Source: Clostridia bacterium (lineage in GTDB: Bacteria > Bacillota > Clostridia > Oscillospirales > CAG-272). From it: a stretch of 61,339 nt of DNA. The DNA lies in assembly GCA_017444735.1 (NCBI GenBank), contig JAFSWB010000001.1, positions 1 to 61,339 of the forward strand. The letters run 5' to 3'. Below are positions 1-61,339 of this stretch, piece by piece. The notes below the pieces were generated by a model that saw nothing but the letters and a program-made list of their open reading frames with translations, ran no database searches and was not told where the DNA came from. Numbering within the stretch: the stretch's first letter is position 1; every line of letters starts with the position of its first letter. The position numbers and the translations under genes were made by a program.

Positions 1-1
1 G

Positions 2-193
2 TATATCGTTACGAAGGATATTGTCAGAGCCGTCACGGTTATGGTTGTATTCTGCCCCTGCGCCCTCGTCCTTGCCACACCTACTGCGATAATGGCAGCA
101 ATCGGACAGGCTACCGGTGCCCTTGTTCATAATGCTGGTTCCTGTTTTGTTGTTTTGTTAGCGGCTCTTCTTTATGACCGGAAATACAATTGA
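2..193 (+). pseudogene. 3' part of a P1B heavy-metal P-type ATPase with a large in-frame internal deletion
   Basis: Frame 2 reads ...VTVMVVFCPCALVLATPTAIMAAIGQAT|GALVHNAGSCFVVLLAALLYDRKYN*. The CPC transmembrane motif is joined directly to the C-terminal HN helix and the DKTGT/N/P domains are absent. Confidence 0.75.
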
Positions 194-209
194 AACCCAA
201 AAAATAATA

Positions 210-246
210 ACGCCTCTGAGCCATATCGGCTCGGAGGCGTGTTTTT
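210..246 (+). terminator. Intrinsic terminator after ATPase remnant
   Basis: ACGCCTCTGAGCC-loop-GGCTCGGAGGCGT followed by GTTTTT. Confidence 0.6.
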
Positions 247-553
247 GCCACATCAACTCATCAAAAGCGTCACTTTCGATCTCGCTCATGTCCTCGATAG
301 GAAGAGACAAAATGCCAGTATGCGATTTCTATTTCGGTGCGGACAGCGTAACATTCGCCTTGCACGATTAGCAAGGATTTTTCGAGTTCAATATCTTCAA
401 TTAGCAGGAGCGCCTTTTTGATTAGCAAAAATGGAGTTTTTTTGCTAATTTCTATTAGCAAGACAGAAGATCAACCGTGATAATTAGCCACTTAATTGTT
501 TACAGTCTGTCCACCAATAAATGCAAGTGGAGTAGTAAGATTGGACGAAAACC

Positions 554-591
554 AAAAAAGCCGAAAACCCTTGAAAACAAAGGCTTTCGGC
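554..591 (-). terminator. Terminator downstream of tRNA-Arg
   Basis: GCCGAAAACCCTTG-AAAA-CAAAGGCTTTCGGC hairpin with a T-tract on the minus strand. Confidence 0.6.
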
Positions 592-599
592 GTTGTTTC

Positions 600-676
600 T
601 GGCACCCACGGGAGGATTCGAACCTCTGGCCTGCCGCTTAGGAGGCGGCCGCTCTATCCTGCTGGGCTACGTGGGC
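600..676 (-). tRNA. tRNA-Arg(CCT), complete, CCA encoded
   Basis: GCCCACGTAGCCCAGCAGGATAGAGCGGCCGCCT-CCT-AAGCGGCAGGCCAGAGGTTCGAATCCTCCCGTGGGTGCCA folds as a cloverleaf. Confidence 0.93.
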
Positions 677-751
677 GTGTGTACTTTTCAGGAACAATCT
701 CGAACTCTATAATGCCCGCTTTTCCTCCAAAGGCGATTGTTCCAACATAAC

Positions 752-791
752 CTTAGGAGGCGGTCGCTCTATCCTGCTGAGCTACGGAGAC
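752..791 (-). pseudogene. 5' half of a second tRNA-Arg(CCT), truncated just after the anticodon loop (att junction)
   Basis: GTCTCCGTAGCTCAGCAGGATAGAGCGACCGCCTCCTAAG; its acceptor strand (GTCTCCG) differs from the complete copy (GCCCACG). Confidence 0.85.
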
Positions 792-825
792 GTACCGATC
801 GGCGACTTTTCGGACGCCGGGTAAT

Positions 826-854
826 ATTTTATCACAATAAATACGCGTTTGCAA
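826..854 (-). promoter_or_regulatory. SigA-type promoter of the tRNA locus
   Basis: TTGCAA-17 nt-TAAAAT with TG extension on the minus strand. Confidence 0.65.
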
Positions 855-871
855 TACCCCGAGGCGTTTTT

Positions 872-1384
872 TTACTCTCCCGGAACGCGCAGCCGCTGTG
901 CGAGGAACTGCGCCGTCAAGCCCGTGAGAAGCCCGGTCGCGACGGCTGAGAGGACGAGGACCGGAGCGTATACGAGGACGGACGGCGACCTGTAGATCAC
1001 GACCGCCGCGGCGAGCTGTCCCGCGTTGTGAAAAATCGCTCCGACGACGCCCGCGACGAAGATCTGACGGTCGGTGATGAACCGCTTCAGAATGAGGACG
1101 GCGAGAAAGGAGAAAAGCCCTCCCGCAAGAGAAAAAACGATCCTGCCCGAGAAGATCCCGCCGATCACGACGCGCGTGAGCATCACGCCGAAGGCGTCCT
1201 TCGCGCCGACGCGCATCAGGACCCAGACGGTGACGATGTTTGCGAGTCCGAGCTTGACCCCCGGGATCGGCACGAGAGGCGGGATCTGCGCCTCGACGAC
1301 GAATATCACAAGGGCTATCGCCGCGAAAAGCGCGTCCTTTACGATCCTTTTCGCCGCGTTTCCGGCGCTTTTCCTTCCGCTCAT
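872..1384 (-). CDS. Gx transporter family (heptaprenyl diphosphate synthase component I-like) membrane protein
   Basis: E.QIPP.VPIPGVKLGLANI motif, HN.GQ motif, hydrophobic. Confidence 0.85.
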   Translation of the reverse strand: MSGRKSAGNAAKRIVKDALFAAIALVIFVVEAQIPPLVPIPGVKLGLANIVTVWVLMRVGAKDAFGVMLTRVVIGGIFSGRIVFSLAGGLFSFLAVLILKRFITDRQIFVAGVVGAIFHNAGQLAAAVVIYRSPSVLVYAPVLVLSAVATGLLTGLTAQFLAQRLRVPGE

Positions 1385-1765
1385 CTATCTCGCCTCCGCG
1401 TCAGCCCCGGCGTCGCCCGACGTGATCCTCACGGTCAGCCGGTGCGGCATACAGACGATGGGGTACGGTCTCTCCCCCGACGCCCAGCCGGCCGCGACGC
1501 ATATTTTGTCGGGACAGTCCGCCGCCGTCACCGCTATCATTCCCGGTCTTACGGTGACGGTGTTCCTGTCGCCGTCTTCGTCTCCGATCTCGATTTTGTA
1601 CTCTTCCGTCACGCGGTCGAGGTCGATCCTGTAAAGGACCTTTCCGTCCTTCACGATCTCCGCCGTCGTTCCGGCGGGGAGAAAAAAGCGGACGGCGATC
1701 GCGGCGGCCGCCGCGACGGCGGCGATCACGGCGATTATGATTATCCACGTTCTCGTCTTTATCAT
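1385..1765 (-). CDS. NusG domain II-containing exported protein
   Basis: N-terminal TM segment, ADCPDKICV and PIVCMPHRL motifs. Confidence 0.85.
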   Translation of the reverse strand: MIKTRTWIIIIAVIAAVAAAAAIAVRFFLPAGTTAEIVKDGKVLYRIDLDRVTEEYKIEIGDEDGDRNTVTVRPGMIAVTAADCPDKICVAAGWASGERPYPIVCMPHRLTVRITSGDAGADAEAR

Positions 1766-2769
1766 GAGACAATCCTCAATGTGTATCCTGAATCCTCTTC
1801 TCGGGTGAACGCGTCCTTCAGTCCGTCCGTTATGACAATCTCTCCGCCGCTTGTGACGAGGATCATCTCAAAGTCGCGCGTTTCCCGCCACAGTCCGACC
1901 GCGCGCTCCTCGCCCATCACGAAGACAGCCGTTGAGAGCCCGTCCGCGGTCGTCCCGCTCTTCCCGACGACGGTCGCCGAAAGAAGACCCGAGTCGGCGG
2001 GGGACGCGGTGGCGGGGTCGATTATGTGCCAGATCCTTCTGCCGGACGCGTCGTTGAAATAGCGCTCGTACCCTCCGGAGGTGACGACGAAGAGGTCGGA
2101 CGCCTCCACCGTCCCGACGGAGCCGTCGCCGGCGGGGTCGCGGACCGCTATCCGCCACGGGGAGCCGTCCGGACGCGAGCCCAAAGCGCCGATATTCCCG
2201 CCAAGATCGATGAGAGCGGACGATACGCCGTTTTCCTTCAGGATCGCGGCGGCGCGGTCTGAAAGATACCCCTTTGCGACGGCGCCGAGATCGACTCCCG
2301 CGCCCTTGGGGATACGGATCGTTCCTTTCTCGATCCGGACCCCTTCGTATCCGATCTTTTCAGTTATTTTCGCGAGCTCTTCCTTCGACGGGACGCGGTT
2401 TTCGCCCGTTGTGAATCCCCACGCCCTGACGGCGGGGTAGACCGTGACGTCGAGCGCCCCTCCCGTCGCCCGGCTGATCCGGAGCGACTCGCCGACGAGC
2501 TTCAGCGTGTCGGCGGACGCCTTGACCTCCCCGTCTCTGTTGAGCGCGGAGATCTCGCTGTCCTTATCCGTCACGGAAAAAAGCGTCTCGAGACGCGCCG
2601 CCTCGGCTTTGACCTGGTCGCCGGCGTCGGTCCCGTAGGTACGGACGGACATATACGTGTCCATGGCGAAAAACTCTGTCGTGTATCCGCGGTCGGAGGC
2701 GCATGACGCGAGGGATATCGCAGCGGCGGCGGCGCAAAGAAAAACGGCGGTTCGTTTCAGCATTATCAT
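1762..2769 (-). CDS. apbE: FAD:protein FMN transferase (lipoprotein)
   Basis: FAMDT, DLGAVAKGY, TSGGYER, HIIDP and ADGLST motifs; lipobox LASC. Confidence 0.93.
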   Translation of the reverse strand: MIMLKRTAVFLCAAAAAISLASCASDRGYTTEFFAMDTYMSVRTYGTDAGDQVKAEAARLETLFSVTDKDSEISALNRDGEVKASADTLKLVGESLRISRATGGALDVTVYPAVRAWGFTTGENRVPSKEELAKITEKIGYEGVRIEKGTIRIPKGAGVDLGAVAKGYLSDRAAAILKENGVSSALIDLGGNIGALGSRPDGSPWRIAVRDPAGDGSVGTVEASDLFVVTSGGYERYFNDASGRRIWHIIDPATASPADSGLLSATVVGKSGTTADGLSTAVFVMGEERAVGLWRETRDFEMILVTSGGEIVITDGLKDAFTREEDSGYTLRIVS

Positions 2770-2836
2770 TCACCAAAGAGGCGGCGGCGCTCAGACAGAA
2801 CACCGCCGCCGTTTTAATTTACGACGTGATTTTCGA

Positions 2837-3361
2837 TTATTCTTCTTCTTCTTCGGACCCGGCCGTTTCTTCGACGGGCTCGGTAGCGGCGGCGGTGTCG
2901 GCCTGATCCGTATCGTCGTCCTTCGCCTCGGTATTCGTCCACGAGTCGAGATAGTAGACGATGACGTCGCCGTCATGGACGACCGCCTTGCTCGCGAGCT
3001 CGGTCGCGTCCTTCTGGTTCAGCTTATAGATCCAGCCGGAGACGACGCCGTTCTGCGTGCGTTCCTTCTGTCCCTTGATCGCGGTGATACGGCCGCCCTC
3101 CACGCTCTCGTCGATCGAGTACTGGATGGCGTTTTCATCGAGGATCTCGCGAGTCGCCTGAAGAACGGTGGGGGGATTGCTTTCCGTTCCTTTTACGGTC
3201 CCTTCCATAACGCCGCAGATGAGGTCCTTGTCGCCGTTCGGCTTTATTTTGATGACGGAAAGTCTGACCGTGGCGGAGACGACGTTTCCGCCGCAGGCGA
3301 TCATTCCCGTCGACAGGAAAACGATTGCCAGAATAAGTGCTGTCGCTTTGATTATTTTCAT
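2837..3361 (-). CDS. Lipoprotein, DUF4430-like, with acidic tail
   Basis: Lipobox MIAC; ITAIKG...GWIYKLN...DGDVIVY resembles DUF4430. Confidence 0.6.
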   Translation of the reverse strand: MKIIKATALILAIVFLSTGMIACGGNVVSATVRLSVIKIKPNGDKDLICGVMEGTVKGTESNPPTVLQATREILDENAIQYSIDESVEGGRITAIKGQKERTQNGVVSGWIYKLNQKDATELASKAVVHDGDVIVYYLDSWTNTEAKDDDTDQADTAAATEPVEETAGSEEEEE

Positions 3362-3449
3362 TTTGAAAAATCCTTTCGTGAATGCTTATCGCGCTATCAC
3401 AAATATACAATATTTGCGCGTTTTTGTCAATATCCTTTTGAGAGGATTT

Positions 3450-3941
3450 TCAGTTAAGGACGGCGAATCCCACGGTGAGATACAGGAAATACGCCTCGAG
3501 CGCCCAGAGCGGGACGGCGGCCAAAAAGACGGAGGCGTAAAATTTCCCGCACGATACGGCGGCGGGAATGAGGACCGCGGCGGAGAGGAGGAGCGCGGAG
3601 GCGGCGACGACGCATTTCGCCGAGAAAAAGAGGGGACACCAGAACAGAGCGAAGAAAAACGCCGCCGCCGAGTTGATGAGGGGCGCCGGTTGGTCGCGTC
3701 TTCTCCCGAGGCAGATCGCCGCGAAAAAGCCGAAGAAGAGATAGGCGGCGACCGACAGGGCGAAGAGGACGAAAAGGGGAGGGGTAAAGGGCGGCTTTCT
3801 CATTACCCGCCAGAAGAAGGGAACGCCGCCCGTCGTGACCCACGTCAGGACGCCGAGGACGGCGGCGACGGCGGGCAGGACGATAAACGCCGCTTTCGGC
3901 GCCGATACGCAGACAAGGTCGCTTTTCAGTTTCTTCAGCAT
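3450..3941 (-). CDS. TspO/MBR family membrane protein
   Basis: KPPFTPP and W.PLFF motifs, multiple TM segments. Confidence 0.65.
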   Translation of the reverse strand: MLKKLKSDLVCVSAPKAAFIVLPAVAAVLGVLTWVTTGGVPFFWRVMRKPPFTPPLFVLFALSVAAYLFFGFFAAICLGRRRDQPAPLINSAAAFFFALFWCPLFFSAKCVVAASALLLSAAVLIPAAVSCGKFYASVFLAAVPLWALEAYFLYLTVGFAVLN

Positions 3942-3998
3942 AAAAAATCACCTCATAAAAAGATATGAGGTGAAAAATCGCCGTATTCGGGCGGCGCG

Positions 3999-4733
3999 TC
4001 ATCCGCGGCTTTTCCATCCGTCGATCCCGCCGCGCTCCAGCGCGCCGACGACGGCTTTGTAAACGCCCCTGTAATCGCGGTCGAGGGAACGGAGCGTTTT
4101 TTTCATCCTCTCACGCTCGGTCGCTCCGTCCTCGGGACAGACCTTCTCCGCGACCGGGAGCGAAAAGGCGCGGCAGAGCGGAGCGATCTCACGTTCCCGC
4201 ATATAGATCAAAGGGCGGATCAGACGCACTTTTTCGTACTCCGTCACGGGCGAAAAGCAGGCGACCTTTCCGCCGAGAAGAAGGTTCATCATAAACGTCT
4301 CCGCGGCGTCGTCCATGTGATGGCCGAGCGCGAGGACGCCGCACCCGAGCGCCTCCGCCGCGTCGTTCAGCGCGCCGCGCCTGAGACGCGAGCACAGACT
4401 GCACGGGCTTCCCTCGTTCCTCGCTTCAAAAACGATCGACGCGATCTTCGTTTTTATAACCGTGTGGCGCACTCCGATCCTTTCGCAGAACGAGGAGAGC
4501 GCGGAGTAGTCGGCGTCCTTTCCCGTGACGTCCGAAAAAGACGGATCGACGGTGACGGCTTCGAGCCCGAAGTCGTAGTCGCCGAAATGCGAAAGCTCCG
4601 AGAGGAGCCATAAAAGGGCGGTCGAATCCTTTCCGCCGGAAACGCCGACGGCGATCCTGTCGCCCGGTTTTATCATTCCGTAGTTTTCGACCGCCCGGCG
4701 GATTACGCCGAGCGCCGTTTGCTTGTTTTTCAT
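3999..4733 (-). CDS. ttcA: tRNA 2-thiocytidine biosynthesis TtcA family protein
   Basis: PP-loop SGGKDS, CSLCSRLRRG, GHHMDD, IRPL. Confidence 0.88.
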   Translation of the reverse strand: MKNKQTALGVIRRAVENYGMIKPGDRIAVGVSGGKDSTALLWLLSELSHFGDYDFGLEAVTVDPSFSDVTGKDADYSALSSFCERIGVRHTVIKTKIASIVFEARNEGSPCSLCSRLRRGALNDAAEALGCGVLALGHHMDDAAETFMMNLLLGGKVACFSPVTEYEKVRLIRPLIYMREREIAPLCRAFSLPVAEKVCPEDGATERERMKKTLRSLDRDYRGVYKAVVGALERGGIDGWKSRG

Positions 4734-4809
4734 CGTTTGTCCTTTGTGTCAATCGGCGGCGAGCCGAATAAAATGGTATCGATCCCATATTCCGAAAGGA
4801 GCGATTGAA

Positions 4810-5373
4810 ATGGCGGAAAAGATATACATAGATCAGGGGCACAACCCGGTCAACCCGAATGCGGGAGCGGAGGGGAACGGTCTGCGGGAGCAGGACCTCG
4901 TTTACACGATAGGGCAGAGACTGTCGGAAATACTGAGAGCGGGAGGGCTTGAGACGAGACTGTCGCGGCCGTCTCCGACGACCCAGCTCGGAACGTCCGT
5001 CGCGTCGTCGCTCGCCGCGCGCGTCAACGACGCGAACGCGTGGGGCGCGGACTGGTTCGTCAGTCTCCACACCAACGCGTCGAGCATCGTATCGGCGAGC
5101 GGGTCGGAGTGCTTCGTTTACAGCGAGACGAGTCCGGCTTACGTTCTCGCGGAGAATATCGCGTTCCAGCTCAACGCCGCCACGGGGCTCCGGGACAGGG
5201 GCGTCTTTACCCGCCCGTCGCTCTACGTCCTGAGGCGGACGGCGATGCCCGCCGTCCTCGTCGAGCTCGGATTCATCACGAATCCGTACGACGCGGAGCT
5301 GATGCGGTCGTCTCCCGAGATCTTCGCCGCGGGCGTCGCGAACGGCGTGTTCGCGTATCTCGGGCTTCTGTAG
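4810..5373 (+). CDS. N-acetylmuramoyl-L-alanine amidase (Amidase_3)
   Basis: IDQGH, SLHTN, VLVELGFITN; start placed at ATG 4810 after AAGGAG. Confidence 0.9.
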   Translation: MAEKIYIDQGHNPVNPNAGAEGNGLREQDLVYTIGQRLSEILRAGGLETRLSRPSPTTQLGTSVASSLAARVNDANAWGADWFVSLHTNASSIVSASGSECFVYSETSPAYVLAENIAFQLNAATGLRDRGVFTRPSLYVLRRTAMPAVLVELGFITNPYDAELMRSSPEIFAAGVANGVFAYLGLL

Positions 5374-5382
5374 AGCCCGGGG

Positions 5383-6084
5383 TCACTTTTCCTCCGGCGG
5401 GAGAAGATCGGGGCGGCGCATGCGCGTCAGCTCCTCGGCTTTCTGCCGCCTCCAGTCGTCGATATTCTTGTGATGACCGCTTATCAGGACCTCCGGGACT
5501 TTCATTCCGTGAAATTCCGGAGGTCTCGTGTACTGCGGAAATTCGAGAAGACCGCCGGAAAACGACTCGACCTCGAAGCACTCGGGGTCGGACAGCACGC
5601 CGGGGCAGAGCCTTCCGACGCAGTCGGCGAGGATGCAGGCGGGTATCTCGCCGCCGGTGAGGACGAAGTCTCCGATCGAGATCTCCTCGTCGATTATCTC
5701 GTCGATCACGCGCTGATCGACGCCCTCGTAGTGGCCGCATAGGATTATGAGCTGTCCGTATTCCGAAAGGGAGCGGGCGATCCCTTGCGTCAGCGTTTTC
5801 CCGCGCGGGCTCATATATATCGTTCTGATCTTTTCGCGGGGGAGGGAAGAGGGATCTTCGACAATTGCAGAATAACAGTTCCAGATCGGCGGAGCCGCCA
5901 TCAGCATCCCTTTTCCGCCGCCGTAAGGCGTGTCGTCGACCCGTCTGTTCTTATCCTCGGAATAATCCCTTATGTTATAGGTTCTCACGTCGAGAGCGCC
6001 GCTTTTTCTCGCTCTTCCGATGATGCTCTCGGAGAGGACCGTGTCGACGAATTCCGGGAAAAGAGTCATTATATCTATCCTCAT
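5383..6084 (-). CDS. trmD: tRNA (guanine37-N1)-methyltransferase
   Basis: VDDTPYGGG.GM, CGHYEGVDQR, SIGDFVLTGGE. Confidence 0.97.
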   Translation of the reverse strand: MRIDIMTLFPEFVDTVLSESIIGRARKSGALDVRTYNIRDYSEDKNRRVDDTPYGGGKGMLMAAPPIWNCYSAIVEDPSSLPREKIRTIYMSPRGKTLTQGIARSLSEYGQLIILCGHYEGVDQRVIDEIIDEEISIGDFVLTGGEIPACILADCVGRLCPGVLSDPECFEVESFSGGLLEFPQYTRPPEFHGMKVPEVLISGHHKNIDDWRRQKAEELTRMRRPDLLPPEEK

Positions 6085-6617
6085 TTTTCTTCTCCCCCGC
6101 CGTCCGTCATCCCGTCTATGAGATGAACGTAAATACCCGCGCCGTCCCCGTCGGGGACGACTTTTTTTATGAATTCGGGGACGCCGGGGATCATGAACTC
6201 TCCCCCGCGCTCCGTTTTTACGACGTAGATATGCTGGATCCTGTCCGTCATCACGTCGGACAGCGTGCCGACCGCGGCGCCCCGTTCCTCGTCGACGACG
6301 GGAAGCCCGATGACGTCGGCGATGAAGAAATCGCCCTCTTCAAGATCGAACGATTCTCTGTCGGCGAAGAAAACCGTCCCTTTCATCGCGGCGGCGCGGT
6401 CGAGATCGTCGATCCCCTCGACGGAGGTGACGACGAACCCTTTGTGGACGAACGCTCCCGTGACCCGCCACTCGCGCATCGATCCGTCCTTTTCCTTCGT
6501 ATAGATCTTCTTCAGAGCGAGAAGGTCCTCCGAAGCGTTGCAGAGACTTTTCAGCTTCATCATGCCGCGGACCCCGTGCGTTCCTGCCACGGCGGCGCAT
6601 TCAAGATATTTATTCAA
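6081..6617 (-). CDS. rimM: Ribosome maturation factor RimM
   Basis: GTHGVRG motif, DVIGL.V PRC barrel, adjacent to trmD. Confidence 0.93.
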   Translation of the reverse strand: MNKYLECAAVAGTHGVRGMMKLKSLCNASEDLLALKKIYTKEKDGSMREWRVTGAFVHKGFVVTSVEGIDDLDRAAAMKGTVFFADRESFDLEEGDFFIADVIGLPVVDEERGAAVGTLSDVMTDRIQHIYVVKTERGGEFMIPGVPEFIKKVVPDGDGAGIYVHLIDGMTDGGGEEK

Positions 6618-6680
6618 GATCGGTCCTCCCCGGTTTTTTGTTATTTTACCATATTATTTACAAGGAATCAACAAATGCGC

Positions 6681-6709
6681 TTTACTTTGACCGGTCCGTG
6701 TGATATAAT
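6681..6709 (+). promoter_or_regulatory. SigA promoter of queT
   Basis: TTTACT-17 nt-TATAAT with TG extension. Confidence 0.6.
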
Positions 6710-6730
6710 GAGCGACGGTGTCTTCACACC

Positions 6731-6786
6731 GGTGAGTTCGAAACCATCCTCACCCGGCCCGCACGGCCCAAATCAAAACTAAGGGG
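6731..6786 (+). promoter_or_regulatory. PreQ1-I riboswitch overlapping the RBS
   Basis: P1 GGTGAG/CTCACC, loop TTCGAAACCATC, A-rich tail AAAACTAAGGGG; directly upstream of QueT. Confidence 0.8.
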
Positions 6787-6792
6787 AAAAAA

Positions 6793-7335
6793 ATGAAAGA
6801 AAAGATCCGTTTCATCACGACGGGCGCGGTCATCGCCGCCCTGTACGCCGCGCTTACGATGGCGCTGTGGGAGATCTCCTCCGCGGGGATCCAGTTCCGG
6901 CTGTCGGAGGCGCTTTGCGTTCTTCCCGCGTTCACTCCCGCCGCCATTCCCGGGGTGACGATCGGCTGCGCGATCGCAAACATTATCGGAGGCACGTGGG
7001 TCGACGTCGTTTTCGGCTCGCTCGCGACTCTCCTGGCGGCGATCGCGACGTATATGATCGGCAGGTCGTTCAAGGTAGGCGAGAGGAAGAACGTCGGCGT
7101 CGGCGCGGCGATCCTCTGCCCGCTTCCGCCCGTGATCTTCAACGCGGCGATCATCCCGTTCGTCCTCTACTACGGATACGGAGTGACGACGACCCTCGGC
7201 GCAGACGGCAAATTCGCCGTCCTCGGACTGCACGCTCTGACGGTCGGAGTCGGCGAGGCGGCTGTCTGTTACATACTCGGACTTCCGCTGATGGACGCCG
7301 TCAACAGGATAGGAAAGAAAGTTAAGATATACTGA
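6793..7335 (+). CDS. queT: QueT family queuosine-precursor transporter
   Basis: IAALYAALT, IQFRLSEAL, GCAIAN, DVVFGSLATL. Confidence 0.9.
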   Translation: MKEKIRFITTGAVIAALYAALTMALWEISSAGIQFRLSEALCVLPAFTPAAIPGVTIGCAIANIIGGTWVDVVFGSLATLLAAIATYMIGRSFKVGERKNVGVGAAILCPLPPVIFNAAIIPFVLYYGYGVTTTLGADGKFAVLGLHALTVGVGEAAVCYILGLPLMDAVNRIGKKVKIY

Positions 7336-7370
7336 AAAAAAGATCCCGGTCGTCCCGGGATCTTTATTTT
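7335..7370. terminator. Bidirectional terminator
   Basis: AAAGATCCCGG-loop-CCGGGATCTTT between convergent genes. Confidence 0.7.
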
Positions 7371-9223
7371 GCGGCGTATTCTTCAAGACAGAGTTTCTGT
7401 TCTTTTATCGCGTAGGCGGCGGCTCGCCCGACGTAACGCCAGTGCCACGGCTCGAATTTTACTCCGGTGAGATCGGTCTTCCCCTCGGGGAATCGGAGGA
7501 TAAATCCGAACTTCCACGCGTTTTCCTCGAGCCAGCGGTAGACCTCCGTGTTCGCGAACTCCGCGTTCGCGTATTCCATGTTGTGCATATCAACGGAGAG
7601 CCCCGTCTGGTGTTCGCTCGTGCCCGGACGGGAGGAGTACGTCGTGACGATCTCCTCCGCCGCTTCGCGCGAGAGGGAAGGGTCGGCTTCGAGCTCGCCG
7701 GCGACGTAATTTTCAAAGAGCGCAGTCTGATCGGCGTACGAGCGGTAACCGCTCGTGACGGAAACGTCGTCGAAGCCCATCGCCGCCATTTCGGCGAAAA
7801 GCGCCTCGAGGGCGTTCGCGGCGTAAAGGCGCGCCTTTGCCGTCGCTCTGCCGTCCTGCCTCGTCATCGGCAGATCGGTCAGGTCTTCCGGGACCGACGC
7901 CGCGGAGAGCGGATGGTCGGCGTTTACAAGCACGAGGTATTCCGACGCGTCGGGCGGATTCATATACGTTTCGTATGACGAAAGATCGGTGATAAACGTG
8001 ACGTCCGGAACTTTTATCGCGTTTCCGGGAACGTACCCCTCCGCCGGGAACTGATCCTTCAGCTTGAGAGAGACGGGCAGATAGACCGGCTTTCCCTTTA
8101 CGGAGAGCTCCTCGTCCTCGAGGCGGGAGACGCTGACGGTGTTTTTCTTCTTGTTGAAGACCACCTTTATCCCCTCGACGTATTCTTCGGCGAAGCTCAG
8201 AGGGACCCACATATTCTCGCCGACCGTGGCGCATTCCGCCTCGACCGTTATCCTGCGCGAGCCGACGCTGACCGTGCGCCCCTTGTCGGTGAACGTGACG
8301 CTCATCTCGTCGCCGGTGCCGGAGCTGTCGTTCTTTTCGTCCCACTTCGGGAAGACGAACGTCATCTCCCCGGCGCTTCCCGTCGTCGCCATGGACAGAT
8401 AATCGGCGAGGTCGTTGAAGCAGATATAGAGGACTCCGTCGCGGTAAGCGGTCGATCTGTCCGCCGTTCTGACCGTCGTTCCGCCGAAGACGTACGAGAT
8501 CCCGGACGATTTCGGCGCGTCGGGAGAGCGGAAGAACGAATACGCGAAAATCCCGGCGGATATCGCGCCGAGCAGTACGAAGATCACCGCTCCTATGAGA
8601 AATCTTGCGAAGAAGGTCTTTCTTTTTTCTTTTCTCTGTTTTTTCCTGACGACGCGCATCTTTTCGCGTATCTCGCGCTTCTGCCTTTTGATGCGTTCGG
8701 CGCGGATCGCCTCCTCGCGGCGGCGCCTCTCGAGCTCGGCTCGCCGTCTCTCGGAGCGCAGCGCCTCGAGCCGCGCTCGGCTCTCCGCCTCCCGGCGGGC
8801 GGCTTCGCGCGCGTCTCTTTTCGCTGCAGCCAGAGAATATCCGCGCGGATCGGGACGGACGGGCGTCCGGCGGTCCTCCTGACGCGGACGCGAGGGCGTC
8901 GGGACCCTTTCCGCGTTCCCGTTCCGGCCCTGCTGCCGGACGGGCATACGCGCGGCGGACCGGTCCTGACGGACGGGTCTTTGCGGGACGTTCCGGTCCT
9001 GACGGGCGGGTCCTCCGACCCGTGCGCGGTCGCGGGATCCCGGCGTTCCCGCCGCGTTCCCGCTCCTCGTCCGCGCCGCCCCGGCGGCCGGTCCGTTCGC
9101 CCGGTTTCTCCCGTATCCCTCCGGGTAGCGCGATCTTGTATAAGGAGGGATCGCGCCGCGTCCGTTCGCGGGCGCGCTGCCCCGTCCCGCGTTCTGCCTT
9201 TGTTCGCTCATCAGCGGCGTCAC
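7364..9223 (-). CDS. Membrane-anchored M15B (VanY/LdcB-like) carboxypeptidase with long Arg-rich cytoplasmic N-terminus
   Basis: SGYRSY, SEHQTGLSVD, EPWHWRYVG; single TM after about 200 aa. Confidence 0.88.
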   Translation of the reverse strand: MTPLMSEQRQNAGRGSAPANGRGAIPPYTRSRYPEGYGRNRANGPAAGAARTRSGNAAGTPGSRDRARVGGPARQDRNVPQRPVRQDRSAARMPVRQQGRNGNAERVPTPSRPRQEDRRTPVRPDPRGYSLAAAKRDAREAARREAESRARLEALRSERRRAELERRRREEAIRAERIKRQKREIREKMRVVRKKQRKEKRKTFFARFLIGAVIFVLLGAISAGIFAYSFFRSPDAPKSSGISYVFGGTTVRTADRSTAYRDGVLYICFNDLADYLSMATTGSAGEMTFVFPKWDEKNDSSGTGDEMSVTFTDKGRTVSVGSRRITVEAECATVGENMWVPLSFAEEYVEGIKVVFNKKKNTVSVSRLEDEELSVKGKPVYLPVSLKLKDQFPAEGYVPGNAIKVPDVTFITDLSSYETYMNPPDASEYLVLVNADHPLSAASVPEDLTDLPMTRQDGRATAKARLYAANALEALFAEMAAMGFDDVSVTSGYRSYADQTALFENYVAGELEADPSLSREAAEEIVTTYSSRPGTSEHQTGLSVDMHNMEYANAEFANTEVYRWLEENAWKFGFILRFPEGKTDLTGVKFEPWHWRYVGRAAAYAIKEQKLCLEEYAAK

Positions 9224-9256
9224 CTCCTTCTTTCTTGATACCCTGGGCAGATCCCT

Positions 9257-9820
9257 TTATTTTGATTCGACGACGAAGAAATACGGGCTTGTCGGCGAAT
9301 TGACGAGTTTTATCTGCGCTATTGAGTATCTGAACCGCGATATTCCGGAGAAATATCCGAGAAGCGCCTCTCCCTCCGCCATACCCTCGGGATGGCCGGG
9401 GTAGACGGCGACGATCAGCACGGCGTCCTCGCCGAGCATTCCGACCGCCGCGTCGACGGCGGGGAGCGTCGTCTCCCTCATCGTCGTAAGCTCCTTTTTT
9501 CCGGAGCCGGGGAGATATCCGAGATTGAATATCCCCGCGCGGATCTTCTCTTTCACGAATTCGGGGGCGCGGTGATGCGAAACCCGGAAAAGCTCCCAGT
9601 TGTCGGGACATCCCGACTCGATCAGCCGTTTTCTCGTCGAGGCGAGAGCGAGCTCCTGAATATCGAAAGCGTAGACCTTCCCGGTCTCTCCTACGGTTTT
9701 AGAGAGAAACTCGGTGTCGTGGCCGTTTCCCATGGTAAAGTCGACGGCGACGTCGCCGGGGCGAAGATGAGCGAGAAGAAAGCGCTTGTGTAAATCGAGC
9801 AGATCGATCATATCATTCAC
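9257..9820 (-). CDS. Class I SAM methyltransferase, YtqB/MnmM-like
   Basis: DFTMGNGHDT, FNLGYLPG, VYPGHPEG. Confidence 0.85.
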   Translation of the reverse strand: MNDMIDLLDLHKRFLLAHLRPGDVAVDFTMGNGHDTEFLSKTVGETGKVYAFDIQELALASTRKRLIESGCPDNWELFRVSHHRAPEFVKEKIRAGIFNLGYLPGSGKKELTTMRETTLPAVDAAVGMLGEDAVLIVAVYPGHPEGMAEGEALLGYFSGISRFRYSIAQIKLVNSPTSPYFFVVESK

Positions 9821-11744
9821 CTTCCTCCCCCGCCGAAAGGGCGGAGCGAAGCTCCTCCTCTTCGTTCCAGAGCGTCATCAGTCTGTCTTCCGCGACCGTT
9901 TTCCTGTCATACAGCTCCGCCGCGCGCATATAGTCGGACGCCGCGTCTCCGAAGAGCTCGTCGTCGATATCGGCGATCTCGACCTCGAGCCGTCCCGCCT
10001 CCTCGGCGATCGCCTCAAGGCGGCGCTCGGCGCGTCTTCTGTCCTGCGTCGCGCGCTTTCGGGAGAGATATTCGTCCTTCGCCGCCGACGTCACCGGCGG
10101 CTCTTCCTTCTTTTCCGCGTCGCCGCCGCGCGCGCGGCGTTCAAGATCGTCGTAGGTCCCGATGAAGCTTTCCGCCGTCCCATCCCGCATTATTATAAAG
10201 CGGGTGGCGAGTTTCTTTATGAAATAGCGGTCGTGCGAGACGCAGACGATCGTCCCGTTGAACGACGACAGCGCCCGTTCGAGCGCCTCGCGCGAGTCGG
10301 CGTCAAGATGGTTCGTCGGCTCGTCGAGAATCAAAAGATTGACCTTCATAAGGATCAGCTTGGCGAGGGTGAGCCGCGCCCGTTCGCCGCCGCTCAGCAC
10401 GGAGACCTTCTTTTCGACGTCCTCTCCGCGGAACATGAACAGCGCGAGCGTATCGCGGATGCGGGTCAGCGGCAGGCCCGGGTAGGCGTCCCAGATCTCG
10501 TCGAGAACCGTGTTCTCCTCGGTCAGCCCCTGGTTGTCCTGAGAATAGTATCCCATCTGTACGTTGTATCCGGTCTCGATTACGCCGGAAAGAGGTTCGA
10601 GGTCGCCCTTGAGTATCCTGAGGAGCGTCGATTTGCCGCATCCGTTCGGACCGATGACAAAGAGACGGTCGCCGTTCTTCAGAAGAAACGACAGATCCGA
10701 AAAGAGTTTCTTCTGCGGGTAGGCCATCGTGAGCCGCTCGACGTTCAGAACGTCGTTCCCGCTTTTCGACGCGGCGTTTATCTCAAACGATATCGAACGC
10801 GGCGCCGCTTTCGGCGCCTCGATCTTTTCCATCCTGTCGATCGCCTTCATGCGGGACTCGGCGGCGATGATGTTCCGCTCTCTCCCCCATCTGCGCTGAT
10901 TTTCGATGAACGCCTCGAGACGCGCGATCTCCTTCTGCTGGAGATCGTATTTTTTTCTCAATTCCTCGCGCGCTTTTTCCTTCTCCTCGACGAAGTGCGA
11001 GTAGGGAACTGGATAAAGGCGCGCGGTGTTGTGCTCTATGTCGAGCGTCTTGTTCGTCACCCTGTCGAGAAAGAGACGGTCGTGCGAGACGACGAGGAAC
11101 GTCTTTTTGTAAAGGGCGAGATACCCCTCGAGCCATTCGAGCGTCCCGATGTCCAGATGGTTCGTCGGTTCGTCGAGCAGGAGGACGTCGGGTTCGCCTG
11201 CGAGAAGACGCGCCAGGGCGAGCCTCGTCCTCTGACCGCCGCTCAGGGCGGAGATCGGCAGAGAGTGGTATTGTTCGCCGAATCCGAGGGAGACGAGAAG
11301 ACTTCTGCATTTTGACCTGAAATAAAGGCCGCCGCCATCGCGGTATTCCGCGCTGACGTCGGAGAGCTCCGACGAGAGCTTCGAGATCGCGTCGGGATCG
11401 GTCGCGGAGGAGAGAGCTTTTTCGAGCTCCTCCGTCCTCCGCTCCATCCGGAGCAGCTCAGGGCGCGTCGCCCACATCTGTCCGAGAACGGTGTCGGGGC
11501 AAGCGGGGTCGATCCGGAACGTGTCGTCCTGATGGAGGATACGGATCGTTTTGTCGCGCCCGACGGAGACGGTCCCCGCGTCGGGCTCGAGTTCTCCCGC
11601 CAAAAGGCGGAAAAGCGTCGATTTTCCGCTTCCGTTGACTCCGACGACTCCGACCCGGTCCCCTTCTTCGACTGAAAAAGACACGTCGCTCAGTATCGCG
11701 GTCACTCCGTAACCGTATGAGACGCCGGAGGCAGACAGTATCAT
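9813..11744 (-). CDS. ABC-F family ATP-binding protein
   Basis: Two ABC domains (GVNGSGKST, GPNGCGKST; LSGG; LDEPTNHLD), no TM segments, C-terminal coiled coil. Confidence 0.95.
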   Translation of the reverse strand: MILSASGVSYGYGVTAILSDVSFSVEEGDRVGVVGVNGSGKSTLFRLLAGELEPDAGTVSVGRDKTIRILHQDDTFRIDPACPDTVLGQMWATRPELLRMERRTEELEKALSSATDPDAISKLSSELSDVSAEYRDGGGLYFRSKCRSLLVSLGFGEQYHSLPISALSGGQRTRLALARLLAGEPDVLLLDEPTNHLDIGTLEWLEGYLALYKKTFLVVSHDRLFLDRVTNKTLDIEHNTARLYPVPYSHFVEEKEKAREELRKKYDLQQKEIARLEAFIENQRRWGRERNIIAAESRMKAIDRMEKIEAPKAAPRSISFEINAASKSGNDVLNVERLTMAYPQKKLFSDLSFLLKNGDRLFVIGPNGCGKSTLLRILKGDLEPLSGVIETGYNVQMGYYSQDNQGLTEENTVLDEIWDAYPGLPLTRIRDTLALFMFRGEDVEKKVSVLSGGERARLTLAKLILMKVNLLILDEPTNHLDADSREALERALSSFNGTIVCVSHDRYFIKKLATRFIIMRDGTAESFIGTYDDLERRARGGDAEKKEEPPVTSAAKDEYLSRKRATQDRRRAERRLEAIAEEAGRLEVEIADIDDELFGDAASDYMRAAELYDRKTVAEDRLMTLWNEEEELRSALSAGEEGE

Positions 11745-11769
11745 GTTAAGGGTTCACTCCAATCAAAGA

Positions 11770-11803
11770 GACCGCGCCGGGCCGTTTTCCGCCCGGCGCG
11801 GTC
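11770..11803. terminator. GC-rich hairpin between TPM gene and ABC-F gene
   Basis: GACCGCGCCGGGC-loop-GCCCGGCGCGGTC; T-tract weak. Confidence 0.45.
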
Positions 11804-11812
11804 CGTAAAAAC

Positions 11813-12802
11813 TCAATGTCTCGTAAATTCGCGGGTCGCGCTCGGATCGACGTTTTCATCCGAGGCGCTCCCTCTGTAATATTCGTTTTCAAAATCGACT
11901 CTCTGTCCCCTCGGAGGAGCCGTGCGGACGTTATTCTGAGCCGTTTTTCTCGGCGTATACTGTCCTCTCATCACGGGGCGCGCCGTCGGAGTCGAATCGG
12001 GATAGACGAAGCGGTCGGGACGGTTCTGTCCCTGGCGGCGCTGTTCGTCCGGATACCCGGACTGCTGGGGGCGTCTCTGCTGAGGATACCCTTGATTGTA
12101 ACGGTCCGCGGGGCCGCGCTGCGGCGAGCCGTAATAGTTTCCTCTCCCGCTTTCCGCGAGTCTCCTGCGTCTCTCCTCGAGTCTGATGAGACGCTCTCTT
12201 TCCTGCTTCTTTTCAAGGTAAACGAGCGCGCCGTATCCGCCGCCGAGAAGCAGGGCGATTATGATGACGATCCAGAGGAACACCTTCCACCCGGACGATT
12301 TCTTCCCGCTCGACTGCGTCGGGGCGTCGGTCTTCTTGACGTTGTCGCCGATGAACGCCGCGAGGGATTTGACGGTCGCCGCCACGCCCGCGCCGTAGTT
12401 CCCCGCGGAGAACTCCGGTTCAAGAGAGGTGTTGAGGATCTCGGAGAGCTTATCGTCCGTCAGGACGTCCGAGATGACGGAGCTCTGTACGGCGCAGTAA
12501 TCGTCGGTGCTCTTGACAAGAAGGATGAGGACGCCGCTTACCTTCCATTCGCCGAACACGCCTCTGGCGTACGTTCTGGCGGGGATGTCGCCGGTGTTGT
12601 CCACGGTGCAGACGGCTATCCTGTAACCGTTTGAGACGAAGAGCGCGTCGTTCACGCTCTTGATCTCCGTTTTCGCTTCATCGCTCAGCATACCCGCGCC
12701 GTCGTAGAAAAACGTGTCGCTCTTCGGATAATCGGCAAAAACCGACGTTGACAGCGCGATGATGAACAGGCACGCGAGAATAAGGGCTATTCCTTTTTTC
12801 AT
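11813..12802 (-). CDS. TPM domain membrane protein with disordered C-terminus
   Basis: Signal peptide, YDGAGMLS, IAVCTV, F..GNYG.GV, TM, Arg/Gln-rich tail. Confidence 0.8.
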   Translation of the reverse strand: MKKGIALILACLFIIALSTSVFADYPKSDTFFYDGAGMLSDEAKTEIKSVNDALFVSNGYRIAVCTVDNTGDIPARTYARGVFGEWKVSGVLILLVKSTDDYCAVQSSVISDVLTDDKLSEILNTSLEPEFSAGNYGAGVAATVKSLAAFIGDNVKKTDAPTQSSGKKSSGWKVFLWIVIIIALLLGGGYGALVYLEKKQERERLIRLEERRRRLAESGRGNYYGSPQRGPADRYNQGYPQQRRPQQSGYPDEQRRQGQNRPDRFVYPDSTPTARPVMRGQYTPRKTAQNNVRTAPPRGQRVDFENEYYRGSASDENVDPSATREFTRH

Positions 12803-12806
12803 TTTG

Positions 12807-13940
12807 TCATTCCTTCTCTCCGTTGACTTTCAGGAGTTTTTCTCTGAGCTCACGCTCTATGCCGCGGAGCTTCGCCTCGGCCTCGATCCTCTTTTCGCGT
12901 CCCTCTGTCTGGATCTTCTGGACCTCGTCGAGGGTCGCGATAAGCTGTTCGTTGGTGTGGGTGAGCGTCTCGAGGTCGACGATCCCGCGCTCTGTTTCCT
13001 TTGCGATCTCGACCGTCGAGGTGTGAAGCGTCTCGGCGTTCTGGCGGAGCAGCTCGTTCGTCATGTCGGTAACGCTCTTCTGCGCTTTCATCGCCTCTTC
13101 GGAGTGGGCGATTCCGAGAGCGAGTACCATCTGGCTCTTCCAGAGCGGGATGGTGTTGACGAGGACCGTCTGGATCTTTTCGCTCATCATCGAATCGTTG
13201 TTCTGAAGGAGCCGGATCTGCGGAGCCATCTGTATCGCGACCATCCGTGTGAGCTCGAGATCGTGGAGCTTCCTCTCAAATCTGCCGCACATATCGGAGA
13301 AGTCGTTGACCGCCTGCGCGTCTTCGGGAAGACCGGATTCCTCCGCTTTTTTCTTCAGCCCGGGAAGCGTCGTTTCTCTCTCTTCGGCGAGCTTCTTTTT
13401 GCCCGCGGCGATATACATCGTCAGTTCCTTGAGATATTCGAGATTCATATCGTAAAGCTGATCGAGAGTCGCGATATCCTTGAGAAGCGTGACCTGATGG
13501 CCTTCGAGCTCCTCGCTGATCGCCGAGACGGATTCCTCGGCTTTCGCGTATTTGAGCTTCATCGTTTCGATCTTGTTCTTCGTTTTGCGGAACAGACCCA
13601 AAAAGCCGCCTTTTTCCGGCTCGTTCAACCCTTTGAGCTGTGCGACGAGATTCGTTATCATCTGTCCCGTCTGTCCGAAGTCCTTCGTGCGCACTCCTTC
13701 GAGCGCGGCGTCGGAAAAGTCGGAGACTTTCTTCTGAGCGGGCGCGCCGTAGCTGAGCACCTGAGCGCTGTCCGTGATATCGATCTTCTCGGCGAATTCG
13801 TCGATCTGACGCTGTTCTTCCTCGGTGAATACGAATTCCTCGACAGCCGCCTCGGCGGTCGCGGCCTCCGGTGCGGGGGCGGCCGCGGCGGCCTGGCCGA
13901 AACCGGTCGTGAGTTTCAGTTCGGGGGTTCCGTTTTCCAT
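12807..13940 (-). CDS. Toxic anion resistance protein (TelA family)
   Basis: YGAPAQ, MAPQIRLLQNN, NTIPLWK, RGIVD.ETL. Confidence 0.92.
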   Translation of the reverse strand: MENGTPELKLTTGFGQAAAAAPAPEAATAEAAVEEFVFTEEEQRQIDEFAEKIDITDSAQVLSYGAPAQKKVSDFSDAALEGVRTKDFGQTGQMITNLVAQLKGLNEPEKGGFLGLFRKTKNKIETMKLKYAKAEESVSAISEELEGHQVTLLKDIATLDQLYDMNLEYLKELTMYIAAGKKKLAEERETTLPGLKKKAEESGLPEDAQAVNDFSDMCGRFERKLHDLELTRMVAIQMAPQIRLLQNNDSMMSEKIQTVLVNTIPLWKSQMVLALGIAHSEEAMKAQKSVTDMTNELLRQNAETLHTSTVEIAKETERGIVDLETLTHTNEQLIATLDEVQKIQTEGREKRIEAEAKLRGIERELREKLLKVNGEKE

Positions 13941-13979
13941 TTTTCTGTGACCTCTCTTTTCGTATATTTGAATTGATTT

Positions 13980-14897
13980 TCAGTCTTCTTTATCCGGTCC
14001 CGCGGCGGGTCCGGCCGCCTCCTTGTCCTCTTCCTCCGTTCCGGCGGGTTCGGGCGGAAGCGGCTCTCTCATCTTCTTCACGGTCAGCGCGAGCTGATAC
14101 GCGCCGTACAGCGCGACGGAGAAGAGAAGGACGTTGACGATGAAGGGCGGGTGGGAAAGCCCCGCCGTAAAGCGGAGCGCGATCCTCGCGGCGGCGGCGG
14201 GTCCGAGAACGAACGCCGCCGTTATCCTCGTGAAGACGGCGAGAACGGGGCTTATTCTGCCGAGACGGTCTCTCGAGTCGCTCATAAACAGCAAGAGCGA
14301 GATCGAGAGCAAAACGTTTGTCAGTCCCTTTTCCGGCGAGTTTATCGGGGCGGAGCTCAGATCGAAGTAATAAACGAAAATGAGGAGCGCCGAGTGCGCC
14401 ATCGGGAAGAGCGAGAGGATGACGCCGGACGCCCCGGTCCCGACGCGCGAGGTGCGCAGGATCATCGCGGCGGCGGCGACGACGGCGGCGGCGAGAGTCG
14501 CGATCTCAAGCGCCCCGGTCGGCAGTCCCTTGTTCGACACGATCGTCGATACGACGTACGCCGCGAACATAAGAGCGGTGAAAAGCGAGAAAAACAGGCC
14601 GCCGTCTCCCTTGACGGGAAGCTGTTCCCTCGCCGCGGTCTTCCGCGAGGCGATCGCCGCCGCGAGAGCGGCGACAACGGCTCCGCCGATCAGGCACCCG
14701 GCCGCTATGATCTCCCGCGAGCCCGCGCGGTAGTGCATTATGTCCGCCTCGTAAGAGGTGATGTAGGCGATATAGTAGATCACGGCTCCGACCGTTCCGA
14801 GAACGGCTGCGATCGCCGATCCGATAATCACGGGACGGACGCTCCCGCGGCGAGCGCCGCGTTCCTCCGACCCGCTTTTTACTGTGTCTTTTTCCAT
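13980..14897 (-). CDS. Hypothetical multi-pass membrane protein
   Basis: About 8 hydrophobic segments, operonic with telA, RBS AAGG upstream. Confidence 0.7.
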   Translation of the reverse strand: MEKDTVKSGSEERGARRGSVRPVIIGSAIAAVLGTVGAVIYYIAYITSYEADIMHYRAGSREIIAAGCLIGGAVVAALAAAIASRKTAAREQLPVKGDGGLFFSLFTALMFAAYVVSTIVSNKGLPTGALEIATLAAAVVAAAAMILRTSRVGTGASGVILSLFPMAHSALLIFVYYFDLSSAPINSPEKGLTNVLLSISLLLFMSDSRDRLGRISPVLAVFTRITAAFVLGPAAAARIALRFTAGLSHPPFIVNVLLFSVALYGAYQLALTVKKMREPLPPEPAGTEEEDKEAAGPAAGPDKED

Positions 14898-15152
14898 CAG
14901 TGCAAGTAACCTTTCCTTGTCGTTTTCCGCCGTTTATCCCCGGCTGCGGGGCGCAAAAAATCATCCTTTTATCTATAATAGCACAATCGGGGCGCAAATT
15001 CAATATTTTGGGGAGAAATATGAGGCGGTTTTGCGCCGCCGGGACGGACTAAAAGGCGCGCGGAACACCGTTTGTGAAAAAATACCAAAAAACACGCAAA
15101 ATCTCCTTGAAATTTCTTACAATATTTTTTCGGACTATTTTGAAAGTTGTTA

Positions 15153-15181
15153 TTGAAAGGAAATCGCGTTTATGATATAAT
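15153..15181 (+). promoter_or_regulatory. S10 operon SigA promoter
   Basis: TTGAAA-17 nt-TATAAT with TG extension. Confidence 0.75.
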
Positions 15182-15195
15182 ACTGCTGTTTGATG

Positions 15196-15290
15196 CGCGA
15201 TGATGCGGGAGGTTGCCGCAAGTCCCGTACTGTCAGGGGACGGCGGGGAATTTCCGCGGAGTATGTCCGGCAGAAGCCGGGCGGGGAACA
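15196..15290 (+). ncRNA. Firmicutes S10 (rpsJ) ribosomal leader
   Basis: GCGATGATGCGGGAGGTTGC...GGAATTTCCGCGGAGTATGTC resembles the conserved rpsJ leader of Bacillota; ends approximate. Confidence 0.6.
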
Positions 15291-15455
15291 CGCGTTTTTG
15301 ACGCGTTCCTGACTCTGACTGCGAGGGCATTTCTGCCCTTATCGAACCGGGATCTGACTATACGTCGATCTCGGCGCACTTTCGGGGAAAAAAGGAACGC
15401 ACGGACGCGTGAACAGCGCCTCAGAAAAAATCCATATTATTTAGGAGGCAAAATC

Positions 15456-15767
15456 ATGGCAGCAAGTGAAAAGATCAGGGTAAGGCTCAAAAGTTACGAG
15501 CACTCTCTCGTCGACACGGCGGCGGCGAAGATCGTCGACATCGCGAAGAGAAACGGCGCGGAAGTTTCCGGACCCGTTCCGCTTCCCACCGACAAGGAGA
15601 TCGTAACGATCCTCCGCGCCGTCCACAAGTACAAGGACAGCCGCGAGCAGTTCGAGCAGAGAACTCACAAGAGACTTATCGAGATCAAAAAGCCCTCGCA
15701 GAAGGTCGTCGAGGCCCTTATGTCGGTGGAACTTCCCGCCGGCGTCGATATCGACCTCAAGCTGTAA
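15456..15767 (+). CDS. rpsJ: 30S ribosomal protein S10
   Basis: [28 protein letters not shown]; RBS AGGAGG. Confidence 0.98.
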
Positions 15768-15935
15768 GGCAAAAAACCACGCACCAACGGGTAGATCTCA
15801 CATACCCTTTGGAAATAACCAACCCGTACAGAGCGATAAAGGATGAGATCCCCTCCGGATCAGAACCCGAAGCTTGATGGCGGTGAGGTCAAGTTGGCCG
15901 CGAGCCAACCAATAACCTTTTAAGGAGGAAAAACG

Positions 15936-16565
15936 ATGAAGAAAGGAATCATCGGCAAAAAGCTGGGGATGACGCAGATCTTCGACGAGAACGGATTCGT
16001 TATCCCCGTGACGGTCATCGAAGCGGGTCCATGCCCCGTTACACAGAAGAAGACCGCCGAAAACGACGGATACGAAGCGGTTCAGCTCAGCTTCGAGGAT
16101 ATCCGTGAAAAACTCGTCAGCAAACCGAGAGCGGGACATTTCAAGAAGGCGGGCGTCAGCCCGAAGCGTCATCTCAAGGAATTCCGTCTTGAGGACGCGG
16201 CTTCGATGAACGTGGGCGACGTGGTTGCCGTCGATACCTTCGCCGCAGGCGACAAGGTCGACGTTACGGGCACCAGCAAGGGCCACGGATATTCGGGCGC
16301 GGTCAAGAGATGGGGCTTCCACACTCTGAAGATGACTCACGGTTCCGGTCCCGTCCACCGTCAGGCAGGTTCCATGGGAGCCAACTCGACTCCGTCCAGG
16401 ATCTACAAGAACAAGAAGATGGCGGGTCAGTACGGTAACGAGCAGGTCACCGTCCTGAATCTCGAAGTCGTTAAAGTCGATGCGGAAAAGAACCTTATCG
16501 CCGTCAAGGGCGCCGTTCCCGGATCCCGCGGCAATATCGTGTTCATCCGCGACAGCGTCAAATAA
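15936..16565 (+). CDS. rplC: 50S ribosomal protein L3
   Basis: [15 protein letters not shown], operon order. Confidence 0.98.
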
Positions 16566-16585
16566 GTCGGAAGGAGGAAGAAAAA

Positions 16586-17212
16586 ATGCCAGAAATCAAA
16601 GTTGTGAACATGGCGGGCAGCGAAGTCGGTAAGATCAACCTTTCCGATAAAGTATTCGCGGCGCCTGTGAACGGTGCAGTCCTCCACGCGGCTGTCAAGA
16701 ATTACCTCTCCAATCAGAGGCAGGGCACTCAGTCAACGCTGACCAGAACCGAAGTCTCCGGCGGCGGCAAGAAGCCGTGGCGTCAGAAGGGGACGGGCCG
16801 CGCGAGACAGGGTTCCACCAGAGCTCCCCAGTGGACTCACGGCGGAGTCGCTCTCGGGCCGAAGCCCCGTTCATACAGAACGAAGCTCAACCGCAAGGTG
16901 AGACGTCTTGCGATCACCGGGGCGCTTTCCTCTAAGGTCGCCGAGAACGAGATGATCGTCGTCGATTCGATCGCGACGGAGGAATACAAGACGAAGACGA
17001 TGGTGAAAATGCTCTCCGACGTCGGCGCGGCGAAGAAATCCCTCGTCGTGCTCCCGACCCGGGACGACAAGGTTTACCGCAGTCTCTCGAACATCCCCGG
17101 CGTGGTCGTCGCATACCCGAACACCCTTAACGCGTACGACATCCTCAACTGCGGATCTCTCGTGATCGCAGAGGACGCGGCGCGCAAACTCGAGGAGGTG
17201 TACGATAAATGA
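16586..17212 (+). CDS. rplD: 50S ribosomal protein L4
   Basis: RQGT, KPWRQKGTGRARQGS. Confidence 0.98.
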   Translation: MPEIKVVNMAGSEVGKINLSDKVFAAPVNGAVLHAAVKNYLSNQRQGTQSTLTRTEVSGGGKKPWRQKGTGRARQGSTRAPQWTHGGVALGPKPRSYRTKLNRKVRRLAITGALSSKVAENEMIVVDSIATEEYKTKTMVKMLSDVGAAKKSLVVLPTRDDKVYRSLSNIPGVVVAYPNTLNAYDILNCGSLVIAEDAARKLEEVYDK

Positions 17213-17502
17213 AATTCGCACAGGATATCATTCTGAAGCCGATCATCACCGAGAAATCGATGGATATGATCGCCGACAAGAAATACACCTTCAAGGTCGC
17301 TCCCGACGCGACGAAGCCCGAGATCGCGAAGGCGGTCGAGGAGCTCTTCGGCGTCAAGGTCGCGGCTGTCAACGTGATGAACATGAAGAGCAAACCGAAG
17401 AGAGTGCGTTTCGCCCTCGGCAGAACGGCCGAATGGAAGAAAGCGATCGTCACTCTGAAGCCCGATTCAAAGACCATCGAGTTCTTTGAGGGTATGAACT
17501 GA
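17209..17502 (+). CDS. rplW: 50S ribosomal protein L23
   Basis: PIITEKS, WKKAIVTL. Confidence 0.98.
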   Translation: MKFAQDIILKPIITEKSMDMIADKKYTFKVAPDATKPEIAKAVEELFGVKVAAVNVMNMKSKPKRVRFALGRTAEWKKAIVTLKPDSKTIEFFEGMN

Positions 17503-17520
17503 TGAGGGAGGAGAAAGAAG

Positions 17521-18348
17521 ATGCCAGCTATCAAATATAAACCGACGTCTCCTGCAAGAAGACATATGTCAGTGCCCTCCTTCGAGGAAGTAACGAAGTC
17601 CACTCCCGAAAAGAGTCTTCTTGCCAAGAAGAAGAAACACTCCGGCCGCAACAGCTACGGCAGGATCACCGTCCGTCACAAGGGCGGCGGGAACAAGCAG
17701 AAGTACCGCATCATCGACTTCAAGAGAGAAGACGGCAAAAAGACGGTCATCGGCGTTGAGTACGATCCGAACAGGACCGCCTATATCGCCCTTCTTCAGG
17801 ATGAGAACGGTAAGAAGAGCTACGAGGTCGCGTCCGTCGGCGTTACCGACGGCGTCGTGATCTCCTCCGGCGCGGATTCCGATATCAAGCCCGGCAACAC
17901 TCTGCCGCTTGCGAATATCCCCGTCGGTACCTTCATCAACAACATCGAGCTCTACCCCGGCAAGGGTGGACAGCTCGTCCGGTCCGCCGGCGTCCAGGCG
18001 CAGCTTATGGCAAAGGAAGGGGATATGGCGCAGGTCAGACTTCCCTCCGGCGAGGTCCGCTACATCCGCATCGGATGCCGCGCGACGATCGGCCAGATCA
18101 GCAACGTCGAGCACGACACCGTCAAGATCGGTAAAGCCGGAAGACGCCGCCACATGGGCGTCCGTCCGACGGTCCGCGGTTCGGTCATGAACCCCTGCGA
18201 TCACCCGCACGGCGGCGGCGAGGGCAAGAGCCCGATCGGCCGTCCGGGCCCTGTGACTCCCTGGGGCAAGCCCGCTCTCGGATATAAGACGAGAGACAAG
18301 AAGGCAAGGACCGACAAATTCATCGTCAAACGCAGAAACGACAGGTAA
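17521..18348 (+). CDS. rplB: 50S ribosomal protein L2
   Basis: [19 protein letters not shown]. Confidence 0.98.
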
Positions 18349-18364
18349 GAAGGAGGCAGCATAA

Positions 18365-18646
18365 ATGAGCAGAAGCTTGAAAAAAGCGCCTTTCGTAGAA
18401 GAAAAACTCTTTGCGAGGATTTCCGCTATGAATGAAAAGGGCGAAAAGAAAGTGCTCAAGACCTGGTCAAGAGCCTCTACCATTTTCCCGGAGTTTATCG
18501 GCCACACGATAGCCATTCACGACGGCAGACGTCACATCCCGGTTTATATCACCGAGGATATGGTCGGCCATAAGTTGGGCGAATTCGCTCCGACGAGGAC
18601 CTTCAAGGGTCACGCCGGATCGAAGACCTCCAACAACGGTAAGTAA
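18365..18646 (+). CDS. rpsS: 30S ribosomal protein S19
   Basis: [19 protein letters not shown]. Confidence 0.98.
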
Positions 18647-18667
18647 TGAGGAGAGGGAGGAAAAGCA

Positions 18668-19003
18668 ATGGAAGCAAGAGCTACTGAAAAACACATCCGC
18701 ATCTCCCCTCGTAAAGTCAAGGTCGTTCTGGATCTGATCAGGGGCAAGAGCTACGCCGAGGCGGTCGGTATTCTGAGGAATACCCCGAAGGCGGCGAGCG
18801 AGCACGTTCTGAAACTCCTCCGCAAGGTCGCCGCCGACGCGGAGCACAATTTCGAGATGGATCCCGAGGCCCTCTACGTCTCCGAGTGCTACGTCGGAGC
18901 GGGCGCCACGCTGAAGCGGATCATGCCGAGAGGCAAGGGCTCCGCCGACAGGATCCTGAAGAGAACGAGCCACATAACCGTCGCGCTGACGGAAAAACAG
19001 TGA
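18668..19003 (+). CDS. rplV: 50S ribosomal protein L22
   Basis: RISPRKV, KRTSHITV. Confidence 0.98.
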   Translation: MEARATEKHIRISPRKVKVVLDLIRGKSYAEAVGILRNTPKAASEHVLKLLRKVAADAEHNFEMDPEALYVSECYVGAGATLKRIMPRGKGSADRILKRTSHITVALTEKQ

Positions 19004-19017
19004 GGAGGTAGTCGAAA

Positions 19018-19983
19018 GTGGGACAGAAAGTAAATCCGCACGGCCTCAGAGTCGGTGTTATCAAGAACTGGGATTCCAGATGGTACGCCTCCGATGAGAA
19101 ATTCGGCGACATCCTCGTGGCTGACTACAACATCAGACAGTATCTGAAGAAAAAGCTGTTTGCAGCCGGTATCCCGAAGATCGAGATCGAGAGGGACAAC
19201 ACCGGCCGCGCGAGAGTGTTCATCCACTGCGCGAAGCCCGGTCTCGTTATCGGACGCGGCGGCGCCGAGATCGACGCTCTCCGCCTCGACCTCGAGAAGA
19301 GAATGGGCGTTCCCGTCTCCGTCAACGTCGTCGAGGTCAAGCACATCGACCTTTGCGCTCAGCTCGTCGCGGAGTCGATCGCCTCTCAGCTCGAGAGACG
19401 TATCGCTTTCCGCCGCGCGATGAAGCAGGCCATCGGCCGCACCATGCGCATGGGAGCGAAGGGCATCAAGATCGCGGTCTCCGGCCGTCTCGGCGGAGCG
19501 GATATCGCGCGCAGCGAGCACTATCATGAAGGAACCATTCCGCTGCAGACTCTCCGTGCCGATATCGACTACGGATTCTGGGAAGCGGACACCACCTACG
19601 GCAAGATCGGCGTTAAAGTCTGGATCTACAACGGCGAAGTCCTCTCCGAGGTCGCCCGCACCGGCGGACAGAGAGAAGACAGACGTCAGAACAGAAGACC
19701 GGGCGACCGCCGTGATCGCCGTGACGGCGACCGCAGAGGCGGAGACCGCAGAGGCGGAGACCGCAGAGACGGCGACCGCAGAGGCGGCGACCGCAGGGGC
19801 GGCGACCGCAGAGACGGCAGACCCGGCGGCAGACGCGACGGCGGCTTCGAGCGTAAAGAGGGCAGGGGCTTCAGAGATCCCGGCTTCAGAAGAGACGCTG
19901 CGAAGGCGCAGAGCGCTCCCCGCGAAGAGGCTCCCGCCGCGGACGCACCCAAGGAAGGAGGCGTGACCGATGTTAATGCCTAA
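19018..19983 (+). CDS. rpsC: 30S ribosomal protein S3 with long Arg/Gly/Asp-rich C-terminal extension
   Basis: [31 protein letters not shown]; GTG start. Confidence 0.97.
19726..19815 (+). repeat. Six tandem 15-bp units encoding GDRR(G/D) in rpsC
   Basis: GG(C/A)GACCGCAG(A/G)G(G/A)C x6, arranged as two 45-bp blocks. Confidence 0.9.
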
Positions 19984-20401
19984 GAGAGTGAAGTACAGAA
20001 GGGTACAGAGAGGACGTATGAAGGGCGTCGCCACCCGCGGCAATAAGCTCGCGTACGGCAGCTACGGCCTCATCGCCTCCGAACCCGCCTGGATCACCGC
20101 AAATCAGATCGAGGCCGCCCGTATCGCGATGACGAGATATATTCGCCGCGGCGGTCAGGTCTGGATCAAGATATTCCCTGACAAGCCCGTTACGAAGTAG
20201 CCGCTTGAAACCCGCATGGGTTCCGGTAAAGGCGCTCCCGAATTCTGGGTAGCCGTCTTCTAGCCCGGCAGAGTGCTCTTCGAGATGGACGGAGTGACCG
20301 AGGACATCGCCCGTGAAGCTATGCGTCTCGCCATGCACAAGCTTCCGATCAAATGCCGTTTCGTCACCCGTGATCAGCTTGAAGCAGAAGTGGAGGGATA
20401 A
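19970..20401 (+). CDS. rplP: 50S ribosomal protein L16, interrupted by two in-frame TAG codons (20198-20200, 20261-20263)
   Basis: Same frame continues ...[37 protein letters not shown]...KLPIKCRFV... to TAA 20399-20401, giving 143 codons. Confidence 0.9.
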
Positions 20402-20404
20402 GCT

Positions 20405-20593
20405 GTGAGAACGTCAGAACTCAGAAATAAATCGGGCGCTGAACTCGAAGCGATGCTGAAGGATCTCAAGGGAGAGCTCTTCAACCTTCGTTTCCAGCAC
20501 GCCATCAACCAGCTTGACAATCCCCACAAGATTTCCGACACGAAGAAAGAAATCGCAAGGGTCATGACCATCATCAGCGAGAAGAACGCGTGA
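20405..20593 (+). CDS. rpmC: 50S ribosomal protein L29
   Basis: ELFNLRFQ, IARVMT. Confidence 0.96.
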   Translation: MRTSELRNKSGAELEAMLKDLKGELFNLRFQHAINQLDNPHKISDTKKEIARVMTIISEKNA

Positions 20594-20607
20594 GGGGGAT
20601 ATAAAAG

Positions 20608-20871
20608 ATGGAAAACACAAACCGTAATTTGAGAAAGACCAGAGTGGGCCATGTCGTCAGCGACAAGATGGAGAAGACGATCGTCGTCGCCATCGAGGAC
20701 AACGTAAAGCACCCCACGTACGGTAAGATCATCAAACGCACCTCCAAGATCCACGCGCACGACGAGAACGACGAATGCCGTATCGGCGACAAGGTCGAGG
20801 TCATGGAGACCAGACCGCTCTCCAAGACGAAGAGATGGAGACTCGTGAGGATCATCGAGCGCGCGAAATAA
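20608..20871 (+). CDS. rpsQ: 30S ribosomal protein S17
   Basis: [20 protein letters not shown]. Confidence 0.98.
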
Positions 20872-21010
20872 GATCCCGAAGGGAACGTTCCGTCGGCTGA
20901 AGCGCGGCGGACGAAAAGCCCCCCTCCGCGCCGGGACACGGCTGACGGAGGAAAGAGAACCGCGCAAAATCGTGGTTCCGTTATAAAATCCAAAGGGAGG
21001 ATGTTCTTAA

Positions 21011-21379
21011 ATGATTCAGCAGCAATCATATATGAAGGTTGCCGACAACACGGGCGCTAAGGAGCTTATGTGCATCCGCGTGCTCGGCGGCACCGGAAGA
21101 CGGTACGGCAACATCGGCGACGTCGTCGTCTGTACCGTCAAGAAGGCGTCACCCGGCGGCGTCGTCAAAAAGGGCGACGTTGTCAAGGCGGTGATCGTCA
21201 GAAGCGTTAAAGGTCTTCGCCGTCCCGACGGTTCCTACATCAAGTTCGATGAGAACGCGGCGGTCATAATCGGCGATGACAAAAACCCGAAGGGGACCCG
21301 TATTTTCGGGCCCGTCGCCCGCGAGCTCCGCGAGCACGAGTACACGAAGATCCTGTCTCTTGCGCCGGAAGTTCTTTGA
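21011..21379 (+). CDS. rplN: 50S ribosomal protein L14
   Basis: [19 protein letters not shown]. Confidence 0.98.
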
Positions 21380-21391
21380 TCGGAGGGCAGC

Positions 21392-21721
21392 GTGATGAAA
21401 AAACTTCATATCAGAAGAGACGACACCGTCATGGTTGTCTCCGGCAACGACCGCGGCAAGAGCGGAAAAGTCCTCGAGGTCTCCCCGAAAGAGGGAAAAG
21501 TGATCGTGCAGGGCGTCAACATCGTCAAGAAGCACGTCAAACCGAGACCCCCGCAGGAAAACGGCGGTATAGTCGACGTCGAGGGCGCTCTTTACGCGTC
21601 CAAGGTCCAGATCGTCTGCCCGTCCTGCAAAAAGCCCACCAGGGTCGCCCACAAGTTCGTTGAAAAGAACGGCAAGACCAAGAAGGTCCGCACGTGCGCC
21701 AAGTGCGGAGCGGAACTTTGA
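21392..21721 (+). CDS. rplX: 50S ribosomal protein L24
   Basis: KOW motif D.V.VVSG.DRGK.GKV. Confidence 0.97.
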
Positions 21722-21738
21722 GAGGGGAGGTAAGAGCA

Positions 21739-22278
21739 ATGTCAAGACTCAGAGAAATGTATAAGAACGAAGTTGCTCCCGCCCTTATGAAGAAGTTCGA
21801 GTACAAGAGCGTGATGCAGATCCCGAAGATCGACAAGGTCGTCATCAACGTCGGCGCGGGCGAAGCGAAGGAAAATTCCAAGGTCATCGACGCGGTCATC
21901 GAGGATCTCACCAAGATCGCCGGTCAGAGGGCCGTCCCCACCTACGCCAAGAAGTCTGTCGCAAACTTCAAAGTCCGTCAGGGCATGAAGATCGGCGCGA
22001 AGGTCACTCTCCGCGGCGAGCGTATGTATGAGTTTATCGACAAACTCTTCAACTTCGCTCTTCCCCGCGTTCGCGACTTCAAGGGAATCAACCCCGAGGC
22101 GTTCGACGGCAGAGGAAACTACGCTCTCGGACTCAAAGAGCAGCTCATTTTCCCCGAGATCGAGTATGAAAAGGTCGACAAGGTCCGCGGAATGGACATC
22201 TGCTTCGTCACGACCGCTCCGACCGACGAGGAAGCAAAAGAACTGCTCACTCTCATGGGCGCTCCTTTCGCAAACTGA
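21739..22278 (+). CDS. rplE: 50S ribosomal protein L5
   Basis: [25 protein letters not shown]; start at ATG 21739. Confidence 0.98.
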
Positions 22279-22323
22279 CGAAGGACTCCGAATACTAAGA
22301 AAGAAAGGCATAGGTCATTCAGA

Positions 22324-22509
22324 ATGGCTAAAAAAGCGATGATCAACAAGCAGCAGAGAAAGCAGAAATTCTCGACCAGAGAATACAATCGCTGCAAGAT
22401 CTGCGGCAGACCTCACGCTTATCTCCGCAAATACGGTATCTGCCGTATCTGCTTCAGGGAGCTTGCCTACAAGGGAGAGATCCCCGGCGTCAGAAAGGCG
22501 TCCTGGTAA
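22324..22509 (+). CDS. rpsZ: 30S ribosomal protein S14 type Z (Zn-binding)
   Basis: CKICGR...CRICFRE, 61 aa. Confidence 0.97.
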
Positions 22510-22684
22510 GAGCGGGAGGAGAATGGTGCCGGGGGGCTGCGGCTCCGCGGCAGCGGTAAGGGATCTTTTCCGACCCCGCGGTTCCGCGCCGATAGGAAGC
22601 CTCAGGGCTTAACCGTCGGCGAGCGGCCGGCGCTTCAGCGTCCGGCAGCAAGAATTTTACTTGCATGACAGGAGGTAATCGAAA

Positions 22685-23083
22685 ATGCAGATTTCAGACG
22701 TTATTGCGGATATGCTGACAAGGATCAGAAACGCAAGCAGCGCGAAGCATGAGACCGTCGACGTCCCCGCTTCCAATATGAAGAAGCAGATCGCGGACAT
22801 TCTTCTCCGCGAGGGCTACATCAAGGGAGTTCAGGTGATCGAAGACGGCAAGCAGGGCATCATCAGGATCGCCCTCAAGTACGAGACGGGCAAGAAGAGC
22901 GTTATCCACGGTCTCCGCCGCGTTTCGAAACCGGGTCTCCGGATCTACTCCAACTGCGATGATATGCCGAAGGTCCTCGGCGGCCTCGGCGTTGCCATCG
23001 TCTCAACGTCCAAGGGCATCATGACCGACAAAGAAGCAAGACGCGAACACGTCGGCGGCGAGATCCTCGCCTTTGTCTGGTAA
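22685..23083 (+). CDS. rpsH: 30S ribosomal protein S8
   Basis: [23 protein letters not shown]. Confidence 0.98.
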
Positions 23084-23101
23084 GGGAAGGGGGATACTGA
23101 A

Positions 23102-23641
23102 ATGTCAAGAATAGGAAGATCTCCCGTTACCGTTCCCGCGGGCGTCACCGTCAACGTTGACGATGCGAACCGGGTCACCGTTAAGGGACCGAAAGGCGAG
23201 CTTTCGTTCGTCGCTCCCCACTCCATGACCGTCAAGGTCGACGGCGCGGTCGTTACCGTGAGCCGTCCCGACGACGCGAAGGAGCACCGCTCGCTCCACG
23301 GCATGACGAGAACGATCATCAACAATATGGTCGTCGGCGTCTCCGAGGGCTTCTCGAAGAAGCTCCAGATCGTCGGAGTCGGATACAGAGCCGCCAAGGA
23401 AGGGAAGAAACTCGTTCTCAACCTCGGTCACTCTCATCCGATCTACTTCGAGGAAAACGAGAAGGTTTCCTTTGAAGTTCCGGACGCGAACACGATCATA
23501 GTCAAGAGCTATGACAAGCAGGTTTGCGGACAGATCGCCGCGGAGATCCGCTCCAAGAGACCTCCGGAACCGTACCTCGGCAAGGGTGTCAAGTATGAAA
23601 ACGAGCACATCCGCCGCAAGGCCGGTAAGACCGGTAAGTAA
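23102..23641 (+). CDS. rplF: 50S ribosomal protein L6
   Basis: [20 protein letters not shown]. Confidence 0.98.
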
Positions 23642-23655
23642 GGGAGGGACATCAA

Positions 23656-24015
23656 ATGGTAAACAAAAGAGATAAGAACATTCAGCGTCTGAAAAGACAC
23701 GTACGTGTCCGCGCCAAGATCAGCGGCACCCCCGAGCTTCCCCGTCTTTGTGTCTACCGTTCCAACGCCCACATCTACGCTCAGATCATCGACGACGTAA
23801 ACGGAGTTACCCTCTGCGCGGCGTCCTCGAACGAGCAGGGCTTCGAAGGGCTCGGCAGCAACAAGGAAGGCGCGAAGAAGGTCGGCGCCAAGATCGCGGA
23901 ACGCGCTCTCTCAAAGGGTATCGAAAACGTCGTTTTCGACCGCGGAGGATACATCTATCACGGGCGTGTATCGGAGCTGGCAAGCGGTGCGCGCGAGGGC
24001 GGACTCAAGTTCTGA
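23656..24015 (+). CDS. rplR: 50S ribosomal protein L18
   Basis: [25 protein letters not shown]. Confidence 0.98.
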
Positions 24016-24094
24016 GCCTCACGCAGACCGATGCCGGAAGGCCGGTTTGTACACTGTTTAATCAAAAAATTAAACATTTCATAGGAGATTTACG

Positions 24095-24598
24095 ATGTTA
24101 AGAAATTTCAATCCCGAGGAGCTTGACCTCAAGGAAAAGCTCGTCGTAGTGAACCGTGTATCGAAGACCGTCAAAGGCGGTCGTATCCAGCGCTTCGCCG
24201 CCCTTATGGTGGTCGGAGACGAAAACGGTCACGTCGGCTACGGTCTCGGCAAAGCCGCCGAGGTCCCGGAAGCCATCCGCAAGGGCATCGAGGATGCGAA
24301 AAAGAACATGATCGAGGTCGCCATGCGCGACACGACGATCCCCCACGAGGTGATCGGAGTGTTCGGCGCCGGCAGAGTTCTTCTGAAGCCTGCCGCAAAA
24401 GGTACCGGAATCATCGCGGGCAAAACGGTCCGTATCGTTCTCGAGCTTGCGGGTATCAAGAATATCAGAAGCAAGTGCCTCAGATCCAACAATCCCGTGA
24501 ACGTGGTCAAGGCCACGTTTGAGGGACTCGGCAGCCTCAGGACTGTCGAACAGGTCGCCAAGACGCGCGGTATCAGCACGGAACAGGTCAAAGGCTGA
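24095..24598 (+). CDS. rpsE: 30S ribosomal protein S5
   Basis: [18 protein letters not shown]. Confidence 0.98.
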
Positions 24599-24615
24599 GA
24601 GGGAGGTTATTGATT

Positions 24616-24795
24616 ATGGAAAACGTAAAAGTAACTCTCGTCAAGAGTCTCATTGCGCAGAAGCCTGCGACGAAAGCGACCGCGAAGTCACTCGGCCTTC
24701 GCAAAATCGGCGATTCGATCATTCACGAGGCCGGTCCGGTTATCGACGGTAAGATCAAGGTCATCTCGCACCTCGTCACCGTCGAAAAGGCATGA
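24616..24795 (+). CDS. rpmD: 50S ribosomal protein L30
   Basis: KVTLVKS.I, LGLRKIG, HLVTVE. Confidence 0.95.
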
Positions 24796-24809
24796 AAGGA
24801 GGATCAAGG

Positions 24810-25253
24810 ATGAAGCTCCATGAACTGTCACCCGCTCCGGGTTCCGCAAAGAAAGCATGGCGCAAGGGCAGAGGCCCGGGTTCCGGCAACGGCAAGACCG
24901 CCGGCAAGGGACATAAAGGTCAGAACGCTCGTTCCGGCGGCGGCGTCCGTCCGGGATTCGAAGGCGGCCAGCTCCCTCTGTACAGGAAGATCCCGAAGAG
25001 AGGGTTCAAAAACCACTTTGCAAAGAATTACGCCATCGTCAATGTCAAAACGCTTAACGAACGCTTCTCTGACGGCGAAACGGTCAATCTTGACGCGCTG
25101 CTCGAGAAGGGCGTGATCGGTAAACCACTGGACGGACTCAAAGTCCTCGGTAACGGAGAAATCGAAAAGAAACTGACCGTTCAGGCTGCGATTTTCTCGG
25201 GAAGCGCAAAGGAGAAGATCGAGGCCGCCGGTGGAAAGGCCGAGGTGGTATAA
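24810..25253 (+). CDS. rplO: 50S ribosomal protein L15
   Basis: GRG.GSG.GKT.GKGHKGQ, GFEGGQ.PL. Confidence 0.98.
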
Positions 25254-26582
25254 GTGTTTCAGACGATCAAAAACGCTTGGAAGCTTGCCGATCTCAGAAA
25301 GAAGCTGCTCTACACGCTTCTCATCGTGTTCATTTACAGAATAGGCACGGCTCTTCCGGTCCCTTACATGGACGCGAACGCTCTCAGCAACCTCGCGTCT
25401 CAGATGTCGGGCTCCGTGTTCCAGTATCTGAACATTCTGTCCGGTAACGCGCTGTCAAGAGCTACGATCTTCGCTCTCGGCATTCAGCCGTACATCACGG
25501 CGTCCATTATCCTGCAGCTCCTCTGCGTCGCCATTCCCGCGCTGGAAAGGCTGTCCAAGGAGGGCGAGGAAGGAAGAAAGAAGATCAACCAGATCACCAG
25601 ATACACGACCGTCGCTCTCGCTCTTATTTCGGCATTCGGTTACTACCAGCTGCTGAAATCGCAGGGCGCCATCACGGACAAGAGCTGGTTCCCCATGATC
25701 GTCATAATCATGAGCTACTGCGCCGGTTCCGCGCTGGTCATGTGGCTGGCTGAAAAAATCAACGAGAACGGTATCGGAAACGGTATCTCCATCATCCTCT
25801 TCGCGAACATCATCTCCCGCGGACCCGCTATCGTAAGCGGATTCATCGGGTACATCCGCGGTACGGCCACGTACCAGACGGCTGACGGCTCGACTGCTAC
25901 GATCCCTCAGTGGCTCGGCATCATCATCGCTGTCGTCGGACTCGTCGTCGCGTTTGCGATGATCGCGTTCATCGTGTGGATGACCAACAGCGAGCGCAGA
26001 CTTCCCGTCCAGTACGCGAAGAAGGTCGTCGGAAGAAAGATGTACGGCGGACAGAGCTCCAATCTGCCCATCAAAGTGAATATGACCGGCGTTATGCCGA
26101 TCATCTTCGCGAACTCCATCATCACGGTTCCGCAGACTATCGCGATGTTTACGGGTCAGCCGAAGAGCGCGTTCTGGAGAGGCTTCCTTGCTCTCTTCAA
26201 CAGCGACAGCTGGTTTTACGCCGCGCTGACGCTCGTGCTCCTCGTAGCGTTCTCATACTTCTATATTGCGATTTCCTTTGACCCCGTCGAGGTATCCAAC
26301 AATATCAAGTCGCAGGGCGGCTTTATCCCCGGTATCCGTCCGGGACGTCCGACCGCCGACTATATCAAGAGGGTACTGAACAGAGTGACGTTCATCGGCG
26401 CGATTTGCCTCGCGGTCGTCGCGGTCCTTCCGCTTCTCGCGAACATAATCGCCGGCGGCGCTCTCAGCTCCATCGCTTTCGGAGGATCATCGATCATCAT
26501 CGTGGTCGGCGTCGTCCTCGAAACGATCCGCGAGATCGAAGCTCAGATGACGATGAGGCACTACAAGGGCTTCCTTGAGTAA
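25254..26582 (+). CDS. secY: Preprotein translocase subunit SecY
   Basis: IFALGIQPYITASII, GIGNGIS, IPGIRPG. Confidence 0.98.
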   Translation: MFQTIKNAWKLADLRKKLLYTLLIVFIYRIGTALPVPYMDANALSNLASQMSGSVFQYLNILSGNALSRATIFALGIQPYITASIILQLLCVAIPALERLSKEGEEGRKKINQITRYTTVALALISAFGYYQLLKSQGAITDKSWFPMIVIIMSYCAGSALVMWLAEKINENGIGNGISIILFANIISRGPAIVSGFIGYIRGTATYQTADGSTATIPQWLGIIIAVVGLVVAFAMIAFIVWMTNSERRLPVQYAKKVVGRKMYGGQSSNLPIKVNMTGVMPIIFANSIITVPQTIAMFTGQPKSAFWRGFLALFNSDSWFYAALTLVLLVAFSYFYIAISFDPVEVSNNIKSQGGFIPGIRPGRPTADYIKRVLNRVTFIGAICLAVVAVLPLLANIIAGGALSSIAFGGSSIIIVVGVVLETIREIEAQMTMRHYKGFLE

Positions 26583-26598
26583 AAGCGGGGATAAGAGA

Positions 26599-27240
26599 AT
26601 GGCAAGAAAGATCAATCTGATCCTTCTCGGCGCTCCCGGCGCCGGAAAGGGTACGCAGGCTGAGATCATTTCCGAGAGGTACTCTATTCCCGCTATATCG
26701 ACCGGCGCGATCATCCGCGCGGCGATAGCGTCCGGCTCAGAGATGGGCAGGAAGGTCAAGGAGTACACCGAACGGGGCGATCTCGTTCCCGATGAAGTCG
26801 TGATCGAAATAATCAAAGAGAGACTCAGTCTCCCCGATTGCGAAAACGGTTTCATTCTCGACGGGTTCCCGAGAACGGTCCCTCAGGCGGAGGCGCTCGA
26901 ACGCCTCGGCGTCGAGATCACGGACGTGATCTCGATCGAGGTCTCGGACGAGGACATCATGGAGAGAATGAGCGGACGTCGCGTCTGCCGTGCGTGCGGC
27001 GCCACCTACCACGTCAAGTACAAGCCGTCTCCCAACGGTGAGATCTGCCGCTGCGGCGAAGAGCTCACCAGACGCGCCGACGACGATCCCGAAGTCGTCG
27101 CGTCGAGACTGAAGATCTATCACGAGCAGACCGAGCCCCTCAAGAAGTTCTATGAGGAGCGCGGAAAACTCAAGATCGTCATCGGTCAGGAAAAGCTTGA
27201 AGACACGACAAGACTGACGTCCGAAGCGCTCGGTGACTGA
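26599..27240 (+). CDS. adk: Adenylate kinase (Zn-lid type)
   Basis: GAPGAGKGTQ, LDGFPRT, CRAC...C.CG. Confidence 0.97.
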   Translation: MARKINLILLGAPGAGKGTQAEIISERYSIPAISTGAIIRAAIASGSEMGRKVKEYTERGDLVPDEVVIEIIKERLSLPDCENGFILDGFPRTVPQAEALERLGVEITDVISIEVSDEDIMERMSGRRVCRACGATYHVKYKPSPNGEICRCGEELTRRADDDPEVVASRLKIYHEQTEPLKKFYEERGKLKIVIGQEKLEDTTRLTSEALGD

Positions 27241-27278
27241 CAGGGAGCGAACCGGTCGGAGAACAACAGGGCGAATAT

Positions 27279-28028
27279 ATGATCGTTATTAAGAATTCCG
27301 AACAGTTGAAGAAGATGCGGGTCGCGGGAAGGATAACCGGCGAGGCGATCGTCCTTGCGGGCGAGGCGGTGCGCGAAGGCGTCACCACGAAGCACCTTGA
27401 CGATATCATCCGCCGCCACATTGAAAAGTGCGGCGCCCGTCCCTCGTTCCTGGGGTACGGCGGTTTTCCGGGAAGCGCCTGCATCTCCGTCAACGAACAA
27501 GTCATCCACGGGATACCGTCGCCGGATATTATCCTGAAGGAGGGCGATATCGTCAAGATCGACGTAGGCGCCTTCAAGGACGGATTCCACGGCGACAGCG
27601 CCAACACCTTCGCGGTCGGGAAGATCTCTCCCGAGGCGCAGCGTCTGATCGACGTGACGAAGGAGTCGTTCCGGCTCGGAGCCGCGCACGCGGTCCCGGG
27701 CGGCAGGCTCGGCGACGTCGGCCACGCGATCCAGGAGCACGTCGAGGCGGCGGGATTCTCCGTCGTCAGGAAGTACGTCGGCCACGGCGTCGGCGAGGAT
27801 CTCCACGAGGACCCGAACGTACCGAACTACGGTACGCCGGGACGCGGGGTCCGGCTCTGCCGAGGAATGGTGATCGCCATCGAACCGATGGTGAACGCCG
27901 GGACGTACGACGTGAAGGAGCTCCGCGACGGCTGGACCGTCGTGACGCGCGACGGGAAGCTGTCCGCTCACTACGAGCACACCGTGGCGATCACGGACGA
28001 CGGACCCGAGTTTCTCACAATGGTATGA
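27279..28028 (+). CDS. map: Methionine aminopeptidase type I
   Basis: CISVNE...HGIP, GHGVG..LHE, EPM, HYEHT. Confidence 0.97.
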   Translation: MIVIKNSEQLKKMRVAGRITGEAIVLAGEAVREGVTTKHLDDIIRRHIEKCGARPSFLGYGGFPGSACISVNEQVIHGIPSPDIILKEGDIVKIDVGAFKDGFHGDSANTFAVGKISPEAQRLIDVTKESFRLGAAHAVPGGRLGDVGHAIQEHVEAAGFSVVRKYVGHGVGEDLHEDPNVPNYGTPGRGVRLCRGMVIAIEPMVNAGTYDVKELRDGWTVVTRDGKLSAHYEHTVAITDDGPEFLTMV

Positions 28029-28372
28029 GGGACGGTGTGACGAGACCGAATCCCTACCTCGGAGCGGTCGTCCGCTCCGTTGCGGGGAGAGACAGACGGC
28101 GCGTCTTCATCGTCACGGACGTGACGCTTGAGGGCGGAAGGGTGATGCTGACCGTCGCGGACGGTTCGCTTCGCCGGATCTCGGACGGAAAGCGCAAAAA
28201 CGCGCGTCACGTGAAGATCATCGCAGCCGTCACGGATGAGGAATGGAAAAGGATCGCGGAGCGCCCCGACGACGAAGTCGTGAGGGAAACGCTCGCGGGA
28301 TACGATCCGCTGATAAAATCGGCGGACGACGGAACAATTTATCGCCCGGATCGCGGCGGAACGGAGAATTGA
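28025..28372 (+). CDS. KOW-domain RNA-binding protein (L14e-like)
   Basis: [10 protein letters not shown]...ADG..R.....KRKN..H; usual position between map and infA in Clostridia. Confidence 0.8.
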
Positions 28373-28376
28373 TTAT

Positions 28377-28598
28377 ATGCCAAAGGATGACGTGATCGAA
28401 TTTGAAGGTACGGTCGTTGAGGCGCTGCCGAACGCCACCTTCAAGGTGAAGCTTCCGAACGATATGATCGTTACCGCTCATATTTCCGGAAAGCTCAGAA
28501 TGAACTATATCAAGATTCTTCCCGGTGACAACGTCAAGATCGAGGTTTCGATCTACGATCCCACCAAGGGACGGATCACGTGGAGGACGAAGGGCTGA
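28377..28598 (+). CDS. infA: Translation initiation factor IF-1
   Basis: [20 protein letters not shown]. Confidence 0.98.
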
Positions 28599-28658
28599 CG
28601 CGAGACCGTCTCTCCCCGGAGTCCGTGGCACAAATTTCGAGAAAGGTGGTAAAAAACT

Positions 28659-28772
28659 GTGAAAGTAAAACCTTCCGTAAAGAGAATTTGCGACAAGTGC
28701 AAGATCATCAAGCGCCATGGCAAAGTCATGGTGATCTGTGAGAATCCGAAGCACAAGCAGAGACAGGGCTGA
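28659..28772 (+). CDS. rpmJ: 50S ribosomal protein L36 (not in ORF track, GTG start)
   Basis: [37 protein letters not shown]. Confidence 0.97.
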
Positions 28773-28812
28773 GCCCCTGACTTTCAGGAACAGAAAGAGG
28801 TGAAACGAAAGA

Positions 28813-29181
28813 ATGGCTCGTATATCAGGTGTTGATATTCCGAACAACAAACGGATCGAGTACGCGCTGACCTACATCTACGGTATCGGTCTGAAGAGCT
28901 CTCAGGATATCCTGGCGAAGACCGGAATCAATCCGGATACCCGCGCGAAGGACCTGACCGAGGACGATATCGCGAAGCTCCGTGATGAGATCGAGAACAA
29001 CTACAAGGTCGAAGGTGAACTTCGCCGTGAAGTCGCTCTGAACATCAAGCGTCTCATCGAGATCAACTGCTATCGCGGAATCCGTCACAGAAAGGGACTG
29101 CCCGTCCGCGGACAGAGGACCAAGACGAACGCGAGAACGAGAAAGGGTCCCGCAAAGACCATCGCCAACAAGAAAAAGTAA
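28813..29181 (+). CDS. rpsM: 30S ribosomal protein S13
   Basis: [25 protein letters not shown]. Confidence 0.98.
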
Positions 29182-29199
29182 AAGGAGACAGGAGAGCAA

Positions 29200-29595
29200 A
29201 TGGCTAAGGTTGCAAAGAAAACCATCAAGAAGCGCCGCGATAGAAAGAATATCGAAAAAGGCGCTGCCCATATCCGCTCGACCTTCAACAACACTATCGT
29301 TACCATCACCGATACGGCGGGTAACACGGTGGCTTGGTCGTCGTCCGGTTCTCAGGGCTTCAAGGGCTCCAGAAAGAATACTCCTTACGCCGCGCAGACC
29401 GCTGCGGAAGCTGCCGCGAAAGGCGCTATGGAACATGGTATGAAGACTGTCGAAGTGTTCGTCAAAGGTCCCGGTAACGGACGTGAGGCGGCGATCCGCG
29501 CTCTTCAGACCGCTGGGCTCAACATCACTCTCATCAAGGACGTGACGCCGATCCCGCACAACGGATGCCGTCCGCCCAAGCGCAGAAGAGTATAA
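29200..29595 (+). CDS. rpsK: 30S ribosomal protein S11
   Basis: [20 protein letters not shown]. Confidence 0.98.
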
Positions 29596-29615
29596 ACTAA
29601 CAGGAGGAATTTGAT

Positions 29616-30242
29616 ATGGCAAGATATACAGGCGCGTCCTGCAAGCTCTGCCGCAGAGAGGGAAGAAAGCTCTTTCTCAAGGGCGAGCGCTGCCTCAGCG
29701 ACAAGTGTGCCGTCGTCAGACGTTCGACCGTTCCCGGCCAGCACGGTATGGGTCGTAAAAACGTCAAGGAGTACGGTCTCCAGCTGAGAGAGAAGCAGAC
29801 TGCAAGACGCTACTACGGTGTTCAGGAAAAGCAGTTCAAGGGTTACTACGTCAAGGCCGACAAACAGGAAGGCGTCGCGGGTGAAAACCTCCTCTCCATC
29901 CTCGAGAGACGTTTCGACAACGTCGTTTACAGAATGGGCCTCGCATCCAGCCGCAAGGAGGCAAGACAGTTCGTCCGTCACGGACACTTCACCCTCAACG
30001 GCAAGAAGGCGAACATTCCGTCCATCATCACCAAGGTCGGCGACGTCGTCGCTCTCAAAGAGGGAAGCAGATCGCTCGAGAAATTCAAGGGCCTGCTTGA
30101 AACCGCCGATACGGTCATCAAGCCGAAGTGGCTTGACGTCGATGAAGACTGCCTCACCGCGAAGGTCGTCGCCATCCCGCAGAGAGATGACGTTGACTTC
30201 CCGTTCGAAGAGCAGCTTATTATCGAGCTTTACTCCAAATAA
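29616..30242 (+). CDS. rpsD: 30S ribosomal protein S4
   Basis: CKLCRREG, YG.QL.EKQ, LERR.DN.VYR. Confidence 0.98.
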   Translation: MARYTGASCKLCRREGRKLFLKGERCLSDKCAVVRRSTVPGQHGMGRKNVKEYGLQLREKQTARRYYGVQEKQFKGYYVKADKQEGVAGENLLSILERRFDNVVYRMGLASSRKEARQFVRHGHFTLNGKKANIPSIITKVGDVVALKEGSRSLEKFKGLLETADTVIKPKWLDVDEDCLTAKVVAIPQRDDVDFPFEEQLIIELYSK

Positions 30243-30342
30243 TAACCTGACAATCGGAGGATGCGTACGCACCGCACAAATTGCGCTCCCCTTTGTCGGG
30301 GCGTTGACATGAATAGTGCGAAAAATTGTAGGAGGGTTATTG

Positions 30343-31314
30343 ATGATAGAAATAGAGAAGCCGAATATTGCGACGATGGACCTGAGCGAAGATGGTAAAG
30401 CAGGAAAGTTTATCATCGAGCCTCTCGAGAGGGGCTACGGAGTCACCCTCGGTATATCGCTGCGCCGAGTTCTGATCAACTCACTTCCCGGCGTCGCGGT
30501 TTCAAGAATTAAGATAGACGGTGTTCTTCACGAGATCTCCACGATCCCCGGGATCGTCGAGGACGTGCCCGAGATCGTCCTGAACGTCAAGGGAATAGTC
30601 GCGAGACTGTTCGTCGACGGCTCGAAGACGGTCGTTATCGACACGACGGGAGAGCGTGAGATCACCGCGGAAGACATAAAGACGGACGCCGACGTCGAGA
30701 TCCTGAATCCCGAGCATCACATCTGCACCGTCGGTGAGAACGTGAGATTCTATATGGAGATCACATTCGATCACGGCAGAGGATACGTTTCCGGAGAATA
30801 CAACAAGCAGGTATATCTGGAGAACAACGGCGGGATCCAGGCGCCGGTCGGCACGATCTTTACCGATTCCAACTACACTCCCGTGTATCACGTCAACTAT
30901 ACCGTACAGAACACCAGAGTCGGAAGCAGCACCGATTTCGACAAGCTGACGCTCGAAGTTCTTACGAACGGCGTGATTCTCGCGAAGGAAGCGATTTCGC
31001 TTGCCGCCAAGATACTCAACGAACATCTCAACTTGTTTGTCGATTTGTCAGACGAGGCCAAGAATGCGGAGATCATGATCGAGCGCGAGGAGACCATAAA
31101 GGAAAAGGTCCTTGAGATGACCATTGAGGAGCTTGACATGTCCGTCAGAAGCTTCAACTGTCTGAAGCGCGCGGGCATCGATACGGTCGAAGATCTGATC
31201 GGAAAGACCGAAGAGGATATGATGAAAGTCAGAAACCTCGGAAAGAAATCGCTGGAGGAAGTCATCACGAAGCTTGCCGCTCTCGGACTCGAACTCAAGA
31301 AAGAGGAAGAGTGA
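30343..31314 (+). CDS. rpoA: DNA-directed RNA polymerase subunit alpha
   Basis: [11 protein letters not shown]...[19 protein letters not shown]. Confidence 0.97.
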
Positions 31315-31382
31315 CGCGGGAGGTCAGGCACAAGCGGTCCGGTATCGGACCGGACAATCTTTAGCAAAAGGAGGACAACACA

Positions 31383-31757
31383 ATGCCAGGAACAAGAAAA
31401 CTCGGCAGACCGACCGCGCACAGAAACGCTATGCTTCGCGGACTGGTCACGTATCTTCTCGAAAACGGCTCTATTGAAACGACGCTGACGAGAGCAAAGG
31501 AGATCCGCTCGATGGCCGACCGTATGGTCACCCTCGGAAAGAAGAACACCCTTGCGGCAAAACGTCAGGCGCTCTCATACATCACCAAGAGAGAAGTGGT
31601 AACGAAACTCTTTGACGAGATCGCTCCCTCGTTCGAGGACAGAAACGGCGGTTACACCCGCGTTTACAAGATGGGTCCCCGTCGCGGCGACGGCGCTGAG
31701 ATGGCCGTTATCAGACTTGTCGGATACAAGTTGCCCGAGAAGAAGGAAAAGAAATAA
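31383..31757 (+). CDS. rplQ: 50S ribosomal protein L17
   Basis: RKLGR...HR.AMLR, RNGGYTR, RRGDGA. Confidence 0.98.
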
Positions 31758-31766
31758 TCAAAAGAT

Positions 31767-31798
31767 ATTGCCGCGCACGTTTTTCGGTGCGCGGCAAT
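31767..31798 (+). terminator. Hairpin ending the ribosomal operon
   Basis: ATTGCCGCGCAC-loop-GTGCGCGGCAAT; T-tract weak. Confidence 0.6.
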
Positions 31799-31817
31799 TC
31801 TGTAAGAGGAGAATGAT

Positions 31818-32966
31818 ATGAAAAAAACGACGCCCGTTATGGGATGGAACTCATACTGCAACTGCGACTGCTCGCCGAGCGAGAAGATCATAACCGACGC
31901 CGCGGACGCCCTCGTCCGCCTCGGTCTCTCCGATCTCGGCTACAACATGGTCGGACTCGACGACGGATATCTCGGACGCGAGAGGAACGCCGAGGGTCAG
32001 CTCGTCTGGAAGGAAGACATTTTCCCGCACGGGATGAAGTGGCTCACCGATTATATCCACGCGAAGGGACTCCTCGCCGGATGCTATCTCGGATGCGGTC
32101 TCACGACGTGGTGGGGCGACGCCGGAACGCTCGGTCACGAGGAAGAGGACGCGAAACGGATCGCCGAGTGGGGTTTCGACCTCGTGAAATACGACAACCA
32201 CCCGACCGACGAAGACGGTCCGCGCAACCTCGTCGCCGAGTATATAAAGATGGGTCTCGCACTCAAGAACTGCGGCCGCGAGATCATCTACTCGATGTGC
32301 GAGCACGGCTCAACGCGCCCGTGGCTGTGGGCGCACGGCGTCGGCGATATGTGGCGCGTCGGCGGCGACATCCGCGACAACTTCTCGCGCGAGACGGATC
32401 AGTACCGCGGGATCCTCGGCGCGATGGACGAATACGGCTCCGACTCGACGCCGCACACGAGAGCGGGCGGTATCAGCGACCCCGATTTCCTCGTCGTCGG
32501 TATCAAAGGCAATTCGCAGTTCATGGAGCTCGGCAACGGTCTCACCGACGCGGAAGGCAGAACGCAGTTCGCCCTTTGGTGCATGACGTCGTCTCCGCTG
32601 ATCATCGGCGCCGATCTCAACAAACTCGACGAGGAATCTCTGAGGACGCTCAAAAACAAAAACCTGATCGCAATCGACCAGGACCCGCTCGTTATCCCCG
32701 CGCGCCGAGTGTCGTCGGAATACCACGGCAGGGAACTGTGGGTAAAGGAACTTTCCGACTTCCGCTGGGCGGTCGCCGTTCTCAACCGCGGACCGAATCC
32801 GAATCGCTTCTCATTCCGTTGGGAAGAAGTCGGGCTCGCGGGCGGCATCGGTATGACTGTACGCGACGAGTGGACCGGAGAGACGATCCCCGAACAGTTC
32901 GGCGTCTTCTCCTGCGACGTCGACTCGCACGACACGAGAGTCTTTACTCTTACGCCTGAACTGTAA
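31818..32966 (+). CDS. Glycoside hydrolase family 27 (alpha-galactosidase-like), cytoplasmic
   Basis: TPVMGWNS, LDDG, VKYD nucleophile, WRVGGD, DPDFL, AIDQDPL. Confidence 0.88.
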   Translation: MKKTTPVMGWNSYCNCDCSPSEKIITDAADALVRLGLSDLGYNMVGLDDGYLGRERNAEGQLVWKEDIFPHGMKWLTDYIHAKGLLAGCYLGCGLTTWWGDAGTLGHEEEDAKRIAEWGFDLVKYDNHPTDEDGPRNLVAEYIKMGLALKNCGREIIYSMCEHGSTRPWLWAHGVGDMWRVGGDIRDNFSRETDQYRGILGAMDEYGSDSTPHTRAGGISDPDFLVVGIKGNSQFMELGNGLTDAEGRTQFALWCMTSSPLIIGADLNKLDEESLRTLKNKNLIAIDQDPLVIPARRVSSEYHGRELWVKELSDFRWAVAVLNRGPNPNRFSFRWEEVGLAGGIGMTVRDEWTGETIPEQFGVFSCDVDSHDTRVFTLTPEL

Positions 32967-32970
32967 AAGC

Positions 32971-33004
32971 GATCCCGCGGGGATTTCCCCGCGGGATCAT
33001 TTTT
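32971..33004. terminator. Bidirectional terminator
   Basis: GATCCCGCGGGGA-TT-TCCCCGCGGGATC between convergent genes. Confidence 0.7.
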
Positions 33005-33602
33005 ACAAAACTTCTTTTATCGCCCTGAGCAGGTCTGCGTACTCTTCGTACGCGGAAAGCTCGGGGTGATCTTTTTTGATCTTCTCGGTCGAGCGGAAGA
33101 GAAAGCCCGCGCGGCTCGCCTTTATCATTTCGAGGTCGTTGAAGCTGTCTCCCGCGGCGATGGTGTCGTATCCGATCGACTGGAACGCGCGGACGGTCGA
33201 GAGCTTCGTCTTCTCGGTGCGGAGGCGGTAACCCGTCACTCTGCCGTCGGGCGCGATCTCGAGGGAATTGCAGAAGATCGTCGGCCAGCCGAGTTTTTTC
33301 ATCAGCGGCGAGGCGAACTGCTCGAATGTGTCGGAGAGGATGACGGTCTGCGTGAGGCTCCTCAGCTCGTCGAGAAAGTCCTTCGCGCCCTCCATCGGGT
33401 CGATACCGGCGATCGTCTCGCGGATCTCGCCTATGCCGAGACCGTGTTCGGCGAGCGTTTTGAGGCGGAACTTCATCAGCTTGTTGTAATCGGGCTCGTC
33501 GCGCGTCGTGCGTCGGAGCTCGGGGATCCCGCTCTTTTCGGAGAACGCGATCCAGATCTCGGGGACGAGGACGCCCTCAAGGTCGAGACAAACGATGTTC
33601 AT
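33003..33602 (-). CDS. thrH: Phosphoserine phosphatase/homoserine phosphotransferase ThrH
   Basis: CLDLEGVLVPEIW, TTRDEPDY, AGDSFND. Confidence 0.93.
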   Translation of the reverse strand: MNIVCLDLEGVLVPEIWIAFSEKSGIPELRRTTRDEPDYNKLMKFRLKTLAEHGLGIGEIRETIAGIDPMEGAKDFLDELRSLTQTVILSDTFEQFASPLMKKLGWPTIFCNSLEIAPDGRVTGYRLRTEKTKLSTVRAFQSIGYDTIAAGDSFNDLEMIKASRAGFLFRSTEKIKKDHPELSAYEEYADLLRAIKEVL

Positions 33603-33603
33603 T

Positions 33604-35436
33604 TCAGCCTCCTTTTTTGATCCTTGCTTCGGCTTTCAGTCTCAGCTCGGTGTTGAGGATCCTCTTTCTGAGTCTGATGTTCTTCGGGGTCACTTCGATC
33701 AGCTCGTCGTCGGCGATGAATTCGATCGCCTGTTCGAGCGACAGCTCCTTGGGCGGGACGAGGCGGAGCGCCTCGTCGGCTCCGGCGGAGCGGATAGACG
33801 TCAGATGCTTTTTCTTGCAGACGTTCAGAGCAATGTCCTCTTTCTTCGGGCATTCGCCGACGATCATCCCCTCGTAGACGGGCGTCTGGACGCCGATGAA
33901 CATAACGCCCCTGTCCTGACTGTTGAAGAGGCCGTATGACGTCGACTCGCCGTCCTCGGACGCGATCAGCGATCCGGTGAAGCGCGTCGTGACGTCGCCC
34001 TTGAACGGCTGATAGCCGTCGAATACGGAGCTTATGATCCCCTCGCCTCTGGTGTCGGTCATGAACTCGCTTCTGTAACCGAGCAGACAGCGGGCGGGGA
34101 TCGAGTATTCGATCCTCATCCGGGACCCGGCGGGTCCCATTTCAAGAAGCTCGCCTTTCCGTGCGCCGAGCTTTTCGATGACGGGACCGACGTACTCCTC
34201 GGGGACGTCGGCGGTCACTCTCTCCATCGGCTCGCATTTTACGCCGTCGATCTCCTTGAAGAGAACGCGCGGCGTGGAGCAGCAGAGCTCGTAACCCTCG
34301 CGTCTCATCGTCTCGATGAGGATGGAAAGGTGCATCTCGCCGCGGCCCGCGACCTTGAACGAGTCGGTCGTCTCGCCGTCGCTGACGCGGAGCGACACGT
34401 CGCGGAGAGTTTCTTTGTAAAGGCGCTCGCGGAGCTGACGCGACGTCACGAATTTGCCCTCGCGACCCGCGAACGGGCTGTCGTTGACGGAGAACGTCAT
34501 CTCCATCGTCGGCTCGCTGACCTTGACGAATTCGAGCGGCTCGGGAGCGAGCGGCGACGCGATCGTATCGCCTATCGTGATATCCTCGGCGCCGGAGAAG
34601 CAGACGATATCGCCGACCGTCGCCTCGTTGACCTCATCCTTGTTGAGCCCGTCAAACTGCCATAACGTGACGATCTTCGTCTTTTTCGGCACCGCGTCCG
34701 GGTCGTGATAGTTCACGATAACGGCGTCCGCGCCGACCTTCGCCGTTCCTCTGTCGATACGGCCGACGCCGATCCTTCCGACGTAGTCGTTATAGTCGAT
34801 ACTCGAGACGAGGAGCTGGAGCGGCTCGTCCGGCTCGCCCTCCGGGGCGGGAATGTATTCAAGGATCGTATCGAAGAGCGGGTCGAGATTGACTCCCGCC
34901 TCATACGGCGAAAGGGAAGCGGTCCCCGCCCTCCCCGAGCAGAAGATCATCGGGGAGTCGAGTTGTTCGTCCGTCGCGTCCAGATCGAGCAGTAGCTCGA
35001 GGACCTCCTCCTCGACTTCCTCGATCCGCGCGTCGGGACGGTCGATCTTATTGATAACGACGATAACGCGGTGACCGAGCTCCATCGCCTTGCCGAGAAC
35101 GAATCTCGTCTGCGGCATCGGACCCTCCGCGGCGTCGACGAGAAGAAGAACGCCGTTGACCATCTTCAGGATCCTCTCGACCTCCCCGCCGAAATCGGCG
35201 TGGCCGGGGGTGTCGACGATGTTGATCTTGACGCCGCCTCTCTTTACGGAGGTGTTCTTGGCGAGAATGGTTATTCCGCGTTCTCTCTCCAGATCGCCGG
35301 AGTCCATGACTCTCTCGCGGACCACCTGATTCTCATGATATTCGCCGCACTGCTTCAGCATTTCGTCGACCAGCGTCGTCTTGCCGTGGTCGACGTGGGC
35401 GATGATTGCGATATTTCTGAGGTCTTCTCTGACCAA
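33604..35436 (-). CDS. typA: Translational GTPase TypA/BipA
   Basis: [37 protein letters not shown]; TTG start after AGAGG. Confidence 0.97.
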
Positions 35437-35560
35437 AGCTCGCGCCTCTTTTCTTTCAATAAATAAACACACGGGATATTTTATCACAAATCGCGGGAAA
35501 ATTAAATATCGAAAATGATATTATTTCGTCCTCGGGACGGAATTTTTTTGTATCGTGCGT

Positions 35561-35595
35561 AAAAAGCCGCCCGGCGGGATTCCCCGCCGGGCGGC
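35561..35595 (-). terminator. Terminator after cohesin/dockerin gene
   Basis: GCCGCCCGGCGGGA/CCCGCCGGGCGGC with T-tract on the minus strand. Confidence 0.7.
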
Positions 35596-35617
35596 GCAAG
35601 CGTTGTTACCCTGATCG

Positions 35618-38617
35618 TCAATAAATATCAGTAGTCGTTCCGGAGATGAATTTGAGCAGACGCGTCAGGTCTTTACTGTTGACGACCCCGTCGCCGTTGA
35701 CGTCGAGCGCCTTCTCGTTGACGAAGACGCTTCCCGGATTCGAGATGTGCTTGAGAAGACGGGTCAGGTCCTTACTGTTGACGACCCCGTCGCCGTTGAT
35801 ATCGCCGCGCACGTAGTCGAGAACGGGGATGATCTCATCCTTTTCCGCGCCGCAGACCGTGCAGGTGTGGTGCATGATCCCGGTCTCGGTCTCCGTCGCG
35901 CGGAGCGTTCTCACTCCCTTGTCCCATACGTGGCCGAGAGCGGCGGAGACGTCGCCGTTGTACGAGTCGCCGCAGCGTGTGCAGACGTAGACGGTGTATC
36001 CTTCATCCTCGCAGGTCGGAGCGACCGTTTCACCCGCGACGTAGTCGTGACCGAGCGCGTCGGTCGGGCGCGTTTCGACAGCGCCGCAGCGCGAGCAGGT
36101 GTGCGTTTCGACGCCTCTCTCGGTGCAGTTCGCCGGCGTCGTCTCGAACCATTCGCCGAAGGAGTGGCCGAGAGGAGCGACTTCGGCGTCCCTGTAGGAA
36201 TCGTTGCATCTCGAGCAGGTGTGCGCGGTATAGCCCGCCTCGGTGCAGGTCGGCTCGGTGACGACGTCGTCATAATCGTGGTCGAGAGGAGCGACGGGAG
36301 AGTCGGTAAAGGCGTCTCCGCAGCGCGAGCAGGTATGCGTGGTGAAGCCCGCCTCGGTGCAGGTCGGAGCGGTGACGACTTCGCCGTAGTCGTGGCCGAG
36401 GGCGTTGATCGTCTCGCCGACGTACGAGTCGCCGCAGCGCGAGCACGTATAGGTGACGAAGCCGTTCTCGGTGCAGGTCGGTTCAGTCCTGACTCCCGCG
36501 TAGTCGTGGTCGAGAGCCGCGACGGGCGAATCGGTGAAGGACGCGCCGCATCTCGAGCAGGTGTGCGTGGTGAAGCCCGCCTCGGTGCAGGTCGGAGCGG
36601 TGACGACGTCTATGTAATCGTGGCCGGGGGCGTTGATCGTCTCGCCGACGTACGAGTAGCCGCAGCGCGAGCACGTATAGGTGATAAAGCCGTTTTCTGT
36701 GCAGGTCGGTCCGGTCGTTACGCCGACGTATTCGTGGCCGAGAGCCGCGACGGGCGAGTCGGTGAAGGTGTCTCCGCAGACCGAGCAGGTGTGCGTGGTG
36801 AAGCCCGCCTCGGTGCAGGTCGGAGCGGTGACGACGTCGACGTATTCGTGAACGTGGGAGAGAACGGTAACGCTTCCGGGGGTGATCGCAAAGCTCACGT
36901 CGTCCTCATTGTAGTTGCTGACGTTGCCGGCGGGATAGGAGATACTGACCGGATACTCCGTTCCCTCGACAGCGCCGTCAAGGACGACAAACTTCAACGT
37001 TATGAACAGGCCGTCGCCCTCGAAGTCGGAGCCGTTGACCCAGGAAATCTTTGTTTCGGCGTTGATATTACCGCCGACGCCGGGAGCGAGGGTCGCGCCG
37101 GCGAATGAAAGAGCGGTTTCGTCAAAAACGGGGGTGAGGATAGCGGCAGAGAAACCGGGATTGTTTTCGATCGTGACGGGGACGAGAACGGTCTCGCCGA
37201 CCGTGCCCGAGACGGCGCCGACCGTCATGATCGGCTCCTTCACGTTGACCGTGACGGAACCGGCGGACACGGTCCATTCGACGTCGTCCTCGTTGTAATT
37301 GCTGACGTCTCCGTCCCCGAAGGTGATGCCGACGGGGTAAGTGCCCGCCGAGGCTCCGGCGTTAACGGTGAACGTAAGGTTGAGGAAAACTCCGTTTCCG
37401 GTATAGTCTGAGCCGAAGGACAATGAAAATCCTTTTTCGGTCGAATTGGAATTACCGACGATGCCGGAGGCGAGCTTTGCGCTGACAAAGGTGAGGGCGG
37501 TTTTGTCGAACGAGAATTGACCGATAGCCGCCGCAAAGCCGGGGTTTCCGGAAATCGTCACGGGGATCGTTACGGTATCTCCGGGTTCTCCCGTCGCGGA
37601 AGCGATCGTGAACGTGAGCTTGTCGGCCGGATCTTCCGGTCCGGGTCCGGGCGGATCTTCCGGTCCGGGACCCGGGTCGTCGCCCTGAAGGACGGTGACC
37701 GATCCCGACGTGACGGTCAGAGGAACGTCAGCCTCGTCATAGTTGCTTACGCTATCGTCATCGAACGAGAAGGTGATCGGAATGACGGCGCCGACGGCGG
37801 CGTCAGCCGCCACGCTGAATCTGAGCGTTACGAACAGGCCTGTTCCGGTGTAATCGGAGGAACCGACCCAGGAGATCCCCGATGCGGATTTCGACGCCAT
37901 TCCGCCGATGCCCGACGCGAGGATGATCCTATCAAAGGTGAGAGCGGAAGAGTCGAACCCGACGGAGAGCGCGAGAGCGGAGAAACCGGTGTTCTCGGTT
38001 ATCGTGACGGGGATGTCGATCGTTTCGCCCTGCTTTGCCTCGCCCGATCCGATAACAAGGGACAGAGCCGGCACGACGGGGTCGGGTCCGGGATCCGGAG
38101 GATCGATCGGATCGTGCGGATCTTCGGGAGTCGAGCTTCCCTTGACGGTCACGGAGCCGGCGGTCACGACCGTGGGAACGTTGTTCTCATCGGAGTCGCT
38201 CACGTCGTCTTCACTGTAAGTAAACGATATCGGAAGGACGGAGTCCGCCGCGGCTCCGGCGGAGACGGCGAATTTGAGCGTTATGAAGAGACCGGTCGCC
38301 GTCGCCTCTGAAAACGCGGTGTAAGAGAGACCGGACGCCGATTTTGAGAGCATACCTCCGATGCCGTCCGCAAGGGTCGCCGACTGGAAAGTCAGCGCGG
38401 AGGAGTCGTAGTCGATCGTGACTGCGAACGCCGCAAAACCGGGGTTTTCGGTGATCGTTACGGGGACTTCGACCGTGGTTCCCGCCTCGGCCTCGACGCT
38501 GCCAATCGTTATTCTCAGCGGGGAAGCCGCGGTCGCGGCGATCCCGAGGAAGGGAATACACCCGACGATCATGATAATGGCGAGCACGGAAGAAATCGTT
38601 TTCCTGATGTTTCTCAT
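35618..38617 (-). CDS. Secreted scaffoldin-like protein: 4 cohesin-like domains, 9 His/Cys repeats, C-terminal type I dockerin
   Basis: Signal peptide; four G.TV.VPVTI..NPGF...FD..AL.F repeats with Pro/Asp/Gly linkers; GDINGDGVVNSKDLTRLL duplicated. Confidence 0.85.
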   Translation of the reverse strand: MRNIRKTISSVLAIIMIVGCIPFLGIAATAASPLRITIGSVEAEAGTTVEVPVTITENPGFAAFAVTIDYDSSALTFQSATLADGIGGMLSKSASGLSYTAFSEATATGLFITLKFAVSAGAAADSVLPISFTYSEDDVSDSDENNVPTVVTAGSVTVKGSSTPEDPHDPIDPPDPGPDPVVPALSLVIGSGEAKQGETIDIPVTITENTGFSALALSVGFDSSALTFDRIILASGIGGMASKSASGISWVGSSDYTGTGLFVTLRFSVAADAAVGAVIPITFSFDDDSVSNYDEADVPLTVTSGSVTVLQGDDPGPGPEDPPGPGPEDPADKLTFTIASATGEPGDTVTIPVTISGNPGFAAAIGQFSFDKTALTFVSAKLASGIVGNSNSTEKGFSLSFGSDYTGNGVFLNLTFTVNAGASAGTYPVGITFGDGDVSNYNEDDVEWTVSAGSVTVNVKEPIMTVGAVSGTVGETVLVPVTIENNPGFSAAILTPVFDETALSFAGATLAPGVGGNINAETKISWVNGSDFEGDGLFITLKFVVLDGAVEGTEYPVSISYPAGNVSNYNEDDVSFAITPGSVTVLSHVHEYVDVVTAPTCTEAGFTTHTCSVCGDTFTDSPVAALGHEYVGVTTGPTCTENGFITYTCSRCGYSYVGETINAPGHDYIDVVTAPTCTEAGFTTHTCSRCGASFTDSPVAALDHDYAGVRTEPTCTENGFVTYTCSRCGDSYVGETINALGHDYGEVVTAPTCTEAGFTTHTCSRCGDAFTDSPVAPLDHDYDDVVTEPTCTEAGYTAHTCSRCNDSYRDAEVAPLGHSFGEWFETTPANCTERGVETHTCSRCGAVETRPTDALGHDYVAGETVAPTCEDEGYTVYVCTRCGDSYNGDVSAALGHVWDKGVRTLRATETETGIMHHTCTVCGAEKDEIIPVLDYVRGDINGDGVVNSKDLTRLLKHISNPGSVFVNEKALDVNGDGVVNSKDLTRLLKFISGTTTDIY
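35822..36856 (-). repeat. Nine ~114-bp repeats encoding H.Y....T.PTC.E.G...HTC..CG
   Basis: 38-39 aa units; the first five alternate A/B types (228-bp period) with high DNA similarity; ends approximate. Confidence 0.85.
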
Positions 38618-38736
38618 TATCAAAAATCTCCTTTTCAAGTCTTTTTTTATGTCAACGACATATACTTTTCCTTATAAATTATATAACAATTCATAAGTTA
38701 AAATGTGAACATACTGTTACATTTAGGATTAAAAAG

Positions 38737-38768
38737 AAAACCCTTCGCGGTTTTTCCGCGAAGGTTTT
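38737..38768 (-). terminator. Terminator downstream of tRNA-Gln
   Basis: AAAACCCTTCGCGG-loop-CCGCGAAGGTTTT. Confidence 0.7.
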
Positions 38769-38769
38769 T

Positions 38770-38840
38770 CAGGGATATCAGGATTCGAACCTGAAACGAC
38801 AGAGTCAAAGTCTGTTGTGTTGCCATTACACCATATCCCT
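38770..38840 (-). tRNA. tRNA-Gln(TTG), CCA not encoded
   Basis: AGGGATATGGTGTAATGGCAACACAACAGACT-TTG-ACTCTGTCGTTTCAGGTTCGAATCCTGATATCCCTG cloverleaf. Confidence 0.93.
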
Positions 38841-38943
38841 TCGTACGGCGTATATTTTAACACACCGCGAAGGGAAAGTCAACAGAAACGACCGTCGTGT
38901 TTCAAACCCGTCCGAGGCGGGCCTCATTGAATTCCGGCTCTTG

Positions 38944-41205
38944 TCAGTCGTCCGTCGGCCCCATCTTTTCAAACGGGATCGGAACGAAATCGGGGATCTT
39001 TTCGAACAGGGGAGCGTCAGGTCTGATCCGGTAATCGCGCCCCTCAAAATCGACGAAACCGGGGTCCTCGTCGGTGATGAAGTTAGTGTCGAGCCCGGTC
39101 GCGCTCTCAAGTCCGTTATCGAGCTTGAACGGACGAGACGCCCTCACTATTACGTTGTTTTCGTAGTGATTGGCGTACGGCGTCCTGAGCCGCCTTTCCG
39201 CGGCTCCCGACTTCTCGACGTAATCCGGGTCTTCGAGATCGCGGTGATGCTCGATCGCCGCCGCCGCCCACTCCGCGAACGTCGGATTCCTCTTCAGGTA
39301 TTTTTCGTTGCTCATCGAGACGGCCGCGTTGTAAATACTCTCGAAAAAGCCCTTCCAGTGATCGAACGGGCAGAGCCAGTAGCTTATGTCCCCGCCGAAG
39401 GCGAAATATCCGGCGTCGATGCTGACGTTGTTCCAGAAGCAGTGCTCGCCGCCGTTGTGATGGTTGTAGCTCCTGCCTCCCGAGACCCAGTTCGTGCCGT
39501 TCTCGATCGATCCGTTTCCGACGACGACGTTCCCGTACGCGTACATTCCGCGCGAAAGGTCGTCAAAGTAGACGCCGTAGTCCCCCTTGGCGAAGTCGTG
39601 GAAATAGTTGTATCTGTAGTGGTTCGCGCAGGACGAGCATCCGCCGCCTCCCACGTAGATCATTCCGGTATCGTGCGCGACGGTGTCGCCGCCCTTGATG
39701 ACGTTGTACTCGAAAACGCCTTCGTTGTGGCCGGCGTCCCCGAGCGTCGTGTATTCGAGATAGTTGTGCGAGACGACGTTTCCGACGCCTCCTCCGCACA
39801 TGATCCCGAATCTGCACCGCGCGTTGACGACGACGCAGTTCTGGACGAAGTTGTTCGCGGGCGTGAGCGTCTTTCTGTCGCCGCCGGAGATCGCCCCCGC
39901 GTGATTCGTGAAGTACTCGATCTTCGTCGAAACGACGCCGCAGCGCTCCCCGCCGTCAACGGCGAAGGCGGAGTCGACGTATTCGCGATGCTCGCACGTT
40001 CCCGATATGCGGCAGCGCTGAACGAGCACGTTAACGCAGTCGTAAACGCCGACGGCGCAGCCCGCGCACCGTCCGAGATCGAGCCGGTCGATGAGGACGT
40101 ATCCGGCGTCTCTCAAGACGAGCTGATCGAGGTGTCGCGTCACGAAGCGGATATCGTCGCCCTCCTTTATTCCGCCGTCCGGCGGGATGAGGTAGAGGCG
40201 TCCCGTCTTTCTGTCGAGATACCACTCGCCGGGCGCGTCGAGTTCCTCGGGAACGTTCGTGAAATAGTAATTGTTCGACGGATCGTCGTTTATGGGGGAG
40301 TCCTCGAACGATCCGACGCCGCTGACTGTCTTGTTCTCCTTATCGACGGAGACGACCCGGGTGTGATGGGTTATCCAGTCGTGAACGAGCGCGCCGTAGA
40401 CGTAGATCTCGTCGTTTTCATCCCACGCGGAGAGTCTGTCGTCGGGATCGGGAACGGCGATCTTCCACGGGTCCCCGTTTCCTCCCGCCTCGACGACGCA
40501 GTCCTTCGTCGAAAAGAGCTTGTCATTTGAGTTCGGATAGCGGGCGAGATCGAGGATCCTCCCGTTATAGAGGAGAGTCGATCCCCACGCGGTCCCGAAC
40601 TGACCGCCTTCTTCCGCGACGGATCCGAAATCGGAAAATCCGAGCTCGTTAAGATCCGCAAAGACGACGCGGTCTCTCGCTTCCGGGCGGAGCTTGTTCA
40701 GAAACGGGTCGCCGGAGGCGTTTTTGAACGCGGACGCGGGTATCCCCGGCGACGAGGACAGGACCGGAGTCTCTCCCTCCGCCGCCGTGATGATGAGAGG
40801 CGACTCGGGAGTTCCGGAATGAGCGGGGCCGATCGTCAGAGTTTCGGTCAGCTCGTAAAGGCCGCCTCTCATGACGATTTTCGCTCCGCCGAGTCCCTCG
40901 ACGCGGCGGAGCGCCTCGCCGAGAGTGCGTATCGGATCGTCTTTTTTTCCGGAGGCGCCGTCGCTGCCGTCCGGGGAGACGAAAAACGTGTTTTCGTTCG
41001 ATTTCGCGAACGCGTCGGTATTGAACGGGCGGACGACCGTGATCTCGTCCGGGAGCTCAGCCACAGCTGCGAAAAAGCGGTCTCTTACCCCGCCCTCGGC
41101 GGTGGGACGCGCTTTGATCTCCCCGTATTCCCGAGGCATATTGAGCGTGATCTCAAAACGGTCCGACGTGATCTCGCTCTGCCTTCTCTCCGTCATTTCT
41201 CGCAA
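38944..41205 (-). CDS. Right-handed parallel beta-helix protein (putative glycan-active enzyme)
   Basis: FFVSPDGSD...P..TL.EA, LARYPN, ELDAPGEWYLD, GVYFDD, DPGFVD; no clear signal peptide. Confidence 0.75.
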   Translation of the reverse strand: MREMTERRQSEITSDRFEITLNMPREYGEIKARPTAEGGVRDRFFAAVAELPDEITVVRPFNTDAFAKSNENTFFVSPDGSDGASGKKDDPIRTLGEALRRVEGLGGAKIVMRGGLYELTETLTIGPAHSGTPESPLIITAAEGETPVLSSSPGIPASAFKNASGDPFLNKLRPEARDRVVFADLNELGFSDFGSVAEEGGQFGTAWGSTLLYNGRILDLARYPNSNDKLFSTKDCVVEAGGNGDPWKIAVPDPDDRLSAWDENDEIYVYGALVHDWITHHTRVVSVDKENKTVSGVGSFEDSPINDDPSNNYYFTNVPEELDAPGEWYLDRKTGRLYLIPPDGGIKEGDDIRFVTRHLDQLVLRDAGYVLIDRLDLGRCAGCAVGVYDCVNVLVQRCRISGTCEHREYVDSAFAVDGGERCGVVSTKIEYFTNHAGAISGGDRKTLTPANNFVQNCVVVNARCRFGIMCGGGVGNVVSHNYLEYTTLGDAGHNEGVFEYNVIKGGDTVAHDTGMIYVGGGGCSSCANHYRYNYFHDFAKGDYGVYFDDLSRGMYAYGNVVVGNGSIENGTNWVSGGRSYNHHNGGEHCFWNNVSIDAGYFAFGGDISYWLCPFDHWKGFFESIYNAAVSMSNEKYLKRNPTFAEWAAAAIEHHRDLEDPDYVEKSGAAERRLRTPYANHYENNVIVRASRPFKLDNGLESATGLDTNFITDEDPGFVDFEGRDYRIRPDAPLFEKIPDFVPIPFEKMGPTDD

Positions 41206-41216
41206 GTCGTCACCTC

Positions 41217-41672
41217 TTATTTTTCTTCGTTGTCCTCGTCTTCGTCATCGTCTGTGTCGGTCGAGACAAAGGGATCGTAGTCGGTGTCGTCGTCTTTGCG
41301 CTCATCCTCGGGACGTTCGAGCTTTTCGCCGCACGTCGGGCAGAAGAAAGCGGACTTCGAGACCTTTCCGCCGCAGGCGGGACAGACGCGGGACTTTCTC
41401 AGCTCGGCGAGCTTTTCGCGGTACGCCTTGATGTCGCCGTTGATCTTGTCGGCCTGCGTGATGAGGGTCGCGATCTCCTCGGCGTTGTCAAGTCCCTCGC
41501 GCTCGGAAGAATAAAAGAGCGCGCCGATCTTTGCGTAGGTGGATTTCAGTCTGACTTCCTCCGCCTTGATGTTGAACTTGACCCTTGCGACTCCGGTGAG
41601 CTCGCCGGTCTTTTTCGCGGTATAGTAAGCCGCGTCCGTTACCGTTTTCTGAAGATCGTCAAAAAATGCCAT
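41217..41672 (-). CDS. Zinc-ribbon domain protein with coiled coil
   Basis: CPACG...FCPTCG, acidic tail. Confidence 0.8.
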   Translation of the reverse strand: MAFFDDLQKTVTDAAYYTAKKTGELTGVARVKFNIKAEEVRLKSTYAKIGALFYSSEREGLDNAEEIATLITQADKINGDIKAYREKLAELRKSRVCPACGGKVSKSAFFCPTCGEKLERPEDERKDDDTDYDPFVSTDTDDDEDEDNEEK

Positions 41673-41730
41673 GATAAACCTCCGTTATTTATTCCGCGGG
41701 TCGCGCCCGCTGATTTACAGGATAATTACG

Positions 41731-43101
41731 TCAAGCCCACCCGATGACGAGCTGCGCCACCTTGAAGTAAACGAGAAGCGACAGCGCGTCGACGATCGTC
41801 GTTATGAACGGCGACGCCATGACGGCGGGGTCGAATCCGATCCTCTTGGCGAGGATGGGAAGGATCGCTCCGACGAGCTTTGCGATTATTACGACGCAGA
41901 CGAGCGTCAGCGAGACGACGATCGCCGCGCTGATCGAAACGCGGTCGATGAGCATCATCTTGCCGAAATTGACGACGGAAAGCGTCGCTCCGCACAGGAT
42001 CGCGACGCGGATCTCTTTCCAGAGGATGCGGAGGATGTCGCGCATCGAGATCTCGCCGAGCGAGAGTCCGCGGATCACGGTGACGGAGACCTGACCGCCG
42101 GCGTTGCCGCCCGTGTCCATCAGCATCGGGATGAAGGCGATCAGAGCGGTCATCGCCGCCGAACGGGTCAGGGCGTCCTCGAAATGCTTCAGGATGCCGC
42201 TCGTGAACGTGGCGGACACCATGAGCAGAAGGAGCCACGGTATCCTCTTTAGCCACGTCGCGAAGACGCCGGTCTTGAGATACGGTTTGTCGGTAGGCGT
42301 GATAGCCGCCATGATTTCGATATCCTCGGTGTCCCCGCTCTCGATGACGTCCATAGCGTCGTCGTACGTCACGATCCCGACGAGACGCTTTTCGTTATCG
42401 ACGACGGGGATCGCCATGAGGTCGTATTTCGACATCGTCCGCGCCGTTTCCTCTTTGTCGTCGAGGGTGCCGACCGAGATCACCTGATCTTCCATCAGCT
42501 CTCCGACGGTCATCCCCTCTTTCGGAGCGGTCAGGATATCCTTCACCGTTACGACGCCGATAAGATGGCGCGCCGGGTCCGTCACGTAGCAGGTGTAGAT
42601 CGTTTCCTTGTCGACTCCCGTTTTCTTGATTTGCGCGAACACGTTGTCGGCGGTCATCGACGGCTTCAGCTCGACGAACTCCGTCGTCATTATCGAGCCG
42701 GTGCTGTCGTCGGGATAGTGGAGCAGCTCGTTTATCTCCTTGCGCTTCTGGGGGTCGGAGTGGACGAGGATCCTCTTTACCACGTTCGCCGGCATCTCTT
42801 CTATGATATCGACGGTATCGTCGACGAACAGGTCGGAGATGACCGCGGTCAGCTCCTTATCGGAGAACGCTTCGATGAGGGTGACCTGATGATCGCTGTC
42901 CATTTCGACGAAGCACTCGGCCGCCATTTCCTTCGGCAGGATTCTGAAAAGGATCGGGATGCTCTCCTCGTCGATTTCGTCGAACAAGAGCGCCACGTCG
43001 GCAGGCTCGTACGATGACAGCATACTTCGGAGCTCGTGAAACTTCCTGTTTGCGAGTAATTCTTCGATCTCCGGTACGATCTTCCTGATCTCATCCGTCA
43101 T
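41731..43101 (-). CDS. mgtE: Magnesium transporter MgtE
   Basis: CBS pair, GGNAGGQ, DPA.MASPFITT..D. Confidence 0.95.
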   Translation of the reverse strand: MTDEIRKIVPEIEELLANRKFHELRSMLSSYEPADVALLFDEIDEESIPILFRILPKEMAAECFVEMDSDHQVTLIEAFSDKELTAVISDLFVDDTVDIIEEMPANVVKRILVHSDPQKRKEINELLHYPDDSTGSIMTTEFVELKPSMTADNVFAQIKKTGVDKETIYTCYVTDPARHLIGVVTVKDILTAPKEGMTVGELMEDQVISVGTLDDKEETARTMSKYDLMAIPVVDNEKRLVGIVTYDDAMDVIESGDTEDIEIMAAITPTDKPYLKTGVFATWLKRIPWLLLLMVSATFTSGILKHFEDALTRSAAMTALIAFIPMLMDTGGNAGGQVSVTVIRGLSLGEISMRDILRILWKEIRVAILCGATLSVVNFGKMMLIDRVSISAAIVVSLTLVCVVIIAKLVGAILPILAKRIGFDPAVMASPFITTIVDALSLLVYFKVAQLVIGWA

Positions 43102-43146
43102 AGATCCCGTCTCCTTTCCCACAGCGACGTCGACGCCGCCTTAATA

Positions 43147-43845
43147 TCAATCGCGGGCCTCCCGGGACGCGCCGTTTTCCGCCGCTCCCAGAAGCTTCCC
43201 GTATTTGTCCTTTTTGTTCTCCGCGCCGAAAAACGACGTCCCGACGACGAAGTTGTCCGCTCCCGCCGACGCGGCGAGAGAGATATTGTCCTCATTGATC
43301 CCGCCGTCGACCTGCACCGAGATCTTCGGATCGACCGAGTCGGCGATACGGCGGACTTCCTCGACCTTCGGAAGCATACCGTCCATGAATTTCTGACCGC
43401 CGAAGCCGGGCTCGACCGTCATGACGAGGACCATATCGCAAAGATCGATCACGTCCCTGATATCGGACGCCGGATATCCCGGCTTCAGAGCGACCGCGGA
43501 ACGCATACCGAGATTGCGGATATGCGCGAGCGCGCCGCGCCGCGAACAGACGTCCCCGACGTCGGAGTGGATCGTCACGGAATAAGCGCCGGCGTCGGAC
43601 AGGCGGTCGATATACTCCCAGGGAGCGACGGTCATCATATGAACGTCGACGGGGACTCCGGCGACGCCGACCGTCTTTTTTATTATGTCGAACCCGAAGC
43701 TGATGTTCGGCACGTAGACGCCGTCCATGACGTCGGCGTGAAGCATCGGAACGCCCGCCGCGACGGCTTCCTTCACGCTCTTTTCGAGCCGCAGAAAGTC
43801 GCACGCGAGGAGCGACGGGTTGATTATTATCGGATGATTTCTCAT
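43147..43845 (-). CDS. rpe: Ribulose-phosphate 3-epimerase
   Basis: PSLL..DF, H.DVMDG.YVPNI, MTVEPGFGGQ, VDGGIN. Confidence 0.95.
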   Translation of the reverse strand: MRNHPIIINPSLLACDFLRLEKSVKEAVAAGVPMLHADVMDGVYVPNISFGFDIIKKTVGVAGVPVDVHMMTVAPWEYIDRLSDAGAYSVTIHSDVGDVCSRRGALAHIRNLGMRSAVALKPGYPASDIRDVIDLCDMVLVMTVEPGFGGQKFMDGMLPKVEEVRRIADSVDPKISVQVDGGINEDNISLAASAGADNFVVGTSFFGAENKKDKYGKLLGAAENGASREARD

Positions 43846-44019
43846 TGTTTTGTTCCTTCTGCCTGAAATAACGTCGCGCGGTGACGGGAAGGGTCGTTCT
43901 CTCATACGATAGTTATGAGCTTTCAGCTCTCAAATCAGTATACGCCCGAGCGGACGCCGAGGGATCGTCAAAAGAAAGGACTGTCGGCGCGACGGCTCAC
44001 GCGAGGGCTTTTTATAAAC

Positions 44020-44490
44020 TCATTCGCTGAGGAGGCACACCGCGTGGGCGGCGATCCCTTCGCCGCTCCCGGTGAAGCCGAGCTTTTCTTCCGTGGTCGC
44101 TTTCACGTTGACCCGGGAGACGGGGACGCCGAGCGCCGCCGCTATCGACGCTTTCATCTCTTCAATGAACGGCGAGAGCTTCGGCCTTTCGGCGACGACG
44201 GTGACGTCGGCGTAATCGGGGGTGAAGCCGCCCTCGCGGACAAGCCGCGCGGTCTCGCGAAGGAGTTCCGCGCTGTCCGCGCCGAGAAACCGGTCGTCGT
44301 TGTCGGGAAAGTGATATCCTATATCGCGCATACCCGCGGCGCCGAAGAGGGCGTCGATCAGCGCGTGGATCACAACGTCGCCGTCGGAGTGCGCGGCAAG
44401 GCCGAATCCGGCGGGTATTTCGACGCCGCCGAGGACGAGTCGTCCGCCGGGCGTCGTTCTGTGTACGTCGTATCCGTGACCGATCCTCAT
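44020..44490 (-). CDS. ispF: 2-C-methyl-D-erythritol 2,4-cyclodiphosphate synthase
   Basis: RIGHGYDVH, HSDGDV, KATTEEKLG. Confidence 0.96.
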   Translation of the reverse strand: MRIGHGYDVHRTTPGGRLVLGGVEIPAGFGLAAHSDGDVVIHALIDALFGAAGMRDIGYHFPDNDDRFLGADSAELLRETARLVREGGFTPDYADVTVVAERPKLSPFIEEMKASIAAALGVPVSRVNVKATTEEKLGFTGSGEGIAAHAVCLLSE

Positions 44491-45266
44491 TTCGCGTCCT
44501 CCTTCGATCCTTCACCGTTCGCGGCGCGGCGGGCGAGGATCGCCTCCGCGATCGCCGCGTCTTCCGGGTATGTGATCTTGATGTTTTCTCTGCCGCAGTC
44601 GACGAGCTTGACCTTGAAGCCGAGCCGTTCCGCCATCATCGCGTCGTCGGTGACGGAGGCGCCGTCCTTCAGCGCGGAGTAAAGCGCGGCGCGGTACAGG
44701 TTCGCCGTAAATACCTGAGGCGTAGAGATGAGCCAGACGCGGTTCCTGTCGAGCGTCTCCTCGACCGTGTCGTATCCGTCGGAGCGCTTCACGGTGTCGG
44801 TCGCGGGACACGCCGCGACTGCGGCGCCCGCGCGGGACGCGGCGGCGATGACTTTCTTTATCGCGTCCGGCGTGACGAGACACCGGGCGGCGTCGTGGAC
44901 CGCGATGAACCGGGAGGACGGAGACGCTTTTTCAAGCCCCGCCTCCGCCGATCTCATCCTGACGTCTCCGCCGGGGACGACGGCGGCGAGCTTCGATATC
45001 CTGCCTTCGAGAAGCCCGCGGCAGCGTTCGACGTCCTCCTCGCCGGTCACGACGATTATCTCTTTGACGTCGGGGCACTCATCGAACGCCTGAGCCGACC
45101 GGACGACGGCGGGGACCCCGCCGACGGGAAAGAACTGCTTTTTCTCGCCCGTTCCTTCGGAGAAGCGTTCCGAGGAGCCGGCGGCGAGGATCACGGCTGT
45201 CGTCGGACGCTCTCTGACGACAGCGTCGGCAAGCGAACTCAGAAAGGGAAGTATCCCGAGCGGCAC
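44487..45266 (-). CDS. ispD: 2-C-methyl-D-erythritol 4-phosphate cytidylyltransferase
   Basis: ILAAG.S.R, VHDAARC, TPQVF, TDD, NIKITYPED; GTG start after GGAGGT. Confidence 0.92.
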   Translation of the reverse strand: MPLGILPFLSSLADAVVRERPTTAVILAAGSSERFSEGTGEKKQFFPVGGVPAVVRSAQAFDECPDVKEIIVVTGEEDVERCRGLLEGRISKLAAVVPGGDVRMRSAEAGLEKASPSSRFIAVHDAARCLVTPDAIKKVIAAASRAGAAVAACPATDTVKRSDGYDTVEETLDRNRVWLISTPQVFTANLYRAALYSALKDGASVTDDAMMAERLGFKVKLVDCGRENIKITYPEDAAIAEAILARRAANGEGSKEDAK

Positions 45267-45440
45267 GGTCCTCACCTCCGAAATCTCATAGATACATAGA
45301 TTATACCACATTTGAAAGGAAGGGTAAAGAAAAAAACGCAATATACGGGAAACTTTTTCCGTCCGATATCGTCCCGCGGCTTGATTTGCGGGCTGAAATC
45401 TGCTATCATTTACAAAAAGCGTATTCCGGGGGAAAGAACA

Positions 45441-46868
45441 ATGTTTGAAAACGTCAGTCACGGGGAAGTATTCTCCTTTTTTGAAGAAATATCGAAGATC
45501 CCGCGCGGATCGGGAAACGAGGCGGGGATAGCGTCGTTTCTCGAGGGATTCGCGAAGGATCGCGGGCTTTCGTGCGTCCGCGACGGCGCGAACAACGTCC
45601 TCATAATGAAAGAGGCGTCCGCGGGCAGGAAGAAAAGCCCGTCCGTCGCGCTTCAGGGCCACGTCGACATGGTCTGCGAGGCGGCGCCCGGCGTCGTCCA
45701 CGATTTTCTCCGCGATCCGATAAAGCTGATACAGGACGGGGATATCCTGTCGGCGGACGGCACGACGCTCGGCGCCGACGACGGCGTCGCGGCGGCGATA
45801 ATGCTCGCCCTGCTCGACGGCGATCTTCCTCTCCCTCGCATCGAGTGCCTTTTCACGACGTCTGAGGAGATCGGGCTTCTCGGGATGAAGGCGTTCGACT
45901 TCTCGCTTCTCAAATCGCGCCTTATGATAAATCTCGACTCCGCCGACGAGGGCGTCGCGACCGTCTCCTGCGCCGGAGGCGTAAGGACGGACGTCACGCT
46001 GCCGCTCGATCCGTCGGGCGGGGAGGACGGAGAGTTTTACAGTCTCGACGTCGGGGGCCTTTTCGGCGGTCACTCGGGCGAGGACATCTCCCTTCGCCGC
46101 GTGTCGGCGATCGCCGCCGCGTTCGACGTTCTGAGGTTCGTGTCGGCGGTCTCTCCCGTCCGCGTCGCGCGCGCCGCGGGCGGCGGAAAGGACAACGCGA
46201 TCCCGCGCGAGTGCTCCGTCGTATTCGCCGCGGACCGCGGCGCCGATATAACGGGAGCCGCGGCGAAAGCGGAGGTCCTGCTCCGCGCGCATCTGACCGA
46301 CTGCGACGGCGGTCTTTTCGTGAAGATCGGAAAGGCGGAGAAAACGGAGACCGCGACGGCGGAAAGCACTCAGAAACTGATCGACTTTTTCTCGACGCTC
46401 CGTCCGGGTCCGGTCGAGTGGATCGGAAGCCGTGACGGCATGGTCGAGACGTCGTATAATATCGGAAAGGTCGCCGTCTCCCCTTCCGAGGCGAAGATCA
46501 CTCTTTCGTCCCGCTCGCCGGGAGCGGAGGCGCTCGACGATATGGAGCTTCGTCTCGAGGCGACTGCGCGTCTCGCCGGCGGCGCGGCTCGCCACAGAGC
46601 GCGCTATCCCGGATGGAAATACAGAGAGGGAACGACCCTCCAGCGCGTATATTCGGCAGTTTTCGAAAAACAGTACGGATACGCCCCGGTCATCACCGGG
46701 ATCCACGCGGGGCTCGAGTGCGGCCTCGTAAGCGACGCGATCCCCGATATGGATATCATCTCTCTCGGGCCGGTCGTCAGGGACCTTCATTCCCCGGCGG
46801 AGACGCTGTCCGTTTCGTCCCTCGACCGTCTTTACTCGGTCGTTCTCGGGATGCTTGAAGAGATATAA
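45441..46868 (+). CDS. pepD: Aminoacyl-histidine dipeptidase (M20C)
   Basis: IPRGSGNE, LQGHVDMV, TTLGADDG, GGHSG, HAGLECG. Confidence 0.92.
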   Translation: MFENVSHGEVFSFFEEISKIPRGSGNEAGIASFLEGFAKDRGLSCVRDGANNVLIMKEASAGRKKSPSVALQGHVDMVCEAAPGVVHDFLRDPIKLIQDGDILSADGTTLGADDGVAAAIMLALLDGDLPLPRIECLFTTSEEIGLLGMKAFDFSLLKSRLMINLDSADEGVATVSCAGGVRTDVTLPLDPSGGEDGEFYSLDVGGLFGGHSGEDISLRRVSAIAAAFDVLRFVSAVSPVRVARAAGGGKDNAIPRECSVVFAADRGADITGAAAKAEVLLRAHLTDCDGGLFVKIGKAEKTETATAESTQKLIDFFSTLRPGPVEWIGSRDGMVETSYNIGKVAVSPSEAKITLSSRSPGAEALDDMELRLEATARLAGGAARHRARYPGWKYREGTTLQRVYSAVFEKQYGYAPVITGIHAGLECGLVSDAIPDMDIISLGPVVRDLHSPAETLSVSSLDRLYSVVLGMLEEI

Positions 46869-46886
46869 AACAAAGGAGAAAATAAA

Positions 46887-47156
46887 ATGAAAGCTGTAAT
46901 TACGGTAATCGGACGCGACACGGTCGGCATCCTCGCGAAGGTAAGTTCGGCGTGTGCCGAAAAAGGCGCGAATATCATCGACGTGACGCAGTCCGTCATG
47001 AGAGATATGTTCACGATGATAATGCTCGTCGACATCGACGGGCTGACTTCCGATTTTTCGGATCTCTCCTCGTCCCTTGAGGCGCTCGGAGAAGAAATCG
47101 GCATGAAGGTCCACGTAATGCACGAGGATATTTTCAATTCGATGCACAGGATCTGA
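46887..47156 (+). CDS. ACT domain protein (UPF0237)
   Basis: ITVIG.D.VGI, E.IFNSMHRI. Confidence 0.92.
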   Translation: MKAVITVIGRDTVGILAKVSSACAEKGANIIDVTQSVMRDMFTMIMLVDIDGLTSDFSDLSSSLEALGEEIGMKVHVMHEDIFNSMHRI

Positions 47157-47170
47157 TCGGAGCTTGACCT

Positions 47171-48529
47171 ATGATAAACACGAAAGATATTCTTGAAACG
47201 ATCAATATGATCGACAACGAAAATCTCGACATACGAACGATCACGATGGGGATCTCGCTCCTCTCGTGCGCCGATTCCGACGCGAAAAGGGCGGCGGAAA
47301 AGGTCTACGACAAGATCACCCGCTCGGCGGAGGGCCTTGTCGCGGCGGGCGAGCGGATCGAGCGCACGTACGGCATCCCGATAATCAACAAAAGGATCTC
47401 GGTGACGCCGGTTTCGATGCTCGCGGCGGCGTCCGGAGGCGATCCGACGGTCTACGCCCGGACGATGGACCGCGCGGCGAAAGAGCTCGGCGTCAACTTC
47501 ATCGGCGGGTATTCCGCCCTCGTTCACAAGGGCTTTTCGGCGGGCGACAGGGAACTGATAGCGTCGATCCCCGAGGCGCTCTCGGAGACGGAGTTCGTCT
47601 GCTCGTCGGTCAATATCGGATCGACGAAGTCGGGGATCAATATGGACGCCGTCGCCCTTATGGGGGAGGCGGTCGTCAGAACGGCGCGCCTCACGGCGGA
47701 CCGCAGCTGCATCGGCGCGGCGAAGCTCGTTGTCTTCATGAACGCGCCGGAGGATAATCCGTTTATGGCGGGCGCGTTCCACGGACCGGGCGAGCCGGAC
47801 CTCGTCCTGAACGTCGGCGTCTCCGGACCCGGCGTCGTCAGAGCCGCCGTCGCGAAGCATCCCGACGCCGATCTCTCCGTCATCGCGGACGTTATAAAGA
47901 AGACGGCGTTCAAGATAACGAGGATGGGTCAGCTCGTCGGAACGGTCGCGTCCGATATGCTCGGAGTGCCGTTCGGGATCGTCGACCTGTCCCTCGCCCC
48001 GACGCCCGCGGTCGGCGACTCGGTCGCCCACATCCTCGAGGAAATGGGGCTCGAAACGTGCGGCGTCCCCGGCACGACGGCGGCACTCGCGCTCCTCAAC
48101 GACGCGGTGAAAAAGGGCGGCGTGATGGCGTCGTCCCACGTCGGCGGACTGTCCGGCGCGTTCATCCCCGTGTCCGAGGACGCCGGTATGATCGACGCCG
48201 CGAGAGACGGAACGCTCACGGTCGAAAAGCTCGAGGCGATGACGGCTGTCTGCTCCGTCGGCCTCGATATGATAATAATCCCCGGCGACACGACGGCGGA
48301 GACCGTCTCCGCGATCATCGCCGACGAGGCGGCGATCGGAATGGTGAACTCGAAGACGACGGCGGTCCGCGTGATCCCCGCGATAGGGAAGAACGTCGGC
48401 GACGAGCTCGAATTCGGCGGCCTTCTCGGGTCGGGACCCGTGATGAAGCTGAACGACGCGAAAAGCTCCGCCCGGTTCGTCCGCCGCGGCGGACGGATCC
48501 CCGCTCCGCTTCAGTCTCTCAAAAACTGA
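47171..48529 (+). CDS. PFL-like family protein (UPF0210/DUF711)
   Basis: [44 protein letters not shown]. Confidence 0.92.
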
Positions 48530-48572
48530 CGCCGACGGGTTTTATAAAATAAAAAACGGTCTTCACTTTCCG
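48486..48572 (+). repeat. 87-bp direct repeat, copy 1
   Basis: Identical to 49423-49509. Confidence 0.95.
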
Positions 48573-48627
48573 CCGAGGCCTGATAAGGAAGTAATCCGAA
48601 AACAAGATTACAATTGGGGGATCGATT

Positions 48628-49257
48628 ATGAAAAAGATAATAGGTATCGCCGGCGGAACGGCGAGCGGGAAATCGACGTTTACCGATAAACTGGCTGAAA
48701 AACTCACGGCGGACGGACTTTCCGTGAGAACTGTTCATATGGATTCATTCTTCCGTCCCGAGGAGGAACGACCGCACGTCGCGTCGCATATAAGCGGGAA
48801 GGTCTACGTCGATGACAACTGTCCCGATACAGTTGATCTCGACGCTTTTCACGCGGAGTTTGACGCGGTAAAGACGGACGAGAAGACCGATGTCGTGATT
48901 GCAGAAGGACTTTTGATCCTATGGGACGATAAGATAAAGGATGATCTTGACTTACGCGTATTCGTCGACTGCGCCGCGGACGAGAGGATCGTCCGCCGCC
49001 TCCGCAGAAATATGGAGTGGGGACTTTCATTTGATAAGATATCGGCTGTTTATCTCGATATGGTCCGCTTCCGTCATGAGCAGTACGTCGAGCCTACGAA
49101 GTGGACGGCGGATATTATCGTGAACGGCGCAGGCGACACGGGGAAAGCGACCGAAATGATCGCCGGGTGGGTCGAGAAGCAGCAAAAAACTCCGGAGATG
49201 CCGGAATATGACGGAAAACACAGTTTGAAAAGACAAGAGGGCGGTTCTGCGTCTTGA
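48628..49257 (+). CDS. Uridine kinase family protein
   Basis: IIGIAGGTASGKST, HMDSFF, IAEG, RRL.R, YVEPTK..ADII. Confidence 0.85.
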   Translation: MKKIIGIAGGTASGKSTFTDKLAEKLTADGLSVRTVHMDSFFRPEEERPHVASHISGKVYVDDNCPDTVDLDAFHAEFDAVKTDEKTDVVIAEGLLILWDDKIKDDLDLRVFVDCAADERIVRRLRRNMEWGLSFDKISAVYLDMVRFRHEQYVEPTKWTADIIVNGAGDTGKATEMIAGWVEKQQKTPEMPEYDGKHSLKRQEGGSAS

Positions 49258-49273
49258 ACCGTCCCCTTGTCTT
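49229..49273 (+). terminator. Hairpin overlapping the kinase 3' end
   Basis: AAGACAAGAGGGCGGTTC-loop-GAACCGTCCCCTTGTCTT. Confidence 0.6.
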
Positions 49274-49297
49274 GTTAAAAAACCTTCTTGTTCCCCT

Positions 49298-49326
49298 TTG
49301 ACAGTTTAACCAAGATGTTATATAAT
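49298..49326 (+). promoter_or_regulatory. Perfect-consensus SigA promoter
   Basis: TTGACA-17 nt-TATAAT. Confidence 0.8.
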
Positions 49327-49344
49327 TTAACAAATAATAATTCA

Positions 49345-49422
49345 ATGCGAAGGATATTCACAATAAAAAAGATCATCGGAGTCGTTCTGACGGTCACGCT
49401 TTTCCTCTCCGTCCTCTCGGCG
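49345..49422 (+). pseudogene. Signal-peptide-encoding 5' stub of a secreted protein gene, cut by repeat copy 2
   Basis: MRRIFTIKKIIGVVLTVTLFLSVLSA(AA) then runs into the duplicated sequence. Confidence 0.5.
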
Positions 49423-49509
49423 GCGGCGGACGGATCCCCGCTCCGCTTCAGTCTCTCAAAAACTGACGCCGACGGGTTTTATAAAATAAAAAACGGTCTT
49501 CACTTTCCG
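49423..49509 (+). repeat. 87-bp direct repeat, copy 2
   Basis: Identical to 48486-48572; continues into the intact terminator arm. Confidence 0.95.
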
Positions 49510-49526
49510 GTGAGGACCGTTTTTGT
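49488..49526. terminator. Bidirectional terminator
   Basis: AAAAAACGGTCTTCAC-TTTCCG-GTGAGGACCGTTTTT. Confidence 0.75.
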
Positions 49527-49795
49527 CAGAAGACGTATTTCAGCAGGAGAAGGAACAGAATAAAATGCGCGACGGTGAGAAGCGGGAGGGAGATCATAAA
49601 GAGCGGCTTTTTCGTCTTGTGGCGGATGACGATCATCGTGAGAAACATCGTCGGCGCGCCGCCGAGAGCGGCGAGGAAGACGAGCGTCCGCTCGGGGATC
49701 CGCCGCGCGCCGCGCTTCGCGCGTATCTTGTCCGCGATCGCCGCGACGGCGGAGACGAGCGAGACCGCCGCCATATAAACGGCGTACGCGATCAT
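49526..49795 (-). CDS. DUF1294 membrane protein
   Basis: DK..AK.G..RIPE.TL...A..GG...RHKT.K; ATGA-coupled to rnhA. Confidence 0.88.
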
Positions 49796-50253
49796 AACGG
49801 ATCGCTCTCTCCTCTGTCGAGGAACGCCGCCGATTCGGCCTGCGCCATCTCGTCGCACCGCTCGTTGTACGGATGACCGGCGTGGCCCTTGACCCAGACG
49901 AAGCTGACCTTGTGTATCGCGAGCAGAGAAAGAAGCTCCTCCCACAGCTCCGGGTTGAGCGCCGGCTTGCCGTCCGCTTTCCGCCAGCCCTTGCGGCGCC
50001 AGTCCTCCGCCCATCCGAGCGTGATCGCGTCGCAGACGTATTTCGAGTCGGACGTCACCGTGACGTCGCACGGCTCCTTAAGCTTTTTCAGCGCCGATAT
50101 GACCGCCGTCAGCTCCATCCTGTTGTTCGTCGTCGACGCCTCGCCTCCGGAGAGCTCCTTTTCGATCCTGCCGTAGACGAGGATCGCGCCCCATCCGCCG
50201 GGTCCCGGGTTCTTCCTGCACGATCCGTCGGTATAAATATCAACGTGTTTCAT
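49792..50253 (-). CDS. rnhA: Ribonuclease HI
   Basis: [28 protein letters not shown]...NE.CD. Confidence 0.96.
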
Positions 50254-50433
50254 AACTCACACTCCCGCCTTTTCGCTCTCTTTATTCTACCACATCGCGG
50301 TTCTCCGTTCAAGTGAGAAAAAAACCTCCGCCGACTTCTTCCGCGCCCCTTGAAATCCCTCGGATTATGTCATATAATATACTATGGGAAAAGAGGTTCT
50401 CCGGGAGGAGATCAGAACGAGCTGGGGGCGGCA

Positions 50434-51921
50434 ATGCAGAAGATCGGTTTTGACAACGAAAAATATCTGAAGGAGCAGTCCGAACATATCCGCGACAGGA
50501 TAGCGAGCTTCGGAGGGAAGCTGTATCTCGAATTCGGAGGAAAGCTTTTCGATGATAATCACGCCTCGCGCGTGCTTCCCGGCTTCGCGCCGGACAGCAA
50601 GATCCGGATGCTGATGAAGCTGAAGGATCACGCGGAGATCATTATCGTCGTCTCCGCCGAGGCGATCGAACAGAACAAGGTCCACGCGGCGGTCGGGCTG
50701 ACGTACGATATGGACGCCCTCCGGCTGATCGACGCTTTTACCGAGATCGGGCTTCTCGTCAGGTCGGTCGTCATCACCCACTACAAGGGCCAGCCGGCGG
50801 CTGACAAATTCATGGCGCGCCTCGAGAACCTCGGCGTTAAGGTCTACCGCCACTATCCGATCCCCGGATATCCGTCCAATACAAAGCTCATCGTCAGCGA
50901 GGACGGATACGGCAAAAACGAGTACATAGAGACCGAAAGGTCGCTCGTCGTCGTCACCGCGCCCGGTCCGGGAAGCGGCAAGATGGCGACGTGCCTCTCC
51001 CAGCTTTACCACGACAATCTGCGCGGGATCAAGTCCGGATACGCGAAATTCGAGACGTTCCCGATCTGGAATCTGCCTCTGAACCACCCCGTCAACCTCG
51101 CGTACGAGGCGGCGACGGTCGATCTCAACGACGTCAATATGATCGACCCGTTCCACCTCGAGGCGTACGGGAAAACGACCGTCAACTACAACCGGGACGT
51201 CGAGATATTCCCGGTCCTCAAGCTCATCTTCGAGGAGATATACGGCGAATGCCCGTACAAGTCCCCGACGGATATGGGCGTCAATATGGCGGGCTACTGC
51301 ATCACGGACGACGAGGCGGTCAGGGACGCCGCGAAAAAGGAGATCGTCAGACGGTATTACAGCACGCTCTGCAAAAGGACGAACGGAGCGGCGAAGGACA
51401 CCGAAGTTTACAAAATGGAGCTTCTTATGAACAAGGCGGGCGTCAGCCCCGCCGACCGTCCCGTCGTCAAGGCGGCGCTCGACAAAGCGCACGCGACGGG
51501 CGGCCCCGCCGTCGCCATCGAGCTTCCCGACGGGTCTCTCATTACCGGAAAAACGTCGCTTCTGCTCGGCGCGTCGGCGTCGGCGCTTCTCAACGCGCTC
51601 AAGGTCCTCGGCGGCATCAACGACGAGCTCCATCTCATCCCGCCCGCCGTCATCGAACCGCTCTCGCGCCTCAAGACGGAAAAGCTCGGCGGTCACAACC
51701 CGCGGCTCCACGCGGACGAGGTCCTCGTCGCTCTCTCGATATCGGCGTCGACGAACCCCGCCGCGGAGCTCGCCATGAAACAGCTTGACAAACTGAAATG
51801 GTGCGAGGCTCATTCGAGCGTTATGGTCACCGCGGTCGACTCCGGCATTTACAGAAAACTCGGGATCAATCTCACTCAGGAACCGATCTACCAGTCGAAA
51901 AAACTGTTCCACAGACAGTGA
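50434..51921 (+). CDS. DUF1846 (UPF0371) family protein
   Basis: KLYLEFGGKL.DD.HA.RVLPGF, APGPGSGKMATCLSQ. Confidence 0.92.
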   Translation: MQKIGFDNEKYLKEQSEHIRDRIASFGGKLYLEFGGKLFDDNHASRVLPGFAPDSKIRMLMKLKDHAEIIIVVSAEAIEQNKVHAAVGLTYDMDALRLIDAFTEIGLLVRSVVITHYKGQPAADKFMARLENLGVKVYRHYPIPGYPSNTKLIVSEDGYGKNEYIETERSLVVVTAPGPGSGKMATCLSQLYHDNLRGIKSGYAKFETFPIWNLPLNHPVNLAYEAATVDLNDVNMIDPFHLEAYGKTTVNYNRDVEIFPVLKLIFEEIYGECPYKSPTDMGVNMAGYCITDDEAVRDAAKKEIVRRYYSTLCKRTNGAAKDTEVYKMELLMNKAGVSPADRPVVKAALDKAHATGGPAVAIELPDGSLITGKTSLLLGASASALLNALKVLGGINDELHLIPPAVIEPLSRLKTEKLGGHNPRLHADEVLVALSISASTNPAAELAMKQLDKLKWCEAHSSVMVTAVDSGIYRKLGINLTQEPIYQSKKLFHRQ

Positions 51922-51943
51922 CTCCGGAAAGGGGGGACCGATC

Positions 51944-52570
51944 ATGAAACGGCTCGCCGTTTTCTTCAAAGCGATCGCCGCCGGTATAATGATAAGCATC
52001 GGCGGAGCGGTCTATCTCTCGTGCGACAACAAATACGTCGGAGCGGTCGGATTCTGCGTCGGCCTCATCTCCGTCGTAATGCTCGGAATGGAGCTTTATA
52101 CCGGAAAGATCGGATATATCCCCACGGAGCCGGTCTCGTACTGGTTCGACACGGTGATCTCGGTCTTCGGAAACCTCGTCGGGTGCGCGATCATCGGGTT
52201 CATCCTGCCCGCGTCGGATAAAGCGGTCGCCGCCTGCGCCGCGCGGCTGACAAAGCTCGTGCCGCGAACGCTCGCCGACGCCGCGCTCTGCGGCCTTCTG
52301 ATCTACGTTTGCGTCGAGATCTGGAAGAGGCATAAAAACGTCGTCGGAGTCCTGTTCTGCGTCCCCGCCTTCATCCTCTGCGGGTTCGAGCACTCCGTCG
52401 CCGATATGTTCTACTTTATAAACGCGAGATCGTTCTCGCTCGAATCTATTCTCTTCGTCGCTGTCGTTGTCGTCGGCAACGGCGTCGGAGCGGTCCTGAC
52501 CCACCTCCTTCTGAAAGGGGCGGAGAAGATCGCCGAAAAAGGAAAAAAAGGAGCGGATAACAATGTTTAA
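51944..52570 (+). CDS. Formate/nitrite transporter family protein
   Basis: AGIMISIGG, LYTGKIG, FILCGFEHSVADM, GN.VG. Confidence 0.88.
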   Translation: MKRLAVFFKAIAAGIMISIGGAVYLSCDNKYVGAVGFCVGLISVVMLGMELYTGKIGYIPTEPVSYWFDTVISVFGNLVGCAIIGFILPASDKAVAACAARLTKLVPRTLADAALCGLLIYVCVEIWKRHKNVVGVLFCVPAFILCGFEHSVADMFYFINARSFSLESILFVAVVVVGNGVGAVLTHLLLKGAEKIAEKGKKGADNNV

Positions 52571-53570
52571 GGATAAAAAGATCGTTTTCTCCGGCGTTCA
52601 GCCGACAGGCGTGCTGACGCTCGGGAACTACCTCGGAGCGCTTCGGAACTTCTCGGCGTTTTCCGATGAATACCACTGCTATTACTGCGTCGTTGACGAG
52701 CACGCGATCACGGTCAGGCAGGACCCCGGGGAGCTGAGACGGCGCACGTACGATATGATCGCCCTTTATATCGCCTGCGGGCTCGACCCGGAGCGGAACA
52801 CTCTGTTCGTGCAGAGCCACGTCCCGGCTCACGCGGAGCTGTCATGGATCCTCAACTGTTTCACGATGTTCGGCGAGCTTTCGCGGATGACGCAGTTCAA
52901 GGACAAATCGAAAAAGAACGCGGACAACGTGAACGCCGGTCTTTTCACGTACCCGGTGCTTATGGCGTCGGACATCCTTCTTTACCAGACGGACCTCGTC
53001 CCGGTCGGCTCCGATCAGAAACAGCACCTCGAGCTGTCCCGCGTCATCGCGGAGCGTTTCAATCACGTTTTTTCAGACACCTTCACCGTTCCGGAGCCGT
53101 ACATCCCGAAGACGGGCGCGAAGATCATGTCTCTCGCCGATCCGACGAAGAAGATGTCGAAATCGGACGAAAACGAGAACGCCGTCGTCAGGATCCTCGA
53201 CCCGCGCGACGTGATAATAAAGAAATTCAAGAGAGCCGTCACCGACTCCGGAAGCGAGATAAAGAGAGCGCCGGGGAAGGACGGCGTCGGAAACCTCATG
53301 ACGGTCTATTCCGTGTTCACCGGAAAGAGCGACCGTGAGATCGAAAAGGAATTCGAGGGAAAAGGGTACGGCGATTTCAAGGCGGCTGTCGGCGAGGTCT
53401 GCGCGGACGCGCTCGCGCCCGTTCAGGCGGAGTTCGCCCGACTCTCGGCGGATAAAAAGTACCTCGAGGAGGTCATGAAAAAAGGCGCCGAGGAGGCGGG
53501 ATACAACGCGCGCCGCACGCTCGCGAAGGTACGCCGGAAAGTCGGCTTCATCGACTTGCCGCGCGATTGA
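52563..53570 (+). CDS. trpS: Tryptophan--tRNA ligase
   Basis: SGVQPTG..TLGNY, YPVLMASDILLY, KMSKS. Confidence 0.97.
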   Translation: MFKDKKIVFSGVQPTGVLTLGNYLGALRNFSAFSDEYHCYYCVVDEHAITVRQDPGELRRRTYDMIALYIACGLDPERNTLFVQSHVPAHAELSWILNCFTMFGELSRMTQFKDKSKKNADNVNAGLFTYPVLMASDILLYQTDLVPVGSDQKQHLELSRVIAERFNHVFSDTFTVPEPYIPKTGAKIMSLADPTKKMSKSDENENAVVRILDPRDVIIKKFKRAVTDSGSEIKRAPGKDGVGNLMTVYSVFTGKSDREIEKEFEGKGYGDFKAAVGEVCADALAPVQAEFARLSADKKYLEEVMKKGAEEAGYNARRTLAKVRRKVGFIDLPRD

Positions 53571-53576
53571 GCGGAT

Positions 53577-53846
53577 ATGAAGGAACGGATCCGGCTCGTT
53601 CTTGACAGAACGGAAGGTGATTTTGCGATCCTCACCGACGAAGACGGACGGGTGTACGAGTGCCCGGCTTCGCTCCTGCCCGAAGGGACGGGGGAGGACG
53701 CTCATCTGCTCGCCGCCGTCCGGGTCGGCTCGGTCGTCTCGCTCACGGCGGACGGGCGCGCCGCGGCGACGGACAACAGGAAACGGCTTTTGAGCATTTT
53801 CGGCGAAAATGCAGTTAATAAAGATGAGAAAGGACCAATCGGAACT
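53577..53846 (+). CDS. DUF3006-like small protein, in frame with the downstream dehydrogenase (no own stop)
   Basis: VLDR.EGDFAIL...P.SLLP.G..E pattern. Confidence 0.6.
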
Positions 53847-55130
53847 ATGAAAACAAAGGCGGTCAGACTTCACTCCAGAATGGATCTGCGGCTCGAGGAG
53901 ATCGAGCTGCCCCCGATAAAGGACGACGAGATCCTCGCTTGCGTTATCTCGGACAGTATCTGCATGAGCTCGCACAAGGCGGCGGAGCAGGGCGCCGCGC
54001 ACAAGAGAGTCCCCGACGACGTCGAGGAGAACCCGGTCATCATCGGTCACGAGTTCTGCGGACGGATCGTCGAGGTGGGATCGAAGTGGGCCGATAAGTT
54101 CAAGCCGGGCGACAAGTTCGTGATCCAGCCCGCGCTCAACTACAAGGGCTCGCTCGCCGCGCCGGGATATTCCTACAAATACTGCGGAGGCGCCGCGGAG
54201 TACGTCGTGATCCCGCCTGAGGTCATGATCTGCGACTGTCTTCTCCCGTATTACGGCGACGCGTTCTTCTACGGCTCGCTTGCCGAACCGATGAGCTGCA
54301 TCGTCGGCGGATATCACGCGAACTATCACGTAAAGCCCGGCTCGTATCACCACGAGATGGGTATCGTAAAGGGCGGCCGCGCCGCGATCCTCGCGGGAGC
54401 GGGACCGATGGGGCTCGGAGCCGCCGATTACGCCGTCCACTGCGACAGAGCGCCGTCTCTGCTCGTCGTGACCGACATTGACGACGCGCGTCTGAAACGC
54501 GCCTCGGAGATCGTCACGGTAGAGGAAGCCGCCCGCTGCGGAGTCGACCTCCGCTACGTCAACACCGGATCGACCGACGATCCCGTCGGCCTTCTGCGCG
54601 GGATGACGGACGGAGAGGGCTTCAACGACGTGTTCGTCTACGCGCCGGTCAAGCCGGTCGTCGAGACGGGCGACGCGATCCTCGCGCGCGACGGGTGCCT
54701 GAACTTCTTCGCGGGGCCGACCGATCCCGCGTTCTCCGCGATGTTCAACTTCTACAACGTCCACTACGGCTCGACGCACATCGTCGGAACGAGCGGCGGC
54801 AACACGGACGATATGAGAGAATCGATCTCGATGATGGAAAAGGGTCTTATCAATCCCGCCGGGATGATAACCCATATCGGAGGGCTCAACGCGTACGCCG
54901 ACACGGTCATAGATCTGCCGAACATCAAGGGCGCGAAGAAGCTCATCTACACTCACGCGACGCTTCCTCTGACCGCCATCGCCGACTTCGGCAAGAGGGC
55001 GGAGGAGCTCGCGGGCACGCCCGAGGGCGCGCTTTTCTCCGACCTCGACGCGATCTGCTCGGCTCACGGCGGCCTCTGGTGTCTCGAGGCGGAGCAGCGT
55101 CTTCTCCGCGATACCGCGATCGGCGGATGA
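53847..55130 (+). CDS. Zinc-binding dehydrogenase, L-sorbose 1-phosphate reductase-like
   Basis: MKTKAVRL...DLRLEE, DSICMSS.K, GHEFCG, LAEP.SC, GAGPMG, GTSGG; own RBS AAAGGA. Confidence 0.88.
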   Translation: MKTKAVRLHSRMDLRLEEIELPPIKDDEILACVISDSICMSSHKAAEQGAAHKRVPDDVEENPVIIGHEFCGRIVEVGSKWADKFKPGDKFVIQPALNYKGSLAAPGYSYKYCGGAAEYVVIPPEVMICDCLLPYYGDAFFYGSLAEPMSCIVGGYHANYHVKPGSYHHEMGIVKGGRAAILAGAGPMGLGAADYAVHCDRAPSLLVVTDIDDARLKRASEIVTVEEAARCGVDLRYVNTGSTDDPVGLLRGMTDGEGFNDVFVYAPVKPVVETGDAILARDGCLNFFAGPTDPAFSAMFNFYNVHYGSTHIVGTSGGNTDDMRESISMMEKGLINPAGMITHIGGLNAYADTVIDLPNIKGAKKLIYTHATLPLTAIADFGKRAEELAGTPEGALFSDLDAICSAHGGLWCLEAEQRLLRDTAIGG

Positions 55131-55177
55131 CGCCGTAAAGGCGCCGCGTCGCGCGGGTACGGAAAAAAATACAAAAC

Positions 55178-55211
55178 AAACGGGAGCGTGGTTGACACGC
55201 CCCGTTTTTTT
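55178..55211 (+). terminator. Intrinsic terminator
   Basis: AAACGGGAGCGTG-loop-CACGCCCCGTTTTTTT. Confidence 0.7.
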
Positions 55212-55250
55212 GTGAAAACGTATAAAAAGTTCATTTTCGTGAAATAATGA

Positions 55251-55279
55251 TTGTAAAAGCGAACGCGCTGTGATATAAT
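55251..55279 (+). promoter_or_regulatory. SigA promoter
   Basis: TTGTAA-17 nt-TATAAT with TG extension. Confidence 0.65.
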
Positions 55280-55320
55280 TTCCGCAGGATCAAAAAGAAC
55301 GGTTCTTACGGAGGAACGCC

Positions 55321-55533
55321 ATGAAAATCAGGTGCGGAGTATCGTACAACAAGCTCTGGAAGATACTTATCGACAGAAAACTCAAGAAAAAGGACTTGAG
55401 AGAGGCGACTCATCTCTCCCCGTCCGTGATCGCGAAAATGGGAAGAGACGAGCCCGTCAATCTCGAGACGCTCGCCCTTATCTGCCGCTTTCTGAAATGT
55501 CAGATCGGCGATATCGTTGAAATAAAAGCCTGA
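55321..55533 (+). CDS. Cro/C1-type HTH regulator
   Basis: SYNKLWK.LIDR...K.DL, IC..L.CQIGDIVE. Confidence 0.88.
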   Translation: MKIRCGVSYNKLWKILIDRKLKKKDLREATHLSPSVIAKMGRDEPVNLETLALICRFLKCQIGDIVEIKA

Positions 55534-55556
55534 CTTCATTCGGAAAGGACAGCATT

Positions 55557-56693
55557 ATGGTAATAGTTGTATCGTGCGACGTGCTGGGTCAGAAGAACAA
55601 CGGAACGACCCTCGCGGCGTACAACCTGATCGACTCTCTCAAAGCGGCGGGACACGAGGTCCGCGTCGTCTGCTCCGACCCGGAGCGGCGGGGCGAGGAC
55701 GGGTTTTATATAGTGAAGCGCCTCCGCGTCGGAATATTCAAGGGATATCTTGAAAAGAACGGCGTCGCTCTGTCGTGGCCGGACCGCGCCGTTGTCGGAC
55801 GCGCTCTTGACGGCGCCGACGCCGTCCACGTGATGACGCCTTTCCCGCTCGGCAACTACACCGCCCGCGAGGCGGTCCGGCGCGGGATCCCGCTGACGGC
55901 GGGATTCCATTGTCAGGCGGAGAACTTCACCTCGCATTTCTTCATGAAGAACTTCAAGCCGGCAAATCTCGCGGTATACAGGATCTTCTATAAAAAGCTG
56001 TACCGCAAGGTCGGGACGGTCCACTATCCGACCGAGTTCATAAAGGACGTTTTCGAGAAATACGGCGGTCCGACGAACGGACGCGTCATCTCGAACGGCG
56101 TCGGCTCCGAGTTCACTCCCGGGGAGTCCGGGAGGGAGGACGACGGCGAATTCCGCATACTCTTCACGGGCAGATACAGCCGCGAAAAGAGTCACGAGGT
56201 CCTGATCGACGCGGTGAGAAAAAGCAAGTACCGCGACAGGATACGCCTCGTTTTCGCCGGCGACGGGCCGCTCCGCGACAAGCTGAAAAAGCGGTCGGCG
56301 GATCTGCCGCTCAAACCGGTGTTCAGATTCTTCGGAAGGGAAGAGCTTATCGGCGTCATCAGGAGCGCCGACCTTTACGTCCACCCCGCGGAGATAGAGA
56401 TCGAGGCGATCTCGTGCCTCGAGGCGATCGCCTGCGGAGCCGTCCCCGTCATCTCCGACTCGGAGCGGAGCGCGACGAGGTATTTCGCCCTCGACGAGAT
56501 GAACCTCTTCAGAAACGGCGACAGCGCGTCTCTCGCCTCTCGCATCGACTGGTGGCTCGATCACCCGGAGGAGAAGAAAAAGAGAAGCGAGGAATACGCC
56601 GGGTACGCGCACGAGTTCAACTTCGACGCGTGTATGAAAAAAATGGAGGAAATGATAAAGGAGAACGCCGCGGCGTCGACACGCGTGAGCTGA
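55557..56693 (+). CDS. Glycosyltransferase family 4
   Basis: NNGT, GH.V.V, GRYS.EK, E.E...CLEA..CG.VPV. Confidence 0.88.
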   Translation: MVIVVSCDVLGQKNNGTTLAAYNLIDSLKAAGHEVRVVCSDPERRGEDGFYIVKRLRVGIFKGYLEKNGVALSWPDRAVVGRALDGADAVHVMTPFPLGNYTAREAVRRGIPLTAGFHCQAENFTSHFFMKNFKPANLAVYRIFYKKLYRKVGTVHYPTEFIKDVFEKYGGPTNGRVISNGVGSEFTPGESGREDDGEFRILFTGRYSREKSHEVLIDAVRKSKYRDRIRLVFAGDGPLRDKLKKRSADLPLKPVFRFFGREELIGVIRSADLYVHPAEIEIEAISCLEAIACGAVPVISDSERSATRYFALDEMNLFRNGDSASLASRIDWWLDHPEEKKKRSEEYAGYAHEFNFDACMKKMEEMIKENAAASTRVS

Positions 56694-56698
56694 CTGAT

Positions 56699-57484
56699 AT
56701 GAAAAAGACCGAAAAAGCGACCGTGCGGTTTACCGACGAGAAAAACGACGACTTTGCGGGAAACAACATAAAAGCGGAGCCGATCGGACCGGATTTCAAG
56801 TACGTCCGGCGCGGCTTCCTCTGGCGCGCGGCGGAGTTTTTTATGTACCGGATCGTCGCGACCCCGCTCGTTTTCCTGATGGGGAAGCTCCTCTACGGAT
56901 TGAGGATAAAGAACAGAAGGGCGCTCCGCCGGATCAGGGGGACGGGTTATTTCCTCTACGGCAATCACACGCAGAATATGATGGACGCGTACACTCCGTC
57001 GCTCTCCGCGTTCCCGAAGCACGTCCATATCGTGACGAGCCCGGAGGCGGTGTCGATCAAAGGCATCCGCGCGCTTGTCTCCATGCTCGGCGGGATCCCG
57101 GTCCCGGACGGAGTAAAGGGGATATCGCCGTTCCGCTCCGCGATCGAGGAGCGGATAAAAGAGGGTCGGGTCGTCGCGGTCTATCCCGAGGGGCATATAT
57201 GGCCGTGGTACAATAAAATCAGAGATTTTTCCGACGTCTCGTTCGATTACCCCGTGACGCTCGGCGTCCCGTGCGTCGCGTTCGTGACTACGTTCAGAAA
57301 AAGGAAGATCATAAAGAACGGTCACCCCTATCTGACCGTCACGCTGTCCGACCCGTTTTATCCGGACTCCGGCGTCCCGAGGGCGGAGGCGCGGCGGGAC
57401 CTCCGCGACCGCGTTCACGCGTTTATGACGGACGTCGCCTCCGACCCGGACAATTACGAATTCATCAAATACGAAAAAGCTTAG
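56699..57484 (+). CDS. Lysophospholipid acyltransferase family protein
   Basis: NHTQNMMD (NHxxxxD variant), YPEGH. Confidence 0.85.
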   Translation: MKKTEKATVRFTDEKNDDFAGNNIKAEPIGPDFKYVRRGFLWRAAEFFMYRIVATPLVFLMGKLLYGLRIKNRRALRRIRGTGYFLYGNHTQNMMDAYTPSLSAFPKHVHIVTSPEAVSIKGIRALVSMLGGIPVPDGVKGISPFRSAIEERIKEGRVVAVYPEGHIWPWYNKIRDFSDVSFDYPVTLGVPCVAFVTTFRKRKIIKNGHPYLTVTLSDPFYPDSGVPRAEARRDLRDRVHAFMTDVASDPDNYEFIKYEKA

Positions 57485-57492
57485 CGCGCTTT

Positions 57493-58284
57493 TTATCCCA
57501 GCATTACGTCAAGAAGCATCATCAGGGCGAATCCCGAGACGATCCCCATCGTGGCGAGATACGGGTTGCTGCTCTGATTTCTCTGGCACTCCGGGATCAG
57601 CTCGTGAACGGCGACGAGGATCATCGCCCCCGCGGCGAACGAGAGGATGAACGGCAGCGCCCGTTCCGCGCCCGTGACAAGGATCGCCCCGGCGACGCCC
57701 GCCGCCGGCTCGACGAGACCGGACGCCTGACCGACGAGGAAGCTCTTCCACCGCGAGTAGCCCTCCCTTCTCAGAGGGACGGATACCGCCGCGCCCTCGG
57801 GAAAATTCTGTAAAGCGATCCCGACGGCGACCGTTACCGCCCCCATCACCGCCTCCGGGGGCGTTCCCGCTCTGCCGAGAGCGCCGAAAGCGACTCCGAC
57901 GGCGAGTCCCTCCGGGATATTGTGCACGGTGATAGATAGCACGAGCATTATGACCCTTCCGGGGGTCTTTTCTTTTTCTCCCGTCGCCGCTCTGGCGCGC
58001 GTCACCGCCTTGTCCGTCGCCCAGATAAAGACGGCGCCGAGAACAAACCCCGCCGTTACGACGAGATACGGGGGAACGGTCCCCGCTTCCTCCGCGCGCC
58101 GCGCGGCGGGCTCGAGAAGCGACCAGAAGCTCGCCGCGATCATCACGCCGGATGCGAAACCGAGCAGGACGTTCATCACCCTTCTGTCCGGTTCCCTGAA
58201 TATCAAAACCGTCGCCGACCCGAGAGCGGTCACCGCCCACGTTCCGAGCGTGGCGACGAGCGCGTATAATACAAGATGATCCAT
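57493..58284 (-). CDS. ZIP family metal transporter
   Basis: GVMIAASFWSLL, HNIPEGLAVG, QNFPEG, ELIPE. Confidence 0.93.
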   Translation of the reverse strand: MDHLVLYALVATLGTWAVTALGSATVLIFREPDRRVMNVLLGFASGVMIAASFWSLLEPAARRAEEAGTVPPYLVVTAGFVLGAVFIWATDKAVTRARAATGEKEKTPGRVIMLVLSITVHNIPEGLAVGVAFGALGRAGTPPEAVMGAVTVAVGIALQNFPEGAAVSVPLRREGYSRWKSFLVGQASGLVEPAAGVAGAILVTGAERALPFILSFAAGAMILVAVHELIPECQRNQSSNPYLATMGIVSGFALMMLLDVMLG

Positions 58285-58391
58285 TTTTACCTCCCGATCA
58301 CAGTATATTAAAGGGAGGACGCGTCTGTGCCGGAACGGTCTGACGCTGGGCGGAGGGCGAGAAGCGAGGAGTGAGAGGTAAGAGTTGAGAG

Positions 58392-58420
58392 TTGATTTTT
58401 TCGACGTTCTGTGATAAAAT
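58392..58420 (+). promoter_or_regulatory. SigA promoter of LTA synthase-like gene
   Basis: TTGATT-17 nt-TAAAAT with TG extension. Confidence 0.55.
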
Positions 58421-58475
58421 ATTCTTTACTAATTGATAAATCGACCTGATCGGTTGACCGGAAGGAGGGATCGTC

Positions 58476-61115
58476 ATGAGCGGCGCTTCGTCAGCGGTCG
58501 GCAAAAGGCCCCGTTTTCTGAGGGGCGAGCGCGGCGTTGTGAGAACGTGGCTGATCGAGACGGTCCTTATCGTTTTCTCCGCCGTTTACACCGAGGTCTG
58601 CCTTCATTTTCTCATCTTCGGACGGGCCGACGACAGGATCTGGTTCCCCGTGTTCTTCGGGCTCATCGTCGGGACGCTCGAGGCGGCGATCGCCTCTTTT
58701 ATTCCTAAGATCCCGAGGAGGATCTTTATCGGCGCCGCGGTGTCGCTCGGCACGTTCCTCTCCGAGATCCAGCTTGTATATCAGTCGATTTTCGGGAACC
58801 TGATGCCTCTCAACCTCGTCAGGATGGGCGGCGGCGCGTTAGCGAACTTCGCCGGACAGACTTTTTACGCGATCGGCCGCAATCTTCACAGGATCCTCCT
58901 TTTGGCGCTTCCCGTTTTTGCCGTCGTCGCGGTCTTCGTCCTTTTGAGAAAAAGCCGCCGCGAACCCGCTTTCGCCCGTGAGAAGATCATCGGCGTCGCG
59001 GCGTTTTCGGCGTCCGTTATCCTCACCGTTTCGGCGCTCCTGTCCGGCGGCGACGGTCCGTCGTCTGCTTACAGGGTGTTCTCCTCGTCCGGCGTCTCGA
59101 CCGACACGAGCTATAAGACGGTCGGAATGACGGCGACGACGATTCAGGAGATCAGATATATGCTGTTCGGAAAGGACGACGACCTTCCCGATCTGATCGT
59201 AATCGACCGCGGCGGTGACGGTGACGGCGATATAACATACTCGTCGGACGAATACAACGTAGACGACCGGATCGACTTCCGCGCGCTCGCGGCGAGCTGC
59301 GGCGCGGGTCAGAGCGATCTTTACAAGCTCGACCGGTATATGGAGAGCGCCGTTCCGACAAAGAAGAACGAGTACACCGGAGTTTTCGAGGGGTATAACG
59401 TCATAACGTTCTGCGCCGAGTCGTATTCTCCGTATTTCCTGTCGGAGGAGCTGACGCCGACCCTCTGGGAGATGACTCACAACGGGTTCGTTTTCAACAA
59501 CTATTACGGCACCTTCCAGTCGGTCACGACGAACGGCGAATACACGATGTGCATGGGCCTTTATCCCGATATGACCCGCTCGAAAACGCTTTCGAGCTTT
59601 GACGTTTCGATCGGTCACTATCTCCCGTACGCGCTCGGAAACGCGCTCGGAGAAAAGGGATATCTCACTCTCGCTTATCACAACTATCTCGGCGACTTCT
59701 ACAACAGAAACGCCACCCACCCGAATATGGGGTACGAATTCAAGGCGGTCGGGACCGGACTCGACGTCCCGCTGAGCTGGCCGGCGTCAGACGACGATAT
59801 GATAAAGGCGTCGGTCGGCGATTACGTGAACAACGGCCGTCCCTTCCACGTTTACTATATGACGTTCAGCGGTCACTACCAGTACGACTGGGAAAACGCC
59901 ATGAGCGCGAAGCACAGGAGCGAGACGAAGGACCTCCCGTATTCCGAGGAGGTCAAGGCGTTCGTCGCGTGCAATCTCGAAGTCGAGTACGCGATGAGGA
60001 CGCTCCTCTCCGAGCTGGAGCGGGCGGGAGTCGCGGACAGGACGCTGATCGTCCTGACGAACGACCACTATCCGTACGGTCTTTCCGAGGAACAGTACAG
60101 TGAGCTCGCGGGATTTCCCGTCGACGTGACGTTCGGGAAATACCGCAACGATTTCATCTGCTACGTTCCCGGAATGGAGCCGGTCGAGGTCGACGCGTAC
60201 TGCTCGACCGCCGATATTCTCCCGACCGTTCTCAATCTGCTCGGAGCGGACTACGATTCGCGTCTTCTCGCCGGCGTCGACGTATTGTCGGAGGGCGATC
60301 ATATCGCCGTCCTCTCGGATGAGAGCTTTATCGCCGACGGCTTCAGATACGACGCCGAGACGGGGAGCGTTATTCCGGACGATCCGGATTCGGAGCCGGA
60401 CGAGGCGACCGTCGACAGATTGCGCGCCGAGGTCTCGAACAGATTCGCTCTCTCGACCAGGATCCTGAACGGCAACTATTACGCGCACGTTTTCGGAAAA
60501 GAGACGGACGTCGCCGACGAAGCCGTCGTTTTCGAGGATATAACCGATATCTTCGTTCAGAACAACATCACGTTCCTTTATCGCCGCGGGTTCGTCGACG
60601 CGGTCGACAACAGGACGTTCGGCGTCGATGAGATCGCCGAGCTCGGCGAGCTTCTCGATATCGCCTACCGGATGGCGGGTTCGCCCTCGCCGGGCGTCCC
60701 CGTTCCCGAATGGTGCTCGTCGGAAAACACGGACAAATGGGATTCCGCCGTCGCGTGGGCGGCGGAAAACGGGATAATCAGAGAGAGCGATCCGGAGCTC
60801 GTCGCTCCCGACGGGCCGGTCAGCTCGCATCTTGTCGTCCTGGTCATTTACCGCGCCGCCGGAGTTCTCGGCGGCAACACGGAGAACTACAATCACGATG
60901 CGGTCGACTGGGCGATCGCGGAGAATCCCGAAGTCGATCCGGAGATACTTCGGGGAGTTGAGTTCTGTCTCGGAAATCTCGTTTACGTCGGGTACGACGG
61001 GACTCACAAGGGATTGTGGCGTCCGGATGAGGAGGAGAACACCTTCAACCGCCAGAGGATAGCGAACATCATGTTCAAGTTCTACACGGTCCTGATCGAA
61101 AAGACGGGAAAGTAA
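58476..61115 (+). CDS. LTA synthase family (sulfatase-like) membrane protein with degenerate C-terminal SLH-like region
   Basis: About 5 N-terminal TMs, NVI...AES, T.NGE, T.SGH, DHYPYG, DILPT.LNL; tail FEDI, AVAWAAENGII. Confidence 0.85.
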   Translation: MSGASSAVGKRPRFLRGERGVVRTWLIETVLIVFSAVYTEVCLHFLIFGRADDRIWFPVFFGLIVGTLEAAIASFIPKIPRRIFIGAAVSLGTFLSEIQLVYQSIFGNLMPLNLVRMGGGALANFAGQTFYAIGRNLHRILLLALPVFAVVAVFVLLRKSRREPAFAREKIIGVAAFSASVILTVSALLSGGDGPSSAYRVFSSSGVSTDTSYKTVGMTATTIQEIRYMLFGKDDDLPDLIVIDRGGDGDGDITYSSDEYNVDDRIDFRALAASCGAGQSDLYKLDRYMESAVPTKKNEYTGVFEGYNVITFCAESYSPYFLSEELTPTLWEMTHNGFVFNNYYGTFQSVTTNGEYTMCMGLYPDMTRSKTLSSFDVSIGHYLPYALGNALGEKGYLTLAYHNYLGDFYNRNATHPNMGYEFKAVGTGLDVPLSWPASDDDMIKASVGDYVNNGRPFHVYYMTFSGHYQYDWENAMSAKHRSETKDLPYSEEVKAFVACNLEVEYAMRTLLSELERAGVADRTLIVLTNDHYPYGLSEEQYSELAGFPVDVTFGKYRNDFICYVPGMEPVEVDAYCSTADILPTVLNLLGADYDSRLLAGVDVLSEGDHIAVLSDESFIADGFRYDAETGSVIPDDPDSEPDEATVDRLRAEVSNRFALSTRILNGNYYAHVFGKETDVADEAVVFEDITDIFVQNNITFLYRRGFVDAVDNRTFGVDEIAELGELLDIAYRMAGSPSPGVPVPEWCSSENTDKWDSAVAWAAENGIIRESDPELVAPDGPVSSHLVVLVIYRAAGVLGGNTENYNHDAVDWAIAENPEVDPEILRGVEFCLGNLVYVGYDGTHKGLWRPDEEENTFNRQRIANIMFKFYTVLIEKTGK

Positions 61116-61130
61116 AACGGCGACGGCGCG

Positions 61131-61339
61131 GGTTCGATTCCCGTATTCAATACCTACTGAAAAAAGCGCCCCGGGGGCGCTCTTTTTCAGCAGGTGACGG
61201 GAATCATCGCAGTCGCGCGGGCTCGCTTTTCGACGTTTCGAAAAGCTCACGCTCCTTTGGTCGCCGGGGCGGGCAAACAGTCCACAGGACTGTTTGCTTA
61301 CGCGCCCCGGTTCGATTCCCGTATTCAATACCTACTGAA
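61131..61339. repeat. Palindromic intergenic repeat, 178-bp period (second unit truncated by window end)
   Basis: GGTTCGATTCCCGTATTCAATACCTACTGAA at 61131-61161 and 61309-61339, with three hairpins per unit. Confidence 0.85.

Follow-up and report, generated by a model that had tools for sequence, protein, structure and literature searches.

The closest described systems differ in what integration does to the target tRNA gene. In canonical tRNA and tmRNA islands and ICEs, attP carries the 3′ part of the tRNA, and integration yields one rebuilt gene and a displaced 3′ fragment, according to the parts consulted of the Islander work (PMC4383910) and of a further report (PMC9897764). "tRNA-dependent lysogeny" has been shown experimentally for the actinobacteriophages Fionnbharth, LeBron, and Gaia (Guerrero-Bustamante & Hatfull 2024, PMC10865867). 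As set out in the sections of that paper used here, a tyrosine integrase acts on an attB within a tRNA gene, cores are 8–17 bp, the gene is not rebuilt, and lysogens are viable only with a phage-encoded tRNA of matching isotype. A possible case outside Actinobacteria cited there is prophage Lj965 of Lactobacillus johnsonii (PMC10865867). Tn6194-like ICEs of Streptococcus suis, Enterococcus faecalis, and Clostridioides difficile are described, in the portion of a report drawn on here, as 'integrated inside a tRNAArg gene' (PMC7168690).

Here we describe a tRNA-Arg(CCT) locus at one end of a 61,339-nt stretch of DNA from a Clostridia bacterium (contig JAFSWB010000001.1; "the window" below is this whole stretch), at which a 5′ tRNA half stands next to a complete tRNA gene of the same anticodon. 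Loci compared with it carry L numbers. The features of the locus, from the host side inward, are as follows.

826..854, minus strand: host promoter of the interrupted tRNA gene, TTGCAA-17-TAAAAT, TG-extended (consensus scan)
752..791, minus strand: host-derived 5′ half of tRNA-Arg(CCT), very probably the promoter-side junction, attL (alignment)
752..759, minus strand: common core CTCCTAAG, made up of the anticodon loop (7 nt) and the base that opens the 3′ strand of the stem
677..751, minus strand: spacer of 75 nt, very probably element-derived, with hairpin arms at 743–735 and 699–691
600..676, minus strand: complete tRNA-Arg(CCT), very probably element-borne, with an encoded CCA and acceptor stem GCCCACG/CGTGGGT (ARAGORN, Rfam)
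560..591, minus strand: intrinsic terminator of the element's tRNA cassette, a 14-bp stem and T run
341..555, minus strand: element arm with six KGCTAAT repeats (367–489), homologous to L043 and L006
135..340, no strand assigned: AT-rich DNA without a match, with a terminator-like hairpin at 210–240 readable on both strands
2..134, plus strand: part of a gene for a heavy-metal P-type ATPase, with the CPC membrane helix, running off the window (Pfam)

The first-pass annotation, made from the letters alone, had placed on the minus strand a promoter, a 5′ tRNA half, a spacer with an inverted repeat, a full tRNA-Arg(CCT), and a terminator, and every one of these was found where it had been placed. 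The promoter lies in a region homologous to two relatives with an empty site (L036 and L042). The 5′ half, a 40-nt stub reading from 791 to 752, has the 3′ terminus ...CGCCTCCTAAG and contains the acceptor 5′ strand GTCTCCG, the D arm, the 5′ strand of the anticodon stem, and the entire anticodon loop CTCCTAA; the sequence past the core at this junction is unrelated to a tRNA 3′ half. The spacer that follows holds a 9-bp inverted repeat, GGAACAATC (743–735) and GATTGTTCC (699–691). The full tRNA at 676–600 is called by ARAGORN and scores 54.9 bits against the Rfam tRNA model (threshold 29), and ARAGORN calls no tRNA at the stub, nor at the integrase-side junctions described below. GC content is 0.38–0.44 over 135–599, versus 0.60 in the adjoining host genes. 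A window-wide look for the far end of an element found neither a second T-arm plus acceptor complement nor a third CTCCTAAG-type site in a tRNA context; T-arm-like repeats at 61126–61339 were considered as a far end and rejected, being part of something else. The remaining ~60 kb of the window is ordinary Clostridia chromosome. Just upstream of the site lie genes for ApbE, a NusG-II protein, and a heptaprenyl-synthase-like membrane protein, and the window also holds trmD and an S10 ribosomal protein leader.

The stub and the full copy align with 35 of 40 positions matching, and three of the five differences fall in the acceptor strand. Two related genomes have an intact tRNA-Arg(CCT) gene at this site, and the stub agrees with their 5′ halves at 37/40 and 38/40 positions; it is identical to the stub of L049. 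Taken together, these matches exclude a chance resemblance to tRNA. The stub's acceptor strand laid against the 3′ strand of the full copy gives three Watson-Crick pairs, three G-U pairs, and one mismatch, as against six Watson-Crick pairs, one G-U pair, and no mismatch for the full copy's own two strands, which bears out the earlier suggestion that the two are distinct alleles.

To see the same chromosomal site in other genomes, we fetched 80 loci by synteny with the neighboring ApbE protein of the window as the query (the best ApbE match is 60% identical). Four of the 80 have a tRNA-Arg(CCT) sequence at the same site, downstream of the same operon; two of these sites are empty and two are occupied. 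In each of the empty sites, L036 and L042, there is one tRNA-Arg(CCT) gene, intact and of the same allele as the stub (GTCTCCG...CGGGGAC, with G as the discriminator and CCA not encoded), and a terminator comes after it. The first-pass annotation had held that a stub-plus-full arrangement in relatives lacking the AT-rich DNA would count against an insertion, and these relatives carry one intact gene each. Homology of the window to L036 and L042 ends at 752; homology to the occupied locus L043 extends from 864 down to 341. L043 has a stub, a spacer, a different full tRNA, a terminator nearly the same as that of the window, and the repeats, and past these a small ORF, ParA, and ParB. A direct alignment of the occupied locus L043 with the empty L042 covers 2,834 bp at 86.6% identity and ends at position 2826 of L043, which is the end of CTCCTAAG. 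The attB lies within the host tRNA gene, which is intact in L036 and L042 and broken at the anticodon loop in occupied sites. The contig of L049 breaks off within the spacer, and what it has of stub and spacer matches the window without a difference, next to a host flank that does differ, an identity that could partly stem from graph paths common to metagenome assemblies.

The arrangement recurs well outside these relatives. A blastn search of window positions 1–870 against a plasmid collection returned three records, apparently chromosome-like (Subdoligranulum variabile OY725843.1, NZ_OY725736.1, and Pusillibacter faecalis NZ_AP023421.1), and each has a stub, a 70–115-nt spacer, a full tRNA-Arg(CCT), a terminator, and GCTAAT or GCTAAC repeats. 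The stubs in these three records are different alleles, and each downstream tRNA has an acceptor stem of its own. Counting all six occupied sites, there are three host alleles (GTCTCCG, GCCCTCT, and GCCTCCG) in hosts with a GC content of 0.35–0.60. A full tRNA-Arg(CCT) is present in the window, L043, L001, L002, L003, and L004, and the six element tRNAs have six different acceptor stems, all five of those checked pairing fully; pairing of the host 5′ strand with the element 3′ strand leaves at least one mismatch in five cases of five. What stays constant is the core. CTCCTAAG closes the host part at five of six stub junctions (the window, L049, L043, OY725843.1, and NZ_OY725736.1), being decayed in NZ_AP023421.1, and it opens the host part at all five integrase-side or attR-like junctions (L007, L005, L092, L093, and L010). 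The replacement tRNA lies 70–122 nt from the core and is co-oriented with the host promoter. The same or nearly the same terminator-like stem-loop stands 3′ of the element tRNA in L004 and L043, with a near-copy past the junction in L005, and L004 has ParA and ParB as L043 does. The Subdoligranulum element has its integrase gene on the other side of the core, convergent with the tRNA, and keeps the order and orientation of core, spacer, and tRNA, which fits transcription from the host promoter as the constraint on this layout; a search of that record for the 3′ half or a far end found neither. In the Pusillibacter record, the stub pairs poorly (5/7, by our own reading) with an attR-like 3′ half 16 kb away.

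The far end is seen in relatives. The most complete view comes from NZ_OY725736.1, labeled Monoglobus pectinilyticus (loci L006 and L007), which holds a 50-kb conjugative element with both junctions. At its start are the stub, core, 115-nt spacer, full tRNA, terminator, and repeats. The body encodes ParA/ParB, a SpaA-type pilin, MobC, a relaxase, PcfB, VirD4-like and VirB4-like proteins, a sortase, and a CHAP domain protein, along with the resistance genes tet(O/32/O) and tet(40), and the annotation of the record lists no phage structural genes. At its end come HTH_17 proteins, a tyrosine integrase, repeats, the core, and a 3′ tRNA half with the host terminator, the HTH_17 proteins and integrase being ~50 kb from the first core. 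The second core CTCCTAAG lies ~345 nt beyond the integrase stop codon and is followed by GGCTAGTCACGTGTTCGACTCACGTAGAGGGTGCCA and a terminator. Brought together, the two separated halves form an acceptor stem of six Watson-Crick pairs and one G-U pair and an anticodon stem paired at 5/5 positions (read off the sequence). The 8-bp core is all that the two junctions have in common, and both tRNA halves are orphaned. Between its two att junctions the element has an integration module, relaxase, coupling protein, and type IV secretion ATPase, the make-up of an ICE.

Three faecal virome scaffolds (L005, L092, and L093) show the integrase side in the same form, with element DNA, CTCCTAAG, and the 3′ half in that order. 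In L092 and L093 the junction lies downstream of an integrase, and these two proteins share 73% and 70% identity, respectively, with the L007 integrase (487 aa; Pfam Phage_integrase, 5.7e-15), which has a homologue in L008 as well. As to the family of the L007 protein, only generic tyrosine-recombinase models matched it, below their cut-offs, and its similarity to the structures of the Tn1549 integrase is distant (E = 2.6e-5). A missing 3′ half beside an integrase gene had been predicted for the far end, and at the level of the family that is what these junctions contain. The exact 3′ acceptor strand forecast, CGGAGAC, came out nearly right: the nearest empty sites read CGGGGAC, which replaces one predicted pair with a T-G wobble.

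We consider it very probable that positions 341–759 of the window are the promoter-side junction (attL) of an integrative element, of a family to which conjugative elements of 50 kb from gut and rumen Clostridia also belong. The tyrosine integrase would recombine the 8-bp core CTCCTAAG of the element with the same 8 bp of the host tRNA-Arg(CCT) gene, its anticodon loop and one further base, strand exchange taking place within the anticodon loop or at its edges; in the window, the sequence comparisons put the probable exchange site at 752–759. The anticodon loop has reportedly been named, by Williams in 2002, as a sublocation for tRNA-targeting integrases. Because only 8 bp are shared, the host gene would stay unbuilt at both junctions, its 5′ half remaining by its promoter and its 3′ half moving to the far end, adjoining the integrase gene. 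The element would compensate with a complete tRNA-Arg(CCT) and a terminator of its own, 70–122 nt inside the junction and in the orientation of the broken gene. A disrupt-and-replace mode of integration through a short core, as first proposed from the window alone, is thus supported by the breakpoints, by the empty sites, and by the far end in relatives.

What the window itself retains of such an element is another matter. Recognizable element DNA amounts to about 410 nt (341–751), homology to related elements ends at ~341, and the window ends ~600 nt beyond the tRNA. In a tblastn search of 21 element proteins from L006 and L007 against the window, none matched (0/21), as follows from the presence of at most 750 nt of element DNA. 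Positions 135–340 had no match among the fetched loci or in the plasmid or phage collections; the hairpin at 210–240 was found by the scan on the plus strand, and the T-rich run on the other strand was read from the sequence. The ATPase fragment (Pfam E1-E2_ATPase, 29.4 bits) is cut off before the phosphorylation domain, and PDB alignments of its 63-aa frame to copper and zinc ATPases mostly end near residues 42–46. It occupies the place that ParA-side genes take in L043 and L004, so the copy in the window may be a remnant. Downstream of the site, L036 and L042 have genes other than ATPase genes, and a Roseburia plasmid that matches the fragment showed no element context.

One reading of these observations is that the element has been largely deleted, that only the left arm (341–751) is kept, and that the foreign tRNA is now the host's permanent tRNA-Arg(CCT) gene. 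It would account for the end of element homology at ~341, for the truncated P-type ATPase fragment ~200 nt further on, and for the 0/21 result, and it has a clear precedent in the remnant of Pusillibacter faecalis NZ_AP023421.1, where an intact element tRNA accompanies a decayed stub, ParA is truncated to 83 aa, and ordinary metabolic genes come next. Against it, the DNA visible past the tRNA is only 600 nt, related intact elements also diverge from each other right after the repeats, the stub of the window is undecayed (its D stem intact and its sequence identical to the L049 stub), and the window may simply end at an assembly break in a repeated cargo gene. We regard this reading as nearly an even call, leaning slightly against it. 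The fuller scenario, in which a broad-host-range conjugative family lands on the 8-bp tRNA-Arg(CCU) anticodon loop, decay leaves the foreign tRNA as the host's only copy, and the window is a fossil of this process, we put forward as a tentative and somewhat doubtful proposal. If the fossil reading were true, a core translation gene would have been permanently swapped for a foreign allele, recreating a landing site for the next element.

The remaining alternatives concern whether an element is there at all or what it did to the gene. A chimera, in which the reads of two organisms were joined at a conserved tRNA sequence, deserves mention, as the window may be metagenome-assembled and L049 breaks off within the spacer. 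We judge it very unlikely: the same junction is found in six independent assemblies, including the named strain Pusillibacter faecalis MM59, L001, L002, L043, and L049, and the spacer is not tRNA-like and hence offers no cause for a collapse. Two similar tRNA-Arg(CCT) sequences, 75 nt apart and in the same orientation, might also suggest an old tandem duplication of the host gene with decay of the upstream copy and no mobile element. Against this, each empty site has just one gene, which is of the stub's allele, the downstream copy differs in its acceptor stem and shares its terminator with elements in unrelated hosts, the stub ends exactly at the core in five of six independent sites, and the complete relative has its missing 3′ half 50 kb away, beside an integrase. 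Host homology that breaks off as at an insertion breakpoint effectively excludes duplication and decay, and we give this explanation almost no weight. A canonical island, in which 676–600 would be the rebuilt hybrid of host 5′ and element 3′ parts and the stub an unrelated leftover, would be the usual result for tRNA-targeting tyrosine integrases as the consulted parts of two reports present it (PMC9897764, PMC4383910), and is hardly credible here, where the 5′ half of the full gene differs from the host allele at 5/40 positions and pairs with its own 3′ strand, the host promoter lies upstream of the stub and not of the full gene, and host homology ends at 752 and not within the full gene.

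On the reading of an inserted element with a replacement tRNA, the question arises of how that tRNA is expressed. A promoter-like site lies upstream of the stub in all five sites compared (the window, L043, L001, L002, and L003) and within the spacer in one of the five (L002); none was found on the tRNA strand of the window spacer. From this distribution, it would appear that the host promoter usually drives transcription through the stub into the replacement tRNA, which normal tRNA processing then frees. Two further proposals of the first-pass annotation would follow the same lines: a tRNA half would be co-transcribed, and AGG decoding by this tRNA would depend on the element. That dependence may be weak, as a tRNA-Arg(UCU), if present, could read AGG; AGG occurs at ~8 per 1,000 codons in a crude ORF set.

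Two roles were considered for the spacer and rejected. One was that of a promoter, given that only one of five spacers has a promoter-like site. The other was that of a structured RNA: the hairpin in the window folds as predicted, its energy is not unusual (z = −1.3), and the stub and spacer together give z = 0.0. The L043 spacer folds unusually well (z = −2.8), and its stem falls in the same alignment columns as the window hairpin, with five pairs changed on both sides. Beyond the terminator, all six matches to KGCTAAT in the window lie within 367–489, within 123 nt past the terminator. Similar clusters stand 3′ of the tRNA in five other elements, and repeat pairs are found on the integrase-side arm, between the integrase gene and the core. 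Their placement suggests that the integrase or a partner protein binds the GCTAAT repeats as arm-type sites; on this reading, the tRNA cassette would sit inside the attachment region.

The layout suggests a means of combining site-specific integration with a wide host range, as the anticodon loop alone needs to match, and the hosts seen here run from 35% to 60% GC. A broad host range is a likely benefit of carrying a tRNA, because host 5′ and element 3′ strands would mispair in five of five cases; with its own tRNA, the element could enter hosts whose tRNA would not make a working hybrid with an element-supplied 3′ half. The locus also offers a concrete route of tRNA gene turnover, with foreign alleles taking the place of host tRNA genes. 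Island-mapping methods that expect a rebuilt gene and a 3′ fragment would probably miss or misplace such elements, and a 5′ stub adjoining a full tRNA gene of the same anticodon provides a simple search signature. The family bears on antibiotic resistance as well, one complete element carrying tet(O/32/O) and tet(40).

Compared with known systems, the nearest relatives of this strategy are the phages of tRNA-dependent lysogeny, to the extent that the consulted sections of PMC10865867 describe them. Like them, the present elements have a tyrosine integrase (here in relatives) and an attB in a host tRNA gene, a core too short to rebuild the tRNA (8 bp here, 8–17 bp there), and an element-encoded full tRNA, with putative arm-type sites flanking the core. 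At the sequence level, the present case appears to show all four of the criteria by which tRNA-dependent integration is recognized, some of them only in relatives. Unlike the actinobacteriophages, the complete relatives carry conjugation genes and not phage genes, the hosts are Clostridia and not Actinobacteria, and the target is tRNA-Arg(CCT), as opposed to the Lys, Ile2, and Leu tRNA genes reported in those sections. The Fionnbharth tRNA is described there as lying elsewhere in the phage genome, overlapping gene 37 and with its own promoter; here 70–122 nt separate the core from the tRNA, which is in line with the host promoter.

Prophage Lj965, as portrayed by the paper that cites it (PMC10865867), is similar in being a Bacillota element whose target tRNA is reportedly not rebuilt at the junction and which encodes the cognate tRNA; by that second-hand description it is a prophage and not a conjugative element. 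Canonical tRNA and tmRNA islands and ICEs, as presented in the consulted parts of Islander (PMC4383910) and PMC9897764, likewise have a tyrosine integrase at one end and a crossover within a tRNA gene. Unlike the outcome given there, both halves are orphaned here and a whole extra gene is supplied. Tn6194-like ICEs, going by the passage available from PMC7168690, are also Bacillota conjugative elements inside a tRNA-Arg gene and not at its 3′ end; their conjugation module is described as Tn916-related, and the likeness, drawn by description only, is best taken as a lead. In the main texts of the open-access literature that we searched, we found no conjugative element described as bringing a substitute for the tRNA gene that it breaks. 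The principle of the strategy is already known, having been published for actinobacteriophages in the work consulted in part here (PMC10865867). This analysis extends the breaking and replacing of a tRNA gene from phages of Actinobacteria to conjugative elements of gut and rumen Clostridia, and what is new is the conjugative type of element, the host phylum, the target tRNA, and the position of the tRNA, at the junction and in the orientation of the host promoter.

The host tRNA-Arg(CCT) stub and the spacer of the window recur at 100% identity, over 106 nt, in an occupied site of a relative (L049, 6107–6212). The host flank there is unlike that of the window (ApbE 57% identity), and the contig stops within the spacer. 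This identity reflects either one element that recently spread among hosts with a common tRNA allele, or shared assembly paths. In the complete related element of NZ_OY725736.1 (L006, 38782–41969), the record annotates tet(O/32/O) and tet(40); genes for a MazF-type toxin, DNA polymerase IV, and regulators of the ImmA/IrrE type are also present.

The integrase gene is placed differently in two of these elements. It lies at the far end of the NZ_OY725736.1 element (L007), whereas in Subdoligranulum variabile (OY725843.1, 766–2690) it directly follows the tRNA cassette and is convergent with it; the two integrases share 62.6% identity. The 3′ tRNA half was not found in the 75.8-kb Subdoligranulum record. 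The locus in Pusillibacter faecalis (NZ_AP023421.1, 230–16300) is an element remnant, in which the stub has decayed, the element tRNA is intact, and ParA is reduced to 83 aa and followed by genes of pyrimidine and amino-acid metabolism. At a distance of 16 kb there is an attR-like junction (..GGCCTT, then CTCCTAAG, then a 3′ half) that has no integrase. Because only five of the seven positions in its acceptor strand can pair with the stub, the stub and this attR-like half may derive from different events.

A spacer hairpin is common to the window (691–743) and the occupied site L043 (2834–2890), in the same alignment columns, and five of its pairs differ on both sides between the two. Its loop contains CGCCTT(T/A)GGAG..AAAAGCGG and, in sequence, resembles an anticodon arm with the 8-bp core inverted. 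A shorter hairpin occupies a comparable place at two further loci with the element tRNA (L002 and L003), and perhaps at a third (L001).

Away from the tRNA cassette, the window holds ordinary host features, which place the organism in Clostridia:

15191–15284, S10-Clostridia ribosomal protein leader (37.3 bits)
38770–38840, tRNA-Gln(TTG)

The leader stands at the start of a long same-strand gene block. At the left edge, a heavy-metal P-type ATPase reading frame (2–134, plus strand) ends just past the CPC membrane helix and is followed by a terminator-like hairpin (210–240). This frame, which occupies the place of the ParA-side genes in related elements, may be cargo or else part of a gene that a rearrangement left behind. 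At the right edge, a 36-nt direct repeat (61126–61161 and 61304–61339; 94% identity, 178 nt apart) contains a T-arm-like GGTTCGATTCCCG, and its second copy reaches the last base of the window. Its match to the tmRNA 3′ end in Rfam is weak (13.9 bits, far under threshold). The repeat may mark another integration site or an island boundary.

In a faecal virome scaffold (MT837101.1, 3900–4110), the integrase-side junction has a 3′ tRNA half and a terminator that, with the ~100 nt beyond them, look like an element-type tRNA cassette rather than host DNA. This suggests that the tRNA of an earlier element was the insertion target of a second one. With insertion into an element-borne tRNA, the replacement tRNA would recreate the landing site.
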